Source: Acidimicrobiia bacterium (GTDB lineage Bacteria; Actinomycetota; Acidimicrobiia; Acidimicrobiales; JANYDT01). Taken from it: a DNA stretch of 64,000 nucleotides. Each line of letters begins with the position of its first letter. Within the stretch, counting starts at the first letter, position 1. The notes below the pieces were generated by a model that saw only the letters and a program-made list of their open reading frames with translations, searched no databases and was not told the DNA's origin. Location of the stretch: assembly GCA_031406385.1 (NCBI GenBank), contig JANOHI010000012.1, positions 7,110 through 71,109 on the forward strand. Direction: 5' to 3'. The translations under genes and the position numbers were made by a program. Shown here one piece after another: positions 1 through 64,000 of this stretch.

Positions 1-2
1 CC

Positions 3-941
3 TTGACGCGCCGCATCGCCGCTGATAACGGGCTTGGCGAGAAAGTCCACCATCATCACGCTCGGTCGACCGAGATCGCCCTCGACCGGCTGGCCGATGT
101 GGTTGTCTGCGATCAGATCGGCGGCCTCGTGCACGACGCCGGGATCCTTCGGTTCTTTGCCGATGCGCGCAAGCGTCTGTCATCACCCGGGGCAACGCTC
201 GTACCCGCTTCGTTCCGGATCTACCTCGCTCCGGCGTGTTTCGACGAGGGCCGCGAGGCAGTCGAGTTCTGGTCCTCACGACCGGGCAACATCGATGTCT
301 CCGCCGCACGTGTGTTCGCCGTTAACACCGAGTGGCACTATGCACGAGTCGCGGGTTCGTTTCCGCTGGCCGACGGAGCCGGCATTGCCGAGTTCTCTTC
401 CGATCACGACGAACCGATCTCGGGGAAAGCAACCTTCACCATTCATACCAAAGGGCGTATGGATGGTCTGATGGGTTGGTTCGACGCTCAGATGTCGCCG
501 TCGGTTCGGCTGAGCAATGACCCTTGGTCGCCCGAGCGCTTCGACAGGTGGTGCAATTTCTACCCGATCGAATCATCTGTCGATCTCACACCTGGCGACC
601 GAGTGGAGGTCTCGCTCGAAATCCGACCGAAGCTCAACCTCGTTGCCTGGGACATCACGGTCCGGCCCGAAGGTGGGCAAGCACAGCGATTCCGCCATTC
701 CACGCTCACCGGCACCTTCGTCACCAGAGCCTCGTTCGATCGACGGACCGAGGAGAAGGCTCCGGTACCGTCGGGCCGAGTGGAGATTGTGCGCGAGGTC
801 CTTGCCTTCATCGATGGAAGTCGTTCCCGGGCGGACATCGTGCAGGCGCTCGCTGGTCGAGTGGGTACCGACTTCTCAACGGAAGCGCAGCTGGACAGGT
901 TTGTGGGCAACTGCATTGAGCTCACGAGAGCGTTGACGTGA
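3..941 (+). CDS. PRMT-like class I SAM-dependent methyltransferase (5' end cut by window edge) with a C-terminal PqqD/RRE-like winged-helix extension
   Basis: The ORF is open from the window edge. Segments LADVVVCDQIGGLV, GATLVPASFRIYLAPA and DRWCNFYPIESSVDLTPGDRVEVSLEIRP align by eye with the post-I/double-E region, the following strand and the THW-loop/beta-barrel of protein arginine methyltransferases. The last ~55 aa (EIVREVLAFIDGSRSRADIVQALAGRVG..AQLDRFV) resemble the helical half of PqqD-type recognition elements. Confidence 0.6.
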   Translation: MTRRIAADNGLGEKVHHHHARSTEIALDRLADVVVCDQIGGLVHDAGILRFFADARKRLSSPGATLVPASFRIYLAPACFDEGREAVEFWSSRPGNIDVSAARVFAVNTEWHYARVAGSFPLADGAGIAEFSSDHDEPISGKATFTIHTKGRMDGLMGWFDAQMSPSVRLSNDPWSPERFDRWCNFYPIESSVDLTPGDRVEVSLEIRPKLNLVAWDITVRPEGGQAQRFRHSTLTGTFVTRASFDRRTEEKAPVPSGRVEIVREVLAFIDGSRSRADIVQALAGRVGTDFSTEAQLDRFVGNCIELTRALT

Positions 942-963
942 TCGTTCGCCGGCGGCGGTAGCA

Positions 964-1869
964 GTGAGAGTCGACGCCACGGTCATCGGCGCCGGTGGAG
1001 TTCACATCGCGCAACGCGGCGCAGCTGCTCCCGAGCGGAAGGGCGCGCTCCGTGTGGGTCCCGTCGCCGCTGTTCGTCAGCCGATCGACGCCCCGATCGA
1101 ATCGCAGCGCGCAGACCATGTCGTGTGGCGTCGCCTCTGGGCAGGCTCTGGTCGCCTGGTCATCGACTTTGTAGGACTTGCGATCGTGCAGATCGACGAT
1201 GCTGACGGACTGGTGACGTTCGACCGCGCCTTGCCTGCCGACGTTGAGCAACATCTTCTGCTCGATCAGGTACTGCCCCTCGTGCTCGCACGGCGCGGAC
1301 ACCTCGTGTTGCATGGGGCACTGATCAGCCTTGCGGGACGCGGGGTCGTGCTCATCGGCGCATCAGGCGCGGGAAAGTCGACTCTCTCTGCGTTTGCGTG
1401 GACGCGGGGTTGGTCGGTCGGGGGAGATGACGGAACTGTTCTCAGCACAACTCGGCCGCCTCGCGCCGAGCCAACGTACGCCACCGTGCGCCTCACGGAC
1501 GAAGGCGCAGCTCTCCTGGGATTCGACCAAAGTGGGGCGCCCACCGTCGTTGGGAAGACTCGCTTCCAAGGAGATTCGGAGCGTGGACTGCTGTCAGACA
1601 GCGTCACGGTCGATCTGATCGCGGCCATTGAGCCGACGACCGACGGCTCCGCTGCTCGGATGGAATCCATCCGCGGAGTTGCTGCCCATGCGATGCTTTT
1701 TTCATCGACGTTCCATGCCGACGTCGCGATAACGGGCAATCTGCCGACGGTCATGGCTGACCTCGGCCACGTCGTCGAGACGACACGGATTGGGCGGTTG
1801 TTCGTGCCCCGCGGAATTGACGGCCTATCGGCTGCGGAACGCGTTCTGCGCCTCGAGCTCGCGCGCTGA
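964..1869 (+). CDS. HprK-related kinase-like P-loop protein (lasso-cluster kinase type), copy 1
   Basis: A GTG start lies 22 nt after the previous stop. The P-loop GASGAGKSTLSAF followed by GGDDG matches the HPr-kinase C-terminal domain layout. The stop overlaps the next start (TGATG at 1867-1871). Confidence 0.7.
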   Translation: MRVDATVIGAGGVHIAQRGAAAPERKGALRVGPVAAVRQPIDAPIESQRADHVVWRRLWAGSGRLVIDFVGLAIVQIDDADGLVTFDRALPADVEQHLLLDQVLPLVLARRGHLVLHGALISLAGRGVVLIGASGAGKSTLSAFAWTRGWSVGGDDGTVLSTTRPPRAEPTYATVRLTDEGAALLGFDQSGAPTVVGKTRFQGDSERGLLSDSVTVDLIAAIEPTTDGSAARMESIRGVAAHAMLFSSTFHADVAITGNLPTVMADLGHVVETTRIGRLFVPRGIDGLSAAERVLRLELAR

Positions 1870-2327
1870 TGTTGTTGCCGCGTTGGGTGGCCGTCAAACG
1901 ATTCGTCCACGAACTATCCAAAACGACCCGGATGAGCGCGGTCCGCGCCGTCGGCGATGGATGCGTTGTCGCCGTCACGATGAAGCGCCGGGGAGTGCGA
2001 CCACTTCTGACCGGTTTGGGCAGTCGCGGCGACGTCATCGATCCGCTCCGGGCACGGCGTGTCGCCCACGCGGCTGATGCGGGGCTGGGCCTCGTTCCCG
2101 TGCGCCCGACCTGTCTGCGACGCTCCTTGGTGCTGCTTCGGGAGTTGCGGCGGCTCGGGCTGGCCGGGACCTTGCATGTCGGCGTGAGGAGCGAGAATGG
2201 AGTGGTGCTGGCGCATGCGTGGATACAGGTCGGCGACGAAGTGGTCAACGATGACCGCGCAGTCACGGACCGTTTCTCGTCGATCGCAGCCGGGGAGCTC
2301 GAAGACCTTCTGCCCCGGTTCACATGA
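1869..2327 (+). CDS. lasso peptide biosynthesis B2 protein (transglutaminase-like leader peptidase), copy 1
   Basis: 152 aa. The Cys/His/Asp signature PTCLRRSL...LAHAWIQVGDEVVNDD is typical of lasso B2 proteases. An ATGA overlap with the cyclase gene lies at 2324-2327. Confidence 0.85.
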   Translation: MLLPRWVAVKRFVHELSKTTRMSAVRAVGDGCVVAVTMKRRGVRPLLTGLGSRGDVIDPLRARRVAHAADAGLGLVPVRPTCLRRSLVLLRELRRLGLAGTLHVGVRSENGVVLAHAWIQVGDEVVNDDRAVTDRFSSIAAGELEDLLPRFT

Positions 2328-4048
2328 GCTTCACGATCGCGACGGCGCGGGGGAGCCGGGCCGTGGAGGCGCTGAGGACCACCAACGCCCAGCAGGTGGA
2401 CCAGGGAAGTGTCGCCGTTGTGCAGCACGGAGACGCGGCGGTCGCGTGGTCGACGACCTGTCTTTGGGTCGACGTTCACGACGACGGCGACGTGCTCGTT
2501 CTGGTTGACGGCATCTTTCACGGCCAGATCGCCCGACGTGGGCGCGCGGCAGCGGTTGCCGAGCGTTTTCGGGCCGTCGGTGACCGCTTCGCCGCCGGTC
2601 TTCTTGGCGATTTCGTCGTCGTCGTGCTCGACAAGAACCGACGACGCATGCTGGAGGCCAGGGATCCCCTGGGCGTACGACCCTGGTATCAGTCCGACAG
2701 CGGCCGTCTGCACGCTGCCGCATCTGACGTTGCGTCGCTCGTCAACCTCTCCTGGGTGAACACGCAGATCAACGAACGACAGGCGATCGAATATCTCGCG
2801 AATGTCTGGCTGAGCCGTGGCGAAACGCTGTATGCCGGCGTCCGGACGCTCGCGCCCGGCGCCACGTGGGTGTCGCGGACGGACGGAGGCGACACGTTCG
2901 CGCACCATCGTTGGGATGTGGAGCCCGATGTTGCCATCACTTGGGACGATGCCGCAGAACGGTGCCGGTCCGTGCTGGATGAGGTCGTGAAGGATCGATT
3001 GGATGGATCGTTCCCGGCGACATGCGAGCTGAGCGGCGGTCTCGATTCGTCAGCAGTTGTCGGAACCGTTGTTGGCTTGGACCAACCCGATCTTTTGGCG
3101 GGCAGGCTGCTGTTCGACGGACCGACTGCCGACGAACGGGAATACTCGACTGCCGTGATCGACCACTGGCACGTGGACTCGATTGGGATGCCGCCGTGGA
3201 TACCGACGCCTGCGGAATGGGACCAATTGACGCGTCAGCTCTGTCGACCTGCTCCGGCGCCGAACTTCGTGATGTTCGAAGGCCTGCATGGAGCCATGCT
3301 TGCCAAGGGCCGCCCGGAATGCCTGACAGGGCTCGGTGGCGACGACGCGTTTGTCGCCATGGGGAACGGGAGCCGGATCGTCAGCTCGTTCCAATTGCGT
3401 CAATACAGAACGTTGCGCCAAGTCGCTGCCTGGACGGTGCGCAATCCGCGCGAGTCGTGGCGTGAGGCCGTTCGTCCGACGTTGCGTCGCTTCTTTCCCA
3501 ACGACAGCACGCCTCCGTGGGTTCGTAAGGAGGCCGCCGAAGAGGCCGGAATCACCGAACTGCTCCGGCAGCGACCCCGCGCTGTCAGCGGCATCGCCGC
3601 CATCGACGAGCGCCTCGCCAACGTGACATCGGGGTATGACGCCTCGATCCTGGAAGAAGCGGCGGCCATTCAGGATGTGACCGGCCGTCGAGCCTCACAC
3701 CCGTTCCTCGACCCTCGAATGATTACGGCGACTTACGGCCTCAATCCATGGTGGCCGACGTATGGGGGACATACCAGAGCGCTTGAGGTCGCGGCGTTCG
3801 CCGACCTCCTCCCCCCGCTCGTCAGCGGAAGGCGGACAAAAGCCGAGTTCTCCGAGGTCTTCTGGGCGCTGCGCCCGGACGAGGCTGAGGCTTTGAAACT
3901 CCGCGACGGAGTGCTAGCGGCCGCCGGTTGGCTCGATCGGACAGGCTTTGATGCGCTGTTGCGCAGCGCCTACGCCGGCGACCCATGGTCTGCGATACCA
4001 CTTGCCCAGTGTGTTGCCTTGGACCGGTGGCTGACACAAACCCTGTAG
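2324..4048 (+). CDS. lasso cyclase (asparagine synthetase B-like, McjC type), full length
   Basis: 574 aa. It carries the PP-loop motif CELSGGLDSSAVVG. The N-terminal domain is present but lacks the Cys2 glutaminase nucleophile (MSFTIA..), as in lasso cyclases. Confidence 0.85.
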   Translation: MSFTIATARGSRAVEALRTTNAQQVDQGSVAVVQHGDAAVAWSTTCLWVDVHDDGDVLVLVDGIFHGQIARRGRAAAVAERFRAVGDRFAAGLLGDFVVVVLDKNRRRMLEARDPLGVRPWYQSDSGRLHAAASDVASLVNLSWVNTQINERQAIEYLANVWLSRGETLYAGVRTLAPGATWVSRTDGGDTFAHHRWDVEPDVAITWDDAAERCRSVLDEVVKDRLDGSFPATCELSGGLDSSAVVGTVVGLDQPDLLAGRLLFDGPTADEREYSTAVIDHWHVDSIGMPPWIPTPAEWDQLTRQLCRPAPAPNFVMFEGLHGAMLAKGRPECLTGLGGDDAFVAMGNGSRIVSSFQLRQYRTLRQVAAWTVRNPRESWREAVRPTLRRFFPNDSTPPWVRKEAAEEAGITELLRQRPRAVSGIAAIDERLANVTSGYDASILEEAAAIQDVTGRRASHPFLDPRMITATYGLNPWWPTYGGHTRALEVAAFADLLPPLVSGRRTKAEFSEVFWALRPDEAEALKLRDGVLAAAGWLDRTGFDALLRSAYAGDPWSAIPLAQCVALDRWLTQTL

Positions 4049-4076
4049 GAGTCAGCGAGACGACGGTAATTGTCGG

Positions 4077-4220
4077 CTACGGCCCGCTTTGGCCACAGTC
4101 GCTCATTCCGCCGACCTGAGTGACGTTCATACCGCCGCCGTCCGGGCAGCTGCCGCCCTGACCAAGGGTGAGGCTGCTGAGGGTACCGAACCGCTTCAGT
4201 GTGGGTGTCTTATATACCAT
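4077..4220 (-). CDS. lasso precursor peptide A1 (47 aa: MVYKTPTLKRFGTLSSLTL / GQGGSCPDGGGMNVTQVGGMSDCGQSGP)
   Basis: This is an internal ATG (4220) of the 74-aa ORF, with GGAG 6 nt upstream (4227-4230). The leader fits YxxPxLx3Gx5Tx exactly (Y3,P6,L8,G12,T18). The core starts with Gly and has Asp at position 8. It lies between the cyclase and ABC exporter genes. Confidence 0.75.
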   Translation of the reverse strand: MVYKTPTLKRFGTLSSLTLGQGGSCPDGGGMNVTQVGGMSDCGQSGP

Positions 4221-4327
4221 GAGAGTCTCCTGGTCGACGATGATGAAACGACCATACCTGAACCGGCCACTCTCCGCAACTGATTTTTGTTGTTCAAGCA
4301 CACACTGCGTTCCGACGCAGCCTCATA

Positions 4328-6280
4328 TCAGACCGGCTGTTCGGGCTGGTAGGCCGCCGCCTGGAGATTGAACAACCGGGCGTAGGTGCCATCGAGTTCG
4401 AGCAGCGCCCGATGCGTTCCCGACTCCACGATGTGTCCGGCGTCCAACACATAGATGCGGTCGGCGCTCGAGACGGTGCTGAACCGATGGGAGATCACAA
4501 TGACGGCCTTGCCCGCGCACAGCTGCCGAAGGCTGCCGAACAGCGCGGCTTCAGCGTCGGGGTCAAGCGACGATGACGGTTCGTCCAAGACGACCAGTGC
4601 AGCCTTGCGGAAGAAGGCTCGGGCAATTGCGACCCGCTGCCATTGGCCCAACGAGAGGTCGCGTCCGCCCGTGAACTGGGGGGCAAGAAGTGTGTCGTAT
4701 CCGGCCGGGAATTCCTCGAGGAAGTCAGCCGCTCCGGCGTCGCGTGCGGCCTCCCTCACCGCTTCTCGATCATCGGCGTGCTGCCACCGCCCGAAGCCGA
4801 TGTTCTCCGCTGCCGAGAAGAAGAAGCGGGTGTAGTCCTGGAAGACGAAGGCCACATGTTCGCGGACGCTCACGTCGTCCATCTGCTGAACATCTGAACC
4901 GTTCCACGACACCGTTCCGCGGTCTGCGACATACAGGCCGCCGAGCAGCTTGGCGAGGGTGGTCTTTCCAGACCCATTGGCCCCGACCAGTGCGATGACT
5001 TCACCCGTTCGAACGGTGACGTTCACGTCGACGACAGCGTCGTTCGGAGCATTGGGATAGCGAAACCCGAGTCGGTCGCTGCGAACGGTGAGCGGTTCGT
5101 CGGCGGCAAGATCGAAATGTGCTCGAGCGCTCATCTCGGCCTGACGATTGGCGGCGTCGCCGAGGAATCGGTCGACCTCGTGGAGGAAGGTTGTGCACTC
5201 GAAGATCATGCCGAATCCGCCGATGAGTGATTGCGCTCGTTGCGCCAAGAGCACGATGGCAGCGGCAGCGACCGCACTTTCGGCGATGGTAATCGTGCCC
5301 TCGTCGAGGAGGCGGATGAGGATCGCAAGCGTGCCGCCCATCACCACTGCGCTGATCAGCCGAGCGATCGTTCCGATCGCGAAGCGGCGGCGCCCAACTT
5401 CGCGAAGCCGCTTGATTCGGGCCGACCACAGCCCTGAGTGTCGGCTGGTGAGGTACGACGCAAGGTTGTAGCCCCGGACCTCCTTGGCGGTGTCCTTCTG
5501 ACTCAAGAGGTGAAGGAGGTAGTGGCGCTGTCGCGAGACTTCGGTCTGCTCGACCTCGAAATCGATGTTCAACAGTGTTGCCGCACGCGTCGCCAGCACG
5601 ATCGGAAGCGATCCCGCAAGGGCCACGAACAACAGCGCGGGTTGGATCATCGCCAGCGTGATGGCCACGGCAACCATGGCCAGCAGCGACCCGACCATGC
5701 CGATCAACGCCGTTGCGAGTTGCATAGGCCGAAACGTCGAGTTGGCGAGGACTCGCTCGAGCCGGTTGTGAAACGCCGAGCGGTCGAAGTCGATCAGGTC
5801 GGCTGCGGACGCAGCGCGCACAACGTCCTCCTGTGCCTCGCGAGCGAGCAGATCGGTGACCACCTTTTGCAGCTCCCCGCGCGCCAAGTTGATGATCGCC
5901 GAGATCGTGAGCAGGACAACGACGACCATGGCCCATGGCAGAGCGTCGCCGGCATCGGCGGTCTTGCCGAGGTTGACAACTCTGGTGAGGAGTTGACGAA
6001 TCGCTAGGAGCTGAGCGGCCGCCAGCAGCGAGCTGACGAGCTGAAGGACGGCGACAGCGACGAACTCCCGCCTCGCGGCGCGCATGATCAACCGTAGGGA
6101 CGACCGGAGCAAGGCAGGGAACGCTCGGAGCGAGCGTTTCTGCCGAAGGTCGACGAGCTCGTCGTACGTGAAGGTGTCTAGGTCCAACGGTTCGGGTGCG
6201 GCCGCGGTAGTCGCGCCTGAGGAATTGGCCGAAGCATCCTCGGCAGTTCCGGAGACGCCGCTTTTCATAACGTTCGTCAC
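4328..6280 (-). CDS. ABC exporter, fused permease-ATPase (McjD-like lasso exporter candidate)
   Basis: 650 aa with a multi-TM N-terminal half. It carries Walker A GANGSGKTT, signature LSLGQWQRV and Walker B LVVLDEPSSSLD. Confidence 0.9.
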   Translation of the reverse strand: MTNVMKSGVSGTAEDASANSSGATTAAAPEPLDLDTFTYDELVDLRQKRSLRAFPALLRSSLRLIMRAARREFVAVAVLQLVSSLLAAAQLLAIRQLLTRVVNLGKTADAGDALPWAMVVVVLLTISAIINLARGELQKVVTDLLAREAQEDVVRAASAADLIDFDRSAFHNRLERVLANSTFRPMQLATALIGMVGSLLAMVAVAITLAMIQPALLFVALAGSLPIVLATRAATLLNIDFEVEQTEVSRQRHYLLHLLSQKDTAKEVRGYNLASYLTSRHSGLWSARIKRLREVGRRRFAIGTIARLISAVVMGGTLAILIRLLDEGTITIAESAVAAAAIVLLAQRAQSLIGGFGMIFECTTFLHEVDRFLGDAANRQAEMSARAHFDLAADEPLTVRSDRLGFRYPNAPNDAVVDVNVTVRTGEVIALVGANGSGKTTLAKLLGGLYVADRGTVSWNGSDVQQMDDVSVREHVAFVFQDYTRFFFSAAENIGFGRWQHADDREAVREAARDAGAADFLEEFPAGYDTLLAPQFTGGRDLSLGQWQRVAIARAFFRKAALVVLDEPSSSLDPDAEAALFGSLRQLCAGKAVIVISHRFSTVSSADRIYVLDAGHIVESGTHRALLELDGTYARLFNLQAAAYQPEQPV

Positions 6281-6399
6281 GGTAGTTCACGAAGGTCGAA
6301 TGGCACAGGCGACGGGAACCCGAGGAATGAGCAGCCGTGCCTCTTAAGTGAAGAGCGGGTGTCGCCGATGTTGCCTTCACCTGCGTTGGAACGAGTGGT

Positions 6400-9300
6400 A
6401 TGAGCATCGATAGGCGAACCGGAAACCCACTGTCGAAAGCGCCGAGAGGCCTATGGCTCGGTGTGATCACCTTGGTTGCCCTGGCCACGCTCATTCCTGT
6501 CATTGACTCAATCGTCAGCACAGTTCGCGTCTCCGCAGCGGCGCCTGAGAGCACTCAGGCTTCACCGGCGGTGTTGACTCCCTCGCCCTATTCGGTCGCC
6601 CCATGCGGTGTGCTTCGTCCTGCAGATGAGCCCAGTTCCCCGACAATCGTTCTGAAACCCCGTGTCGTATCGGCGTCGATACGCCCCGATGCGATGGTGT
6701 CGTTCGACTCCGGCCTCGTCCTCGTCGATGGTGCAGGTTCGAAGATGATGGGACTCGCCACCGACGGTACGGTGCGCTGGTCCTATGCGACCAACACCGA
6801 TTCTTCAGCCGGGGATAGAGGTTCGCTCGCAGTCGACCCATCCGGTTCGACCTACCGGGTGAAGTACCCGAACGAAGTGCTGAAGCTGAGCCCGACCGGA
6901 CAAACGCTGTGGACCGCCACCCTCAGCTCGCCAATCGCACGAATCTTCGGAACAGTAGTGCAGGGAACGTGGCGTGTTGTAGTCGTCACTTCAACATCGA
7001 CCCGAGTGCTTTCGATGGCAGGCGCTGACGTTGGCTCAGCACCCGTCAGCGGACGCAGCTCTACACCGACCGGGGACGGCGGACTGTTGGTCAGCGACGG
7101 TACGTACGTCCGAAAGTACCGTCCATCATTCGTCCCTCAATCGGTGTTCGGGTCCCCATACAAGGACAACGACCCCATGCCTGAAGGGGCTCCGTTGCAC
7201 TTCTACCAGCAAGGTGACGCGGTCGAGCTGCTTGACGGCCGAATCCTCGTGGGCGACGGAGGTTGGGGAGTTTGGTTGGTGGACAGCCGAGGGCTCGTTC
7301 TCGGTCTCGTGCCCACCGCCGAGCTCGGTGGACTGACGGAACAGCCGAAACTCGTCATCATCGGAAGCGAGCTTTACTACACGGCGGGCGCCAAGTTCAC
7401 AAACGATCAAAAGGTGCTGGCGCTGCCGATCAGCGACCTTGTTGCCCGCGCCGTCCAAAATGGTGGAGGCGCCCGACTGGGTTTCGGAGCTGGGCTCGTT
7501 ACCTCGGTCGCAGGAAACTACTTCGCACCTGGATCGCCTGCGACGGTAGAGCTCGAGCTCGACGCATGGTGGGGGAGCATCGGCGCCGCAAGCCTCCAGT
7601 ACACCGTTCGTCGATCTTCCGAAGTGGCGGCCGACGCTCCCGCGATCACGCAATCCATGGCAATCGCGCCAGGAGCTCGGCAAGCGTTAGCGCTTCCACC
7701 GCCCGTTCCGGGAGCATACGAAGTGGATGCTCGTTTGCTCGTCGACGGAACACCGGTTGGAGCTACCTGCCTCCACTACGCGATCGGTGCACCGGGACAT
7801 TCACTGAACATGGCAACGCTTCCGCCCGGCGCAGATGCCGGTGGACCGAGTGGTCCCCGGGGTGTCGCTTTGGCTGATGAGCTCGGAACTGGCTCGCACC
7901 GGATTACGTTGCATTGGAACCGGTTGCTCGACCCCGCCGGCCTCACGACATTTGACAACTATGACGCCGAGATCAAGGCCGCCGCAGCCGAGTCGGCAAG
8001 GCGGGGAGTGCCATTTAGCGTTCAGCTGGGTGAGGGCGGCGTTGAACGAGCATTCGTCGACAACGGCACATGGGAGAACCGGACCCGCGAGGTCGTGGCT
8101 CATTGGGCGCCGTACGTCGACTATTGGGAGGCCTGGAACGAACCGAACATCACCTTCGGGTCAGCCGCGGCGTATGTGGATCAAGTTCTCGTACCCTTTC
8201 GGCGAGCTGTTCGAGCAGCAGATCCCGGGGCAAGAGTGATCGGCGGCTCTCCGGTCGGCATGTCGATTCAGTATTTTCGCGAGATTGGCCAGGCTGGCGG
8301 TTTCAATTCGATGGATATCGTGGCCATCCATCCATACACCGGGCACAATAGATCCTGGGAAGAGGAGGGCGTGCCGGGTCGGATCCAAGAGCTCAAGGCG
8401 ATTCTGACAAGTAACGGCAAGAGTGCGATGCCGATCTGGATAACCGAGTTTGCATTTTGGTCGAATGGTCCGGCCAACTGGTTCGCCCAAGCAGATAAGA
8501 GTGCGCGTGTTGTCATCTGGAACAAAGCACTGGCCAGCGGCGTGTGGCAGTATTTCCTCCCCGAAGGTAGTTGGGGAAATGATGGTGTGACGTTTTCGGC
8601 AATCGAGACCGGTGGCCCGGTGAAGCCAGCCGCTCTTGCGCTCATGGAGACGAAGAACCAATTGACTGGACGCACCTTCTCCGGGTGGATTACGACGAAC
8701 ACTCCGCACACCTATGCTGCCCGCTTCGGTCCGGCGCCCGGCGGGAACGATCAGTTGGTTGTGCTCTGGGCGGACGACCAATCGTTGGATGGCACGCTGA
8801 GCACCGATCGAGCGCTCGACGCAACGCTCATCGACCAGTACGGAGCGAGCGGACCCCTCGCCCTATCGGAAACGGAAACGAAGCTTACGTTCCGGTCATC
8901 GGTGCAGTATGTGCGACTTCCCGCCGACGCCGATCTGAGTATCAGCGCGGGGTCCGCATGGGGCAAGAACCTGGCCGCAACCGAGGCGGGCGGCGTGGCG
9001 GTCGCCTCGAGTAGCAGCCCTTGGAACCCGCCGTCGGCCGCCATCGACGGCATCGCTGACGCTCGCGGCGTTGGAGAATTCCCTGGTTCACCCGCGTGGG
9101 CGTCGGCGGTTGGCGATCCGCTGCCAACGTTGACGGTCACGTTGTCACCATCGGCTTCTGTGAACACGGTGTTGTTCTCGACTGCCGGTTTGGGGAGCGT
9201 GCTTTCCGGTGTGCGCGACATCGATGTTGAGGTCCAAGCGTCTGACGGCACGTGGGCGTATGTCGGCGGTGTGCGCGATCTGTTCTTCGAGCGCGCCTCT

Positions 9301-10404
9301 GCCATCACATTCCCAGCGAGAACCGCCAAGGCCGTGCGTCTCAAAGTCTTGCGGGTGAACTTCAGTGGTTATGCGGGAGGCGCAAAGCCTTGGTTCTGGC
9401 CGCCGCCGGGCAGCCCGGATCTCGAACTTCCGGGATACGCGCTCTATGGCCCGGCGATCATCCGAGAGCTCGAGGTGTATGCCGCGACAGCTACAGGCCC
9501 GGCGCCTGCGACGACCACGTCATCAAGCTCTACGACTACGACCTTCGGAACATCGACCACGACGTCGCTGATCCCGCCGAGCACCACGAGCAGCACTGTG
9601 GCCCCTGCACCTTCTACGAGCGTGCTCACGGTTCCGGGTGTGGTGAGCACGATCGGACCGACGAGCTCTGTGGCGCCGTCAGTCACGCCGTCATCCATAC
9701 CCTCGACAACGTCCACTTCGCTCACGCCGAGCAGTTCCACGTCAGCTCCACCGACCACGACCACTGCACCGAGCTCGTCGACCACGACCACACCACCGAC
9801 CACCACCACTGCACCGAGCACCACCACTGCACCGACCACGACCACACCGACCACGACCACTCCACCGACCACGACCACTCCACCGACCACCAGCGCACCG
9901 ACCACGACCACTCCGCCGGCCACGAGCGCACCGGCCCTGACAGTCCCGGTGTACGTGTACACGCCGCCCCCGGGACAGACGTCACTGAGGCTGCCGCCAC
10001 TTTCGCCTCCCGAGCCCGTCGGGAATCCTGCTCCGCCATCCTCGACCAGTACGCCAACGACGATCACGAGCATTCCCGAGCCTCTGGTCTTTGCCACGGG
10101 CCGTACCGATGTGATTGTGACAAACACCTTAAATGCCGCGGGAGTGACTTCGGCGGTGCCGACCTCCACCAGCGCCAAGCGAAGGACATCCACGACGATT
10201 CCGTCGTTGCTCCCCCTGGTTCCGGCGCGCAAGGAATCCGCAAGCAAAACTCTTCCTCGCAAAGCGAGCCCGACAACGACGGCCCCGAAGGCCAAGAGGA
10301 AGGCCGCAGCGACCTCATCGCGCGCTGCGTCCCGCAAAGCCGTTCGCCAGACGACCCGGACCACGTCTCGTTCAACAACACGCGTCTCCACTCCGAATCG
10401 CTGA
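6400..10404 (+). CDS. large secreted multidomain protein: clan GH-A-like glycoside hydrolase + discoidin (F5/8 type C)-like domain + Thr/Pro/Ser-rich tail
   Basis: It has an N-terminal TM/signal (LWLGVITLVALATLIPVI). The motifs YWEAWNEPN and PIWITEFAF match the acid/base and nucleophile Glu contexts of clan GH-A. A discoidin-like segment ends at VRLKVLRVNF. A ~300-aa T/P/S-rich tail ends in a Lys/Arg-rich stretch. Confidence 0.8.
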   Translation: MSIDRRTGNPLSKAPRGLWLGVITLVALATLIPVIDSIVSTVRVSAAAPESTQASPAVLTPSPYSVAPCGVLRPADEPSSPTIVLKPRVVSASIRPDAMVSFDSGLVLVDGAGSKMMGLATDGTVRWSYATNTDSSAGDRGSLAVDPSGSTYRVKYPNEVLKLSPTGQTLWTATLSSPIARIFGTVVQGTWRVVVVTSTSTRVLSMAGADVGSAPVSGRSSTPTGDGGLLVSDGTYVRKYRPSFVPQSVFGSPYKDNDPMPEGAPLHFYQQGDAVELLDGRILVGDGGWGVWLVDSRGLVLGLVPTAELGGLTEQPKLVIIGSELYYTAGAKFTNDQKVLALPISDLVARAVQNGGGARLGFGAGLVTSVAGNYFAPGSPATVELELDAWWGSIGAASLQYTVRRSSEVAADAPAITQSMAIAPGARQALALPPPVPGAYEVDARLLVDGTPVGATCLHYAIGAPGHSLNMATLPPGADAGGPSGPRGVALADELGTGSHRITLHWNRLLDPAGLTTFDNYDAEIKAAAAESARRGVPFSVQLGEGGVERAFVDNGTWENRTREVVAHWAPYVDYWEAWNEPNITFGSAAAYVDQVLVPFRRAVRAADPGARVIGGSPVGMSIQYFREIGQAGGFNSMDIVAIHPYTGHNRSWEEEGVPGRIQELKAILTSNGKSAMPIWITEFAFWSNGPANWFAQADKSARVVIWNKALASGVWQYFLPEGSWGNDGVTFSAIETGGPVKPAALALMETKNQLTGRTFSGWITTNTPHTYAARFGPAPGGNDQLVVLWADDQSLDGTLSTDRALDATLIDQYGASGPLALSETETKLTFRSSVQYVRLPADADLSISAGSAWGKNLAATEAGGVAVASSSSPWNPPSAAIDGIADARGVGEFPGSPAWASAVGDPLPTLTVTLSPSASVNTVLFSTAGLGSVLSGVRDIDVEVQASDGTWAYVGGVRDLFFERASAITFPARTAKAVRLKVLRVNFSGYAGGAKPWFWPPPGSPDLELPGYALYGPAIIRELEVYAATATGPAPATTTSSSSTTTTFGTSTTTSLIPPSTTSSTVAPAPSTSVLTVPGVVSTIGPTSSVAPSVTPSSIPSTTSTSLTPSSSTSAPPTTTTAPSSSTTTTPPTTTTAPSTTTAPTTTTPTTTTPPTTTTPPTTSAPTTTTPPATSAPALTVPVYVYTPPPGQTSLRLPPLSPPEPVGNPAPPSSTSTPTTITSIPEPLVFATGRTDVIVTNTLNAAGVTSAVPTSTSAKRRTSTTIPSLLPLVPARKESASKTLPRKASPTTTAPKAKRKAAATSSRAASRKAVRQTTRTTSRSTTRVSTPNR
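9745..9925 (+). repeat. imperfect short tandem repeats (ACCACGACCAC / CCGACCACC units) encoding the (T)nP(P) linker
   Basis: Reiterated ccgaccacgaccac(t/a)cc units are visible. They translate to TTTTPPTTTTAPSTTTAPTTTTPTTTTPPTTTTPP. Confidence 0.8.
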
Positions 10405-10488
10405 CGATCCACCAGCCGAGTTCGAAGGCAACTACTATGCACACCTACGGACTGGAATCAACCTGCCAACCCTAAACACCTAGATGTC

Positions 10489-11619
10489 TCATGTTCGCGC
10501 CTCGAGCAGTCTCTCGATTTGCCTCATAATCTCCGTCCACTCGTACGGTGCGGCTGCTTGAGGTGCCTTCGACGACCACGCTGCGAGGGTGTCGCCACTC
10601 AGTGCGTCGCCGAGCAGCAGCGCCAATTCATCTACATCGTCGGGGTTTTGTTGGAGCAGTCCCGCACCAGAACCGGCGATCGCTGAAGCCGCTCCTGCAA
10701 GGCTGGTCGTTATCACTGGTATCCCCATGGCGAGTGCTTCGACGATCACGATGCCGAACGGCTCGTACTGGGTCGGGAGTAGAAAGAGATCGGCAGCGGC
10801 GAAGGACTTCCCGACGTCGTTGGTCGGGCCGTGCCAACGCACGCGGCCCTCGAGGCCGAGCTGCTGGATAAGCCGGGCGTAGTCGGAGATGTCGGCCTTG
10901 CCCACCACGTGGACCTCGACGCGTTGATCGGCGGTGAGTGCGACCGCCCGCAAGAGCACCCCGAAACCCTTTCGGTGAAGTTCGTTGCCGACGAAGAGCA
11001 CTGCGATGGCTTCGTCGGCGATGCCCATGGCTGCCCGGGAGGACGCACGTTCGCTGACGCGTCGCTCGGCCGAGAACTCGGAAGCACTGAATCCGTTGGG
11101 TATCACCACGATCGCTGATGGATCGACCCCGTAGTGCGCGATCAGGTCCGCCTTCACCTGTTCGCCGACGACCACGACCTTTCGAGACCCAGAGGCCCTG
11201 AAGTAGATCCGCTCGAGGCGCAGAAGGGTTCGGTGGCGAGGCATCAAGAATCGAACCCATGCGGGTATCGACAGTCCTTTGACCGGGATAGGTCGGCCTG
11301 CCCGGAGCCACGCTCGGTGCACGCTTCCGACCATCAACAAATCACCGGGGGGGCAGTTCGCACCGAGAGTCACCACGCGATCGACCCCGATCGTGCGCAA
11401 CGCCTCGGCGGCAAGATTGCGGAACTTCGCCGGGCGTTGAGCATCGGCGCGCTCAATCTCGATATGGCGGATTCCGGCCGGCAGGAGTTCGGGCGACTCC
11501 AGTTCCCCTCCGACGAACCACGTGGTGTGTCGTTCGCCGAGATGCCGCAACAACTCCCAGGCGACGCGTTCGACCCCGCCCCGTCGGTGGGCGCCACTGA
11601 ACACCACGGCGACCTTCAC
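10489..11619 (-). CDS. glycosyltransferase family 4
   Basis: 376 aa with a GTG start. It has the N-terminal MKVAVVFSGAHRRGGVERV and the C-terminal GT-B motif EPFGIVIVEALAMGIPVITT. A GTGA overlap with the upstream GT4 gene lies at 11616-11619. Confidence 0.9.
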   Translation of the reverse strand: MKVAVVFSGAHRRGGVERVAWELLRHLGERHTTWFVGGELESPELLPAGIRHIEIERADAQRPAKFRNLAAEALRTIGVDRVVTLGANCPPGDLLMVGSVHRAWLRAGRPIPVKGLSIPAWVRFLMPRHRTLLRLERIYFRASGSRKVVVVGEQVKADLIAHYGVDPSAIVVIPNGFSASEFSAERRVSERASSRAAMGIADEAIAVLFVGNELHRKGFGVLLRAVALTADQRVEVHVVGKADISDYARLIQQLGLEGRVRWHGPTNDVGKSFAAADLFLLPTQYEPFGIVIVEALAMGIPVITTSLAGAASAIAGSGAGLLQQNPDDVDELALLLGDALSGDTLAAWSSKAPQAAAPYEWTEIMRQIERLLEART

Positions 11620-12701
11620 GCGCAGACCGACCGATAGAGCGCGGCGAGCTTGTCCGCGTGCGTCTCAATCGAGTAGCGCTCGCGCTGAACTGCCTGGAGC
11701 CGGGCACCCAGTTGGGGCCGGTCCGGGCGCTCGGCCGTGTGGCGCAGCGCAGCCCCCAACGCGTCGGGATCACCTGCCGGGTAGAGCAGTTCGGGGAAAT
11801 CCCGAAGTATCTCCCGGTGGCCTCCACCGTCGGCGGCCAGCACCACAAGACCGTCGGCCATCGATTCGGCGACGCTGAGCCCAAATGGTTCGTCTGATCG
11901 GGGGGCGAGTTGAAACGCCGATGCCGCCCGGATCGGACAAAGGTCGGTCTGAGCTCCAACGAACTGAACCGAACCTTTCACTCCCAAGGTGCCGGCCAGT
12001 CGTTCCAGCGATGGGCGCTCTGCTCCATCGCCGGCGATGACCAGTCGCCAACCTTCGCTCCCGAGCTGGGAGCGCGCCCATCCACGGATCGCTTCATCGG
12101 TTCGCTTCTCGCGTTCGAGGCGCTGCGCAACCAGCACCTGTCTTCCGGCGTTCGGGACGAGTTCGGCGCTCGCAACGCCGTTTGGGATGACGATTGTGGT
12201 TCCCGGGACCCGTTGAGCCACATAGTCGCTGATTGCGATCTGCGCAGACAGCCGTGACGAAATGAAACGATCGGCGGAGCGGGGAATTCCGCGTGACTGA
12301 GCAAAGTGAAGTGTCGCAACCACCCGTGATCGCCGCAGTGCGCTCACTCCCACGGCAACCATCTCTGCTGCGGTCATGTGGGCGTGGATGACATCCGCCC
12401 GACCGCTTCGCAGCAGCGCGTACGCAACTGCTGGGGAACTCGTCGCCTCCCGGTGTTTGACGCTCTGGGGCAGTGCTGAACGCATGCGGACGGGATCTCC
12501 CCCGATCACTTCCACGGCGAACCCGCGTGCGACCAGTGCCGGGGCCACCATCGTTATGTACCGTTCGACACCGGCAAATGCGTCGGATCGCACGACGTGG
12601 ACTACTCGCATGGACGGATGCTTCTCATCCCCGTCGTCGTCGTCTGCCCGGCCCTGCCACGTTCGCACGCTATCGGGGCTTCGGTATTCGTCGGACAACA
12701 C
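11616..12701 (-). CDS. glycosyltransferase family 4 (start may be the internal ATG at 12611, MRVVHVV..)
   Basis: It carries MRVVHVVRSDAFAGVERY and EPFGLSVAESMADGLVVLAADGGGHREIL. The longest start lies 3 nt after the stop of the cyclase-like gene. Confidence 0.85.
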   Translation of the reverse strand: MLSDEYRSPDSVRTWQGRADDDDGDEKHPSMRVVHVVRSDAFAGVERYITMVAPALVARGFAVEVIGGDPVRMRSALPQSVKHREATSSPAVAYALLRSGRADVIHAHMTAAEMVAVGVSALRRSRVVATLHFAQSRGIPRSADRFISSRLSAQIAISDYVAQRVPGTTIVIPNGVASAELVPNAGRQVLVAQRLEREKRTDEAIRGWARSQLGSEGWRLVIAGDGAERPSLERLAGTLGVKGSVQFVGAQTDLCPIRAASAFQLAPRSDEPFGLSVAESMADGLVVLAADGGGHREILRDFPELLYPAGDPDALGAALRHTAERPDRPQLGARLQAVQRERYSIETHADKLAALYRSVCA

Positions 12702-12704
12702 CGG

Positions 12705-13883
12705 CTAGTGACGGATCGCCGACTTGGTCGTAGCCAAGGTCGATAGCCACGCCAGGTGCAGCAACATCGAGGTGTTGGCGTGCGGCTCGGATTCGGTTGA
12801 CCAGTGAGTCTTCAACCACGACGCGTCGATGCCTTCGGGGAGTCCGGTGCCGTCCCAGCCACGTGCGAACTCGCGAACAGCCGGCCCAAACATCGCGCGG
12901 GTGAGGTGGGATTTCGTTTCCCGGCGGAGCAGTGCCGGCGGGAGCCGATCTCGGAAAGCAGTTTCTATGAGTCTTCGGCGTCCGGAGTGCCGATAGGGCG
13001 GTAGAACGAAAGCCGCCTCCTTGACGATATCCGGGTCCATGAGAGGACTTCTCACCTTGAGTCCACACCACTCCCCGAACGCACCCATGTTGTGACGGAT
13101 CGTCTGGACACTTGGTCTGCCGAGGTAATACGTGACCCAGCTACGAGCCGAGAGGGGCTCTCTCGCCGCCTCAATCGAGCCCTTCTGTATCGCCTCAGAC
13201 AGCAACTCTTCGCTGAGCCAAGGAAGATCCCATCCGAATCGATTCTGACGTTCGATCATCCTCGCCCGTAGGGAAACTGGCGCAACCATGAAGGCAAGAT
13301 CTCGTGGCACCGAGCGAAGGTCCCAAGCGAAAATCTTCGCCTTCATCTCCGGCAGAGCCCCTAGCCGCCGAGGACCAAAGACTTCATCGCCACCTTCGCC
13401 CGTAAGCAGAACACCCGGCGCTAGTGAGCGCCAAATGTCAGCCCTGGTCAGTAGCCCTGGCGGCCAAACTGCGCCAAGGTCACGAAGCGCTTGTTGTGGT
13501 CCCGGCCCGAGCAGATCCAGATCCGGGTTCGTCCGAACGATCGCATCGGTGATCCCGAGAAAACCCAGGACCAATTCCTGGTAGCGCGTCTCGTGCGTTT
13601 CCGTCAGGTCGGGAAAACGGAAGGTGACCGGAACCGGAGGATCATGGGAGGAGGAGCGGCAAGCTTCGGCTGCGGCAGCGAGCACAACGGACGAGTCGCA
13701 GCCGCCGGAGAACTCGACGTATAGCGGTTGGTCGGTGAGTTCACGAGCGACGCGCTCGACCAAGCACGCCCAAAGATCGCCACACCGCTCTTCGCCCGCC
13801 GGCGGGAAGGCAACGCCACCGGCCCAAGAGAACGGGTAGTTGAAGAGCTGTTGGTCACGGTCAGGCGACAGAACCGAGACCAC
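12705..13883 (-). CDS. asparagine-synthetase-domain protein: lasso cyclase homologue lacking the N-terminal domain
   Basis: 392 aa with a GTG start. The PP-loop YVEFSGGCDSSVVL is already at residue ~55, so there is no room for the ~200-aa N-terminal domain. It lies 31 nt downstream of precursor A2. Confidence 0.8.
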   Translation of the reverse strand: MVSVLSPDRDQQLFNYPFSWAGGVAFPPAGEERCGDLWACLVERVARELTDQPLYVEFSGGCDSSVVLAAAAEACRSSSHDPPVPVTFRFPDLTETHETRYQELVLGFLGITDAIVRTNPDLDLLGPGPQQALRDLGAVWPPGLLTRADIWRSLAPGVLLTGEGGDEVFGPRRLGALPEMKAKIFAWDLRSVPRDLAFMVAPVSLRARMIERQNRFGWDLPWLSEELLSEAIQKGSIEAAREPLSARSWVTYYLGRPSVQTIRHNMGAFGEWCGLKVRSPLMDPDIVKEAAFVLPPYRHSGRRRLIETAFRDRLPPALLRRETKSHLTRAMFGPAVREFARGWDGTGLPEGIDASWLKTHWSTESEPHANTSMLLHLAWLSTLATTKSAIRH

Positions 13884-13914
13884 TGCGACGGACTCGTGGC
13901 GTGAACGTCAGGCG

Positions 13915-14103
13915 CTACGACGCAAATTGAAACCCGCCAACACCATTGGGAAGATCTCCTGGCTGCAAGGGTCCGCCCTGGACCGAGTAGAAACCGTCGG
14001 ATTTCGGGAAGAGCGGAGACTGCGCCAGCGTGAGGTCCTGCACAGACCCGAGGGTCTGGATCGCGGGAGCTTCGTAGGGCAGCTTGCTAGAGGAGTTGTT
14101 CAT
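13915..14103 (-). CDS. lasso-type precursor peptide A2 (62 aa: MNNSSSKLPYEAPAIQTLGSVQDLTL / AQSPLFPKSDGFYSVQGGPLQPGDLPNGVGGFQFAS)
   Basis: The leader fits YxxPxLx3Gx5Tx (Y10,P13,I15,G19,T25) and aligns position by position with the A1 leader, including the shared LTL(G/A)Q junction. It sits directly upstream of the cyclase-like gene. The C-terminal residue is Ser. Confidence 0.7.
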   Translation of the reverse strand: MNNSSSKLPYEAPAIQTLGSVQDLTLAQSPLFPKSDGFYSVQGGPLQPGDLPNGVGGFQFAS

Positions 14104-14145
14104 ATACCCAGTCTACCGAGCAGGGGACCATGACCGGCATGCCCG

Positions 14146-14664
14146 GTGTCCCCTAGGGGATTGCGCTATCCACTAGGCCGAGGAGCCGGGCCTAGGGTGC
14201 TCCAGGTGGAGCTCGTCGAGACCCTTTCCGCGTTGTGCCGAACCTGTGGCTCGTGCTGCGATGGCTCACTGTTCGAGCTCGTAGTGCCGTCGGAGGGGGA
14301 CCTCTTCGAGGTTCGCCAGCCGTGCGAATTCCTTGCGGACCTGACGTGTCAACGGTACCTCGAGCGCCCTCGGTCGTGCCGGAAGTTCCACTGCGGCGTT
14401 CTCGGCAGATTCGCAGATGGGAGCAGTTCCGCAGACGAGGCTGGAGATGCGATCCGGAAGTTTCGTGAGGTCGTTTCCGACTTGTCCGCTCGCCTTCCGG
14501 GCGATCCCGGGAAGGCATTGGCTCGCCGTATCTATGAGTCCGAGCCAGAGTTGATGCTGAGGGCGCGAAACGGTGAGTCCGTTGCCGTCGATACGCTGTT
14601 TCTCGTCGCCGGCTACCGCGAACTCAGGCTGCGATTCATTGGTTCCTCTGACTGGAACGGATGA
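14146..14664 (+). CDS. YkgJ/CxxCxxCC-family cysteine-cluster protein (start possibly GTG at 14197)
   Basis: CRTCGSCCDGSLF ... CEFL..CQRYLERPRSCRKFHC matches the putative zinc/iron-chelating CxxCxxCC domain pattern. AGGAG at 14181-14185 favours the 14197 start. Confidence 0.7.
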   Translation: MSPRGLRYPLGRGAGPRVLQVELVETLSALCRTCGSCCDGSLFELVVPSEGDLFEVRQPCEFLADLTCQRYLERPRSCRKFHCGVLGRFADGSSSADEAGDAIRKFREVVSDLSARLPGDPGKALARRIYESEPELMLRARNGESVAVDTLFLVAGYRELRLRFIGSSDWNG

Positions 14665-15634
14665 TCCCGCCGGACGGTGAACCGCTCACGATGTTCGCCA
14701 CTGCCTCGAACAGCTCCGCGTTGCGCTCTCGATCGTAAGCATCAGCCCACGGCACGTCCATCACGGCGACCGGCAACCGTGCGGACAGCGCAGTCGCCGC
14801 TTGGAACTCCTGCATTTGATAGGTCGGTCCGCTCCACCCGATGAGACGAGACGACGGGAGCAACCAACGAAGTGCCTCGAGGGGGTCGGCAATCCGCAAG
14901 GTCACTTCAGAGGCGTCTCGGGACGCCCGAGGGATCACAATGCCAGCGAGCTCACCCGAACCGTTGTCGATCGCCTCTGGTCTAACGGCGATCCGGCCAT
15001 CGGCGGTACGGCGCACGACCCCGCGTATGTGATCCGCCAGGTAGCCTGCCCTTTCGCGGAGGCGAAGTTCGACGAGACCGGTCGACACGGTGAGCGAGCC
15101 GATGCCTTGGATGTTCTGAACGCAGGAAACATCGTCGGCGACCAGTTTCGCACCTTCGGATATCAGGGTTGCGGCCACCGTGCTCTTGCCGACCCCCGAA
15201 GGACCGGCGATGGCCACTCGAAATCCGTTGATCGCGACCGTCGTTGCGTGGAGGCAGTACGCACCCCTCAGGGTGGTGAGCGCGGCGAAGACCGCCCCCT
15301 GGAGTAGCACTGCGGCGAAGTCCGCATCATCGCCTGGCGTGAGCACCACCCGGACGGAGCGCAATTGCTCGTCCACCCAGAAGTCCGCATGGCCCGCATA
15401 GCGCATGCAGTATCCGCTCGTCGGTGTGCGAGTGATCGTGAGTGGCCAGTGCAGCGGCGAGTCGAACAACTGCTCGCCGACGGGCGGGTCCTCCGGTACT
15501 TCGGCCCATTCGATCGGCCCTACCGAAACGTCCGCTGGGCCCGACGTCTCCAGCGCGGAGATGCGAAGGCTTGATGTAACGGCCAAACCGTGCAACGAAT
15601 ACGTCGACGGTTCGTCCGAGAGGTCAGTTCTCAC
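14636..15634 (-). CDS. HprK-related kinase-like P-loop protein, copy 2
   Basis: 332 aa. The P-loop IAGPSGVGKSTVAATL followed by VADDV gives the same architecture as the 964-1869 product. Confidence 0.75.
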   Translation of the reverse strand: MRTDLSDEPSTYSLHGLAVTSSLRISALETSGPADVSVGPIEWAEVPEDPPVGEQLFDSPLHWPLTITRTPTSGYCMRYAGHADFWVDEQLRSVRVVLTPGDDADFAAVLLQGAVFAALTTLRGAYCLHATTVAINGFRVAIAGPSGVGKSTVAATLISEGAKLVADDVSCVQNIQGIGSLTVSTGLVELRLRERAGYLADHIRGVVRRTADGRIAVRPEAIDNGSGELAGIVIPRASRDASEVTLRIADPLEALRWLLPSSRLIGWSGPTYQMQEFQAATALSARLPVAVMDVPWADAYDRERNAELFEAVANIVSGSPSGGIIRSSQRNQ

Positions 15635-15949
15635 GTAGCGACGTCTGAGCGGCGGGAACGAAGTTCCACCCTGGGTTCGTGCCGATCGGCGCAGTCAACC
15701 GCGGGACGCTTTCCACTCTGTCATCTTTGCTCACTCCGTCGCGGGCCGGGGCATCAACAAGCCGGTCCACAGGAAATGGCAATTCCCCGAGTGGGCCCCT
15801 AGGAATTCTGATTTTCGCGATTCGGCTGGCACTTGGCGTCCGCGACCTGCGACTTCGCATAAACTGCCCCTGAGACAAGAGGCATTTCCCTCTCCAGTTT
15901 CGCGATCGCGCGGTCGACATCAAGGTAGGCAAGCGCCGATGGAGTCATT

Positions 15950-16222
15950 GTGGAACGCACGTATCAACTGAGGAAGGCCGAACTCACCTGGCGCGAAGTC
16001 GGCGACGCCATCGTGATCTTGGATCTGTCCGATTCTTCGTACCTGTCGGTCAGCGGAGCGGGACGCGTGATTTGGGACCGCCTCGACAGCGGCGCAACGC
16101 TCGCCGAACTGGTGGCCGCCGTGGTGGAAGTGTTCGACGTGAGCGAAGCGTTGGCCGCCTCGGACACGTCGTCGTTCCTCGATGCGCTGGAGGATCGCAA
16201 ACTCCTTGTTGCCCGGGCCTAG
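15950..16222 (+). CDS. PqqD-family protein (stand-alone RiPP recognition element / lasso B1)
   Basis: 90 aa with a GTG start and GGAG 5 nt upstream (15941-15944). AIVILDLSDSSYLSVSGAGRVIWDRLDSGATLAELVAAVVEVFDV..A..D..SFLDALEDRKLL is the classic PqqD pattern. Confidence 0.8.
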   Translation: MERTYQLRKAELTWREVGDAIVILDLSDSSYLSVSGAGRVIWDRLDSGATLAELVAAVVEVFDVSEALAASDTSSFLDALEDRKLLVARA

Positions 16223-16833
16223 TTCTTCGCCTTGGCGTCAGGCTCGGCCAAGAGTCCGAGCTCGTGCGCCCGTGCCATCGCTTGGGCCCGGTTGCGCACG
16301 TCGATCTTGCGGAACAACAACCGTTGGGTGTTCTCGACCGTCTTGATGGCGATACCCAGCGTCCGAGCCGTCTGCTTGACCGATTCGCCCCTTTCGATGG
16401 AACGGAGCAGGTCGAGCTCACGCCCCGAGATCGAGATCGGTGAGATCGGTTCTGGATTGCCGCTCCGCAGCGCACCGCACAGCGAATCGACCTGCAACTC
16501 GGTCAGCACGGCCCGACCATCCGCAGCAGTGTGAACCGCCCGAATCAGCGCCTCGACGGTTTCGTCGTCTGCGACCACTGCGAGGGCGCCGGAGCGAACG
16601 GCTCGGAGGAGTTCGGCACCATCCGGTGCGGACCGAACAGCGAGGACGGCCTTCGGGGAACGCGGAGTCAACCCGGCGAGAAGATCAGTGCCTTCAGTGC
16701 CTGTCACGACCACGACATCAGCTGCGTCGGCATCGGCCAGGACCACGTGCTCATCCAACACGCGCGCCAGCAGTGCGACCAGCAGAGGTTGGTTGCCAAC
16801 GACTGCCGCCGATGGCCGCGCCGGCCTCGTCAC
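16219..16833 (-). CDS. LuxR/NarL-type HTH regulator with degenerate receiver-like N-terminal domain
   Basis: The C-terminal HTH reads ISGRELDLLRSIERGESVKQTARTLGIAIKTVENTQRLLFRKIDVRNRAQA. The proposed GTG start at 16833 overlaps the upstream stop (GTGA, 16830-16833). The longer 282-aa ORF would overlap the upstream gene. Confidence 0.75.
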   Translation of the reverse strand: MTRPARPSAAVVGNQPLLVALLARVLDEHVVLADADAADVVVVTGTEGTDLLAGLTPRSPKAVLAVRSAPDGAELLRAVRSGALAVVADDETVEALIRAVHTAADGRAVLTELQVDSLCGALRSGNPEPISPISISGRELDLLRSIERGESVKQTARTLGIAIKTVENTQRLLFRKIDVRNRAQAMARAHELGLLAEPDAKAKN

Positions 16834-17471
16834 GAAGCAACCTCGGTCTGGGTGAGCAGCCCGAGCCGAATTGCTGTGGCGACAGCCTGTGACTGACTCT
16901 GAACCCCGAGGCGTCGGAATACGCGCTGCTTGTGGTTCTCGATGGTTCGGTGACTTACCCCGAGCGCTTCGGCCATGTGCCTGGAGGTGTGCCCCCGGGC
17001 CAGCAGGTGCAATACCTCGAGCTCCCGGGCGGTGAGCGGGACAGGGCCGAGACGGGGCGCCTCCCATCGGCGCAGCGTGCGCTGAGCCGGATCGATCACT
17101 GCCCTCACTAGGACAGCTTCCCCGGAGGCCTCGTCGACGAAGGAGTCGAAACCATCAGACAGCGCGCTCGCCAGTTCGGCGACGGACAGGCTGGCGTGCA
17201 CGCCGACGATACGTGCGGCCGGCGCGGCGGACCGAACCGCCCGGGCTGCAGCTCGCCACTGCGCCTCCGATCCAGTTCGCTGCCCGCCTTGATGGATCAC
17301 CACGATGTCGGGTTCGAGAGCTGCGAGATCGGCCATGGACGTCGGCTCGGTGGCGGCGACGACCTGCAGCCCGGCCGCAACGTCGAAGAGCAACTCGAGG
17401 CCTCGCCGCCACCAGTGAGAAGGGTCGACGATTGCGAGACGGAGGGGAGGCGCCACCGATGACTCTTTCAT
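16830..17471 (-). CDS. LuxR/NarL-type response-regulator-like protein lacking the canonical phospho-acceptor Asp
   Basis: The HTH reads LTARELEVLHLLARGHTSRHMAEALGVSHRTIENHKQRVFRRLGV. The receiver-like N-terminus reads RLAIVDPS..PDIVVIHQGG, where DIVVIH replaces the usual D-x-V-L-x-D. Confidence 0.8.
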   Translation of the reverse strand: MKESSVAPPLRLAIVDPSHWWRRGLELLFDVAAGLQVVAATEPTSMADLAALEPDIVVIHQGGQRTGSEAQWRAAARAVRSAAPAARIVGVHASLSVAELASALSDGFDSFVDEASGEAVLVRAVIDPAQRTLRRWEAPRLGPVPLTARELEVLHLLARGHTSRHMAEALGVSHRTIENHKQRVFRRLGVQSQSQAVATAIRLGLLTQTEVAS

Positions 17472-17478
17472 CCGAGCA

Positions 17479-17830
17479 TCATTCCATGCGTGGTCGACGG
17501 GACGCCCAGCGCGAGGAATTCAGCCGACGGCGTAGAGCGGCGAGTCCTGAGTGGTCCCGCGCATCGGAGCCACCAGAACCAGGTCGATGACTGGGGGCGG
17601 TTGGGCCTGCCCAGACTTCCGGAGCCTGCTCAGGTTCAGGCTGCGTGCGCGCGAAGGGCAGCTGAATGAAGTGTCTCAAATCAGCCGGCTTCAGCCAGTT
17701 GTTCTACGACGCCTCGCTGATTCCGAGATCCTTCACGATCTCTTGGAACGACGCTTCGCCTCCGGGCGACAAAAACCAGGTCACGACGGAACTCCAACGG
17801 CTTGGCTTCGGCGAGACGACTCACTCTCTC
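17479..17830 (-). pseudogene. remnant of an IS3-family orfA (HTH transposase subunit) with an in-frame stop
   Basis: The minus-strand translation ..SPGGEASFQEIVKDLGISEAS*NNWLKPADL.. resembles the IS3 OrfA HTH (..ARELGIS...LRNW..). A TAG lies at 17704-17706 where Leu is expected. The boundaries are approximate. Confidence 0.45.
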
Positions 17831-17998
17831 GCGTGAAGACAACGTCTCCACTCGTTGGGTTCACCTAAAACCTGGGCGGGCCCACCCCGCCTAGCTCGAA
17901 TCGCCACGATGCTCGAAACGGTAGGCGTCCCTTGTGGTGTTGGGGTTTCAGGGGGTTCGGAGGATCCACCCGCGGGCGAGCCATCGGCGTGATCCTCG

Positions 17999-19279
17999 GT
18001 GTGTTCCTGCAAGAACGCACTCCAAGGCGAACGACCGGTGGCTCTTCCGGAGTCTGCCCTGTCCGAGCTCTTCGACGCGTTTCGCACTGGTGGTGACGGT
18101 GTCGCCCTGACACGAGACGCGGTGCGTCTCGTGATGCAGGAGTTGATCGAGTCCGAAGCGACCGGCGTGATCGGCGCCGAAGCCCATGAACGCGCGGCCA
18201 CACGCACGAACGAACGTAACGGGCACCGTGACCGGCTGCTGTCGACCAAGGCCGGTGAAGTGGAGCTGCGCATCCCGAAATTACGCCGTGGCTCGTTCTT
18301 CCCGAGCATCTTGGAACCCCGCCGCCGTATCGACCAGGCCCCGTACGCGGTAGTCATGACCGCTTACGTGAACGGTGTATCGACTCGCGCCGTCGACGAC
18401 CTGGTCGCCGCGTTGGGCGTCGATACGGGCATCTCCAAGTCGGAGGTGTCCCGGATCTGCAAACGCCTCGACGAACATGTCGACGCGTTCCGGAACCGGC
18501 CCGTGGGCCACACTTCCTTCCCGTACGTCTACCTCGTTGCCACCAACGTCAACGTCCGCGACACCGCCCTCGGCCAGGTCGTGTCCAAGGCCATCGTGAT
18601 CGCCACCGGCATCACTGCCGGCGGTGACCGTCAAATCCTCGGCCCCGCCGTCGGTGACTCGGAATCCGAAGCGTGCTGGGGCGAGTGCTGCCGGTCGTTG
18701 CGCCGCCGCAAGCTGGACGGGGTGCGGCTCGTCATCTACGACGCCCACGAAGGCCTCAAAGCGGCGATCCGCAAACACTTCACCGGCGCGTCATGGCAAC
18801 GCTGCCGGGTGCATCTCGCCCGCAACCTGCTGCCGCGCGTCCCGAAAGGCCCACCAGGACACGGTCGCCGCAGCGTTCCGGATGGTGTTCATGCATCCCG
18901 ACCCGGCCGCCGTCACCGCGGCGTGGGCGACACCACCAAACTCCTCACGAAACAGTTCCCCCGCGTCGCGGAACTCATGACCTCGGCCAAGACCGACGTC
19001 CTCGCATTCTGTCCGTTCCCGCCCGAACACTGGCGCAAGATCTGGTCAAACAACCCGCTCGAGCGACTCAACAAGGAAGTGAAACGACGCTCGAACGTCG
19101 TGCAGATCTTCCCCGACGAAGCCTCCGTGATCCGACTCGTCGGCGCCATACTCGCCGAACAACACAACGAATGGACCACCGCCCGCCACTACCTCTCCGA
19201 AGGCTCAATGGCGAAACTCAACCTCGAGCGCGAAACTCCATCCCTGTCAGTCGGCGAACTCATCAACGGCCAACCGTAA
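17999..19279 (+). mobile_element. IS256-family (mutator-type) transposase gene, apparently degenerate
   Basis: It has strong family motifs (ERNGHRDRLLSTKAGEVELRIPKLRRGSFFPSILEPRRR, VSTRAVDDLV, IWSNNPLERLNKEVKRR). The first catalytic Asp context reads YVYLVATNVNVR instead of YLDAT. The conserved segment KAHQDTVAAAFRMVFMHPDPAAVTAAW lies in another frame between ~18845 and ~18935, which implies two compensating frameshifts. Confidence 0.8.
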
Positions 19280-19608
19280 CGAGGACCACACCTCGAAGCC
19301 CACCAGCCCCGGGGACGGAATCGGCAGCCCCAAGGGTCCGCAGGAAGGTCAAGAGAAGCAACGTGAACTGGACGCACCGGTTGCACCAATCGAAGACCTT
19401 TCGAACTGCCCTCGGCGCGTGGGGACCCGCCGTACGAACCCTCGACCCACAGATCCGTCGTCGGCTACGTACGGATCGGGCCCAGTCCCGAACCGCAGCG
19501 AGGATCTATCGCTTCGGCGATGCGGAGCGGGTGAGGCGACCTGATCAGGCGACTCTGCCCTCTAACTGGCCGAGATCGTCTGGCTACTCCCTCCCTCAAC
19601 CGTTCGTG

Positions 19609-20532
19609 ATGGTTCATCGGGACGTCTGGCTCGTCGGAGAACACGCGACGCCGGTCACATCGACCGGAGAGATCCTTCTCGGTCCGTACCGAAACCTCCC
19701 ATGGTCATACGCCGCGGAACCTCATCCGGACGTCGACGATTTCATCCGCCGCGGCGACTACGGATCACAAGCAGAACAGGCCCACGATGGGCCAGTCTTC
19801 AGCACAGTTGGGCGCTTCGACCGGAACTACTTCCACTGGCTGACCGAAACCTGTGCCCAGCTCGAAGCACTCGAGGCACTGCGCTCAGTCAGCTCACTGG
19901 AGCCGGAGCTACTCACGAGGGCAAGCCCGCTGCCCTTCCAACAGCAGTCACTGAACCTCTTCGCGCCGTCGGCTCGCACGTTTGCTTGGAATCCGGCAGA
20001 CGGACCCCTCCGAGTGACCGAACTGATTGTTCCCTGGCAACCAGGAGTTCCCTCCGGTTGCAGCCCTCGAAGCCTCAGATGGCTGCAGCGGGCCGCGGAT
20101 TCAGAAATCAGTTCAACGCGCCGGACTCGGCGGCTCCACATCCAACGCAGCGTCCAAGGGTGGCGGTCTATCGCGAACCATGCGGATTTGAACGCGGCCC
20201 TCGACAAGTTCGGATTCGAATCGATCGATCCTGCATCGCTGACGCTCCGGCAGCAGATCCGGCTGTTCTCCGAGGCGAACTGGATTCTCGGGCAACACGG
20301 CGCGGGCCTGACAAACATGATCTGGGCCGACCGACCTCAGGTCATCGAGATCAAGGGCACGTATGGTGCTGCGGAGTTCGTCAACCTCTGCGCGTGCGTG
20401 GGCGCGATGCACCACGGCGTCGCTGCAAGCGAACAAGTCGAGGACTCTCTGTATGTTCACCCGAAGGCGGCGGTCGACATACTCACTCGGCTTTCCACGG
20501 CCGAGCGGCGACAGAATCAGCGTGGCGATTGA
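19609..20532 (+). CDS. glycosyltransferase family 61 / DUF563 protein
   Basis: NYFHWLTETCAQL and ILGQHGAGLTNMIWA are the two signature blocks of DUF563/GT61. The long upstream extension of the ORF (from 18673) overlaps the transposase in another frame and is not counted. The true N-terminus is uncertain and may have been truncated by the IS. Confidence 0.7.
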   Translation: MVHRDVWLVGEHATPVTSTGEILLGPYRNLPWSYAAEPHPDVDDFIRRGDYGSQAEQAHDGPVFSTVGRFDRNYFHWLTETCAQLEALEALRSVSSLEPELLTRASPLPFQQQSLNLFAPSARTFAWNPADGPLRVTELIVPWQPGVPSGCSPRSLRWLQRAADSEISSTRRTRRLHIQRSVQGWRSIANHADLNAALDKFGFESIDPASLTLRQQIRLFSEANWILGQHGAGLTNMIWADRPQVIEIKGTYGAAEFVNLCACVGAMHHGVAASEQVEDSLYVHPKAAVDILTRLSTAERRQNQRGD

Positions 20533-20682
20533 CCAACCAGGCGGTGCCTGAACAGGGTGAAGAATCGCCCGGCGGTGTTCTCAGCAGGCCGAACGGCCGG
20601 GCCGCTTTCGTCAAGCACTACGCTTCATTCGGTGGTTCTTGCTGACGATCGCTCGGCTCGTGGAAGCGGAAGGGGCGGCTCG

Positions 20683-22329
20683 ATGACCCAGGAGCGGGTG
20701 TTCCGGTGGATCGGCGTGCTGCGCCGCCACGTGTGGTGGCTGATGATCCCGGCCGTGATCATCGCCAGCGCCGCATTGTTTGCCGCATCCCGGGATGGTG
20801 CAACGACGTACCAAGCGAAGACCATCCTCTACGCCCAGTCGCAACTTCCGTCAGCCTCGTCAAACCTCCAGAACCAAACTGAGGACTGGGGACCGTTCCT
20901 TCGAGCGCAGGCGCAACTTGCGAAGAGCAGCGGCGTCCTGACAAAAGCCGCGGCTGCGGCCGGCAACACCAGCGGCTCGGATCTGCGGGGCAGCATTTCG
21001 ACATCCACCGACGGTGCGAGCAACACCCTCACGCTCAGCGCCGTCAGTGCGAGCCCGGGACGAGCCATCTCTGTTGCCAATACCGTTGCCCAAACGTTGT
21101 CGGAGACGGGCCTGCAGGAACTCGCTGCCCGCCTCAAGGTCCGATCCGCTGACCTTCAACGCCAAATCGACCGCCTCGACCAGACCGTGCAGAAACTCAA
21201 TGCCGATCTGTTGGCGGCCCGTTCCTCCCTGCAGGACACCACAACGATCGAAGCTCGTCGGAACACTGCCACCAACCAGTACGGCTCCCTCGTGTCGAGC
21301 CAACAGGAACTCCTGAACGAGGTTGCACTCCAGCGCGCGCCCCTCGCCATCCTCGAGCCGGCGTCAAAAGCCGAGCGGACCGCTCGGCCATCGCTACCGC
21401 TTCGCGGCGTGCTCGGGGCGCTCATCGGACTCGTTCTCGGCGCCGCAGCGCTGTGGATTCGTCAACTGCTCGACGACACGGTTCGACGGGTCGAACAGGT
21501 CGAAGAGCTCATCGACGCGCCACTGCTTGCCGAGCTTCCGAGCGAGAAGCTCCGCCGGGGCTCCACCCTTCCGACGCTCGATCACCCGAGCGGAGGTCTC
21601 GCCGAAAGTTTCCGCGGACTACGAACGGCGCTGAAGTTCGTCGACCACGGGGAACGGCTACGGAGTTTCGCGATCGTGAGCTCCGAACCGCGCGACGGCA
21701 AGACGTTCACCGCAGCGAACCTGGCAATCAGCTTTGCGCAAGCGGGAGCGGAGGTATGTGTTGTGTCAGCCGACCTCCGCAACCCCGCCCTCGACAGTGT
21801 GTTCGGAGTGGCCGACTTGCCGGGACTCGCCGAGCTGCTCGGCGAACCGACCAGTCGTGACGAGGTACCCGTCATCGAGATCACCCGCTACATCCGTTCC
21901 ACCCAGGTCGAAGGGCTCTCGGTGCTCCCTGCCGGGAAGGTTCCGTCGAACCCGTCGGAGCTCCTTGCCGGTTTTCGCGCCACCTTGGTGATGGCTGAAC
22001 TGCATCAGAGCTTCGATGTGGTGATCGTGGACTCACCTCCTTTACTTGTCGCTGACCCCGAGATCATCGGTGATCTCGTCGATGGCCTCGTGCTCGTGGT
22101 GTCGGTCAACAGCACGAGGATCCGTCGCCTTCGCCGAGCGGCCGAACGGCTCGCCGACAGCCCGCTCCGACTCGCCGGCGTCGTCGTGAACCGGACCGAG
22201 CCAAGCAAGGGTTACTACGGTCCGTACGGATCGGCGTACTCGCCGTATACCAAGGGAAGCGGACGAGGTGGCCGGACCAAATCCGAGAGCACCGCCGCAA
22301 CTGACCCGGTGGCGGCCGGGAACACGTGA
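20683..22329 (+). CDS. polysaccharide co-polymerase / BY-kinase (Wzc-like), copy 1, with C-terminal Tyr cluster
   Basis: ATG at 20683 is preceded by GGAAGGGG. It has an N-terminal TM plus a coiled periplasmic region. It carries Walker A SSEPRDGKTFTAANLA, A' CVVSADLRNP and B DVVIVDSPP. The tail is KGYYGPYGSAYSPYTKG. Confidence 0.85.
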   Translation: MTQERVFRWIGVLRRHVWWLMIPAVIIASAALFAASRDGATTYQAKTILYAQSQLPSASSNLQNQTEDWGPFLRAQAQLAKSSGVLTKAAAAAGNTSGSDLRGSISTSTDGASNTLTLSAVSASPGRAISVANTVAQTLSETGLQELAARLKVRSADLQRQIDRLDQTVQKLNADLLAARSSLQDTTTIEARRNTATNQYGSLVSSQQELLNEVALQRAPLAILEPASKAERTARPSLPLRGVLGALIGLVLGAAALWIRQLLDDTVRRVEQVEELIDAPLLAELPSEKLRRGSTLPTLDHPSGGLAESFRGLRTALKFVDHGERLRSFAIVSSEPRDGKTFTAANLAISFAQAGAEVCVVSADLRNPALDSVFGVADLPGLAELLGEPTSRDEVPVIEITRYIRSTQVEGLSVLPAGKVPSNPSELLAGFRATLVMAELHQSFDVVIVDSPPLLVADPEIIGDLVDGLVLVVSVNSTRIRRLRRAAERLADSPLRLAGVVVNRTEPSKGYYGPYGSAYSPYTKGSGRGGRTKSESTAATDPVAAGNT

Positions 22330-22429
22330 TGGACCGGCCGGTCGGTCGACGCCGCATCCTCATCGGTGTCGGGAGCCAACTCGGCAACGGCGCGGTGGCC
22401 ACCGTGCTCTAGACGCTCGTGCTCCTCAT

Positions 22430-22684
22430 CGACTGCGGTCGAATCACCGTCGCATTGGTTCGATGTTGGAGAGCGCGCCGTTCCTCTTCGCTGACCTGCG
22501 CTCGCTCTGCGTTGGATAAGCCGTGCTGGTGATCTCCCACCGATTCAGCACCGTGTCGAGCGCCGACCGGATCTACGTGCTCGACGCCGGCCGAATCATC
22601 GAGCACGGCACCCACGCTGACCTACTGGCAGCCGACGGATCGTATGCACGCTTGTTCAAGCTGCAAGCCGCTGCCTACACCTGA
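22430..22684 (+). pseudogene. 3' remnant of a second ABC exporter gene (paralogue of 4328-6280)
   Basis: Positions 22520-22684 translate to [54 protein letters not shown]. The C-terminus of the 4328-6280 product reads [54 protein letters not shown]. An in-frame TAA lies at 22517-22519 where Lys is expected, and the upstream similarity decays quickly. Confidence 0.65.
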
Positions 22685-22737
22685 TTCGTTCGAAATCTCT
22701 AGCGGACAAGGCGGGTCGCAGGAGAGAAGGGGAACGG

Positions 22738-23913
22738 TCAAGGACGAAGCGCGGACCGATACTGCTCGATGTAGACGTCGGCGATAGCCGACCAGTCGAA
22801 GGCTTCCGCTCGCGTTCGACCAGCAGCGCCGAGCGCCAATCGAAGCGCAGGGTCGTTCGCGAGGTGACGAAGCGCACCGGCAAGAGCGCCGACATCATCT
22901 GCAGTGACGAGAATGCCCGTCACTCCGTCGAGCACGATCTCCGGAACACCACCGACGCGCGACGCGATCACGGGACGTCCTGATGCCATCGCTTCGAGGT
23001 TCACGATCCCCATCGGTTCATGGCGAGAGGGTAGGACGAAGATGTCGCAGCCTCGGAACAGTTCGGCGGTTCGCCTCCGATCCGTTCTGCCCACGAGAGA
23101 GACCGAATCATCAAGGCCGAGTTCGGCCGCAAGGGCAGCGAGTTCTGATCGTGCCGGGCCATCGCCGGCGAGAACCAACTCCCGTGTGTCGGCCAACCCC
23201 GACTCGGCGAAGGCACGAAGCAGAACATCGAAGCCTTTGTTATTGACGTGACGTCCGATTGCCAGGAGATAGGGGCGTGACCGCCGTTCCGGAGCAGCGC
23301 TGTCGAACTCGGACAGCGTGATCCCGTTGTAGACGACGTGTCCGCGATCACCGAGATCGACTCCGCCGAACGAGGTGCCCTCCGCGAGGGTTTGTGCGCT
23401 GCAACCGGTCACGACGTCGGCATGTCGCAGCAGGTGGCGCAGGAGCTTGGGCAGGAAAGGCGTCCGCTGATACACGCCGGTCGCATCCATCGTGAGCTCA
23501 CCCTGCATCGACACGACCAATGGCAGCCGCAACAGTCGGGCGGCGATGAGAGCATAGAGTCCGTTGTTCGACACGCACTGCACGTGGACGATTTCGCTCT
23601 GATGCTCACGAAGCGAGCGCACGATGCTGATCACATCGGGAACGAGATGGACGACGAATCGGACTGTCGTCTTCCACGATCCGATAGGTGGAAGGAAGCG
23701 CCAGCGGCGCACCTCGATGCCGTCGAGGATCTCTCGGCCGGGGAGGCTTTTTGGATAGCGCGTGGTGGCAACAACGACGTTCGAACCGCGATTGGTCAAC
23801 TCGATGGCGAGGCGTCTCGTGAGCTCCTCCACCCCGCCAAGGTGCGGATGGAAGGCACTCGAAAAGATCGCGACGTTCGGGACGGGCGAGCCAACGTGGG
23901 GTTCAGCCATCAT
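22738..23913 (-). CDS. glycosyltransferase family 4
   Basis: 391 aa. It carries VAIFSSAFHPHLGGVEELTRRLA and HEPMGIVNLEAMASGRPVIASRVGGVPEIV. Confidence 0.9.
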   Translation of the reverse strand: MMAEPHVGSPVPNVAIFSSAFHPHLGGVEELTRRLAIELTNRGSNVVVATTRYPKSLPGREILDGIEVRRWRFLPPIGSWKTTVRFVVHLVPDVISIVRSLREHQSEIVHVQCVSNNGLYALIAARLLRLPLVVSMQGELTMDATGVYQRTPFLPKLLRHLLRHADVVTGCSAQTLAEGTSFGGVDLGDRGHVVYNGITLSEFDSAAPERRSRPYLLAIGRHVNNKGFDVLLRAFAESGLADTRELVLAGDGPARSELAALAAELGLDDSVSLVGRTDRRRTAELFRGCDIFVLPSRHEPMGIVNLEAMASGRPVIASRVGGVPEIVLDGVTGILVTADDVGALAGALRHLANDPALRLALGAAGRTRAEAFDWSAIADVYIEQYRSALRP

Positions 23914-24188
23914 GACTGCTTGATCGGCGTCGATGTCGACTGTCCGACGAACATCCCAGGTGCAAAGTCCATGAGGGCCCCAGAGGCCGCGGCAATCGTG
24001 ACGCCGTCATCGAGCTCACGTCGAGCGACCAAATGGATCGTGCCGCCGCGATCGATTTGGATGCGGTACCAACGACCAACTTGCACTCCACCCGGTGCTG
24101 ACCAACCCGGCTGGGTCGCATGCAGTGTTTGAGCGAACACGCGAGCGATCAACCGCTTCGCCCATGAGCGGTGCAATCGAAGGTTCAT
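23910..24188 (-). CDS. hypothetical small protein (92 aa)
   Basis: The ORF overlaps by 4 nt both the upstream giant GT gene (24185-24188) and the downstream GT4 gene (23910-23913). I recognise no motif. Confidence 0.45.
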   Translation of the reverse strand: MNLRLHRSWAKRLIARVFAQTLHATQPGWSAPGGVQVGRWYRIQIDRGGTIHLVARRELDDGVTIAAASGALMDFAPGMFVGQSTSTPIKQS

Positions 24189-27100
24189 TGCCCCATGTTT
24201 TCCGCCGCGCCGCGACGAAGTGGCCCTGTTGGAACGGTTACACGGCGGTAGATCGCTTCGACCTGTGCGGCAATCCGCTCCGGAGCGAACTCAGCCGCGG
24301 TCACTCGCCCACCATCGCCCAGTCGCCGACGACGGCCCGGGTCTGCCTCGAGCATTCGCAACGTCCGTGCCAGCGCGCCCACGTTGCCAGGTTCGACCAG
24401 GATCCCATCGACACCTTCGGTAATGATCTCGGCCGGACCGCCAGCGTTGGAGGCGACCACGGCGATCCCCGCAGCCATACCCTCGACCACGACCTGACCG
24501 AATGGCTCCGGGATGACCGACGCATGCACCAACACGTCGAACTCACCTAGGAGCGTTGCCACGTCGTCGACGAAGCCGCGGAAGCTGACGCGATCCGTGA
24601 TGCCAAGCTCTTCGGCAAGCGGGGCGAGCGTGTTCGCGAAATCATCCTCTCCGAACATGGCCGAGCCGGCGATGACTGCCCGGGCCGGGCCATTCGGGAA
24701 GGCCTCAGCAAAGGCACGCAGGAATATGTCCTGACCCTTCCACGGGGCGAGACGTCCGACCATCCCCACCGTGAACGGTCGATTCTCGGAGGCACGCGGT
24801 TGGAATGATCCAGGGACAGCGTCGAACACCACTGTGCTGGGCGCCACGTAGCGGGTCCGCCCTGCCGCCCCCATCGTTCGCATCGTTGCCGTGGAATTGG
24901 CGATGATCGCATCGGGCACGAAGCGGGACATGGCGCGAATGGCGACGACCGCGACGCGGGGCAGATAGTCGTCGGCAATCCGGTCACGGACATGCCAGAT
25001 CAGCTTTGACCGAAGGCCGATGCTGACGATCGACCCGTACACCATCGCTTTGAGCGAGTTCGTGTGGATGATATCGGGATCGAGCTCTCGCACGCGGCGA
25101 CGCAGAACCCGGCAGTAGCGAAGGGTTCCGAAGATGGCGCCAAAGGGCAGTCGTCCCGGCACGACGGCGGCTCGGTGCAGATCGTTCGTCCGAGGATCGA
25201 GTGGAATCACCTCGACCGGGACGCCGGCCTCGCGGAGAAGTCCAACGAAGTCGCCGTCCTCGGCGAGCAGCACGGTCGGCGAAACCGATGTGAACCCCGA
25301 AAGTAGCCGAAGCAACGCGAGCTCACCGCCCGAACGTTTGGCGCAGTGGTCCAGGTAGACGACACGGAACGTGTCGACCGCATCGGTGTCGATCGTCGCA
25401 TCTCTCGCCTCTTCAAGCACGGCAGCAAACTCCGTTGCCCGTCCGCGCCATGACGGCGCTTCGCGATCGGTTCGCGGTGGCGGATTTTCCAGCGTGCGCG
25501 CGACTGCATCGGCGAACGACGATCTATCGGCAATGGTCACGTGTTCGGCGATTTCACGGAATCCGGCGACCGGAGTCGCCACACACGGGCGGCCGACGGC
25601 CAGCACCTCGTAGGCCTTGATCGGATCGAGGCTCTCGGTGAACGGGCTCACGACATGCGGAATGATGATCACGTCGGCGTGCTGCAGGTATGCCGGGACA
25701 TCGTCATAGGGTCGCGGACCAAGGAGAGCAACGTTCCTCACAGTCGCCAGCAATGCTCGGTCCTGTCGTCGAAGCGAGTCCGGTCCGACAAACACGAATG
25801 ACACGGCCGGTAGTTCGCGAGCTGCGTTCACCACCAGCTCGACATCGACTCGTTCTCGATGCAGAGAACCGACATAGACCGCTGTCTGCATCCCGCTCGG
25901 AGGGAGATCCGTTGGGCGCGGACGAGGCCGCTGGAAGTGCTGAGTATCTACTGCGTTCGGAATCAAGACAACGGAGCGGCTGGACCCTCGGCGCGCTGCG
26001 AGTTCGGGAGAGCAGACAACCACGCGGTTCGCTCGCCGGAGCAAGATCGATTCATACGTCCGGAGTCGATCGAGGTTCCGATCGGTGCCTCCGAAGTCGA
26101 GCCAATCGTCGGTGATGTCGTAAACGACTGGCCACACGGTCTCGTCGGTCAACGGAGTGAGGGACGAATCGTTCAGCCACAAGACCGGATCGACGAAGCC
26201 GAGCTGATTGGCAACTCTCCGAACCTGGCGGGAGAGACCTCGATCCGTCCACGGCCAAACTCGTCGTGGGAGGAGCTTCGTTGGCTGGAACAGCGTGACC
26301 TGCTGGTAACCCTCGGGAGATGCGAGGCGGCCACGAGGGCGCGAACGACGAAACCCTGACCGAACCGCGTGGAGAGCATCGTGCGCCGGTTCCACCCAGA
26401 GGACACGAGTAGCGGGATCGGCTTGCGTCAGTTCGCGGACGAGGAACTGGTTGCGGCGCCACACGTCGTCCCACGGCTCGAGGCTGGCGAGGATGATCTC
26501 GTTTCCTCTCTTGATGTCGGGAACGTGGACGAGAGTCGGATGGTGCCGTAAGGCATGCGCCGAGCGTCGGAGGTTGGCGCGGTCGACGTCACCCGTCGGT
26601 CCACGTCGGACGATGGAACGCAACCCATGGCGAACGACGGCTCCCAGCCGATAGCTCACCAGGCCAGCGGTCCCGTGGTGCTTGAACACGAAGCGTTCGG
26701 AGCCGCGCACGAAGTGCTCGAACGTGGCCTCCCCGAGTGCCTTTCCACTGACACCGCCAATGTGGTCGACGGCCGCAGCCTCGACCAGTTGCGCGCGGTA
26801 CCCGAGATCAAACGCGCGACGGCAGAAATCCGCCTCCTCGCCGTAGAGCCAGAAACTCTCGTCGAGTCCGCCCAACTTGTCCCAGAGCGAGCGAGTGGTG
26901 AGAAGACAAGCGCCGACGACGAAACCGGGGCCATCTCGGCGCGAACGTGGACCGGGAGCGAGAGCCGTGCGCCATTGGCGACGCGGCGACGGGAACGGCC
27001 AGAACGGCCGCTGCTCAGAACCGTCGGGCATGATCAGACGAGGACCGGCGATCCCAACGCCGTCCTCCTTGAGCGCTTCGACCAGCAACGTGAGGTTTGC

Positions 27101-27421
27101 CTCGTCGACGACGGCGTCCGGGTTGAGAAGGAGCACGAGTTCCCCATCACCGAGCGCGACACCTTGGTTGGCTGCGACAGCGAACCCACGGTTGGTGGTG
27201 TTGCGCACAACTGTTGCCCCAAAGCGATCGGCCACCGATGCGGACTCGTCGTTCGAGGCGTTGTCGACGACGATCACCCGCACCCAACCCGGCAACGAAC
27301 GCAGGCACGCCGGAAGATCGACAGCGCTTTCGTAGGTAACGATGACGACGTCACAGGATCGTGTCTTGACGCGAGCACTGTCTCGTAGAACTCGAGTTGG
27401 CGGCGAGCGATCTCCGACCAT
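24185..27421 (-). CDS. three-module glycosyltransferase fusion (GT2 + GT-B/GT4-like + GT4)
   Basis: 1078 aa. The N-terminal module reads CDVVIVTYESAVDLPACLRSL..VIVVDNASNDES (GT2). The middle module has TESLDPIKAYEVLAVGRPCVATPVAGFREI. The C-terminal module has EPFGQVVVEGMAAGIAVVASNAGGPAEII. The start is uncertain because the annotated 5' end overlaps the upstream GT4 ORF. Confidence 0.85.
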   Translation of the reverse strand: MVGDRSPPTRVLRDSARVKTRSCDVVIVTYESAVDLPACLRSLPGWVRVIVVDNASNDESASVADRFGATVVRNTTNRGFAVAANQGVALGDGELVLLLNPDAVVDEANLTLLVEALKEDGVGIAGPRLIMPDGSEQRPFWPFPSPRRQWRTALAPGPRSRRDGPGFVVGACLLTTRSLWDKLGGLDESFWLYGEEADFCRRAFDLGYRAQLVEAAAVDHIGGVSGKALGEATFEHFVRGSERFVFKHHGTAGLVSYRLGAVVRHGLRSIVRRGPTGDVDRANLRRSAHALRHHPTLVHVPDIKRGNEIILASLEPWDDVWRRNQFLVRELTQADPATRVLWVEPAHDALHAVRSGFRRSRPRGRLASPEGYQQVTLFQPTKLLPRRVWPWTDRGLSRQVRRVANQLGFVDPVLWLNDSSLTPLTDETVWPVVYDITDDWLDFGGTDRNLDRLRTYESILLRRANRVVVCSPELAARRGSSRSVVLIPNAVDTQHFQRPRPRPTDLPPSGMQTAVYVGSLHRERVDVELVVNAARELPAVSFVFVGPDSLRRQDRALLATVRNVALLGPRPYDDVPAYLQHADVIIIPHVVSPFTESLDPIKAYEVLAVGRPCVATPVAGFREIAEHVTIADRSSFADAVARTLENPPPRTDREAPSWRGRATEFAAVLEEARDATIDTDAVDTFRVVYLDHCAKRSGGELALLRLLSGFTSVSPTVLLAEDGDFVGLLREAGVPVEVIPLDPRTNDLHRAAVVPGRLPFGAIFGTLRYCRVLRRRVRELDPDIIHTNSLKAMVYGSIVSIGLRSKLIWHVRDRIADDYLPRVAVVAIRAMSRFVPDAIIANSTATMRTMGAAGRTRYVAPSTVVFDAVPGSFQPRASENRPFTVGMVGRLAPWKGQDIFLRAFAEAFPNGPARAVIAGSAMFGEDDFANTLAPLAEELGITDRVSFRGFVDDVATLLGEFDVLVHASVIPEPFGQVVVEGMAAGIAVVASNAGGPAEIITEGVDGILVEPGNVGALARTLRMLEADPGRRRRLGDGGRVTAAEFAPERIAAQVEAIYRRVTVPTGPLRRGAAENMGQ

Positions 27422-28518
27422 CGGTACTGGCCTGCGTGAGCAATCCCGTCATCGCGCATCTTCTCCCGGCGAGCGGGGTCTGCGGCCACGGCGTTCATTG
27501 CGTCAACCCACGCGTCGACCGATCCGGGCGTCACAAGGAGCCCCGCAGCTCCGACCACGTCGGGCAGTGCTCCGCTGTTCGATGCAATCACCGGCACGCC
27601 GCAGGCCATGGCTTCGACGGCGACGCGCCCGAACTGTTCCACCCAGGACGGGGTGTCGAGCGAGGGGACAACGAGAACGTCGAACGAGCGGTAGACCTCG
27701 GCGACCTCATCGGGTGGACAGAACCCGTGCACCGTGACTCGGGCCTCAAGACCGAGACGAACGATTTGGTCCTGGAGCGAAGGCGTCATGGGACCGTCGC
27801 CGACGATCGTGAGTTGTGCATCCTCGAGACGAGACATCGCCTCTATCACGATGTGCACACCCTTGTGCTGTTCGAGCCTGCCGACGTAGCCGAACATGAT
27901 CGATGAGCCAGAGGACCGCCCGCGCGTCGACGGGTGAAACCGGTCGACGTCGACACCGAGGCCGAGCAGACAGACTTCGCCGCGAAGACCGCGTTTGACG
28001 AACAACTCGCCGGCACGCACATTGCACACATGGACACCATCGGCTCGACGCAAGGCCAAGCTCTCGATCCAGCGGAACGGCATCGGAAACCTCTTGTCCA
28101 AATTCTGTGCCCCGTAAAACACCAGCTTCGCCTTCGACCGTGTGACTGCCATTAACATCATGATTTCGAGGGCGGCAAGGCTGGCCGGCTCTTCGTGGAC
28201 ATCGACGAGATCGGGATGCCGACGCAACTCGCGCAGAAGCGGCAGCGGGTTGTACACAAAGACATAGGGGTGACGGCCGACAGTTCGAGCCGGAACAACG
28301 AACACCGCATCCTCTTTGGCCTCGAGCGCCACGTCGCGTCCGCCTTCGTTCCACCGGCGCGGCGCAATGGTGTTCAGATCAATACCGCGGCCGCGCAACT
28401 GGCGGTCACGTTCCCGCCAGGCTCCGACCACTGCGGAGTGGTAGATCCGCAGCACTCGAGTGGCGCGATCCGTCGAAGCATTCGTCACAGCGCAGGCAAA
28501 TGACGGTTGTGTTCTCAT
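27274..28518 (-). CDS. glycosyltransferase family 4
   Basis: The start is ATG at 28518 (MRTQPSF..). It carries RVLRIYHSAVVGAWRERDR and PSWVEQFGRVAVEAMACGVPVIASNSGALPDVV. The 3' end overlaps the next gene by up to 148 nt. Confidence 0.8.
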   Translation of the reverse strand: MRTQPSFACAVTNASTDRATRVLRIYHSAVVGAWRERDRQLRGRGIDLNTIAPRRWNEGGRDVALEAKEDAVFVVPARTVGRHPYVFVYNPLPLLRELRRHPDLVDVHEEPASLAALEIMMLMAVTRSKAKLVFYGAQNLDKRFPMPFRWIESLALRRADGVHVCNVRAGELFVKRGLRGEVCLLGLGVDVDRFHPSTRGRSSGSSIMFGYVGRLEQHKGVHIVIEAMSRLEDAQLTIVGDGPMTPSLQDQIVRLGLEARVTVHGFCPPDEVAEVYRSFDVLVVPSLDTPSWVEQFGRVAVEAMACGVPVIASNSGALPDVVGAAGLLVTPGSVDAWVDAMNAVAADPARREKMRDDGIAHAGQYRWSEIARRQLEFYETVLASRHDPVTSSSLPTKALSIFRRACVRCRVGCG

Positions 28519-28544
28519 GAAAAGACCTGTGGCGTTGCCAGTCG

Positions 28545-29999
28545 ATGAGTCGAGGACGCAAGAATCAGCCTCGGCTTCTCCCTGCCCGAGTGACGGACCC
28601 CCTTCGCTACAGTAGTGGCGTGCTCGCTGGTGCCCTATCCGGATGGAACCGGACCAACCAGTGGCGCATTCGTCGGGCAGGCACACTCGCCGCAGCGATT
28701 GTGGCGCTGCAAGTCACGGTCGGTTGGTTGCTCTCCAACGACATGAATGCGGCGATCGCCGCTTCGGTTCTCATTCCCGCAGTTGCCGTGCTCGTCATTC
28801 GTCCGCAGTGGTTGTGGATTACTGCCTTCCCGGCGAACTTTCTTTACTGGCGTGTCGGCCCGACACGCATCGACCTCAGCCTTGCGGACGTTACCCTCGT
28901 CCTGGCCGCTATCGCCGCGCTCCCGTCCGTCCCCTGGCGGTCCCCGATGTTGCACCGGATCGAACGGCTCTACGCCGCGTACCTGGGGATCATGTCGATC
29001 GCGTTCTTCGCTGTGCCGGAGCGCGAGACCCTAATTTCGTTGATGCAGCGAAGCTCAATTTTTCTGGGTGCGGTTCTCATCGGGGCCGCAGTTGGCAACC
29101 GCGGCAAGGCGAAGGCCGCGCTGGCCGCGCTGCTCCTCGGTTCGAGTGCTGTCGCAATCGAAGCAGTACGCCGCTCCGTTCAGTCTGATTTCGAGCCCGC
29201 CTATCCGTTCGGAATCCAAAAGAACGCGGCCGGCGCCATAATTGGTATGAGCATTATCGTGTCGTTGGCGGCATTCACCATCTTCCGTCGCACAGCGACC
29301 AACCGAGTAGCCATCGGACTCTGCCAATTGCTTCTGATCTGCGGGCTCCTCGCTACAGGAGCACGAGGTGCCGCCGTCGCCCTTCTGGCAACGCTCCTCG
29401 TCGCCGTGTTGCGCAATGAGCCAGGCGCTCGTCGGCCGATCGCTATTGCAGTCCTCGGATGTGTCACCGTCGTGGCCATGGCAACCATAAGATCGGTGGA
29501 CTCGGAAAAGACGAACGATCGCTTCTCCAGTGGCAATAGCCGCTTGATCACGTACGAAGCGGCAATCAAGCTGTGGCAACAGGAGAAGCTCACCGGTATC
29601 GGGATCAAGTACTGGCGAAATCCGGCATATGCCGACAACACGGGCTTCGGCGAGCCCCACAACGTCTTCGTCTCATCGCTGACCGAGACTGGCGTGGTCG
29701 GACTCGTTGCGATCCTCCTGCTGATGGGCGGCACGCTCTTGATCGCGATGCGTCCACGAACCCCGCTCCATCGAATGGCATTCTTGCTCATCGTGTACCG
29801 ACTTGTTGAGAGTCAGTTCGGGATCCTCTGGGTTGCCGTCGGAGGGTCCCTTCCCTGGCTTGTTCTCGGTGCGGCGATCGGCGCAGCGTATGCCGATACC
29901 GATCGACAACGCCTCGCGGCGGAGTCGGAAACAGTTTCAACAAACGTGCTGCGCCCGCGAATCTACCGACCGCGCACCCTGCCAACTGCGGCGAGATAA
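28545..29999 (+). CDS. O-antigen ligase / Wzy-like polytopic membrane protein, copy 1 (start uncertain)
   Basis: It is predicted to have about 10 or more TM segments. The characteristic loop reads LLICGLLATGARGAAVALLATLL and the periplasmic loop reads ITYEAAIKLWQQEKLTGIGIKYW. Confidence 0.8.
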   Translation: MSRGRKNQPRLLPARVTDPLRYSSGVLAGALSGWNRTNQWRIRRAGTLAAAIVALQVTVGWLLSNDMNAAIAASVLIPAVAVLVIRPQWLWITAFPANFLYWRVGPTRIDLSLADVTLVLAAIAALPSVPWRSPMLHRIERLYAAYLGIMSIAFFAVPERETLISLMQRSSIFLGAVLIGAAVGNRGKAKAALAALLLGSSAVAIEAVRRSVQSDFEPAYPFGIQKNAAGAIIGMSIIVSLAAFTIFRRTATNRVAIGLCQLLLICGLLATGARGAAVALLATLLVAVLRNEPGARRPIAIAVLGCVTVVAMATIRSVDSEKTNDRFSSGNSRLITYEAAIKLWQQEKLTGIGIKYWRNPAYADNTGFGEPHNVFVSSLTETGVVGLVAILLLMGGTLLIAMRPRTPLHRMAFLLIVYRLVESQFGILWVAVGGSLPWLVLGAAIGAAYADTDRQRLAAESETVSTNVLRPRIYRPRTLPTAAR

Positions 30000-31153
30000 G
30001 CCTCTCGAAAGGCAGACGAACCTCCGTGGGGTTGGGGAGCGGGGAGAGCGATCAGTTCGGTGGTCGAAGGAAACCGTCGCCGCCATGGGTGCCCCGAATC
30101 CGTTCGGAACACACCGACTTCCGTCTTCACGCGACCGACAAGTTGTCGAACGGATTCACGGGAGTTTGCTCTGGTCGCGCCACAGAGCAAGTGACCGGTG
30201 AGCGAACCGCCATGCCAACGCTCGGGCGGACGGACTCGGTCGAGGCCGGCAACGACATCTGGCCAACGCCCCCGACCGCACATCGACGCTTCCAGGCGCT
30301 GGTCCCACGGCACCACGCCGAGAGCCCGGCGGACCTTGCCGAGCATGACGCCGACGGGTAATCCGATTCGTTGTTGGTGCGCCCGCCGCACAACCTCGTC
30401 GAAGTCCATCGCCGGAATCGCACCGGCGAGGCTGAGGTCGCGCATCCACGAAAGCTTTTGCCCGCCGGCAAGACATGCATGGAGCGCGAGGTGGAGGAAG
30501 GTATCGACCGGGTCGAGCGTCGGCACATCAATCCGGGGGAGGAGATGAGCCCTGACTCGACGCTCCAGTGCCGCACCATCGCTGAACGCGAATTGCGAAC
30601 GAAGGGTCGAGTCGTAGAGAAGGCTCCAGTGAAGGTCGACAACGACGCGCGTTGAGAGAGCGAAGTTGAGCTCACCCTTCAACTCGTGCAGGACAAGCTC
30701 CCAATCCGTTTCCAGCCCAGAACCGCCGAGGTTCTCGATCGCCTCTACCGCGGTAGTGAAATCAGCACGTTCGACAAGGACGTCGAGATCGGCGTAGCTA
30801 CGCAAGTCGTTGCGTCGGTAGAGACGCTCGGACAGCACAGGGCCCTTCAGCGTCAGCCATCGAACCCCGGCGCCATCGAGCACCTTCGCAAGTCGAGCCA
30901 ACTCGAGGATCATCACGAGGTGGTGCATCTTCCAGAACTCGTAGATCGACCGGAGCTGTTCTCGTAACGACTCCGGAATGTCCGCGTCGACGAGGCCCAG
31001 GTGCACGGCCATCGAGATGCCGTGATGGCTGGCCGCTTCAGCCACGTGTTGCAGACTGCCCCGTGCGTCGTCAACCAGTTCGGAGGGGACGGGCTCGCCA
31101 TCGCTCATCGTGCACGCGACGAGCAGACGGCCGAGGGCGCGTGCTTCACCCAT
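29963..31153 (-). CDS. nucleotidyltransferase family protein (NTP_transf_5 / PsmN-like type)
   Basis: WLTLKGPVLSERLYRRNDLRSYADLDVLV is the hallmark block of the uncharacterised nucleotidyltransferase family often seen next to HprK-like kinases. The start overlaps the upstream GT4 stop by 8 nt. Confidence 0.75.
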   Translation of the reverse strand: MGEARALGRLLVACTMSDGEPVPSELVDDARGSLQHVAEAASHHGISMAVHLGLVDADIPESLREQLRSIYEFWKMHHLVMILELARLAKVLDGAGVRWLTLKGPVLSERLYRRNDLRSYADLDVLVERADFTTAVEAIENLGGSGLETDWELVLHELKGELNFALSTRVVVDLHWSLLYDSTLRSQFAFSDGAALERRVRAHLLPRIDVPTLDPVDTFLHLALHACLAGGQKLSWMRDLSLAGAIPAMDFDEVVRRAHQQRIGLPVGVMLGKVRRALGVVPWDQRLEASMCGRGRWPDVVAGLDRVRPPERWHGGSLTGHLLCGATRANSRESVRQLVGRVKTEVGVFRTDSGHPWRRRFPSTTELIALPAPQPHGGSSAFREAYLAAVGRVRGR

Positions 31154-32192
31154 GCGAAGCCAACTCCGACTCGATCAGCGCGACGTAGGAATTGGCGACC
31201 GTGGCGAAGTCGTATCGCTCGATTTGTCTCAGGCCGTGCGTCTCGAGAGTCGCTCGGAGGTCATCGTCGACAAGCAGTTCGACCAATGCCCGACCGAGCT
31301 CCTTGTCGGATGCAAGCCGTCCGAGGCGGCCGTCTTCGAGGACTTCACGTGACCCTTGGTTCGGCGTGGCGACGACGGCTGTGCCGCTGAGAAGCGCCTC
31401 GATGTAGGGAACGCCGAAACCCTCGTACGTGCTCGGCAGACAGAACACCCACGCGCGTCGGTACCGATCCGCGAGCTCAGCATCGTCGATCCGCCCGAGT
31501 ACCGAGACCCCTGGCGATTCCGGAGCGTCGGTGCACACCATCCACAGCTGGGCGTCGGGGACACGAGGACGCACGTAGTTCGTGAACGTCTCCACCAGAA
31601 GCCGCCCACGTTTGCGGCTGTCGTAGGTTCCGACGAACAGAATCGTCGGAACCGCTTCCTTCTCCTGCGGCCGATCGCCAGCACCACCGACGCCGAACAG
31701 CGAGGTGTCAACGCCGTTGGGGATCACCCGATGAAGCCAGGGGTAGAACCGTATCGAGTTCTTCGAAACCCCGACGACGATGGGCGTGCGAACCGACGAG
31801 ACGGCCTCGGTGACGCCGAGCGCAAACATGCGCAGCCGACCGAGCCACGTTGACTGGTACCGGGCCTCGTCAAAGCACGAGCCGTGCATCGTCCGAATGT
31901 GCACCGGAACGGCATGGCGCCGCACGAAGTGGTCGTCACCTTGCGCAATGAGGGCGTCGAACCCGCTGAGGTCGATACGTCGCATCGCGAGCCCCCACCG
32001 GAAGCTCCGCATCCGGCCGTGCTGCTCGAGCTGCCGATGTTCGTACAACGCGTCAACAGTCTTCGCCGCCGGGCTGAACATCGTGACGTCATGGCCGGCG
32101 GACAGAAGGGCGTTCGCCAGCCGGTGGGCCATCCACCCGACGCCGATCTTGCTGCTCGATGGGAGGTAGAGCGAGGTCATCGCGATCTTCAT
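31146..32192 (-). CDS. glycosyltransferase family 4
   Basis: It carries MKIAMTSLYLPSSSKIGVGWMAHRLA and YEGFGVPYIEALLSGTAVVATPNQGSREVL. Confidence 0.85.
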   Translation of the reverse strand: MKIAMTSLYLPSSSKIGVGWMAHRLANALLSAGHDVTMFSPAAKTVDALYEHRQLEQHGRMRSFRWGLAMRRIDLSGFDALIAQGDDHFVRRHAVPVHIRTMHGSCFDEARYQSTWLGRLRMFALGVTEAVSSVRTPIVVGVSKNSIRFYPWLHRVIPNGVDTSLFGVGGAGDRPQEKEAVPTILFVGTYDSRKRGRLLVETFTNYVRPRVPDAQLWMVCTDAPESPGVSVLGRIDDAELADRYRRAWVFCLPSTYEGFGVPYIEALLSGTAVVATPNQGSREVLEDGRLGRLASDKELGRALVELLVDDDLRATLETHGLRQIERYDFATVANSYVALIESELASHG

Positions 32193-32205
32193 CGGTCGTG
32201 TGCCG

Positions 32206-34014
32206 TCACTGCGTGGTCAGAGCGGCGCTCTCCGTCGCCGGGTCGCCACCTGGTTCCGACTTCGATGCATCCGGGCGAACCATCGAGGTCGCTGCAGGAT
32301 GGCGAGAGGGTGCGCGTGCGACGCCTCGCACGGGTTGCTTCTCGCTCTCGCATCGAGTGACAACGACGCCGATTGGTGAAGCACCGGCGAGGCGGAGTTG
32401 TTTGACCGCTCGCTCGGCGTCCGCCGCTCGCGTCACGTTTCGAGACAGCACAACAAGCGTTGCGTCGGCGAGCGACGCAACGACCGCGCCATCGGCCGTC
32501 GACATCGGGGCACAGTCGAACACCACGATGTCGGCCATCGAGGCCAGTTGCGAGACCAGTGAAACGGCATCGGGCGAGGAGAGGCGCTCCGCGCTGGCCA
32601 CCGCTGTTCGAGACGCCGGGAGAAGGCGCAATCGGGCGACTGTCGGCGAGCGGAGGAGGTAGGAACCGACCACGTCCTCCGCGTCGTCCTCAGGCGTCGC
32701 ATCCTCGCCAAGCTCGAGGAGGTTCCGAACTCGAAGACTCTTCGCCGCCGAACCCAGTTCGAGAACGTCCGCCCGCTCGCTGAACTGCTCGCGGCGCTTG
32801 AGCTCGGTCCAGTCGCCCAGCAACTCATGGAGCCCTGGCTGATCAACGATGCTGAACCAGCGGCCGAGGTCCGAGCCGCGGATGTCGGCCGACACCAGGA
32901 TGGTCCGAAGACCCGAGCCGGCGAATGCCGCCGCCAGATTGGCGGCAACCGCGGTCTTATCGCCGCCGGCATCGGGGCTCGTGATCGCCAGTGTCGCCAA
33001 CCGGTGATCGGCACGCTGAAACAGGACCGCAGTACGGAGCTTGCGAAAGGCTTCTGCTCCCGCACCAGTGGGATCGTGGAGAACGAGGAGGCGACGCTGG
33101 TGGGCGCGGCGGCGACGCCGATCACTTCGTCGAAGACGGCTCCGCGGCGTCAGGCGCGGAAGCTCACCGAGGACCGGCAAACCGATGAGCTCCTCGGCCT
33201 GTTCAACGCTGCGCAGCCGACCATCGAGCAACGTCCGAAGGGCAACGAGTCCGGCGCCTAGCACGAATCCGATCGACGCCCCGAGCAGCCCACGGCGCAC
33301 CGGCGACGGGCTCGCATCGCGCGTCACGGTGCCCGCATCGAGGATCACCATCGGCCGACGCTGCACGGCAATCTGGTTCAGCAGCCGCTGCTGACTGGCG
33401 AACAGTGCGGTGTATTGCGCCAACGCCGTGGACTGCTGCGCAGTAAACAGCGACGTGTCTCGGCCGTTGGTGGTGGCGTCGAGGAGGCGCTGATTGATCT
33501 TCTCGAGCCGCGTTTCGAGGCTGGTGATCTGCGTGTCGAGCTCGACCGAGCGTTCCCGAAGGCTTCGGGAAATGTCGTTGTACTTCGAACCCTCGAACAC
33601 CGAGGCCACGGTGGTCACGCGGGCGAACGCCTGTTGGGGGTTGACGCTTTGCGAACGGAGATTGATCAGTCCGCTCCGAACATCGACGGAAGCCCTGACC
33701 GATCTCCGCAGACCGTCGACCGTCTCGCCGGGCAGCTCCTTGACCACCGTCGAGAGGAATTCACTCCCTCCGAGCACCAGGGTCTGGCGCCGCAGGAACG
33801 GCTCGGTCAGTCCAGAGGTCGGGTCGGCGACGCTTGGATCAGCGGTCGTGCTGCGGACGTCGTACACCAGCGAAGCCGTGGCGACATACGGAGGATCGGG
33901 AGCGCGGGACGCGAAATATGCCGCAGCTACAGCGACGGTGAGCACGGACTGCACGAGGATCCATCCGTGGCGTCGGAGGACGGCGAGCAGCTTGAGTAAC
34001 TGTTCTTGATCCAT
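32206..34014 (-). CDS. Wzc-like co-polymerase / P-loop ATPase, copy 2, without C-terminal Tyr cluster
   Basis: The ATG at 34014 overlaps the upstream stop (TGATG). It has an N-terminal TM plus a coiled region. It carries Walker A TSPDAGGDKTAVAANLA, A' LVSADIRGS and B DIVVFDCAPM. The C-terminal 50 aa contain no Tyr. Confidence 0.8.
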   Translation of the reverse strand: MDQEQLLKLLAVLRRHGWILVQSVLTVAVAAAYFASRAPDPPYVATASLVYDVRSTTADPSVADPTSGLTEPFLRRQTLVLGGSEFLSTVVKELPGETVDGLRRSVRASVDVRSGLINLRSQSVNPQQAFARVTTVASVFEGSKYNDISRSLRERSVELDTQITSLETRLEKINQRLLDATTNGRDTSLFTAQQSTALAQYTALFASQQRLLNQIAVQRRPMVILDAGTVTRDASPSPVRRGLLGASIGFVLGAGLVALRTLLDGRLRSVEQAEELIGLPVLGELPRLTPRSRLRRSDRRRRRAHQRRLLVLHDPTGAGAEAFRKLRTAVLFQRADHRLATLAITSPDAGGDKTAVAANLAAAFAGSGLRTILVSADIRGSDLGRWFSIVDQPGLHELLGDWTELKRREQFSERADVLELGSAAKSLRVRNLLELGEDATPEDDAEDVVGSYLLRSPTVARLRLLPASRTAVASAERLSSPDAVSLVSQLASMADIVVFDCAPMSTADGAVVASLADATLVVLSRNVTRAADAERAVKQLRLAGASPIGVVVTRCESEKQPVRGVARAPSRHPAATSMVRPDASKSEPGGDPATESAALTTQ

Positions 34015-35444
34015 CAGCGACGTGCTTCCTCGACGAGCGGAGAGGGGAGAGTCACGGACTCCCACCGTTGGAACAGGTTAGGTGGTGACGGTCGCTCCTG
34101 ATTCGCCTCGCCGATCCCGATGGCCAGCCAGCTGATCGCGCCGAGTTGAATGGCGAGGACCTGGAGAGGGAAATCGATCAGTGCGTGCACGCCTACGACG
34201 CCGAGCGCGACCTGCGAGGCGATGAGAAGGAGTGATGGTCGACCGCTCGACGATCGAAGGGCCCGAACGGCGCAGAACAAGGCGAACCCGGCGAACACTG
34301 CGCCCGGCAGACCCCATTCGAGGAGGAACTGGAGTGGGTCGTTGTGGGCGTTCATCCACATTCCCGTCGGATTTCCGGGTCTCCATGGGGTCACGATCCA
34401 GCGGCGAAAGACGCCGGGGTCGCGGTATCCGATCTCGGTCGGGAAGACGATCTTGAAGCCTCCCGGTCCCACGCCACCAGAAGCGTCTCGCCAGATCGAG
34501 GCAGCGACGCGCCACACGGCGAACCGAGCTGACACGCCGTCCGGTTCCGCGGCTGCAGCCCGCCACCGTTCCAGGTTGGCCAGAAACGCCGCAAACCCAA
34601 TGAGCGCGATGGCGAGGACGCCGGCACGGTCAGTCGTCCTCGTCGGCACCGGGCCAGCCCTTCGGCGGAGCCTCGCCCCGAAAACGATGGCGAGAAGGGC
34701 GCTCAGCACGATGCCCGCCTTCGAAACGTGGAAGACGCAACCGAAGGTCGTCGCCGCAACCAGACCCATGGCAACCCGTCGCTTCACCCCGGTCGAGGAA
34801 AGCGCGAGCACGATGCCCGCCGGCAGACAGAGGTTGAGGTACGCCGCAGCGTTGGCGTGGTAGGCGAACGGGCCGAAATGAGAACCCTCGCCCGGTAGCT
34901 GAGGGAAGGCGACCGGGCCGACGCCGAATCGGTCCAGGGTCCCGAAAAGGCCCAGCACGGCACCGTTGGCCGCCAACACCAAGACGAGGGCCCGGCGGAA
35001 CTCGACGCGTTGGGAAAGATCGATCAGCACGGCGGCCCCCAGAGCGAGGAGTGTCAACGTCCGCAGAACCGCCACACTCGCGTTGCGGTCGACACTGCCG
35101 GGCCATTCGGCGAGCAGTGGTTGCCGCTCGATGAGTCGCAGGGTCACCGGGTCATAGACGGTCCGAGCGTTCAGAGCGAGAAACCAACCCCACGCCAGGG
35201 CGAGGGTGACCCCGACAAAGACGCCGAATGGCCCGCGAGGCCATCGTTGCCTGAGGAGAAGTGCGAGGACCCACAGCCCGAGGCTCACGCCCAGCCCGAT
35301 CTCGATGAGTTTCGTCCGCGTTGGGGTGATGGGCGTCTGCAACCAGGGTGCCGTTGCGACCGTCGCGGCGAGGGCCGCGAACGACGCACCTTCGACCCAG
35401 CCCGCAACCCGAACACGAGCCGCCACGTCGGCAGACAGGTTCAT
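34014..35444 (-). CDS. O-antigen ligase / Wzy-like polytopic membrane protein, copy 2
   Basis: The ATG at 35444 lies 1 nt after the B2 stop (TGAcATG). It is multi-TM, with the loop VFHVSKAGIVLSALLAIVFG and NAHNDPLQFLLEWGLPG. Confidence 0.75.
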   Translation of the reverse strand: MNLSADVAARVRVAGWVEGASFAALAATVATAPWLQTPITPTRTKLIEIGLGVSLGLWVLALLLRQRWPRGPFGVFVGVTLALAWGWFLALNARTVYDPVTLRLIERQPLLAEWPGSVDRNASVAVLRTLTLLALGAAVLIDLSQRVEFRRALVLVLAANGAVLGLFGTLDRFGVGPVAFPQLPGEGSHFGPFAYHANAAAYLNLCLPAGIVLALSSTGVKRRVAMGLVAATTFGCVFHVSKAGIVLSALLAIVFGARLRRRAGPVPTRTTDRAGVLAIALIGFAAFLANLERWRAAAAEPDGVSARFAVWRVAASIWRDASGGVGPGGFKIVFPTEIGYRDPGVFRRWIVTPWRPGNPTGMWMNAHNDPLQFLLEWGLPGAVFAGFALFCAVRALRSSSGRPSLLLIASQVALGVVGVHALIDFPLQVLAIQLGAISWLAIGIGEANQERPSPPNLFQRWESVTLPSPLVEEARR

Positions 35445-35445
35445 G

Positions 35446-35892
35446 TCAGCCGAGCAGGGGCTGATCGAACGCGTGGAGCTGCGCCACGTGCTGGGGGTCT
35501 TCGTTGATGTCGGTTCCGGCCACCCGGACCCACGCATGTGCACCGAGACCTTCCTGCGTCGGGTCGACGCCGAGCAGCACCTGGGCGTCGACGCCTCGGC
35601 GACGCAGAAGCGTCCAGAGGGTGAGTGATCGGGGCAGACAGACTACGTTTGCCGGAGCGAGCCGGGTGGCGAGGAGCACGCCCGTTCCGATCCTTCGGGC
35701 GCGGTGAACGTCGTAGCGGTCCGACGGGTGGATCCTCCCGCGTCCGCCCAGCCGGACGGCGAGTTGACGTGCTGGGATCGTCCCTCGCCGGTGAAGCACG
35801 CGTTCGAACAGCGGGTTGAGGGCGAGGGCGGCGAGGAACGCGAGCTGGCTCCCCCGGGGCAGCGCGACGAAGCGACGGAGGCGTGAACGCAT
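35446..35892 (-). CDS. lasso peptide biosynthesis B2 protein (transglutaminase-like protease), copy 2
   Basis: VVCLPRSLTLWTLLRRRGVDAQVLLGV...GAHAWVRVAGTDINED gives the same Cys/His/Asp layout as the 1869-2327 product. ATG at 35892 gives 148 aa, and longer starts up to 35988 are possible. Confidence 0.8.
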   Translation of the reverse strand: MRSRLRRFVALPRGSQLAFLAALALNPLFERVLHRRGTIPARQLAVRLGGRGRIHPSDRYDVHRARRIGTGVLLATRLAPANVVCLPRSLTLWTLLRRRGVDAQVLLGVDPTQEGLGAHAWVRVAGTDINEDPQHVAQLHAFDQPLLG

Positions 35893-36077
35893 CCTGGTCT
35901 GAGGGACCGAAGGGTCGGTCGACCCGACGTTTCTCATGCCCGGGCAACGGTAGTCGCCGGAATTCCGCCGGTACGATGGGCCGAGCATGAGTTCCCCTCA
36001 ACGCATCGGGTACTCGCCGGTAGGAACCGAACCGCCTGTTCCTCGGCCGACCCCCCGCCGATGACCGAGGGGCAACG

Positions 36078-38372
36078 ATGACCGAGGGGCAACGACACCG
36101 AGCCATCGTGGTGTCGACCGCGGTTGGCGGAGCTCTCGGCGCAGCGACCCGAGGGATGGCTCCGACCGGTTCGCCGGTCATCGACACCATCGAGGCCGCT
36201 GCCCTCGGCGCGTTCGTGGCCGTTGCCGCAGTCTCGTGCCCTTGGTTGCTGCTCGTCGCGGCGGCGATGATCGGCACGCTCGTTGCGCCGACCGGGGTGG
36301 TCGCGGCCGTGGTTGTCGTCGGTGGTCTCGCCGCGTTGGCGTCGGCGACCCGACGAGCGGTCGGGTGGCCGGCGGTGTCGGTCGGTCTTCGGGGAGTGGC
36401 CGGCGCCGCGCTCGTGTTCGCCTTCTGCCGGATTCGCATCTCCGTGTTTCATGGTGCTTCGGCGCTCGTCGCCGGCGCGGTGTTCGTCTTGATCAGTTGT
36501 TTCGCGGTCGCTCGTGGTCGGCGTTGGCGACGTGCGTCGGTGGCGGCCGCGCTCTCCGGCCTGGCCGCCGGACTTGCCGTTGCACTGTTTCTCCTCGGGG
36601 GGCTCGCCACCCGAGACGACCTCAACGGGGCAAAGGTCGCCGCCGAGCGAGCCCTCGACGAAGTCCGCTCCGGCGATTTCCCGCGAGCAAAGTCGTCGCT
36701 TGCCGTCGCCACAGCTTCGTTCCGTCGCGCCGATCGCCGGCTCCGGCACTGGTCCGTGGCGCCGGCCGCCGCCGTTCCCTTCGTCGGCCGGTACCGCGCT
36801 GCCTTGGTCGACCTCACCCGGGCCGGTCGACGACTCGGTGATGACGTCGGGCGAACTCTCGGGGAAGCGGATCTCGATCGGCTCAAACCCCGAGGTGGGC
36901 GCGTCGATCTGGCCGAGCTGCGGCGGATCACCCCGGCCCTCGATGCCAGTGACCGGGCGATCAGTGATCTCGACCGCCTGCTGGTGCGGACCATGGCCGA
37001 CCCGTGGATGGTTCCACCGGTCCGGCAACGCCTGGGTCCGCTGGCTGAGCGCGCCGCGAAGGCACGCTACGACTCGGCCACTGCGGCAATGGCGGTGCGA
37101 TCCGGCCGGGCCCTTCTCGGCGGCGACGGATTGCGGCGCTACCTGGTGCTGTTTACGACACCGGCGGAGGCGAGAGGCTTGGGTGGCTTCGCCGGAAACT
37201 TCGCCGAGCTCACGGCGGAGAACGGCCAGCTGACCATCACCCGCTTCGGTCGCAGCGAGGAACTGTTCCCTCCGGTCGGTGGCCCGGCGTTGACCATCAC
37301 GGGTCCCCCTGGATGGGCGGCTTCGTGGGCGAGATTCGGCGGAATCAGCCCGGAGAACGGGAAGATGCTGCGGGACTACTGGCTTGCCATCACCATGCCT
37401 CCGAGTCTCTCTGACGTCGGCGAACTGGCGGCGGAGATCTACCCGCAGGTCGGCGGCTCGCCTATCGACGGAGTGATCGCCGTGGATCCGTTCGGCTTGA
37501 GTGCGCTCCTGGCACTGACCGGGCCGATCAACGTGCCGAGCATCGGGACGAACCTCGACTCGTCGTCCGTGGTCGAATACCTCGTGCGGACGCAGTACCG
37601 CGACTTCGATACCAACGAGACCCGTGTTGACGGCCTGGAAGCGGTGGCACTGGCAACCACCGAAGCGCTTCTCGGCACCGGTTCCTCGCTTCCCTCTCCC
37701 CCGGACATTGCGAAGATTCTGAGTCCGGCAGCGCGGGCGAACCATCTCACGATGTGGTCGCGCCGAAGGGACGAGGAGGCGCTCCTTGGACGCATCGGGG
37801 CCGACAACGCTCTTCCACCGGTCAACGGGGATTCGCTTGCCGTCGTGTTTCAGAGCATCTCGTCGTCGAAGCTCGACGCCTTCACGAGGCGCTCCATCGA
37901 CTACGAAGCGACGGTGGACCCGAAGACCGGGGCGGCAAGAGGCGACATCACGGTCACCATCCGCAACGATGCCACCGAGACTGGTCTGCCCCCGTATGTC
38001 TACGGATTCAAGCCGGCGACCGGCGAGACCTCCTACGGCGAGCATATGCTCTATGTGACGGTGTACACGGCGTATCCCGTCGTCACCGCAACTGTGAACG
38101 GGGCGACCACGAACGTGTGGCGGTGGACTGAGCACGGACGCAATGCCACGACCGCGTTCATCCGGATTCCGGCTGGGCGGACGGAGGAGGTCCGGTTTTC
38201 GCTCCGGGGCTACCTGCCGCCGAACAGCACGTATCGCCTCGCCGTTCGTGCCCAAACCTCGGGGACCACCCCGGACCGGTACCGGATCCGGGTCAACGCC
38301 GGGGGGGCGGATGCTCTCGCCGTTGACGAGGAAATCGAGGGTGTACGGCGGTTCAAAGAAGGGGTACGATGA
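36078..38372 (+). CDS. DUF4012-like membrane protein
   Basis: The N-terminus is multi-TM. RYLVLFTTPAEARGLGGFAGNFAELTAENGQLTI resembles the core block of DUF4012 proteins common in actinobacterial polysaccharide loci. Confidence 0.75.
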   Translation: MTEGQRHRAIVVSTAVGGALGAATRGMAPTGSPVIDTIEAAALGAFVAVAAVSCPWLLLVAAAMIGTLVAPTGVVAAVVVVGGLAALASATRRAVGWPAVSVGLRGVAGAALVFAFCRIRISVFHGASALVAGAVFVLISCFAVARGRRWRRASVAAALSGLAAGLAVALFLLGGLATRDDLNGAKVAAERALDEVRSGDFPRAKSSLAVATASFRRADRRLRHWSVAPAAAVPFVGRYRAALVDLTRAGRRLGDDVGRTLGEADLDRLKPRGGRVDLAELRRITPALDASDRAISDLDRLLVRTMADPWMVPPVRQRLGPLAERAAKARYDSATAAMAVRSGRALLGGDGLRRYLVLFTTPAEARGLGGFAGNFAELTAENGQLTITRFGRSEELFPPVGGPALTITGPPGWAASWARFGGISPENGKMLRDYWLAITMPPSLSDVGELAAEIYPQVGGSPIDGVIAVDPFGLSALLALTGPINVPSIGTNLDSSSVVEYLVRTQYRDFDTNETRVDGLEAVALATTEALLGTGSSLPSPPDIAKILSPAARANHLTMWSRRRDEEALLGRIGADNALPPVNGDSLAVVFQSISSSKLDAFTRRSIDYEATVDPKTGAARGDITVTIRNDATETGLPPYVYGFKPATGETSYGEHMLYVTVYTAYPVVTATVNGATTNVWRWTEHGRNATTAFIRIPAGRTEEVRFSLRGYLPPNSTYRLAVRAQTSGTTPDRYRIRVNAGGADALAVDEEIEGVRRFKEGVR

Positions 38373-38824
38373 CCACTGTGAGCATTTTGGACGGGAAGGT
38401 GAACAAAGGCTTCGGGCCACTGACCAGCGCGAAACGATTGGCCACCCGGTGTGTGGCTGTCGGTCTGTTCGCTCTTGCATCGGCCGGACCTGCTTCCGCC
38501 CAGAGCGCGACAAGCCAGTTACCGATCCCACCGGTCGTTCCGCCGTCGCTCGTCCCCGTCCCCGCCTCCGCAGCCCCAGCGGCCGCCGGTCCGACGATCA
38601 GCGTGCAAGGGGCAACCCTGGTGTCAAGCACGACGCCGACGACGACGCCCACGACATTGGCGATCAAACCATCAGTCCTCGGCGAGGCCCTGGTTGCCCC
38701 TCAAGTCAGTCCCGCAGTCGCATTCACCGGCTCCGACGTCGCTGGGCCGCTTCGGCTCGCGTTCACCTTGGGGTTGGCCGGTGCCGGGCTCGTCCTGGTT
38801 ACCCGCCGACGCCGCTCGGCCTGA
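38369..38824 (+). CDS. small secreted protein with C-terminal sorting-signal-like tail
   Basis: It has an ATGA overlap with the DUF4012 gene. The signal peptide reads RLATRCVAVGLFALASAGPASA/QS. The C-terminus is AVAFTGSD followed by a hydrophobic stretch (LRLAFTLGLAGAGLVLV) and then TRRRRSA. Confidence 0.65.
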   Translation: MTTVSILDGKVNKGFGPLTSAKRLATRCVAVGLFALASAGPASAQSATSQLPIPPVVPPSLVPVPASAAPAAAGPTISVQGATLVSSTTPTTTPTTLAIKPSVLGEALVAPQVSPAVAFTGSDVAGPLRLAFTLGLAGAGLVLVTRRRRSA

Positions 38825-38855
38825 TCGGGCGCCGAACCGCCCGATTTGGGGCGCC

Positions 38856-39308
38856 CTACATCCAGACCGGGGCGTCGGTCCGGCCCAAGTCCTTGCGTGC
38901 TCCCGGCCCGGCCGGCTCGCCCGGCTGGTCGACGACCGTCCCGCAGGTCGGGCACCACGGACGCCATGACAGCGACGACCCGCACACGTCGTGGGTTCGG
39001 TGCTCGGGGAGGCCGTGCATGCGAGCGCCCCACGAGGAGAGCGCGCCGAGCACCGTGGCCAGTTCCCGGCCTGTCGTCGTGAGCTCGTAGGCCAGCCGTC
39101 GGGGCCGTTCCTGATACGGGCTCGACGTCAGCAGCCTCTCCGTTTCGAGGTGCCGGAGCCGGGCGGCCAACACGTTCGGAGCGATGCCGGGCACATCGCC
39201 GGCGAGTTCGTTGTAGCGACGCGGCCCGCTGAGCAGGGCCCGGACAACGAGGAGCGACCAACGGTCACCGACCTGATCGAGGGCCAGCGCGAGAGCTTGA
39301 TCGTGCAC
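38856..39308 (-). CDS. HxlR-family winged-helix transcriptional regulator
   Basis: ALDQVGDRWSLLVVRALLSGPRRYNELAGDVPGIAPNVLAARLRHLETERLL is the HxlR core. A GTG start is proposed at 39308. The longer ORF would run through the operator and the divergent gene start. Confidence 0.75.
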   Translation of the reverse strand: MHDQALALALDQVGDRWSLLVVRALLSGPRRYNELAGDVPGIAPNVLAARLRHLETERLLTSSPYQERPRRLAYELTTTGRELATVLGALSSWGARMHGLPEHRTHDVCGSSLSWRPWCPTCGTVVDQPGEPAGPGARKDLGRTDAPVWM

Positions 39309-39342
39309 AACGAAGAGTCTTGCAGTTGGGTGCCGAGATGAT

Positions 39343-39365
39343 GTAACTTGCAATCTGCAAGTTAC
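39343..39365. promoter_or_regulatory. perfect 10-bp inverted repeat GTAACTTGCA-atc-TGCAAGTTAC (candidate HxlR operator)
   Basis: It is seen directly in the AT-richer divergent intergenic region between the HxlR gene and the protease gene. Confidence 0.6.
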
Positions 39366-39424
39366 TAGTCGCGAACACCACCCCGCCAACACCAACCCCG
39401 CCCACACCTTCGAAGGACAACCCC

Positions 39425-40330
39425 ATGGCTTCCCCACTGCACGAACTCAACACCGCACTCGCCACCGTCTCCGCCAAAGCGGCAGCCGCAACCGTCGCCA
39501 TAGGTCGCGACGGCCGAGGCTCCGGAGTGGTCATCGCCGAAGGGGTCGTCATCACGAACGCCCACTCGCTGCGCGCCCGCACCACCCAGGTCCGCTTCGC
39601 CGACGGCCGCATCGAGCAGGCCGAGGTGCGCGGCTCGGACACCGACGGGGACCTCATCGCCCTCACCGTCGACACCGGTTCCGTGAAACCCCTCGAGGCC
39701 GCGGAAGCAGCACCGCAACCCGGCCACTTCGTCGTGGCCGCCCACGGCGACGGCTCCGTCGGGGTTGGCACGGTGGCCGCCGTGAACCGCACGTTCCCCG
39801 GTCCGCGTGGACGCTCGATCGACAACGCCATCGAGCACACCGCCGCCTTGGCACGCGGTGCATCAGGCGGACCGCTAGTCGATGTCGACGGCAACCTCAT
39901 CGGCATCAATACCAATCGGTCCGACGTCGGATACCAAGCGATTGCCTATGCCGGGGCGACACGCGCCCGCATCGACGCGCTTATCACCGGAACATCGTTC
40001 CATCGACGCCAACTCGGCGTGGCCCTCGCACCGGCAGCGGCAACTGCAGCAGTGCGTCGTGCCGCAGGACTGCCCGAGATCACCGGGCTGCTGGTCCGTG
40101 GGGTGGCTGAGGACTCTCCGGCCCATCGCGCCGGCCTGGCCCAGGGGGATGTGATCGTGTCGGCCGGACCGGTGGCGATCGACAGCCTCGATGCGCTCGC
40201 TCGCGCCCTCGACACGAACGAGGACACCATCGTGCTCACCGTGGTCCGGGGTGTCGATGAGCGCACCGTCTCGGTGAGTTTCGCCGCGCCGGCGGAGCCG
40301 ACTACGACCGCCGACGCCGCAACCGCCTGA
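39425..40330 (+). CDS. trypsin-like (S1C/HtrA-type) serine protease with PDZ domain
   Basis: It has GSGVVIAEGVVITNAHS (His), DGDLIAL (Asp) and GASGGPLVDVDGNLIGINT (Ser). The PDZ-like segment reads LLVRGVAEDSPAHRAGLAQGDVIVS. Confidence 0.85.
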   Translation: MASPLHELNTALATVSAKAAAATVAIGRDGRGSGVVIAEGVVITNAHSLRARTTQVRFADGRIEQAEVRGSDTDGDLIALTVDTGSVKPLEAAEAAPQPGHFVVAAHGDGSVGVGTVAAVNRTFPGPRGRSIDNAIEHTAALARGASGGPLVDVDGNLIGINTNRSDVGYQAIAYAGATRARIDALITGTSFHRRQLGVALAPAAATAAVRRAAGLPEITGLLVRGVAEDSPAHRAGLAQGDVIVSAGPVAIDSLDALARALDTNEDTIVLTVVRGVDERTVSVSFAAPAEPTTTADAATA

Positions 40331-40367
40331 ACCCCGAAGACCCTGTGGCGGCGAGCCGCGCGTTGCG

Positions 40368-41708
40368 TCAGGAGGGGACGTCGAGGATGTGGTCGAGCCA
40401 GTCGTGGTAGTGCTGCACGCGGGACTCGTCAGCCGACAGAAGCGCGGTGCTGAACCCGCGTGAGCGCATCCCCCGCTGCACGTCACGGATGAGATGGATG
40501 TCCTGATCGATGGTGATGGTCATCGTCTTCCGCCCGGCGATCACGTCGTCCTGGGTGAACTCGTCGTGCTCCGGTCGAGACGGTTGTTCGAAGAGCGTCG
40601 ACGGATGCGGCGTGAACGCAACGCCGGCACGGTCGGCGACCGCTTCGCTCGGAGCGAGTCGGAATGTGAACTTGTCCCACAGACATCGACCCGGATCGGT
40701 CGGGTGCGGCCGTGCCCGCATGACCAACGCGCTGTCGGGCTGGACGGTCAGCATCATGTTCGGGAAGACGTTGTATTGCTCCACGTCGCTGAGCCGATCG
40801 TCGGACAGCGCGTCGAAGTCGAAGCCGAGCTGTGGGGCGCGCTCGCGTCGGAGCTTCTGGATGTCGTGACGGATGTCGAGCACCCGCCCGACGTAGTCCT
40901 CGGGGTCGAGTCCCCACACCTTCAGTTGCTGCGTGAGGAACGGCGTCGGCTCGTCGGGAATCGGCAGACGGGTGTTCACGGTGTGCCCGTCGATGGTCAC
41001 ACTGGAATGCCCGTTGCCGAACAGGTCGACCTGCGCGGTGGGACAGTCGAACAGGGTCTTGTGCTGCGGATGGATGTGCTCGACGTGGTACAGCTCTCCG
41101 AAGTTGTCGAACACGGCCTTCCAGTTGCAGTCGAGATGCACGGTCTGATCGCCGATGAGCGTCATCTCCTCGAGCCGGTACGGATCAACGAGCTCGGCGA
41201 CACCGGCGAGGTAGTCGCGCAGCGGCACCGCATCCGGATCCATGCACACCCACACGAGGCCGGCCCAGGTGTCGACGCGCAGCGGTTGCAGCGATCGCGT
41301 CGACCGGTCGACTCCCCCGTCGAATCGGGCATTGTCGGGAACGACGATCAGTCGCCCATCGTTGCGGTACGTCCAACCGTGATAGCCGCACTCGAAGCTC
41401 TTCGCACATCCCCGTTCACCGGTCACGAGGCGCATGCCGCGGTGCTGGCACACGTTGTACATCGCCGCGAGTTCACCGGCGTCGGTGCGCACGATCAGGA
41501 TCGACTCGTCGGCGATGTCGAACCTTGCGAACTCCCCCGGCGTGGCAACGTCGCGCTCCAAGCACGCGAAGATCCAGACGCGGTCCCAGAGCGACTCCGC
41601 CTCGCGTGACATCCACACCGGCGACACATACCGGTCGGCCGAGATCGTCACGGGCCCCCGGGGCGCGGCCTGGTGGACGATCGTTGGTCGGGCCTGCACT
41701 CTCTCCAC
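40368..41708 (-). CDS. Rieske (2Fe-2S) aromatic-ring-hydroxylating oxygenase alpha subunit
   Basis: The Rieske motif is CQHRGMRL...CGYHGWTY. The catalytic-domain His/Asp region reads YHVEHIHPQH. Confidence 0.9.
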   Translation of the reverse strand: MERVQARPTIVHQAAPRGPVTISADRYVSPVWMSREAESLWDRVWIFACLERDVATPGEFARFDIADESILIVRTDAGELAAMYNVCQHRGMRLVTGERGCAKSFECGYHGWTYRNDGRLIVVPDNARFDGGVDRSTRSLQPLRVDTWAGLVWVCMDPDAVPLRDYLAGVAELVDPYRLEEMTLIGDQTVHLDCNWKAVFDNFGELYHVEHIHPQHKTLFDCPTAQVDLFGNGHSSVTIDGHTVNTRLPIPDEPTPFLTQQLKVWGLDPEDYVGRVLDIRHDIQKLRRERAPQLGFDFDALSDDRLSDVEQYNVFPNMMLTVQPDSALVMRARPHPTDPGRCLWDKFTFRLAPSEAVADRAGVAFTPHPSTLFEQPSRPEHDEFTQDDVIAGRKTMTITIDQDIHLIRDVQRGMRSRGFSTALLSADESRVQHYHDWLDHILDVPS

Positions 41709-41767
41709 GCGCTTCCTCTCGCTTCGGTTCGGCTTACGGCTTACGGCAGCGTCGCCCTCACGAGATC

Positions 41768-41920
41768 GTGGCCGGATCGACCCCGCACCCGCAAACTACA
41801 GCAGCGTTGCTCTGCTCGATCATCACCGGACCGACGCCGCGCCAGCGAGCAACAGCAGCGCGGCTCTGCTCGATCATCACCGGATCGACGCCGCGCCGCG
41901 AGCTACAGCAGCGTTGCCTC
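41768..41920. repeat. ~54-bp tandem repeat (about 2.5-3 copies) reiterating the 3' end of ilvA
   Basis: Copies start at 41796, 41850 and 41903 (ctacagcagcg..gctctgctcgatcatcaccgga.cgacgccgcgcc..gag). The third copy contains the actual ilvA stop codon, and a partial copy lies at 41768-41795. Confidence 0.75.
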
Positions 41921-43129
41921 GAAACCCTCGGCGCGGAGGGTGTCGATCACGTTGTTGCGATGCTCGGGGTTGCGGGTCTCGAGGACCATGAGGACCTCGA
42001 CCTGATCGACACCGATCTGCACGCCGGTGCGGTGGTGCTCCACGTCGAGGACGTTGAGTCCGAGGCGGGCGATGACCGCGGTCAACGCGGCGAGCGAGCC
42101 GGGGCGGTCACGGAAGACGATCCGCAGGCGTAGATACCGGCCCGCGGCCGACAGTCCGCGCGTGACGATCGAGGTGAGCAGCATCGGATCGACGTTGCCG
42201 CCCGACAGCACCACCACCGCCGGGTGGGCACCGCTGATCCTGCCGGCCAGCAGAGCCGCCAGGCCGACCGCACCGGAAGGCTCGACAACGGCCTTGGCCC
42301 GCTCCATGAGGAACAGCACAGCCTCGGCGATCTCGTCCTCCGTCACGGTGATCACGTCGTCGACGAGCGTTCGGGTCATTTCGAAGGTGATGTCGCCGGG
42401 CGCACGCAGCGCAATGCCGTCGGCCATCGTCGACGTGGAATCGAGGGTCACCACATGACCGGCGTCGAGCGACAGCCGCATCGACTTCGCCCCTTCCGCC
42501 TCCACCCCGACGATGGTCGCGTTCGGCATCGCATGCCGCAGCGCGAAGGCCGAGCCGGCGACCAACCCGCCACCACCGACGGGGATCAGGATCACCGGAT
42601 GGTCCGAGGCGTTGGCGGTTTCGGCATACTCCTCGGCCACTTCGACGCCGACCGTTGCTTGGCCGGCGATGATCAGCGGATCGTTGAAGGGCGGCACGAA
42701 CACCGCGCCGTGTTCCGCGGCATATGCACGCGCCAGACCGAGGCAGTCGTCGAGGCTCGGCCCGCCGATGATCACCTCAGCGCCATAGCCCTCCGTGGCC
42801 TTGAGCTTGGGCAGCGACACCGACTCGGGCATGAAGATCACCGAGCGACGGCCCGTCAGCGACGAGGCGAGAGCGACACCCTGGGCATGGTTTCCCGCTG
42901 ACGCGGCCACCACGTCGACACCCGGGTCGAGTCGGCTGATCCGGTTGTAGGCACCACGGATCTTGAACGATCCAGCCCGCTGAAGATGCTCGGGCTTCAG
43001 GTAGACCGGCCGCCCGAGGGCCCGCGACACCGCGTCGGCGAGACGTGTCGGTGTCTTGCGGATCACCCCGTCGAGTCGACGGCGCGCGTCGATGACATCG
43101 TCGTGGGTGATCGGTGAGGGGTCGTTCAT
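41903..43129 (-). CDS. ilvA: threonine ammonia-lyase (threonine dehydratase) with C-terminal ACT-like domain
   Basis: 408 aa. It carries the PLP-Lys block LQRAGSFKIRGAYN and a glycine-rich loop PVGGGGLVAG. Confidence 0.9.
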   Translation of the reverse strand: MNDPSPITHDDVIDARRRLDGVIRKTPTRLADAVSRALGRPVYLKPEHLQRAGSFKIRGAYNRISRLDPGVDVVAASAGNHAQGVALASSLTGRRSVIFMPESVSLPKLKATEGYGAEVIIGGPSLDDCLGLARAYAAEHGAVFVPPFNDPLIIAGQATVGVEVAEEYAETANASDHPVILIPVGGGGLVAGSAFALRHAMPNATIVGVEAEGAKSMRLSLDAGHVVTLDSTSTMADGIALRAPGDITFEMTRTLVDDVITVTEDEIAEAVLFLMERAKAVVEPSGAVGLAALLAGRISGAHPAVVVLSGGNVDPMLLTSIVTRGLSAAGRYLRLRIVFRDRPGSLAALTAVIARLGLNVLDVEHHRTGVQIGVDQVEVLMVLETRNPEHRNNVIDTLRAEGFEATLL

Positions 43130-43144
43130 GGTGAGCGAAGCGCT

Positions 43145-44377
43145 TCAGCCGAGGACAACGCCGGGAGGAAGGTCGGCGAGCAGAGCGTCGCTGATCCACA
43201 TCTCGGTGAGGTGCAACGTCGAGCGGATCCGGACGACGCGTTTCGGTTCGTGGACCGGTCGGCCGCACATCGAAAGCGCAGCTTTGATCGCGTCTTCCCC
43301 GGTGGGCAGCGCCATCGGCATGCGCGAACGACGAACGCCCGCGGGGCCGGCGGTGAAGCAATTGATGTAGGTCTTGTGCCAATCGACCTTGGCGGCGACC
43401 TCGGTGGTGATGAAGTCGGCGAGACCAATACCCAACGCGTTGCCGTGGCCCCCGTCGGTGAGGCCGAGCGCCACGATGGTCGCCGTTGTCGACTGACCAT
43501 CGAGCCCGTTGACCCAGTAGCGGCCCGTGACGTTCGGGTCCATCATCACGCCGCTGATGTCCTTGCCGATCTCGTTGATGATGAGCACATCGATCGGTTC
43601 GAACGCCAAGCGAGTCACGTGCGTCTTGGCAAGATCGGTGAGGGCGATCTCGCGCGCCGCGCCGATCTCCGATCCGAGCAGGGCCTCGGCCACGACAACG
43701 TCACCGGCGGCGTTCTCGATACTGGCGAATCCACCGAGGAGTCGACCGGTGGTCCGATGCGCGACGATACCGTCGATGATCATCTGACGCATCACCTCGG
43801 GGCCGGACGCATGGATCTGAGCAGCGCCGGGCTGCTTGCCGAATCCGACCACGCACATCTTCGACAGTCCGCTCTCCAGCGGACCGGTGAAGCACGTGTG
43901 CGGCTTGATCCGATTGACCGGAAAGAAGTGGTCGGCACCGGCGGCATGGCGGTCGAGGAACATCGGAACACCGCCGGGCGTGCGGGCCACTTCGACGGTC
44001 TCCATCGTCGCCCGGATGGGTGCGCCCACGGCGTCCTCGGTGATCCCGTAGCCGGTCAGCACTTCGAGCTGTCCCTCGGCCGTCCCACCGCCATGGCTGC
44101 CCATCGCTGGGACGATGAACGGATCGGCGCCTACGGAGCGAAGCCCCTCGATCACGCCGGCGAGCATCTCGACGCGGGCCGTGAGACCACGACTGCCGGC
44201 ACCCACCGCCACGGTTGCTCCGGGGCGGACCACGCCGTCGAAGCGAGCCTTGACGGACGCGGCGGCAGCGGATCGCACGTCGTCGATCGGCACGCCGAAA
44301 GCAGCCGGGAGCACGACCCGGTGGAGTTCGGGGATCGTCAGGTCAGGGTGGAACGGGAGCTTCACACCGCGAAGCAT
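43145..44377 (-). CDS. conserved hypothetical protein (possibly LarA/DUF2088- or DUF362-like; function not assigned)
   Basis: The start is ATG at 44377 (MLRGVKLPF). The conserved-looking blocks IVPAMGSHGGGTAEGQLEVLTGYGI and VNRIKPHTCFTGPLESGLSKM are present. Family recognition is only from memory. Confidence 0.6.
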   Translation of the reverse strand: MLRGVKLPFHPDLTIPELHRVVLPAAFGVPIDDVRSAAAASVKARFDGVVRPGATVAVGAGSRGLTARVEMLAGVIEGLRSVGADPFIVPAMGSHGGGTAEGQLEVLTGYGITEDAVGAPIRATMETVEVARTPGGVPMFLDRHAAGADHFFPVNRIKPHTCFTGPLESGLSKMCVVGFGKQPGAAQIHASGPEVMRQMIIDGIVAHRTTGRLLGGFASIENAAGDVVVAEALLGSEIGAAREIALTDLAKTHVTRLAFEPIDVLIINEIGKDISGVMMDPNVTGRYWVNGLDGQSTTATIVALGLTDGGHGNALGIGLADFITTEVAAKVDWHKTYINCFTAGPAGVRRSRMPMALPTGEDAIKAALSMCGRPVHEPKRVVRIRSTLHLTEMWISDALLADLPPGVVLG

Positions 44378-44672
44378 CGCGGCGAAGTTCGCAGGATCAC
44401 TCGGCGTTGTGGGCACCTTCGCAGCGTATGCCGCTTTCGCGCTGACGACGAGGGCGAGCCGTCGGTGGCGGCTTAGCTCTCGAGGATGTCGGCGTTGCGC
44501 GTCCGGTTGGCGCCACGTTGTCGAGTTGACGACACGCTCAACCAGCCACGCAAGTCGCCAACCAACCACACAATCCGACAGTCCGAACGCCAACCCGGGC
44601 GCGAACGGCTTGGCGGAAGAACTAACCACCCGATTAGATTTCGCTCACACAACACCACCGATGGAGGACACC

Positions 44673-45197
44673 ATGGCCCGGATCGACGTACCGGAGGGCG
44701 AAGGACTCGAAGCAACCCGCATGTGGATGCTCGCTCCGCACATCGGAGCGGGGGTGGGTGCGCTCGGCAAGGCCACCTATGTGGAGAGCAGCCTGCCGAT
44801 CCGCGAGCGCGAAGTCGCCCGCATGCGGATCGCTCAGCTCAACCAATGCGTTGTTTGACTGAATACTCGAGCCGCATCGGCGATGCGGCAGGGACTCTCC
44901 GATGAGCTGTACAACGCTGTCGCCGACTACCGGACCGACGAGCGATTCACCCCCCGCGAAAAGCTGGCCATCGAGTTCGCCGAATGGTTCGCCATCGACC
45001 ACACCGCCATCGACGACGCGTTCTTCGTCCGGCTGCGCGAACTGTTCTCCGACCCCGAGGTGTTGGAGTTGACGATCACCATCGGTTACTGCGTCGGGAT
45101 CGGCCGGGCATTTCACGTGCTCGACGTCGCCCGCGACTTCGAGGTGCTGTGGAGCAAGGAACCGAAGCCGGTCGAAGCAGCGGAGCCCAGCGCGTGA
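44673..45197 (+). CDS. carboxymuconolactone decarboxylase (CMD/AhpD-like) family protein with in-frame TGA at 44856-44858 (candidate selenocysteine, CxxU)
   Basis: GGAGGA lies 4 nt upstream of ATG 44673. The two ORF-track pieces (..REVARMRIAQLNQCVV* and MRQGLSDELYNAVADY..) are in the same frame, and joined they give a 174-aa CMD-family protein. The TGA sits where the second Cys of CxxC is expected. Confidence 0.6.
44871..44889 (+). promoter_or_regulatory. SECIS-like hairpin: GCCGCATC-ggc-GATGCGGC, 12 nt downstream of the TGA
   Basis: It is a perfect 8-bp stem with a 3-nt G-rich loop. Its spacing from the UGA is comparable to bacterial SECIS elements. Confidence 0.5.
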
Positions 45198-46438
45198 GCG
45201 ATACCACGATCACCGAGCGAAACAACGGCGTCTCATACGACCCGTTCGCACCGGAGACTCTGGCCGACCCCATGGCTGCGTACGCCGAGCTGCGCGAGAA
45301 GTGCCCCGTCCACCGGTTCGAAGACTTCACCCCCTCGTTCGCCACGATCACGCGCTACGACGATGTCGTCGCCGTGCTCAAGGACACGGCGCAGTGGAGC
45401 AGCCGCTACGGACAGACGCCGCAGTTCACCCGCGGCACCGGGCTGAACCAGGACCCGCCCGACCACACGGAGTTCCGCAAGCTCTTCCAGAAGGGCTTCA
45501 CGCCGCGCATGATCGGTCGCCTCGACGATGAGGTGCACGAGCTGGCCGTCGCTCTGGTCGACGACATGGCGGCCGTTGCGAAGCGTCGCGGCGATCTTCA
45601 CGATCTCCTCGCCTGCCCGCTCCCGGTGATCGTTATCGCCAAACTGCTCGGTGTCCCGCCGACCGAGCTCGTGCAGTTCAAGCAGTGGTCCGACGATCTC
45701 GTCGCGTGCTTCAACAATCCCGATCCACGCGCGCCCGACAAGATCCGGGCCGAGCTCAACGCCTACTTCCAAGGGTTCATCGACGATCGACGCGCCCTGC
45801 TGGCAGCGGCCGGCGTCGACGAGCCGGACGAATCACACCTCGGCACGGTCGTGCCGAACGACCTCATCGGCGGCTTCGTGGTCGCGACCTATCAAGGCCG
45901 ACGGCTCAGCGACCCGGAACTCCATCAGGTGCTCATCCAGCTCCTCGCCGGCGGCAACGAGACCACCACCTCGCTCATCACGAACTGCGTCCTCCGCCTG
46001 TTGGAGGACCGCACTCGCTGGGAGGCGCTTTGCGCCGACCCATCGCTGGTCGACACGGCGCTCGAGGAGAGCCTCCGCTTCGACCCACCGGTTCTGGGCT
46101 TGTTCCGCACGAACAACGAAGCGGTGGAGATGCACGGCGTGTGCCTTGGCGAGAAGACCAAGGTCATGGTCACCTACGCCTCGGCGAACCGTGATGCGTC
46201 GGTGTTCTCCGACCCCGACACGTTCCGCCTCGATCGTCCCGCGGAAGAACTGCGCCGTCACCTGTCCTTCGGTCTCGGTCACCACTACTGCCCGGGCGCG
46301 TCGCTGTCGCGGCTCGAAGCACGCACTGCACTGCGTCTACTTGTCGAACGCTTCCCCGACCTCCGGCTCGATGGTGCACCGGTGCGCATTGCCCCGTTCA
46401 ACCTGTGGGGACGTCGCTCGCTCCCCGTGGCATGGTGA
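45194..46438 (+). CDS. cytochrome P450
   Basis: The GTG start overlaps the upstream stop (GTGA 45194-45197). It carries the EXXR block and the heme-binding FGLGHHYCPGASLS. Confidence 0.9.
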   Translation: MSDTTITERNNGVSYDPFAPETLADPMAAYAELREKCPVHRFEDFTPSFATITRYDDVVAVLKDTAQWSSRYGQTPQFTRGTGLNQDPPDHTEFRKLFQKGFTPRMIGRLDDEVHELAVALVDDMAAVAKRRGDLHDLLACPLPVIVIAKLLGVPPTELVQFKQWSDDLVACFNNPDPRAPDKIRAELNAYFQGFIDDRRALLAAAGVDEPDESHLGTVVPNDLIGGFVVATYQGRRLSDPELHQVLIQLLAGGNETTTSLITNCVLRLLEDRTRWEALCADPSLVDTALEESLRFDPPVLGLFRTNNEAVEMHGVCLGEKTKVMVTYASANRDASVFSDPDTFRLDRPAEELRRHLSFGLGHHYCPGASLSRLEARTALRLLVERFPDLRLDGAPVRIAPFNLWGRRSLPVAW

Positions 46439-46443
46439 TCCCC

Positions 46444-46827
46444 ATGGAACAACTCACTCCTCTCGAAACCGTCCGGGCCTTCATCGCCGCCATCGAGCGA
46501 CGAGACATCGAAGCCGCCCTCGTCTTTGTCGACGAGCACTGCGAATACGACAACGTGCCCATGGGCAAGAACTTCGGCCGCGAATCGATCGGCAAGGTGC
46601 TCGGCCCGTTCATCACTGGTTGTTCCGAGGTCGAGTGGGTCACCCATCGTGAGGCGGCCACAGGGCCGATCGTGTGCAACGAACGGACCGACCGGTTCCG
46701 TCTCCCCCACGGCTGGGTGGAGATGCCAGTGACGGGAGTCTGGGAGGTACACGATGGCCTCATCACCTTGTGGCGCGACTACTTCGATGCCGCAACGTTC
46801 ACGTCGCAGATGCCGGGGCGGTCGTGA
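46444..46827 (+). CDS. limonene-1,2-epoxide hydrolase / SnoaL-like (NTF2 fold) protein
   Basis: LETVRAFIAAIERRDIEAAL..NERTDRF..VTGVWEVHDGLITLWRDYFD matches the LEH-family pattern. An alternative start lies at 46432. Confidence 0.75.
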   Translation: MEQLTPLETVRAFIAAIERRDIEAALVFVDEHCEYDNVPMGKNFGRESIGKVLGPFITGCSEVEWVTHREAATGPIVCNERTDRFRLPHGWVEMPVTGVWEVHDGLITLWRDYFDAATFTSQMPGRS

Positions 46828-47279
46828 CGGCTGTTGCTGCTGCGCTGTACGCCGAACGACTCGGCCATGCTCCCGACGTCGCCGCCACACTCGACGCAGC
46901 CTGGGATGCGGCCTGGTCGTCGGTCGACCCGTGCCTGCTCGAGCTCTGCCGACTCGAGATCGCCACGATTCTGCGCAACCCCGCAGAGTTCGAGTCGCGC
47001 ACACCGGCGGCGATCGCCGCCGGTTTCGACGACCGCAAGGTCGCCGCACTCGCATCGTGGATGCGCTCTCCGATGATCACCGCGGCGGAGCAGGCATGCC
47101 TGGCCTTCACCGACGCCTTCGTCATCGACGTTGCGTCGCTGCCGGATGAGACCGCGGCCGCCGTTCGCGAACACCTGGGTGACGCCGGACTCGTCGACTT
47201 CGCATCTGCGCTGCTCGTGCTCGAACAGCGCCAGCGGCTCGCCCTCGTGTGGACATCGTTGTTCGCGCGGGCGTCATGA
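46824..47279 (+). CDS. CMD/AhpD-like family paralogue without the CxxC/CxxU motif
   Basis: The GTG start overlaps the upstream stop (GTGA 46824-46827). LLELCRLEIATILRNPAEF..ITAAEQACLAFTDAFV resembles the CMD fold but lacks redox Cys residues. Confidence 0.6.
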   Translation: MTAVAAALYAERLGHAPDVAATLDAAWDAAWSSVDPCLLELCRLEIATILRNPAEFESRTPAAIAAGFDDRKVAALASWMRSPMITAAEQACLAFTDAFVIDVASLPDETAAAVREHLGDAGLVDFASALLVLEQRQRLALVWTSLFARAS

Positions 47280-47776
47280 GCCGGGCACGCCGAGTAGCTC
47301 CGGGCACGCCGACCGCGCCGGCGCTGCGCCGATCGCTCGGTGACCTGGCGGCGGCGACGGTCCGCATGGACGCCATGGATCCGGTCATCACCGAACTCGT
47401 CCGCATGCAATGTGCCCGACACCACGATTGCGGCACTTGACTGTCCGTTCGCCTGGCAGTTGCCAGGGATCAAGGACTCGATGAAGCAACCATCGCCAAA
47501 GGTGACCCGCGATCACGGGCGGAGCTCGCACCGGCGCAGCGTGCCGCCCTCGACCTCGCGGATGCACTGATGACGATGCCTGCGCTGGTTCCGGCCGAGC
47601 TGATCGAACGTATGCACACACACTTCTCGCCGGAACAGATCGTCGAGCTCACCCTCGACGTGATGAAGTGGAACGCTCAGAAGGTCCCCGTGGCCCTCGG
47701 CATCGACGACTGGGTCCGCCCGGGCGAGCTATCCGACCTCGTCTTCGACACCGACGGCCGATGGGTCCGTGGCTGA
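47276..47776 (+). CDS. CMD/AhpD-like family protein with in-frame TGA at 47438-47440 (candidate selenocysteine, CxxU)
   Basis: The ATG overlaps the upstream stop (ATGA 47276-47279). The ORF-track pieces 47249-47440 (..ELVRMQCARHHDCGT*) and 47570-47776 are in the same frame with no other stop between them. The joined protein is 166 aa. The TGA is at the second Cys position of the CxxC motif (CGT-TGA). Confidence 0.6.
47452..47467 (+). promoter_or_regulatory. SECIS-like hairpin: CCTGGC-agtt-GCCAGG, 11 nt downstream of the TGA
   Basis: The inverted repeat CCTGGCA/TGCCAGG is seen directly. G and U in the loop lie about 22-23 nt from the U of UGA. Confidence 0.5.
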
Positions 47777-47808
47777 CCGAAGCCGCCGCTGCTTGCGCGC
47801 TCTGCTAA

Positions 47809-47889
47809 CGGTAGGGAGAACACGCTGCTGTTGGTAGCGTAAACCTGCTGCGAATGGTAGCGTGAATGATCGGCGTTTGGTAGCGTAAA
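47809..47889 (+). repeat. phased direct repeats TGGTAGCGT(A/G)AA at 23-bp spacing (3 good copies + 1 degenerate)
   Basis: Copies lie at 47832-47843, 47855-47866 and 47878-47889. A degenerate copy cGGTAGgGaGAA lies at 47809-47820. The last copy ends 3 nt before ATG 47893. Confidence 0.75.
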
Positions 47890-47892
47890 GGC

Positions 47893-49164
47893 ATGTCCTA
47901 TCAACGTCGGATCATCGACGATGAGCTCGATGCCCTGTTTCCGCACCTCGCCGCCATCGCGCTTGAAGGTCCGAAGGGTGTTGGAAAAACAGCTACCGGC
48001 CTAGAGCGGGCGCGCTCGACGCTTCACCTCGATGACCCGTTGCAGCAGTCTCTCTTGGGCGCCGACCCGGCTCGCCTTGACCGGCTGGAAACGCCCGTGT
48101 TGTTGGACGAATGGCAGCGCTACCCCCGGTCATGGGACCTGGTGCGTCGATCGGTCGATGCCGACTCGACAGGGGGACGATTCCTCCTCGCCGGGAGCGC
48201 CACACCGCCAGAGCTTCCGATGCACTCGGGCGCAGGTCGAATCGTTCGGCTGAAGATGCGCCCGCTCAGCTTGGTTGAACGCAACATCGCCGAACCTTCG
48301 GTCAGCCTCGCGGCGTTCCTGACCCAAGGTGTCAATGCCGTTGGTGGCGATTCACCGGTGCGCCTCGTTGACTACGTCGACGAGATCGTCGCATCGGGAA
48401 TGCCGGCAATTCGAGGCCTCCCGCCTCAGCCACGGGCCAAGCAACTCGACAGCTACCTCGAGCGCATTGCCGACGTCGAGTTCGCGGAGCAAGGTGTGCG
48501 CGTGAACCGCCCGGCGTCACTCCGAGCTTGGATGATGGCGTACGCGGCAGCAACCGCATCGACTGCGTCGTACGCAACGATCCTCGACGCCGCGACACCG
48601 GGCGAGTCGGACAAGCCGGCAAAGACCACTGCAATGCGCTACCGCGACGTGCTGTCTCGACTGTGGATTCTTGATCCCATTCCCGGTTGGTACCCGGCCG
48701 GGAACCTGCTGACTCGACTCGCCCAAGCACCCAAACATCACCTGGTCGATCCTGGCTTTGCCGCCAGGCTGGTTGGGGCAACGGCGTCGTCGCTGTTGAG
48801 CGGTCAAGTTCTTCGAGGTGCCAAGAACACCGACGAAGGATTTGTAGGTGCACTGTTTGAGTCGCTTGTCGCTCAGTCGGTCCGTGTCTATGCCCAGCGC
48901 GCGTCGGCAACGGTCCACCACCTCCGAACTCGCAACGGGGACCACGAGGTGGACCTGATTGTCGAAGGCGAAGACCGACGCATCGTGGCGATCGAAGTCA
49001 AGCTCGCACCCGACATTTCGGATCGAGACGTCAGGCATCTCCACTGGGTGCAATCACAGCTCGGCGACCGCGTCGCGGCAGCGGTGATTGTGACAACTGG
49101 TCAGTATGCATACCGACGGAGCGATGGCATCTTTGTTGTTCCAGCAGCGCTCCTCGGTCCGTAG
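47893..49164 (+). CDS. AAA-type ATP-binding protein with DUF4143-like C-terminal domain
   Basis: It carries the Walker A LEGPKGVGKTATG and Walker B-like VLLDEWQRYP. The C-terminal nuclease-like block reads HHLRTRNGDHEVDLIVEGEDRRIVAIEVK. Confidence 0.85.
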   Translation: MSYQRRIIDDELDALFPHLAAIALEGPKGVGKTATGLERARSTLHLDDPLQQSLLGADPARLDRLETPVLLDEWQRYPRSWDLVRRSVDADSTGGRFLLAGSATPPELPMHSGAGRIVRLKMRPLSLVERNIAEPSVSLAAFLTQGVNAVGGDSPVRLVDYVDEIVASGMPAIRGLPPQPRAKQLDSYLERIADVEFAEQGVRVNRPASLRAWMMAYAAATASTASYATILDAATPGESDKPAKTTAMRYRDVLSRLWILDPIPGWYPAGNLLTRLAQAPKHHLVDPGFAARLVGATASSLLSGQVLRGAKNTDEGFVGALFESLVAQSVRVYAQRASATVHHLRTRNGDHEVDLIVEGEDRRIVAIEVKLAPDISDRDVRHLHWVQSQLGDRVAAAVIVTTGQYAYRRSDGIFVVPAALLGP

Positions 49165-49260
49165 CGCTGTTCAAAATGGCTGCAGTGGGTCCGAGTTCGA
49201 GCGGGTCAAAGGCTGAAGCAACGGCGCCCGAAGGGTGCCGACACACACCAAGATGGGTCG

Positions 49261-49983
49261 ATGAGTGATCCATCGACTGCGACTGCCGGGCCTATCGCAC
49301 TTGTCGGGAGTGGCGAGTTCCTGCCGCAGATGGTCGACGTGGATCGGTGGCTCCTCACGGGGCGACGTCCGCGTGCTGCGTTCCTCCCGACCGCGGCCGG
49401 GGAAGAAGGGGCCGCATCGGTGAACCGATGGCTGAAGCTCGGCACCGACCACTACACGGCGATGGGTATCGAACCGGTTGCTGTCCCGGTACTCAACGCC
49501 GAGGACGCCAACCGGGAAGACCTGGCGGCGTTGATCGACGACGTCGGTCTGATCTACCTGTCCGGCGGGAATCCCGGCCACATCGCCCGGTCGCTGCGCA
49601 ACTCACTGGTGTGGGACGCGATCGTCCGGGCGTGGCAGAAGGGCGCCGCTCTAGCCGGATGCAGTGCAGGTGCGATCGCGCTCACCGCAAGCGCCATCGA
49701 CGTGCGCCGCGGAGGGCGAACCAGCGAGCCGGCCACGAATCTGATCGAACACGTCACCGTGATCCCACACTTCGACCGAATGGCGCACTGGTTCCCGAAC
49801 ATGGTGGAACAGGCACTGGCCCAGCTCCAGCCCGGCTTCCATCTCGTCGGGGTCGACGAGGACACCGCACTCGTCGGTGGTATGACCGAGTGGACCGTGA
49901 TGGGTCGTCAGCGGGTCACTGTGTTCGGGCCCGGTGGTCCGATCGAGTTCACCCACGGGCAACGGCTCAGCCTGCCCCGCTGA
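49261..49983 (+). CDS. peptidase S51 family (cyanophycinase / dipeptidase E-like) protein
   Basis: It carries IYLSGGNPGHI and LAGCSAGAIALTA (the Ser nucleophile context). Confidence 0.75.
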   Translation: MSDPSTATAGPIALVGSGEFLPQMVDVDRWLLTGRRPRAAFLPTAAGEEGAASVNRWLKLGTDHYTAMGIEPVAVPVLNAEDANREDLAALIDDVGLIYLSGGNPGHIARSLRNSLVWDAIVRAWQKGAALAGCSAGAIALTASAIDVRRGGRTSEPATNLIEHVTVIPHFDRMAHWFPNMVEQALAQLQPGFHLVGVDEDTALVGGMTEWTVMGRQRVTVFGPGGPIEFTHGQRLSLPR

Positions 49984-50179
49984 CCAACGAATGCGGGGCA
50001 CCACGCCCGTGAACCGATCGGCGGGATCGATGAGTTGGGTGGGCCTCCGCTGGCGTCCGGAAACGTTCGCAACGACATTCGGCGCAGGCTCCGATGAACG
50101 TTCACCTCACAAGTGCGTTGACCTACCGTCGGGCGAGAGCGACGGGGAGATTCGAAATCGGTGATGCGGGTCTGTACGT

Positions 50180-50428
50180 ATGTATGATACGTACGTGCCG
50201 AACAAAACGATCAGTGTTCCCGACGACGTCGTGCCGATCATCGAAAGCCTCGGCGTACCGTTCTCCACCTGGGTTGCCAATCAGCTGCGACATCACGCGG
50301 CCACACACTCCGAGCTCGGCCTCTCCGAGCAATTGCTGGCTGACGGCGAGCTCGCTGGGATCAAACCGCCGACTGCAGCGGAGTCGTTGCAGTCGTTGAA
50401 ACGTATGGAGCGTTCAGCGCCATGGTAG
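50180..50428 (+). CDS. putative antitoxin of the MazF-type toxin
   Basis: This 82-aa ORF overlaps the toxin start by 7 nt. An inverted repeat overlaps its start codon. I recognise no family motif. Confidence 0.55.
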   Translation: MYDTYVPNKTISVPDDVVPIIESLGVPFSTWVANQLRHHAATHSELGLSEQLLADGELAGIKPPTAAESLQSLKRMERSAPW

Positions 50429-50739
50429 CGAGGGGCTCGGTGTATTGGATCGGGCTCGACAAACGCAGACCCTGTGTGGTGGTGTCCTCCGAGGAGGTAC
50501 TCCGGGTGAATGTCTGGCAGACCCACGTCGTGCCCGTCACCTCGAACGTCGCCCGAGCGGGTATCGCCGGCAATGTCTTGCTCCCTGCCAGAGCGAGCGG
50601 GCTACCCCAAGATTCCGTAGCGGTTCCCCTCGGTCTCGAACTCATCGACCGATCGCTACTCGGCGAACAAGCCGGCCGCCTGCCCAAGGTCTTGGTTGAC
50701 GATATCGACGAGGGACTCCGAGCCATCCTCGGGATCTGA
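50422..50739 (+). CDS. mazF: MazF/PemK-family type II toxin (mRNA interferase)
   Basis: RGSVYWIGLDKRRPCVVVSS...HVVPVTSNVARAGIAGNVLLPA..GLPQDSVAVPLGLELIDRSLL matches the PemK/MazF pattern. Confidence 0.8.
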   Translation: MVARGSVYWIGLDKRRPCVVVSSEEVLRVNVWQTHVVPVTSNVARAGIAGNVLLPARASGLPQDSVAVPLGLELIDRSLLGEQAGRLPKVLVDDIDEGLRAILGI

Positions 50740-50927
50740 GTTCTTGCGTCCGTTGATGCCAATCCACGCGCTGGACGCTCGTCACATCGTGCGCATTCAC
50801 CGAGGGCTGGGAACTGGGAGAGAGGCCGATGCGCGAACCAACGCGTTTCGGCCGTGCTGGAGTCCGACGGGCCCACCTACGGACTTCTCCCGGGTGCCGA
50901 TTCGGACAGACGGTAGGCTTCACCTCC

Positions 50928-51719
50928 TCAGTTCGAGACAGTAAGCACACGTTCCATGGAGATGCGGACGGCTCGGGCTCGTTCGACCGGGTCGGGGAAC
51001 GCGGTCCGGAGCGACTCCGAGCGGAGCTCGAGCGAGATAGGAACTTGGGGGACCACGGCAAGAAGCTCGCTGATCGGAAGCGAACCATCGCCCGGCAGCA
51101 GACGACCGTGGAGTGCTTCGTGGAGCAGCGTCGGAATCGTGGTGTCGGCCGGCGCGCCCGGCGCGTCGCACACCTGGATGTAAGGGAGCAGATGTGCATC
51201 GACCGCGGCGAGGTCGCTGGGTTGGTGCCCGGCGCGAGACAGATGGAGGCTATCGATGAGAACGCCGAGACACCGATGATCGGCGGCGCGCACAATCGAC
51301 AACGCCTGGGGAAGCGTGCGCACGGCCATGATCGGAAGAAACTCGAGCGCGAGTCGGATGTCGGATCCTTCGAGACGTTGTGCGAGAACACGGAGACGCG
51401 CAGCCACTCGGCCGTCGTCGGGGTCTCGACTGGCCACGAGGATGTTGCGGGCGCCGATCCGCAGCGCGGCGTCGACGATCGCCTCTCCGTTGTCCGAGCC
51501 TGAGCTTCCCTCCGGCACCATGATGATCGGCTCGATGTCGAGAAGGATCATTCCGCGGCGAGTCGCCCGTTCGCGGACATCGTCGGCAACGGCATCGGTC
51601 CACGTTGCCGGATCGAACCAAATCCCGACGGCGAGGAATCCCGCATCGGCCGCAACGTCAACAGCGTCCGCCGGGCCAACGTCGAGGATGGTGCCGGCAG
51701 CAAGTGAGATCATCCGCAT
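50928..51719 (-). CDS. sugar phosphate isomerase/epimerase (xylose isomerase-like TIM barrel) family protein
   Basis: AADAGFLAVGIW..ILLDIEP..LALEFLP..GVLIDSLHLSRAG is the typical AP_endonuc_2 pattern. The start is ATG at 51719 (MRMISL). Confidence 0.75.
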   Translation of the reverse strand: MRMISLAAGTILDVGPADAVDVAADAGFLAVGIWFDPATWTDAVADDVRERATRRGMILLDIEPIIMVPEGSSGSDNGEAIVDAALRIGARNILVASRDPDDGRVAARLRVLAQRLEGSDIRLALEFLPIMAVRTLPQALSIVRAADHRCLGVLIDSLHLSRAGHQPSDLAAVDAHLLPYIQVCDAPGAPADTTIPTLLHEALHGRLLPGDGSLPISELLAVVPQVPISLELRSESLRTAFPDPVERARAVRISMERVLTVSN

Positions 51720-51942
51720 GGATACTGACGCTATCGGCTGTCTTGCGCCGATGTTCGGCACCACGGCCGCCGTTGGAACGGTGCCGAGGATGACGACGAC
51801 CAATCAATCCCAGACCGAGGGAAAGGGCATGCCACAGTGACCAACCCCGACGAAAAATGACCGAGTCCAGGGCTATCCGGGATGCCGAGACGGGCGGTGT
51901 GGGATGCCTCGTGAACAGGAACGAGCGTTACCCGGCGATCCG

Positions 51943-53229
51943 TCACCAGCGGACGGGGAGAGCCCAACAGGTGTGAACCTCGCCCACGCGCAAAGCCCGG
52001 CGCACGGGGACGACGCCACCGGCCAGTGCGATGCCCGGACACTCGTCGAGAAGCACCCGCGAAACCGTGATGGCGAGGTCACGGGTCAGCGCGTATGCCG
52101 ATCTCGGACGATCCTCCGGCACCGCGGGATGCTTCGACGGGGCACCCGTACCGAAGGAGACGCCACTCGCCAGACCATCGGCACGGTACGTCCCGCGCGG
52201 TTCGCGCTGGCAGACGTCCTTACGGAGGAGATCGAACCTGTCGGGATCTTCAAAGATCCTCGGGTCGCGGTTGGCCGCGGCGGCTGAACACCGAAGGAGC
52301 GCGCCGTCGGGAAGCAATCGCCCGAAGCGCTCGACCTCGTGCCGTGCGAATCGATCGGCCGACAGGATCGGCGGGCTGTGCCGGAGCGTTTCCGCCCATG
52401 CCGACTTGACGAGGCGGGGGTTGCGGCGAACCTCATCGAACTGGTCGGGGTTGGTGAGCAGCAGGCTCCACATGTTGGCGAGACCGCCGTGGAGCGTCTC
52501 GTGGTCGGCTTCGAGAAGGGTGGCCACGACATCATCGACAGTCCCGCCGAGACCGGCGATCACCGCCGCCAACCCCTCACCCTGATCCGTAGGTGCGCGT
52601 AGGAGTTCACGAAGTTCATCGATAGCTCTACGAGCGGCCTGTCGCGCTTGGGGCTCCCAACCGACGCCCCGCTGCATGGTGAGAAACGCCGCGACGAAGC
52701 GCTCCTCTTCTGCGTCGTCGACACCCAGAGTGCGGGCGAGCAGACGGATCGGGAATCGAGCGCAGAGCTCGATCGAAAGGTCGCGGGTCGTCCCTTCGAC
52801 CATCTCGCTGACGAGTTCGCGGGCGACCCGCTCACCGTGCTCGTCGGCATAGGCGGTGACGAACGATCGGACCGCGAGGTCGCTGCCGAAGTCGTTGGCC
52901 CAGCGATCGAGGCCGCTGCGCCAACGACGGGTTCGTGTCTCGTAGTTGGCCTCGTCGACGAACACCGACGTGACATCGTCGTAGCGGGTGACCCAGAACG
53001 CGTTGCCCGGCCAGTCGCGGTAGCAGGGATAGTTCTCGCGAAGGATGCCGACGAGCGTGAACGGGTCGTCGAGATAGGCCGACGACGAGAGTTGACGCGG
53101 TTTGATCAGCGGAGTTGTTTCTCGAACCCGCATGCGCTGGTACACCTCATACGAGCGGAAACCGGTCTTTGCTCCGCGCGGTGCGCTGACCGCAGGCTCA
53201 TCGACGGCGTAGCCGTCGGTCACGGTCAT
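51943..53229 (-). CDS. cytochrome P450 homologue lacking the canonical heme-ligand cysteine
   Basis: ATG 53229 has GGAG upstream, 1 nt after the stop of the upstream P450. It is paralogous to the 53231-54697 product (shared ..WVTRYDD.. and the unusual loop before the heme site). However, the FxxGxxxCxG position reads FGTGAPSKHPAVPEDRPRSAY. Confidence 0.7.
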   Translation of the reverse strand: MTVTDGYAVDEPAVSAPRGAKTGFRSYEVYQRMRVRETTPLIKPRQLSSSAYLDDPFTLVGILRENYPCYRDWPGNAFWVTRYDDVTSVFVDEANYETRTRRWRSGLDRWANDFGSDLAVRSFVTAYADEHGERVARELVSEMVEGTTRDLSIELCARFPIRLLARTLGVDDAEEERFVAAFLTMQRGVGWEPQARQAARRAIDELRELLRAPTDQGEGLAAVIAGLGGTVDDVVATLLEADHETLHGGLANMWSLLLTNPDQFDEVRRNPRLVKSAWAETLRHSPPILSADRFARHEVERFGRLLPDGALLRCSAAAANRDPRIFEDPDRFDLLRKDVCQREPRGTYRADGLASGVSFGTGAPSKHPAVPEDRPRSAYALTRDLAITVSRVLLDECPGIALAGGVVPVRRALRVGEVHTCWALPVRW

Positions 53230-53230
53230 C

Positions 53231-54697
53231 TCAGGTGCTCCGACGAAGGTGCAGCCACAGCGAACGGATCGCCCCGAGCCCGATCGGGGCGAGTGAGACG
53301 CCGTCGATGTCTTTGGGCATGCGGTCCACGTCGATGCGCATCTCGTAGCCCCGTCGGGCCATCGTCTCGGAGAGAACCTTCGAACCGACCACCGTCTCCT
53401 GCTGGGAGATCCACGCGCCGGGACACAGGTGCGGGCCGACACCGAACGCCATATGACTGGCGCGGCCGTCCTTGCGGTACCCGCTGCGCAGGATCTTGCC
53501 GGTGTAGAGATCGCGTCGGCTGATGTCGAATCGCTCCGGTTCAGCGAATACGCGATCGTCGTGGTTGGCGGAGAAGTCGACCATCTGCATCAGTGAGCCG
53601 GCCGGGACCCGCACGCCGTGCATCTCGAGATCGAAGCTGTTGTGACGGGGTTGGCCTCCGATCGACGACGAGTGTCGAAGCATCTCGTGGAACGCCGCGT
53701 CCCACAGAGATTCGTCAGCGCGCAGACCTTCGTATTGATCGAGATTGGTGAGCAGGAGATACCACAGGTTCATGATCGCACCCCGGGTCGTCTCCCCACC
53801 GCCACCGACGATGAGCGCGATGTTGGACGTGATCTCCTCGGTTGACAGCAGATCTCCGTCGACCCGGCTGGCACAGAGCTCGGAGATGATGTCGGGGCCG
53901 ATCGGGTCGCCGTTGTCGTCGAGAAGCATCGTCGGACGCGCCCGACGTTCGGCGACAAGGCTCTCGACGAAGTCCTCAAGGTCTTGACGGGCCTCGATAC
54001 CGCGGTGCGCCGACTCGGAGCCGCCGAGGCCGTTCATCATCGACGAGTACCAGTAGAAGAACTGCGAACGTGCCTCGTCCGGAAAGCCGAGCACCTGGCA
54101 GACAACGCGGATCGGGAACTCGTTGGCAAAACCGGCGCCCAGCTCGACGGAGAACTCGCGCGTCGAGTCGTTGGGGTCGGCCGGCACGACCGCTCCATCG
54201 GGCGCCGTGCCGGAGGTCCAGGTGTCGATCATCTCAGCGGCCAGGCGTTCGATGACGCCAAGTCGGCGGTCCAGTGCTTTGCCGATGAGGTGGCGTCCAT
54301 AGAGGTTGCGGCGACGGCGATGCTCGATCCCCGAGAGCTCCAACTGCGTGTTCCCGAGCACACCCGAAGACATGCCCTTCGGAATCGTGTTGAACCCTTC
54401 CTCGTCCATGTAGCACGCCGTGATGTCGTCGTAGCGGGTGACCCAGTAGGCGTTGTGCAGGGGATCGTGGAAGACCGGATAGTGATCGCGCAAGATCCGG
54501 TAGTACGGGTACGGGTTGCGCTGGAACTCCGCGGAGTCGAAGATCCGGGGATCAACGAGTGGGACGCCGTTCGCATCGGTGCCCATGTCACACGGCTGCC
54601 CCAGGGGCATGAGGGGGAACTGCACGCGGGTGTCGGAAAACGCGTCGTCGAGGCCGAGGGCGTCGTCGAGGACGTTGCGGAACGGGCATGCACTCAT
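53231..54697 (-). CDS. cytochrome P450
   Basis: 488 aa with the heme-binding block MAFGVGPHLCPGAWIS. Confidence 0.9.
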   Translation of the reverse strand: MSACPFRNVLDDALGLDDAFSDTRVQFPLMPLGQPCDMGTDANGVPLVDPRIFDSAEFQRNPYPYYRILRDHYPVFHDPLHNAYWVTRYDDITACYMDEEGFNTIPKGMSSGVLGNTQLELSGIEHRRRRNLYGRHLIGKALDRRLGVIERLAAEMIDTWTSGTAPDGAVVPADPNDSTREFSVELGAGFANEFPIRVVCQVLGFPDEARSQFFYWYSSMMNGLGGSESAHRGIEARQDLEDFVESLVAERRARPTMLLDDNGDPIGPDIISELCASRVDGDLLSTEEITSNIALIVGGGGETTRGAIMNLWYLLLTNLDQYEGLRADESLWDAAFHEMLRHSSSIGGQPRHNSFDLEMHGVRVPAGSLMQMVDFSANHDDRVFAEPERFDISRRDLYTGKILRSGYRKDGRASHMAFGVGPHLCPGAWISQQETVVGSKVLSETMARRGYEMRIDVDRMPKDIDGVSLAPIGLGAIRSLWLHLRRST

Positions 54698-54833
54698 CGT
54701 TGTCTCCTTGGTCGATCTCGCTTATGCGCTCGGGGTCGCCGCCCAGCAGGGCGGGCGGGACACCGGCCGGGCCCGGTTCACGAGGTCGCCTGAACGGTCC
54801 AGTAGTTCTGGCGCCGCAACAGGCCAAGACGGT

Positions 54834-56372
54834 TCATGAGCTCGCCTCGACGGTCCAGTAGGGCGCTCGCAATGCTCGCTTGTTGACCTTGCCCATGGTC
54901 GTACGGCCGATGTCGTCGACGAACTCGACACTGCGCGGACACTTGAACGTGGAGAGGCGCTCGCGGCAGAACGCCACGAGCTCCGATGCCGGCGGCGGGT
55001 TGGCCGGATCGCGCAGCACCACCAACGCCTTGAGCTCCTCGCCCATCTCGTGGTGCGGCACACCGATGCAGGCGACGTCGAGCACGGCCGGATGTTCGGC
55101 CAGAACGTGCTCGGCTTCGGCGGGATAGATGTTCACCCCACCGGAGACGACCATGTCGCTGAAACGATCGGTGATGTAGACAAACCCGTCGGGGTCGACG
55201 TAGCCGATCTCGCCGAGCGTGAACACACCGGGTTCGATGTGAGCGGCAGCGCTCTTGGCTGGATCGTTCGGGTACACCACGCCGCGTCCGGTGGCGTCGG
55301 CGAAGAACAGCCGCCCTTCGGTGTTCGGAGGGAGGAGCTTGCCGTCGTCGTCATACACCCGGGCACTGAACGGCGGGATGCACCTTCCGACGGAACCCGG
55401 GTGTATGAGCCACTCGGTGCTGGAGATCGAACAGGTCGTGCCGACTTCGGTTGCGCCGTATGCGTCGGTGAAGACGGGTCCCCACCACTCGATCATCGAA
55501 CGCTTCACGTCGATCGGACACTTCGCTCCGGTGTGGGCGACGCTCTTCATCGACGACACGTCGTAGCGTGCCTTCACGTCGTCGGGCAGCGCGAGCAGGC
55601 GGACGAAATGCGTCGGCACCATCACCGCGCTCTCGGTCTGGTAGGTGTCGATGACGCGGAGTGTTTCTTCGGCGTCGAACTTCGCCAGGATGACCGAGGG
55701 GATGCCAGCGACGAGCAACCGCATGCCGCTCAGAGGACCGGTGTGATACATCGGCCCGACGACCAGATGCGTGCCGAACTGGGCGAAGCGATTGGCGCGA
55801 AGTCCGTCGAGGTGCTCGGCCATCGTGGCACCGCCGGCGAACATCGTGGGCGGCAGTTCGGTGCCCTTGGGGAGCCCCGTGGTGCCCGACGTGTAGAGCA
55901 GGTTCGGGCGCGGTGCGATGTCGAGCGACGGTGCGCCCGTCGGGGAAGCGGCGAGCCACTCGTCCCAGTCGAGTACGCCGGCGACACCACCGCAGCGCCA
56001 GCCGATGATCGTCTCCACCCCGGCCTGCGCGGCAGCCGCCACGCCGCGCTCCACCGTTTCCGGTCCGACGAAAAGCACCTTCGTCTGGGAGTCCGCCAAG
56101 ATGTAGGCCGCCTCGTCGGCGGTGAGATGAAAGTTGACGGGGACGGTCGATGCTCCGCCGAGCAGCGCGCCGAGATGAGCGAGTGCAGTTTGGGCAGCGT
56201 TCTCAGCGAACACGGACACCCGTTTGGCCGGGCCCAGGTCGATCCGCGCGAGGCCGTTGGCCACGCGGTCCAAGGCGTCGTCGACATCGGCCCACGTCAT
56301 CGCCACGAGGGGATCCCGGAGCGCGATCTCGTCGGGGCGTTCCTCAGCCAGGCGTTGGGCAAACAGCGGCAT
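54834..56372 (-). CDS. acyl-CoA synthetase / AMP-dependent ligase
   Basis: The start is ATG at 56372 (MPLFAQRL). It carries the AMP-binding motif LLYTSGTTGLPKGT and the later YGATE and GEIGYVDPDGFVYITDR blocks. Confidence 0.9.
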   Translation of the reverse strand: MPLFAQRLAEERPDEIALRDPLVAMTWADVDDALDRVANGLARIDLGPAKRVSVFAENAAQTALAHLGALLGGASTVPVNFHLTADEAAYILADSQTKVLFVGPETVERGVAAAAQAGVETIIGWRCGGVAGVLDWDEWLAASPTGAPSLDIAPRPNLLYTSGTTGLPKGTELPPTMFAGGATMAEHLDGLRANRFAQFGTHLVVGPMYHTGPLSGMRLLVAGIPSVILAKFDAEETLRVIDTYQTESAVMVPTHFVRLLALPDDVKARYDVSSMKSVAHTGAKCPIDVKRSMIEWWGPVFTDAYGATEVGTTCSISSTEWLIHPGSVGRCIPPFSARVYDDDGKLLPPNTEGRLFFADATGRGVVYPNDPAKSAAAHIEPGVFTLGEIGYVDPDGFVYITDRFSDMVVSGGVNIYPAEAEHVLAEHPAVLDVACIGVPHHEMGEELKALVVLRDPANPPPASELVAFCRERLSTFKCPRSVEFVDDIGRTTMGKVNKRALRAPYWTVEASS

Positions 56373-56401
56373 TGGGGCGTGGTCCCTGGTTCTCGTAGTG
56401 C

Positions 56402-56854
56402 TTACGCCGACGGGGCCGCGGGCGCGGCGGTATTGAGGAACCGGGCGGAGAGGTCCGGTGGTCCCTGGTAGTGCGGGAACAATTGACGGCTGGTGAACAG
56501 CCAGTCTCCGTCGACGCACGCATAGGTGTCCTGGTAATGCGCCAGCAGGATCCCCGGCGTTCCGTCGGCCCGGAGGAAGTGTTCGCCGATGTACCAGCGG
56601 CCGGTCGCGGTGAGGCCGTGGACTTTGACTTCGCCGTTGTAGACGTTCTGCACGACCGCCGTCATTCCGGTCATGGCTTTGGTCCACAAGCTGACGATTG
56701 CGTCTCGACCGACCACGTCGCGGTCGGCGGACAGGATCCACCGTGACTCGAGGGCCCAGCAGTTCCCCCACTGCTCACCGTCGCGGTGCACCACTGCGTC
56801 GGCGTAGCGATGGACCAATTCGGCGATGGCTTCTCTTGTTGTGGGCTCACTCAT
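56402..56854 (-). CDS. SnoaL-like / NTF2-fold family protein
   Basis: 150 aa. REAIAELVHRYADAVVHRDGEQW...DTYACVDGDWLFTSR is typical of the SnoaL_4-type pattern. Confidence 0.8.
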   Translation of the reverse strand: MSEPTTREAIAELVHRYADAVVHRDGEQWGNCWALESRWILSADRDVVGRDAIVSLWTKAMTGMTAVVQNVYNGEVKVHGLTATGRWYIGEHFLRADGTPGILLAHYQDTYACVDGDWLFTSRQLFPHYQGPPDLSARFLNTAAPAAPSA

Positions 56855-56990
56855 GATCCAACCCCAAACAAAACCGGCGAAACATCAACAAGCACTGTGG
56901 GCTCACTCATGATCCGGCCCCCAAACAAATCGGCGAAACATCAACAAGCACGGTGGGCTCACTCATGGTGGGTTCTCCTGTCGGAATCTG
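56841..56990 (-). repeat. 56-bp tandem triplication that includes the start codon of the SnoaL-like gene
   Basis: GTGGGCTCACTCAT (the reverse complement of ATGAGTGAGCCCAC) recurs at 56841, 56897 and 56953. Only the most upstream copy is preceded by AGGAGA. Confidence 0.85.
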
Positions 56991-57104
56991 CTGAACGGTG
57001 CGATCGTAGGAGACGGGCGCAGGAATTGATCAATCGGTAGATTCCGTGTCCTATCGCCTGCCGAGGTCGTTCCGCGCCCTTGAACCGACCACCCGAGGAG
57101 CCCC

Positions 57105-58190
57105 ATGTCCATCCCCCTCCAATCCACCGATATCGCTCCCGGATGGCTCAACGAGGTGCTCGCCGGACGTGACGATGTCGGGACGATCGCTGGCGTCCGC
57201 GTCGAGAACCTCGGCGAAGGCGTCGGCATCCTTGGCGAGGTCGCCCGGATCCACCTCACCTACGATCCCGGCCAGACCGGCCCCGCCACCATGGTGGCGA
57301 AGTGCCAATCGCTCTTTCCGGCCAACGTGTTCGTGAGCCAGATGATGGGCTTCTATGTGCGCGAAGTGAACTTCTACAACGATCTTGCGCCTTCGCTCTC
57401 GCTGCGGGTCCCCCATTGCTTCCATGCATCAGCGGACCCCTCGGGCGCCCCGTTCGTGATCCTGATGGAAGAGGTCACTGGCGCACGGATGATCGACCAG
57501 ATCGTCGGCGCGACGCTCGACGATTGCGAGCGCATCGTCGACATCGGTGCCACCCTGCACGCCACGTTCTGGGAGAAGCCCGAGCTCTACGCCATGGAGT
57601 GGCTTCCACCGTGGAACAACCCGGCGTACAAGGGCGCCAAGGAGTTGGTCGAGTCGAAGATCGGTGCGTTCGAAGACCGGTGGGCAGCCAAGCTGCCGGC
57701 CGAAACGATGGCTTGGGCGAACGAGCTCACGGCGCGCTATCCCGACATGCTTGATTGGTGGGTCGAGCGGGGCAACGTCACCCTGACCCACACCGATTTC
57801 CGGGCCGACAACTTCCTGTTCGGCGGTTCGGCCGGCGACGGTGTCGTGACGATGCTCGACTTCCAGATCATGACCCGCCATGTCGGCGTGTGGGACGTCG
57901 CCAACTTCCTCGGGATGTCGGTCACCCCGGAGCATCGCCGCGAGTGGCAGGACGGCCTGCTGCAGCGGTATCACGCGGCGCTCGTCACCCAGGGGGTCAC
58001 CGGGTATTCGTTGGAGCGTTGCGTCGAGGACTACCGCTTCTGCACGCTGCAGCAGGCCTGGGCCCAGATCGCCATCAGTGACGCCGACCCGGGGAACGAA
58101 CGCGGTCGGACCCTGCTCGACGCCATGATCACCCGATCGTTCGAAAGCGCTCAGGACAACGCTGCCGGCGAGCTCTTCGACCACCTGTAG
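57105..58190 (+). CDS. phosphotransferase (APH/choline-kinase-like, DUF1679/EcKL type) family protein
   Basis: LTHTDFRADNFLFGG (Brenner/catalytic loop) and VTMLDFQ are present. Confidence 0.85.
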   Translation: MSIPLQSTDIAPGWLNEVLAGRDDVGTIAGVRVENLGEGVGILGEVARIHLTYDPGQTGPATMVAKCQSLFPANVFVSQMMGFYVREVNFYNDLAPSLSLRVPHCFHASADPSGAPFVILMEEVTGARMIDQIVGATLDDCERIVDIGATLHATFWEKPELYAMEWLPPWNNPAYKGAKELVESKIGAFEDRWAAKLPAETMAWANELTARYPDMLDWWVERGNVTLTHTDFRADNFLFGGSAGDGVVTMLDFQIMTRHVGVWDVANFLGMSVTPEHRREWQDGLLQRYHAALVTQGVTGYSLERCVEDYRFCTLQQAWAQIAISDADPGNERGRTLLDAMITRSFESAQDNAAGELFDHL

Positions 58191-58285
58191 AGCGACCCCC
58201 ACAACGCCTCGCCGCCGCTCTCGGCGTCGACATCGGCTGAAACCCGCCCCCATTTCGCTCGGTTATGTAAGACGGGTGGGTTAAC

Positions 58286-58549
58286 ATGTACTACATGCCC
58301 GACAAGACGGTCACTCGGTCCGTGCGCCTCGATGAGCAGACGAACAACAGTCTCGAAGCGCTGGCTGCCGGCGCCGAGATGACGGTATCGGAATACATCC
58401 GCTGGGCCATCACCGAGCTCGCGCTGCGAGAGCCCCGAGTGACCGGCCGTCGACGTGCGCTCGCCGCGCTCGCGCTGCTCCCAACGCCGGATGACCCTGA
58501 TGCCGAGCGCGAGCAGATGTGGGGACACGGTTCGCGTGTTCCTCGTTGA
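58286..58549 (+). CDS. vapB: ribbon-helix-helix antitoxin (VapB-like)
   Basis: VTRSVRLDEQTNNSLEALAAGAEMTVSEYIRWAI has an RHH pattern. It overlaps the PIN gene, and the short palindrome CATGTAcTACATG (58285-58297) spans its ATG. Confidence 0.65.
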   Translation: MYYMPDKTVTRSVRLDEQTNNSLEALAAGAEMTVSEYIRWAITELALREPRVTGRRRALAALALLPTPDDPDAEREQMWGHGSRVPR

Positions 58550-58937
58550 CACCTCGGTCTTCACACGGATTCGGAGGCCGACGATTTCCGCGGCGCTCGA
58601 ACCGCTTCTGTCGTTCGACATTCGCTATTCGGCACTCACCGCATTGGAAGTTCGGCATTCGGCGAGCAGCAGCGACGAATGGCATGCGTTCGCAGACGCG
58701 CTGGCCGAGTTCACCCGTGAGCCTCCCGCAGCCGAGGACTTCGACCGAGCCGACGATGTGCAGCGGATGCTGGCCGGTGCCGGTCTGAAGGGCCGCAAGC
58801 CCGTCGATCTCATCATCGCCGCGCAGGCCGAACGGCTCCGTTTGGTAGTCGTCCACTACGACCACGACTTCGAGCTCATCGCCAGGGTCACCGGCCAGGT
58901 CCACGAGTGGATCGTCCCGCGCGGAACCGTCGACTGA
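58536..58937 (+). CDS. vapC: PIN-domain toxin (VapC-like)
   Basis: VFLVDTSVF... ...DLIIAAQAERLRLVVVHYDHDFELIA shows the PIN acidic residues. A GTG start is proposed and earlier in-frame ATGs exist. Confidence 0.75.
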   Translation: MFLVDTSVFTRIRRPTISAALEPLLSFDIRYSALTALEVRHSASSSDEWHAFADALAEFTREPPAAEDFDRADDVQRMLAGAGLKGRKPVDLIIAAQAERLRLVVVHYDHDFELIARVTGQVHEWIVPRGTVD

Positions 58938-59050
58938 TCGACCCACCGCCGAGCTCGACGTCCGCACGTGGATCGTCCGCTCGACCTTCGGTATCTCGGT
59001 TGCTCTCCCAGCGACCGAGACTCCGAGACCTACCTCGGTGCGACCGGTCG

Positions 59051-60364
59051 ATGCGTCAGGTCGGGAGTACGGGTCACGAAGCCTCCATCAGTAGCGTGCC
59101 CCTCGTGTCTGTGACAACACCCCTCGGCGGTCCTCGCAAGTTCTTCTACGGATGGGTGATCGTCGGCGCGGTGTTCGTGCAGCTGATGTTCGCCGCCGGC
59201 CTCACGTTCTACGGGCTGCCGCTGTTTCTCAACACGCTCACCAAACAGCGCGGGTTCTCGGTGTTCGAGGTTTCGCTGGCAACATCGGCCTTTTGGGTCG
59301 CGTCCGGTTTCACCGGTGTGGTGGTCGCCCGGCTGCTCGCCCGTTTCGATCCGCGGCTGTTCGTCGTTGTCGGCGCCGCCGTTGCGTCCATCTGCATGGT
59401 GCTCATCGGCCACCTCACGAAGCTGTGGCAGCTCTATCCCGTCTATGCGCTCTTCGGCGCGGGCTTCACGTGTACCGCCGTGCTCGTTGCCAACACCGTG
59501 ATCACCCGCTGGTTCCATCGACGCCGCTCGGTTGCGCTGTCGATCGCCACGACGGGCCTATCCGTCGGCGGCATCGCCCTCACCCCGATCGCCGCCCGCC
59601 TGCTCAAGGACCACAGCCTTCCATCGGCAATGACAACCATCGCGGTCGTGTTCTTCCTCGGCGTCGTAGTGATCCCCGTGCTCGCGCTCCGGCCGGACCC
59701 GGCCCGGATGGGTCTTGCTCCCGACGGTGATCCGGTCGTCGTATCGACGACGGCCACCGTCGCTCCCGGATTCCCATTTGGTGACGCGATTCGGTCTCTC
59801 GCCTTCACCGCCATTACCGGTTCGTTCGCTCTCGGTCTTCTCGGACAGGTCGGCGGGATCTCCCAACTCGTGAAGTTGGCGAACGAGCGGGCGGGCGAGT
59901 CGACCGGCACCAAGGTCGTGAGCCTTCTGGCCGCGTGCAGCGTCATCGGTCGCCTCGCCGGTGGAGCGATCGTGACCCGCTTCTCCAGCTATCGCTTTGC
60001 CATATGCGCGCTGTCGATTCAATCGTCAGGCCTCGCCGCGCTCGCCTTCGCCCAATCGTCAACGAGCATTTACCTCGGCGCAGTGCTCTTCGGGCTCGGC
60101 GTCGGGAATGTGCTGCTCCTCCATCCGCTGCTCCTCGCCGAGGTCTTCGGCGTACGCGACTATGCACGGATCTATGGCCGCTCGGCGATCTTCATCGCCG
60201 CTGGCAACGCCATCGGCCCCCTCTCCATGGGGTGGCTCCGCGACAACGGCGGCGGGTACCGCACCGCGTACCTGATGGCCGCCGGACTCAACCTCGTCGG
60301 CCTGGCGATCTACGCCACCCGCGGCGCATCAGCCCCGGAGGTTCTGCGACAACGCGTCGCGTGA
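59051..60364 (+). CDS. MFS transporter (OFA-like)
   Basis: It is predicted to have about 12 TM segments. It carries KFFYGWVIVGAVFVQLM and an MFS loop RLLARFDPR. The start is ATG 59051, and a GTG alternative lies downstream. Confidence 0.85.
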   Translation: MRQVGSTGHEASISSVPLVSVTTPLGGPRKFFYGWVIVGAVFVQLMFAAGLTFYGLPLFLNTLTKQRGFSVFEVSLATSAFWVASGFTGVVVARLLARFDPRLFVVVGAAVASICMVLIGHLTKLWQLYPVYALFGAGFTCTAVLVANTVITRWFHRRRSVALSIATTGLSVGGIALTPIAARLLKDHSLPSAMTTIAVVFFLGVVVIPVLALRPDPARMGLAPDGDPVVVSTTATVAPGFPFGDAIRSLAFTAITGSFALGLLGQVGGISQLVKLANERAGESTGTKVVSLLAACSVIGRLAGGAIVTRFSSYRFAICALSIQSSGLAALAFAQSSTSIYLGAVLFGLGVGNVLLLHPLLLAEVFGVRDYARIYGRSAIFIAAGNAIGPLSMGWLRDNGGGYRTAYLMAAGLNLVGLAIYATRGASAPEVLRQRVA

Positions 60365-60517
60365 TCTAGGTCCATCTTCGCAAAAGTTCCTCTCACGTCG
60401 ACATGCTCCGATTCCTTGTGCTTCGTGCACTGTACGAAGGATCGAAGGGAAAGGAACTTCCGACTCAGTGCACTAGGGCCGCATGTCGGGCCGGCGCCGA
60501 AATCCACTGCGCAGGTT

Positions 60518-61135
60518 CTACGCCACGTGGGCGCGTCCTTCGAAGGTCCAGCCGAAGGGCTTGGGTTCTTTCGGGTGCTGGAACGTCGACATGGTGTCGA
60601 TCACGAAACCGGCGTCCGTGATGAGGGCGGGAATGTCACGAGTGAGATGGCATCCGCCGAAGAGGACCTTGCTCACGGGTTCGATGCGACCCTGACGCCG
60701 CAGCACCTTTGGATCAGGAGAGAGCCCGTGCTCGACGAAGTGCAAGACGCCGTCGGGCTTGAGGATCCGACGGATCTCGGCGAGCGCGGCAGCGACGTCT
60801 GGGATCGAGCAGAGCGTCCAGGTAGACAGGACAGCGTCGGCCGAGCTACCTGGGAGATCGATGCGTTCGCCGTTGAGACCGGCGTGATGGACGTTCGCAT
60901 GGCCAGACTCGATGCGGTCCGCCGCTTTGGCGACGGAGCGGGCGAGTGGCTCGACGGCATGGACGGTATGCACGCCGGCCGGGTAGTGCGGGACGTTCAG
61001 GCCTGATCCGAACCCGATCTCGACGACCGTACCTTCGAGGTCGGCACACACACGGGTTCGGATCTCGCGGTTCTCTTCGGAGCTCATGGCGGCGTTCATG
61101 ATGTGCGGGAGGATTCGGGAGCGGTAGATGCCCAT
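60518..61135 (-). CDS. class I SAM-dependent methyltransferase
   Basis: It carries motif I VVEIGFGSGLN and the post-II LKPDGVLHFVEH. Confidence 0.85.
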   Translation of the reverse strand: MGIYRSRILPHIMNAAMSSEENREIRTRVCADLEGTVVEIGFGSGLNVPHYPAGVHTVHAVEPLARSVAKAADRIESGHANVHHAGLNGERIDLPGSSADAVLSTWTLCSIPDVAAALAEIRRILKPDGVLHFVEHGLSPDPKVLRRQGRIEPVSKVLFGGCHLTRDIPALITDAGFVIDTMSTFQHPKEPKPFGWTFEGRAHVA

Positions 61136-61381
61136 GCTGGCAGTTTGCGCCGATGCGAGGTCCAGCGCAACCGGAGCATCCCGAGAACTTCCGAATGCAC
61201 CGGCCGAACACGACCAGCCAACCCAGATGAGACGGCATCCGCCGAAGATCCTGGGACTTTCGACAAAACCGCGCGGCGAAAATGAACTGTCTGGGATGGC
61301 GATCGGGGCGGTCTGGGATGCCTGGTCCCCCTGCGGTGCGACCGGAGGGGCGCAGTAGTTGCGGGGTCGGACGGGGGGTTG

Positions 61382-61786
61382 CTACTGGCGCGGCGGCCAC
61401 CACTCGGCAATATGGGCGGCGAAGCGCTGGGCGTACTTGGCCGTGAGCTCGTCGGCATCGGCCGGCACATCCTGCGACGCGGTGGGCGGCAGGGTCGACG
61501 CGCCCTGGATCGGGTCGACCCATTCGAGGCGCATGGCCTCGATGCACCCACCGAGTGCCGGTGACGCTATCTCGTGGTGGTCACTTGTCTGGTGGTTGAT
61601 GAAGTCGAGGAAGCTGTCGAAGGCGAGGACCGTGTAGTACGTGCGAGGTTCGCTTCCGCGCCAGTATCCGTAGGCGCGCAGATGAGGTTCGGTGGCGTGC
61701 GACGCCGCATGAAGTGTTTGCGCGATCGTTTCGAATTCGGCTTCCTTGCCGGCCCTGATGGTGATGTGGGCGAGGATCGTGGCCAT
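61382..61786 (-). CDS. antibiotic biosynthesis monooxygenase (ABM) domain protein
   Basis: ILAHITIRAGKEAEFETIAQTL...EPHLRAYGYWR..YYTVLAFDSFLDFINH is a ferredoxin-like ABM pattern. Confidence 0.8.
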   Translation of the reverse strand: MATILAHITIRAGKEAEFETIAQTLHAASHATEPHLRAYGYWRGSEPRTYYTVLAFDSFLDFINHQTSDHHEIASPALGGCIEAMRLEWVDPIQGASTLPPTASQDVPADADELTAKYAQRFAAHIAEWWPPRQ

Positions 61787-61889
61787 GTGTTAACTCACTT
61801 TCGTTGTGCCGGGCGTGCGGGAGAAAGCACGTGCGGCGGAGCGAACGCCAGGTTGACGTGCGGGCAGGACATGAGATCCACCGTTTCCG

Positions 61890-62354
61890 TCAGCCCCGGC
61901 CGACGAAACCCCACTCGCCCATGATCTCTACCTCGGTGGCACTTCGAGCGGCAAGGAGTGCTGCACCGCGATCCGCAAGTTCGCCGTGACCACCGCCCAA
62001 CGCCGCTTCGATCGCACACGAGAATGCTTCGCCAGCAAGGCTGTAGACCTTGGCGACATCATCGAGGTGGAGGCTCTGATGCGGACCCGCTTCGAGAGCG
62101 GCGAGGGCAGCGCTGATCGCCGACGTGCCGGGAGCGGCGGCGAGTGTGTCCCGGGCGAACGTTTCCATCGAGATCGTTTCCCCGCGCATCCATGCGATCT
62201 CGTGCGCCGCGCGGGTGGCGACGTTGCGGAGGATGTTCTCCAACATCTGCACGCTTACTTTCCCGGCATCTGACTGCACCTCAGGACCGATGACCTCAAG
62301 TAGCTCGCGTCGGCAGTCGAGGATGATCTGGGCAGTGGTGGGAAGAGCGATCAC
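61890..62354 (-). CDS. hypothetical protein downstream of the APH-type kinase (start uncertain)
   Basis: It is an open frame with good GC3. GTG 62354 is proposed, and the longest ORF (62525) would overlap the kinase 3' end by 89 nt. I recognise no motif. Confidence 0.45.
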   Translation of the reverse strand: MIALPTTAQIILDCRRELLEVIGPEVQSDAGKVSVQMLENILRNVATRAAHEIAWMRGETISMETFARDTLAAAPGTSAISAALAALEAGPHQSLHLDDVAKVYSLAGEAFSCAIEAALGGGHGELADRGAALLAARSATEVEIMGEWGFVGRG

Positions 62355-62436
62355 GGGTTGACTCCCGGGGTGGCGAGATGACCGGTGTTGCGAGCAGTGA
62401 AGCGAAGCGAAGCAGCGCAGCGCAATCGGCTTTCCA

Positions 62437-63537
62437 TCACTGCGCACCTCCCGCTGAGGACGCGAGCTGTTCGTGCATGGCCCGCAACGCGTCAATCGGT
62501 TCGGCCAGCGCACTACAGGCGGCAAGGAAGTTCATGTGCCCGACGGTCGCCGCGTTGATGTTGTACGTCGTCAGCACACCTCCCGTCTTCCCCTCCGCCA
62601 TTGTCGACATGGCCTGCACGATCTGGCTGAACACCTTCACCGCCGAGACCACCGAGAAGTAGCCGACGGTCGCCTGGTTGACGTGGAGTTCTGACGTTCC
62701 GGTCTTCTCCCGGTATCGGGCGAGGAAGCCCTCCGGATCAGCACCGTAGAGCTGCGGGCCGGAAGCGGCCGAGTAGGTCACGTACCAGCCGAGGTCTTCG
62801 CGGGGGTCGCCGATGTGGGCGTACTCCCAGTCGATGAGGCGGTGGCCGCCGTCGGACGGGTCGATCAGGATGTTGGCTGGTTGCAGGTCGCCGTGCTGAA
62901 GCACGAGAGGCATCGGCGGCGGGCGGTGTGCGTCGAGCCATGCGGCCAGGTACCGCATTGTCGGGTTCGACTCGGCAAGGAGCCTCTCGTTGTCCGCCCA
63001 CGAGCGGTTCACGCTCGACATGTAGGCATCCCAATCCGCCGGACGCTCGAGTACGGACGGGAGTGCGTCGAGATCGACCTTCGGCACCGTGGCAATGGTG
63101 TCGACGAATGCGTCGCGGATCGCCGTGAACCGAGCGTCGTCGGGTGCCGCCCCTTCGGCGACGAGCGCGTTGAGCTCGGCTTGCAGCGAGGGGCCGGCAC
63201 AGAACTCGAGCACGATGGCCTTGGTGCCGAGGTGCTCACCCGTGCCGTCGTAGTGCAGTGCAGCGGGCATCGGGATCGACGGCTGACTGGAGAGGCTTTG
63301 CAGAACAGCCCACTCGGTGTCGCGGTCGGTGACCAGCATGGTCTTGTCGGGCGGCGGGTCGCCGCGAAGGACCAGCGTTTGCACAACGCCGTCGCTCCAC
63401 TCGACTTCGGCGCGCGCCATGATCCGGCTATAGCCACCGGTCATCAACGCATAAGAACGCACCGTTGCCGTCCGTCCAGTCCGTTGGGCGTTGAGGAACG
63501 CCGATACCCGGGCGGGCATGGCTTCGAGATCATGCAT
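62437..63537 (-). CDS. phosphotransferase (aminoglycoside phosphotransferase/APH) family protein
   Basis: LVLQHGDLQPANILID and LIDWEYAHIGDPREDLGW are the catalytic and Mg-binding loops. Confidence 0.85.
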   Translation of the reverse strand: MHDLEAMPARVSAFLNAQRTGRTATVRSYALMTGGYSRIMARAEVEWSDGVVQTLVLRGDPPPDKTMLVTDRDTEWAVLQSLSSQPSIPMPAALHYDGTGEHLGTKAIVLEFCAGPSLQAELNALVAEGAAPDDARFTAIRDAFVDTIATVPKVDLDALPSVLERPADWDAYMSSVNRSWADNERLLAESNPTMRYLAAWLDAHRPPPMPLVLQHGDLQPANILIDPSDGGHRLIDWEYAHIGDPREDLGWYVTYSAASGPQLYGADPEGFLARYREKTGTSELHVNQATVGYFSVVSAVKVFSQIVQAMSTMAEGKTGGVLTTYNINAATVGHMNFLAACSALAEPIDALRAMHEQLASSAGGAQ

Positions 63538-63587
63538 GCGGTGTTCCGTTCATGCGCTCGCTTGAGCCAGAGCTGAAAGTGCCGACC

Positions 63588-63995
63588 TCAAGCGAGCGCA
63601 CCGCCGGCGAACCACCGCTGGAACATCGGCTCGATTGCACTCCACACGAGCTCGACGATCAGCCCACTCGGGGGTACGACATAGGTGAACGCACCGAAAC
63701 CGTCTTCGGGTGCTTTGCCGGCAGCAGCCAGTGTCCAGCCCTTGGCCAGCAGAGACCGTGTTTCTCCGGCCACGTCGTCGACCCACACCCCGGTGTGGTG
63801 GATGCCCGGGTTGATGCGTCCGTCCCAGATCGATCCGCTCGCCCCTTCGAGGAGCTCGAGATGCTGAGGTCCCTCGGCCGAGTACGTGAACCGCAACGGC
63901 ACCTTGATCGCGCCGGTCGAAGGGGTCCAAACATCTTGTTCACGCTCTTGGAGCGAGCACCAGGTGAGCCCGAGGTTCGCTCCCAACTCGCTCAT
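63588..63995 (-). CDS. VOC (glyoxalase/bleomycin-resistance/dioxygenase) family protein, probably 5'-incomplete at window edge
   Basis: HLELLEG...GIHHTGVWVDDVAGETRSLLAKGW...GLIVELV has a VOC-like pattern. The first Met is 5 nt from the window end, so the true start may lie outside. Confidence 0.65.
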   Translation of the reverse strand: MSELGANLGLTWCSLQEREQDVWTPSTGAIKVPLRFTYSAEGPQHLELLEGASGSIWDGRINPGIHHTGVWVDDVAGETRSLLAKGWTLAAAGKAPEDGFGAFTYVVPPSGLIVELVWSAIEPMFQRWFAGGALA

Positions 63996-64000
63996 GGCGA

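Follow-up and report, generated by a model that had tools for sequence, protein, structure and literature searches.

An in-frame TGA codon and a compact SECIS-like hairpin in a candidate AhpD/CMD-superfamily selenoprotein gene of Acidimicrobiia

We explored a gene with an internal stop codon, hereafter g2, in a 64,000-nucleotide stretch of DNA from an Acidimicrobiia bacterium (the window), and compared it with its relatives in other genomes. The analysis suggests that g2 is very probably a functional gene in which UGA is recoded, with the UGA at 47438 directing selenocysteine (Sec) into a small all-helical thiol-selenol oxidoreductase of the AhpD/CMD fold. The gene lies at 47276..47776 on the + strand and counts 166 codons; its internal TGA (47438..47440, +) falls on the second Cys position of a CxxC redox motif, where it is taken as the Sec codon of a C52-G-T-U55 motif. 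The original prediction, made from the window alone, had proposed a CxxU selenoprotein here, and this candidate is now backed by a TGA conserved among relatives, Cys homologues with a CxxC motif, coding conservation downstream of the TGA, a covarying hairpin and an AhpD/CMD fold.

Selenoproteins of this general kind are not new. AhpD-like (COG2128) and CMD-domain (PF02627) proteins with a CxxU motif were reported from the Sargasso Sea by Zhang et al. 2005 (PMC1088965) and were later found to be among the most abundant selenoprotein families of the GOS dataset, with 299 and 70 sequences, the AhpD-like 2 group being enriched in non-marine samples (Zhang and Gladyshev 2008, PMC2398784); both are listed in current reviews (PMC13188914). 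g2 is a new instance of a selenoprotein type known since 2005, and it leaves the general picture of selenoprotein biology unchanged. What may be new is an Acidimicrobiia-wide subfamily with the signature C-x-T-U...R, its association with a CMD-like partner, and a very compact, well-defined SECIS element. The Acidimicrobiia, a widespread and mostly uncultured class that includes the abundant freshwater Ilumatobacteraceae, would thus carry a conserved AhpD-like selenoprotein.

Reading frame of g2 and its TGA column among relatives

Translation of 47249-47776 yields a single frame from the ATG at 47276 to the TGA at 47774-47776, with the TGA at 47438-47440 as the sole internal stop; the earlier reading of an in-frame run to 47776 with no further stop is thereby borne out. 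Around the internal stop the translation reads ..RMQCARHHDCGT*LSVRLAVARDQGLDE.., and the local protein can be written ..ELVRMQCARHHDCGT-TGA-LSVRLAVARDQGLDE... The ATG overlaps the stop codon of the upstream gene (TGA at 47277-47279) in the tetranucleotide ATGA. The codon-position GC content 3' of the internal TGA (0.76/0.44/0.76) is typical for the genes of the window, whose overall GC content is 64%, while that of the 53 codons 5' of it (0.60/0.77/0.75) is less typical.

A scan for relatives that considered one genome per GTDB species found 120, of which 80 loci were examined. These belong to different species-level genomes, share 51-93% protein identity with g2, and nearly all carry the labels Acidimicrobiia, Acidimicrobiales, Ilumatobacteraceae or broader actinobacterial names. 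Since the 60 nt 3' of the TGA occur as 70 distinct sequences among them, the loci represent independent lineages and not assembly copies of one sequence. In the window and in 80/80 related loci, TGA occupies the position that aligns with 47438, always within a C-x-T-TGA motif. Coding conservation downstream of the TGA, which had been named as a point to check in relatives, is present, the downstream 111 codons being the best-conserved part of the family. In near relatives, non-synonymous changes are at most as frequent as synonymous ones, both 5' and 3' of the TGA (in the comparison with the relative L001, 5 synonymous and 1 non-synonymous upstream, 6 and 1 downstream), and purifying selection acts on both halves of the gene.

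These data bear directly on the view that g2 is a pseudogene, namely a CMD gene that lost its function through a nonsense mutation. In a single sequence, a lone in-frame stop with the rest of the gene intact does resemble a recent nonsense mutation, but the retention of the TGA in every locus, at identities as low as 51%, flanked by purifying selection and followed by a dedicated conserved hairpin, leaves this view with next to no probability. It had been argued at the outset that independent nonsense mutations were hard to invoke; the comparative evidence goes further and refutes a nonsense mutation.

A protein search with read-through g2 (Sec replaced by Cys) returned 146 matches, most of them proteins of ~108 aa that cover the C-terminal 65% of g2 and start 1-3 residues past the TGA position, and about 100 database clusters are fragments starting directly past that position. 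Such ~108-aa fragments are the signature of gene callers halting at a conserved in-frame stop; public annotations systematically list g2 as two pieces, one a short N-terminal ORF and the other a 'hypothetical protein' of ~108 aa. Read literally, these public calls of the C-terminal part as a separate ORF would favour a translation that ends at the TGA and produces a 54-aa peptide, followed by a separately initiated C-terminal protein of ~108 aa. We hold this arrangement to be very improbable. There is no conserved start codon past the TGA: the codon chosen by the callers is GTN or CTN, with a freely variable third position (GTT in the window), and the first in-frame start lies at 47570, 44 codons downstream. 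Such a split would also place the two redox-motif residues on different polypeptides and interrupt an AhpD-fold helix, whereas the Cys homologues and the fused homologues described below are continuous. Once the annotation is corrected to a single recoded gene, at least 80 species-level genomes gain a selenoprotein, and their organisms are implied to depend on selenium.

Among full-length relatives, P0004, P0005, P0009 and P0012 have a CxxC motif with Cys in the TGA column. Another full-length call, P0001, displays Trp (W) in this column, and the underlying DNA codon is TGA (JGI contig L083). The rendering of a g2-type TGA as W by one JGI gene call would be expected under a lineage-wide code that treats TGA as a sense codon (code 4 or 25). 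To this account we attach hardly any credence, since TGA also terminates g2 itself in 66/79 loci and each of the five genes of this operon, which indicates that recoding is site-specific and that TGA has not been reassigned; the ORF structure across the window likewise agrees with table 11. The results thus exclude that g2 is a pseudogene, that the lineage uses a different genetic code or that the locus consists of two separate genes.

A short hairpin downstream of the TGA

A SECIS-like hairpin, CCTGGC-AGTT-GCCAGG, was found at 47452..47467 (+), exactly 11 nt past the TGA; its sequence, position and spacing match to the nucleotide what had been predicted. It consists of a 6-bp stem (CCUGGC/GCCAGG) and the loop A-GU-U (47458-47461), and sits in the minimum-free-energy fold of 47438-47491 (-18.8 kcal/mol). 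The fold energy of the window sequence alone is not exceptional (z = -1.65, with 14/200 shuffles folding equally well), so that the significance of the hairpin derives from the comparison with relatives.

The spacer between TGA and hairpin is 11 nt in all related loci. Across 68 distinct sequences, pairing in the stem amounts to 94.9%, and at four of its six pairs both partners have changed, as seen in the compensatory series CCUGGC/GCCAGG, CUUGGC/GCCAAG, UUUGGC/GCCAAA and GGGAGC/GCUCGC. The tetraloop is either A-GU-U or G-GU-C (N-GU-N), with G22 and U23 invariant throughout these 68 sequences; the two bases that flank the GU covary without exception (AU in 46, GC in 22), and both changes are synonymous (GCA/GCG and GUU/GUC). 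The resulting covariation score of 0.224 compares with 0.129 ± 0.007 in shuffles, 0/500 of which reach the observed value, and it exceeds that of all slid controls. The lower stems in the predicted fold of the window (6-9/37-40 and 12-13/31-32 in alignment A2) were discarded, being 68% and 38% paired with little covariation; the alignment supports only the minimal 6-bp hairpin element.

The hairpin overlaps coding sequence, and constraint on the protein could account for part of its conservation. The encoded stretch is always RLAVA[RK] in TGA forms, and reads RLVDAK, RLADAR or RVGAAR in Cys forms; at the corresponding place in two Cys-form genes (L087 and L088) the hairpin is missing. It would therefore be the RNA structure that constrains the protein, and only where the TGA is present. 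An account in terms of protein constraint is disfavoured by the covariation at synonymous sites and by the different sequences of the Cys forms.

Like the SECIS of E. coli fdhF and bacterial SECIS elements in general, the g2 hairpin stands immediately 3' of the UGA and exposes GU in its loop, GGUC being found in 22/68 sequences. In fdhF, the bases contacted by SelB are also a G and a U, and the minimal element is also placed 11 nt from the UGA. Unlike the fdhF element, the g2 hairpin is much shorter, has neither a conserved lower stem nor a bulged U, and carries a tetraloop in place of a hexaloop. Its geometry fits the general description of bacterial SECIS elements, which have a stem of 6-8 bp and, at about 20 nt past the UGA, a conserved G in the loop (PMC4605307). 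No SECIS family of Rfam was matched, either in a gathering-level scan of the whole window or in a search of the hairpin region at E up to 10; the coverage of bacterial SECIS in Rfam is poor. With its 6-bp stem, N-GU-N loop, fixed 11-nt spacer and covariation, the g2 element offers a clean training example for models of bacterial SECIS.

When all loci were scanned for a TGA followed by an NGUN-loop hairpin, only g2 orthologues were recovered, including those of L019 and L074. A scan of the window for further in-frame TGAs by ORF and GC3 criteria proved too unspecific.

Superfamily, fold and the partner gene g3

Profile and predicted-fold evidence places g2 in the AhpD/CMD superfamily, in agreement with the family assignment made beforehand, though by the Pfam CMD model (PF02627) alone g2 stays sub-threshold (17.3 bits against a cut-off of 23). 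Some of its Cys homologues bear a precomputed PF02627 match, and relatives of g2 carry the JGI label 'alkylhydroperoxidase family enzyme', which we take to be the name of COG2128. The best NCBIfam matches are two families of the CMD superfamily that include Sec forms, namely NF053654 'YciW-related (seleno)protein', at 31.9 bits against a cut-off of 310, and NF041047 'GSU3128 family (seleno)protein', at 20.3 bits against a cut-off of 110. g2 is a member of neither, and no NCBIfam model covers its subfamily.

Searched against the PDB, the g2 family profile retrieved AhpD/PA0269 of Pseudomonas aeruginosa (2ijc, 2o4d and 7xw1; E 7.6e-10 to 2e-9), Atu0492 of Agrobacterium (2gmy; E 4.6e-8) and the debrominase Bmp8 (E 3e-6). 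The C52-x-x-U55 motif aligns with the CAYC of PA0269, C52 and position 55 being invariant. The AlphaFold (AF2) model of P0004, a Cys homologue 52% identical to g2, is all-helical (pLDDT 77, pTM 0.70), and its top Foldseek matches in the PDB are all AhpD/CMD proteins, with probability 1.00 and TM 0.6-0.75.

PA0269 and Atu0492 are, by profile and fold, the closest solved structures to the g2 family. They differ from g2 in having Cys and not Sec, in their CxxCxxxH motif as opposed to CxxUxxxR, and in an identity of only about 20%; as far as tested, they are not encoded with a partner such as the one described below. The conserved residues of the g2 family are His50, Asp51, Cys52, Thr54, Ser57 and Arg59. 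The AhpD motif CxxCxxxH is absent from the family: at position +4 from the second Cys, where PA0269 has His, stands an invariant Arg (R59), as it does in a second candidate of the same operon, g1 (CVVULNTR). The replacement of the AhpD His by Arg at this position suggests that the chemistry of g2 may differ from that of AhpD. AhpD of Mycobacterium tuberculosis (1gu9, 1lw1) belongs to the same fold class and has a redox CxxC but no Sec, its structural similarity to g2 being marginal (E above 1, weak fold matches). Its catalytic relay, Glu118/His137, differs from g2, and each of its chains contains two CMD-like repeats, an organisation comparable to g2 together with its partner and to the fused homologues.

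With the AhpD-like and CMD selenoproteins of 2005 and 2008, g2 shares the superfamily, a CxxU motif with Sec in place of the second Cys, a hairpin past the UGA that has a G in its loop, and widespread Cys homologues; its comparison with the published 'AhpD-like 1' group is by description only. Unlike the published sets, the g2 subfamily is restricted to Acidimicrobiia in the genomes where it was found, has C-x-T-U with Arg and not His at +4, and is paired with a CMD-like partner gene.

This partner, g3 (46824..47279, +), is a third CMD-like gene in the region, located directly upstream of g2, with its stop overlapping the g2 start (ATGA). It encodes 151 aa without a CxxC motif and gives weak CMD and YciW-related matches. 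A g3 gene is kept immediately 5' of g2 in about 70 loci, with the 4-nt overlap in 47/70, and a g3-type gene is also found upstream of the Cys form P0004. An exhaustive profile search produced 924 relatives, many of them proteins of 280-350 aa that combine a g3-like domain and a g2-like CxxC domain in one chain; such fusions include P0247, P0252, P0256, P0260 and P0265, the CxxC being CRIC or CRLC in P0247 and others. This Rosetta-stone pattern of fused homologues suggests that g3 and g2 act together, probably as a complex. Most likely, g2 and the co-translated g3 would form a split two-domain unit that exists elsewhere as one fused CxxC polypeptide, and the pair and its fusions yield a testable hypothesis on the working of two-domain AhpD-like proteins.

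Proposed selenocysteine insertion, the operon and the second candidate g1

With the UGA in the ribosomal A site, the 6-7-bp hairpin that starts 11 nt downstream would exit the mRNA channel and offer its invariant G-U loop to SelB-GTP-Sec-tRNASec. We infer that SelB binds this hairpin and that the inserted residue is Sec; its delivery would create a C-G-T-U redox centre at a helix N-terminus, in place of the AhpD-type CxxC.

ARAGORN detected no tRNA-Sec in the 64 kb of the window or in 60 of the related loci, and tblastn searches with SelA, SelB and SelD of E. coli (E up to 1e-3) gave no match in the window or in the 80 loci, whose flanks amount to about 1.1 Mb. The sel genes are not linked to g2. 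The Sec machinery, selABCD, is universal in Actinomarinales, another order of Acidimicrobiia (preprint, bioRxiv 10.64898/2026.04.03.716425), and a literature search on Sec use in Ilumatobacter or Acidimicrobiales returned nothing specific beyond this preprint on Actinomarina.

The lack of a Sec machinery in the window and the related loci scanned is in line with a different outcome of recoding, in which the UGA is read by means of the same hairpin as Cys or another standard amino acid and the product is an ordinary CxxC protein. Sequence evidence supports recoding and leaves the identity of the residue to inference, and a standard residue could be inserted either by a tRNA-Sec-like tRNAReC together with SelB or by structure-stimulated near-cognate read-through. 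Systems with tRNAReC do decode UGA with a SECIS as Cys (Vargas-Rodriguez et al. 2018, as cited in PMC13582414). We nevertheless consider such an outcome improbable. TGC or TGT would provide Cys at no cost, yet 0/80 loci have reverted, which argues that the recoded residue is not simply Cys. Furthermore, tRNAReC is uncommon in most genomes of the Sec type (about 2.3% of those lacking a UXXU motif) and is usually accompanied by a canonical tRNASec (PMC13582414), and the full Sec machinery is present in the related order mentioned above.

Under the preferred reading of g2 as a Sec-containing enzyme, the likely chemistry would be a selenenylsulfide/selenol-thiol cycle reducing a peroxide, a disulfide or a similar substrate. 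This cycle may support the other enzymes encoded in the operon, which is read on the + strand in the order g1, a cytochrome P450 (45194-46438), a limonene-epoxide-hydrolase (LEH)/SnoaL-like protein (46432-46827), g3 and g2, start and stop codons overlapping at every junction. The P450 and LEH assignments come from Pfam matches and from gene calls on Logan contig L084. Synteny over all five genes is confined to the closest relatives, L001-L004.

A bolder proposal would make g3 and g2 an obligate heteromeric 'split AhpD', composed of a catalytically dead CMD subunit and a Sec subunit, which, with g1, would be dedicated to the P450 and epoxide-hydrolase-like enzymes of this translationally coupled operon as their redox partner or their protector, or else carry out a Bmp8-like reductive dehalogenation instead of peroxide reduction. 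We regard this proposal as speculative and unlikely. If true, freshwater and soil Acidimicrobiia would possess, in this split AhpD, a selenium-dependent system accessory to oxidative catabolism, a function not described for AhpD-like selenoproteins.

The first gene of the operon, g1 (44673..45197, +), is itself a candidate selenoprotein gene of the CMD family with a C-V-V-U motif, and scores 38.6 bits against Pfam CMD, over the threshold. Its TGA (44856-44858) aligns with the TGA column of g2, as CVV-TGA against CGT-TGA, and is followed by the hairpin GCCGCATC-GGC-GATGCGGC at 44871-44889; the presence of two paralogues with a TGA at the same redox-Cys codon and a hairpin each, on which the original prediction had insisted, was thus found as described. 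The g1 TGA is retained in L001-L003. In Cys forms of g1, among them P0121 (72% identity), the sequence is LNQCVVCLNTR, whereas its TGA forms are seen as fragments of 104 aa. Because g1 shows a like Sec/Cys pattern, this second operon gene favours the Sec form of g2 as well.

One fragment of g1 in the databases, P0143, is 100% identical to it. A further CxxU paralogue, with C-H-Y-TGA, occurs in L050, and a DUF4143 ATPase is encoded by a neighbouring gene.

Candidate selenoprotein genes at both ends of an operon

Window positions 44673-47776 form an operon of five genes, in the order g1 (44673-45197, a CMD-family selenoprotein candidate with a C-V-V-TGA motif), P450, a limonene-epoxide-hydrolase (LEH)/SnoaL-like gene, g3 (46824-47279, CMD-like) and g2 (47276-47776, the AhpD/CMD-type CxxU candidate), so that candidate selenoprotein genes lie at both ends. 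All five are linked by start/stop overlaps of the GTGA or ATGA type and all five are terminated by TGA. The complete arrangement is common only to the closest relatives, L001-L004. Acidimicrobiia-type g2 was also found in lake-metagenome MAGs whose titles read 'Bifidobacterium breve', 'uncultured Bifidobacterium sp.' or 'Bdellovibrionales' (L031, L034, L040, L042, L048, L054 and L064), records that are probably mislabelled or mis-binned.

A covarying loop in the g2 hairpin

Among the 68 distinct sequences of the g2 hairpin alignment, the outer bases of the SECIS-like loop (columns 21-24, window 47458-47461) covary perfectly, being A..U in 46 and G..C in 22, while the GU that they enclose is invariant. 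This covariation around a fixed GU implies that the loop flanks would either pair with each other as a seventh base pair, which leaves a 'loop' of just the two bases GU, or make a specific contact with SelB. The GGUC variant is reminiscent of the SECIS loop of E. coli fdhF.

Related CMD proteins: a further TGA paralogue and two-domain fusions

Locus L050 encodes another CMD-family paralogue (6286-6618, minus strand) that is 37% identical to g1 and carries a C-H-Y-TGA motif, its in-frame TGA falling in the same column as that of g1; this lineage has at least three distinct candidate CxxU CMD selenoproteins. The sole 'full-length' database entry among the TGA forms is P0001 (L083, 110-547), in which the JGI gene call wrote Trp for the in-frame TGA, apparently under a code-4/25 call of that contig. 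Five proteins of 280-350 aa (P0247, P0252, P0256, P0260 and P0265) combine a g3-like N-terminal domain and a g2-like C-terminal domain with CxxC on one chain, and g3 and g2, which are two genes in Acidimicrobiia (window 46824-47776), look like a split form of such a two-CMD-domain protein.

Flanking genes and repeats

Three direct repeats, GGTAGCGT(A/G)AA, spaced by 23 nt (47833-47889), lie directly upstream of a DUF4143/AAA_14 ATPase gene (47893-49164). Since this gene occurs in L001 and L003 and is missing at the corresponding place in L002, it looks like a variable insertion carrying its own operator-like repeats. Divergent from the operon, a 494-aa ORF (43145-44629, minus strand) with good coding statistics is kept in L001-L003 and gave no Pfam match at E values up to 1e-4. 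A few kb downstream of the operon, two more P450 paralogues (51946-54697, minus strand), 26-28% identical to the operon P450, stand close to an AMP-binding ligase, kinases and an MFS transporter, which gives this region the look of a neighbourhood for catabolism or xenobiotic oxidation.
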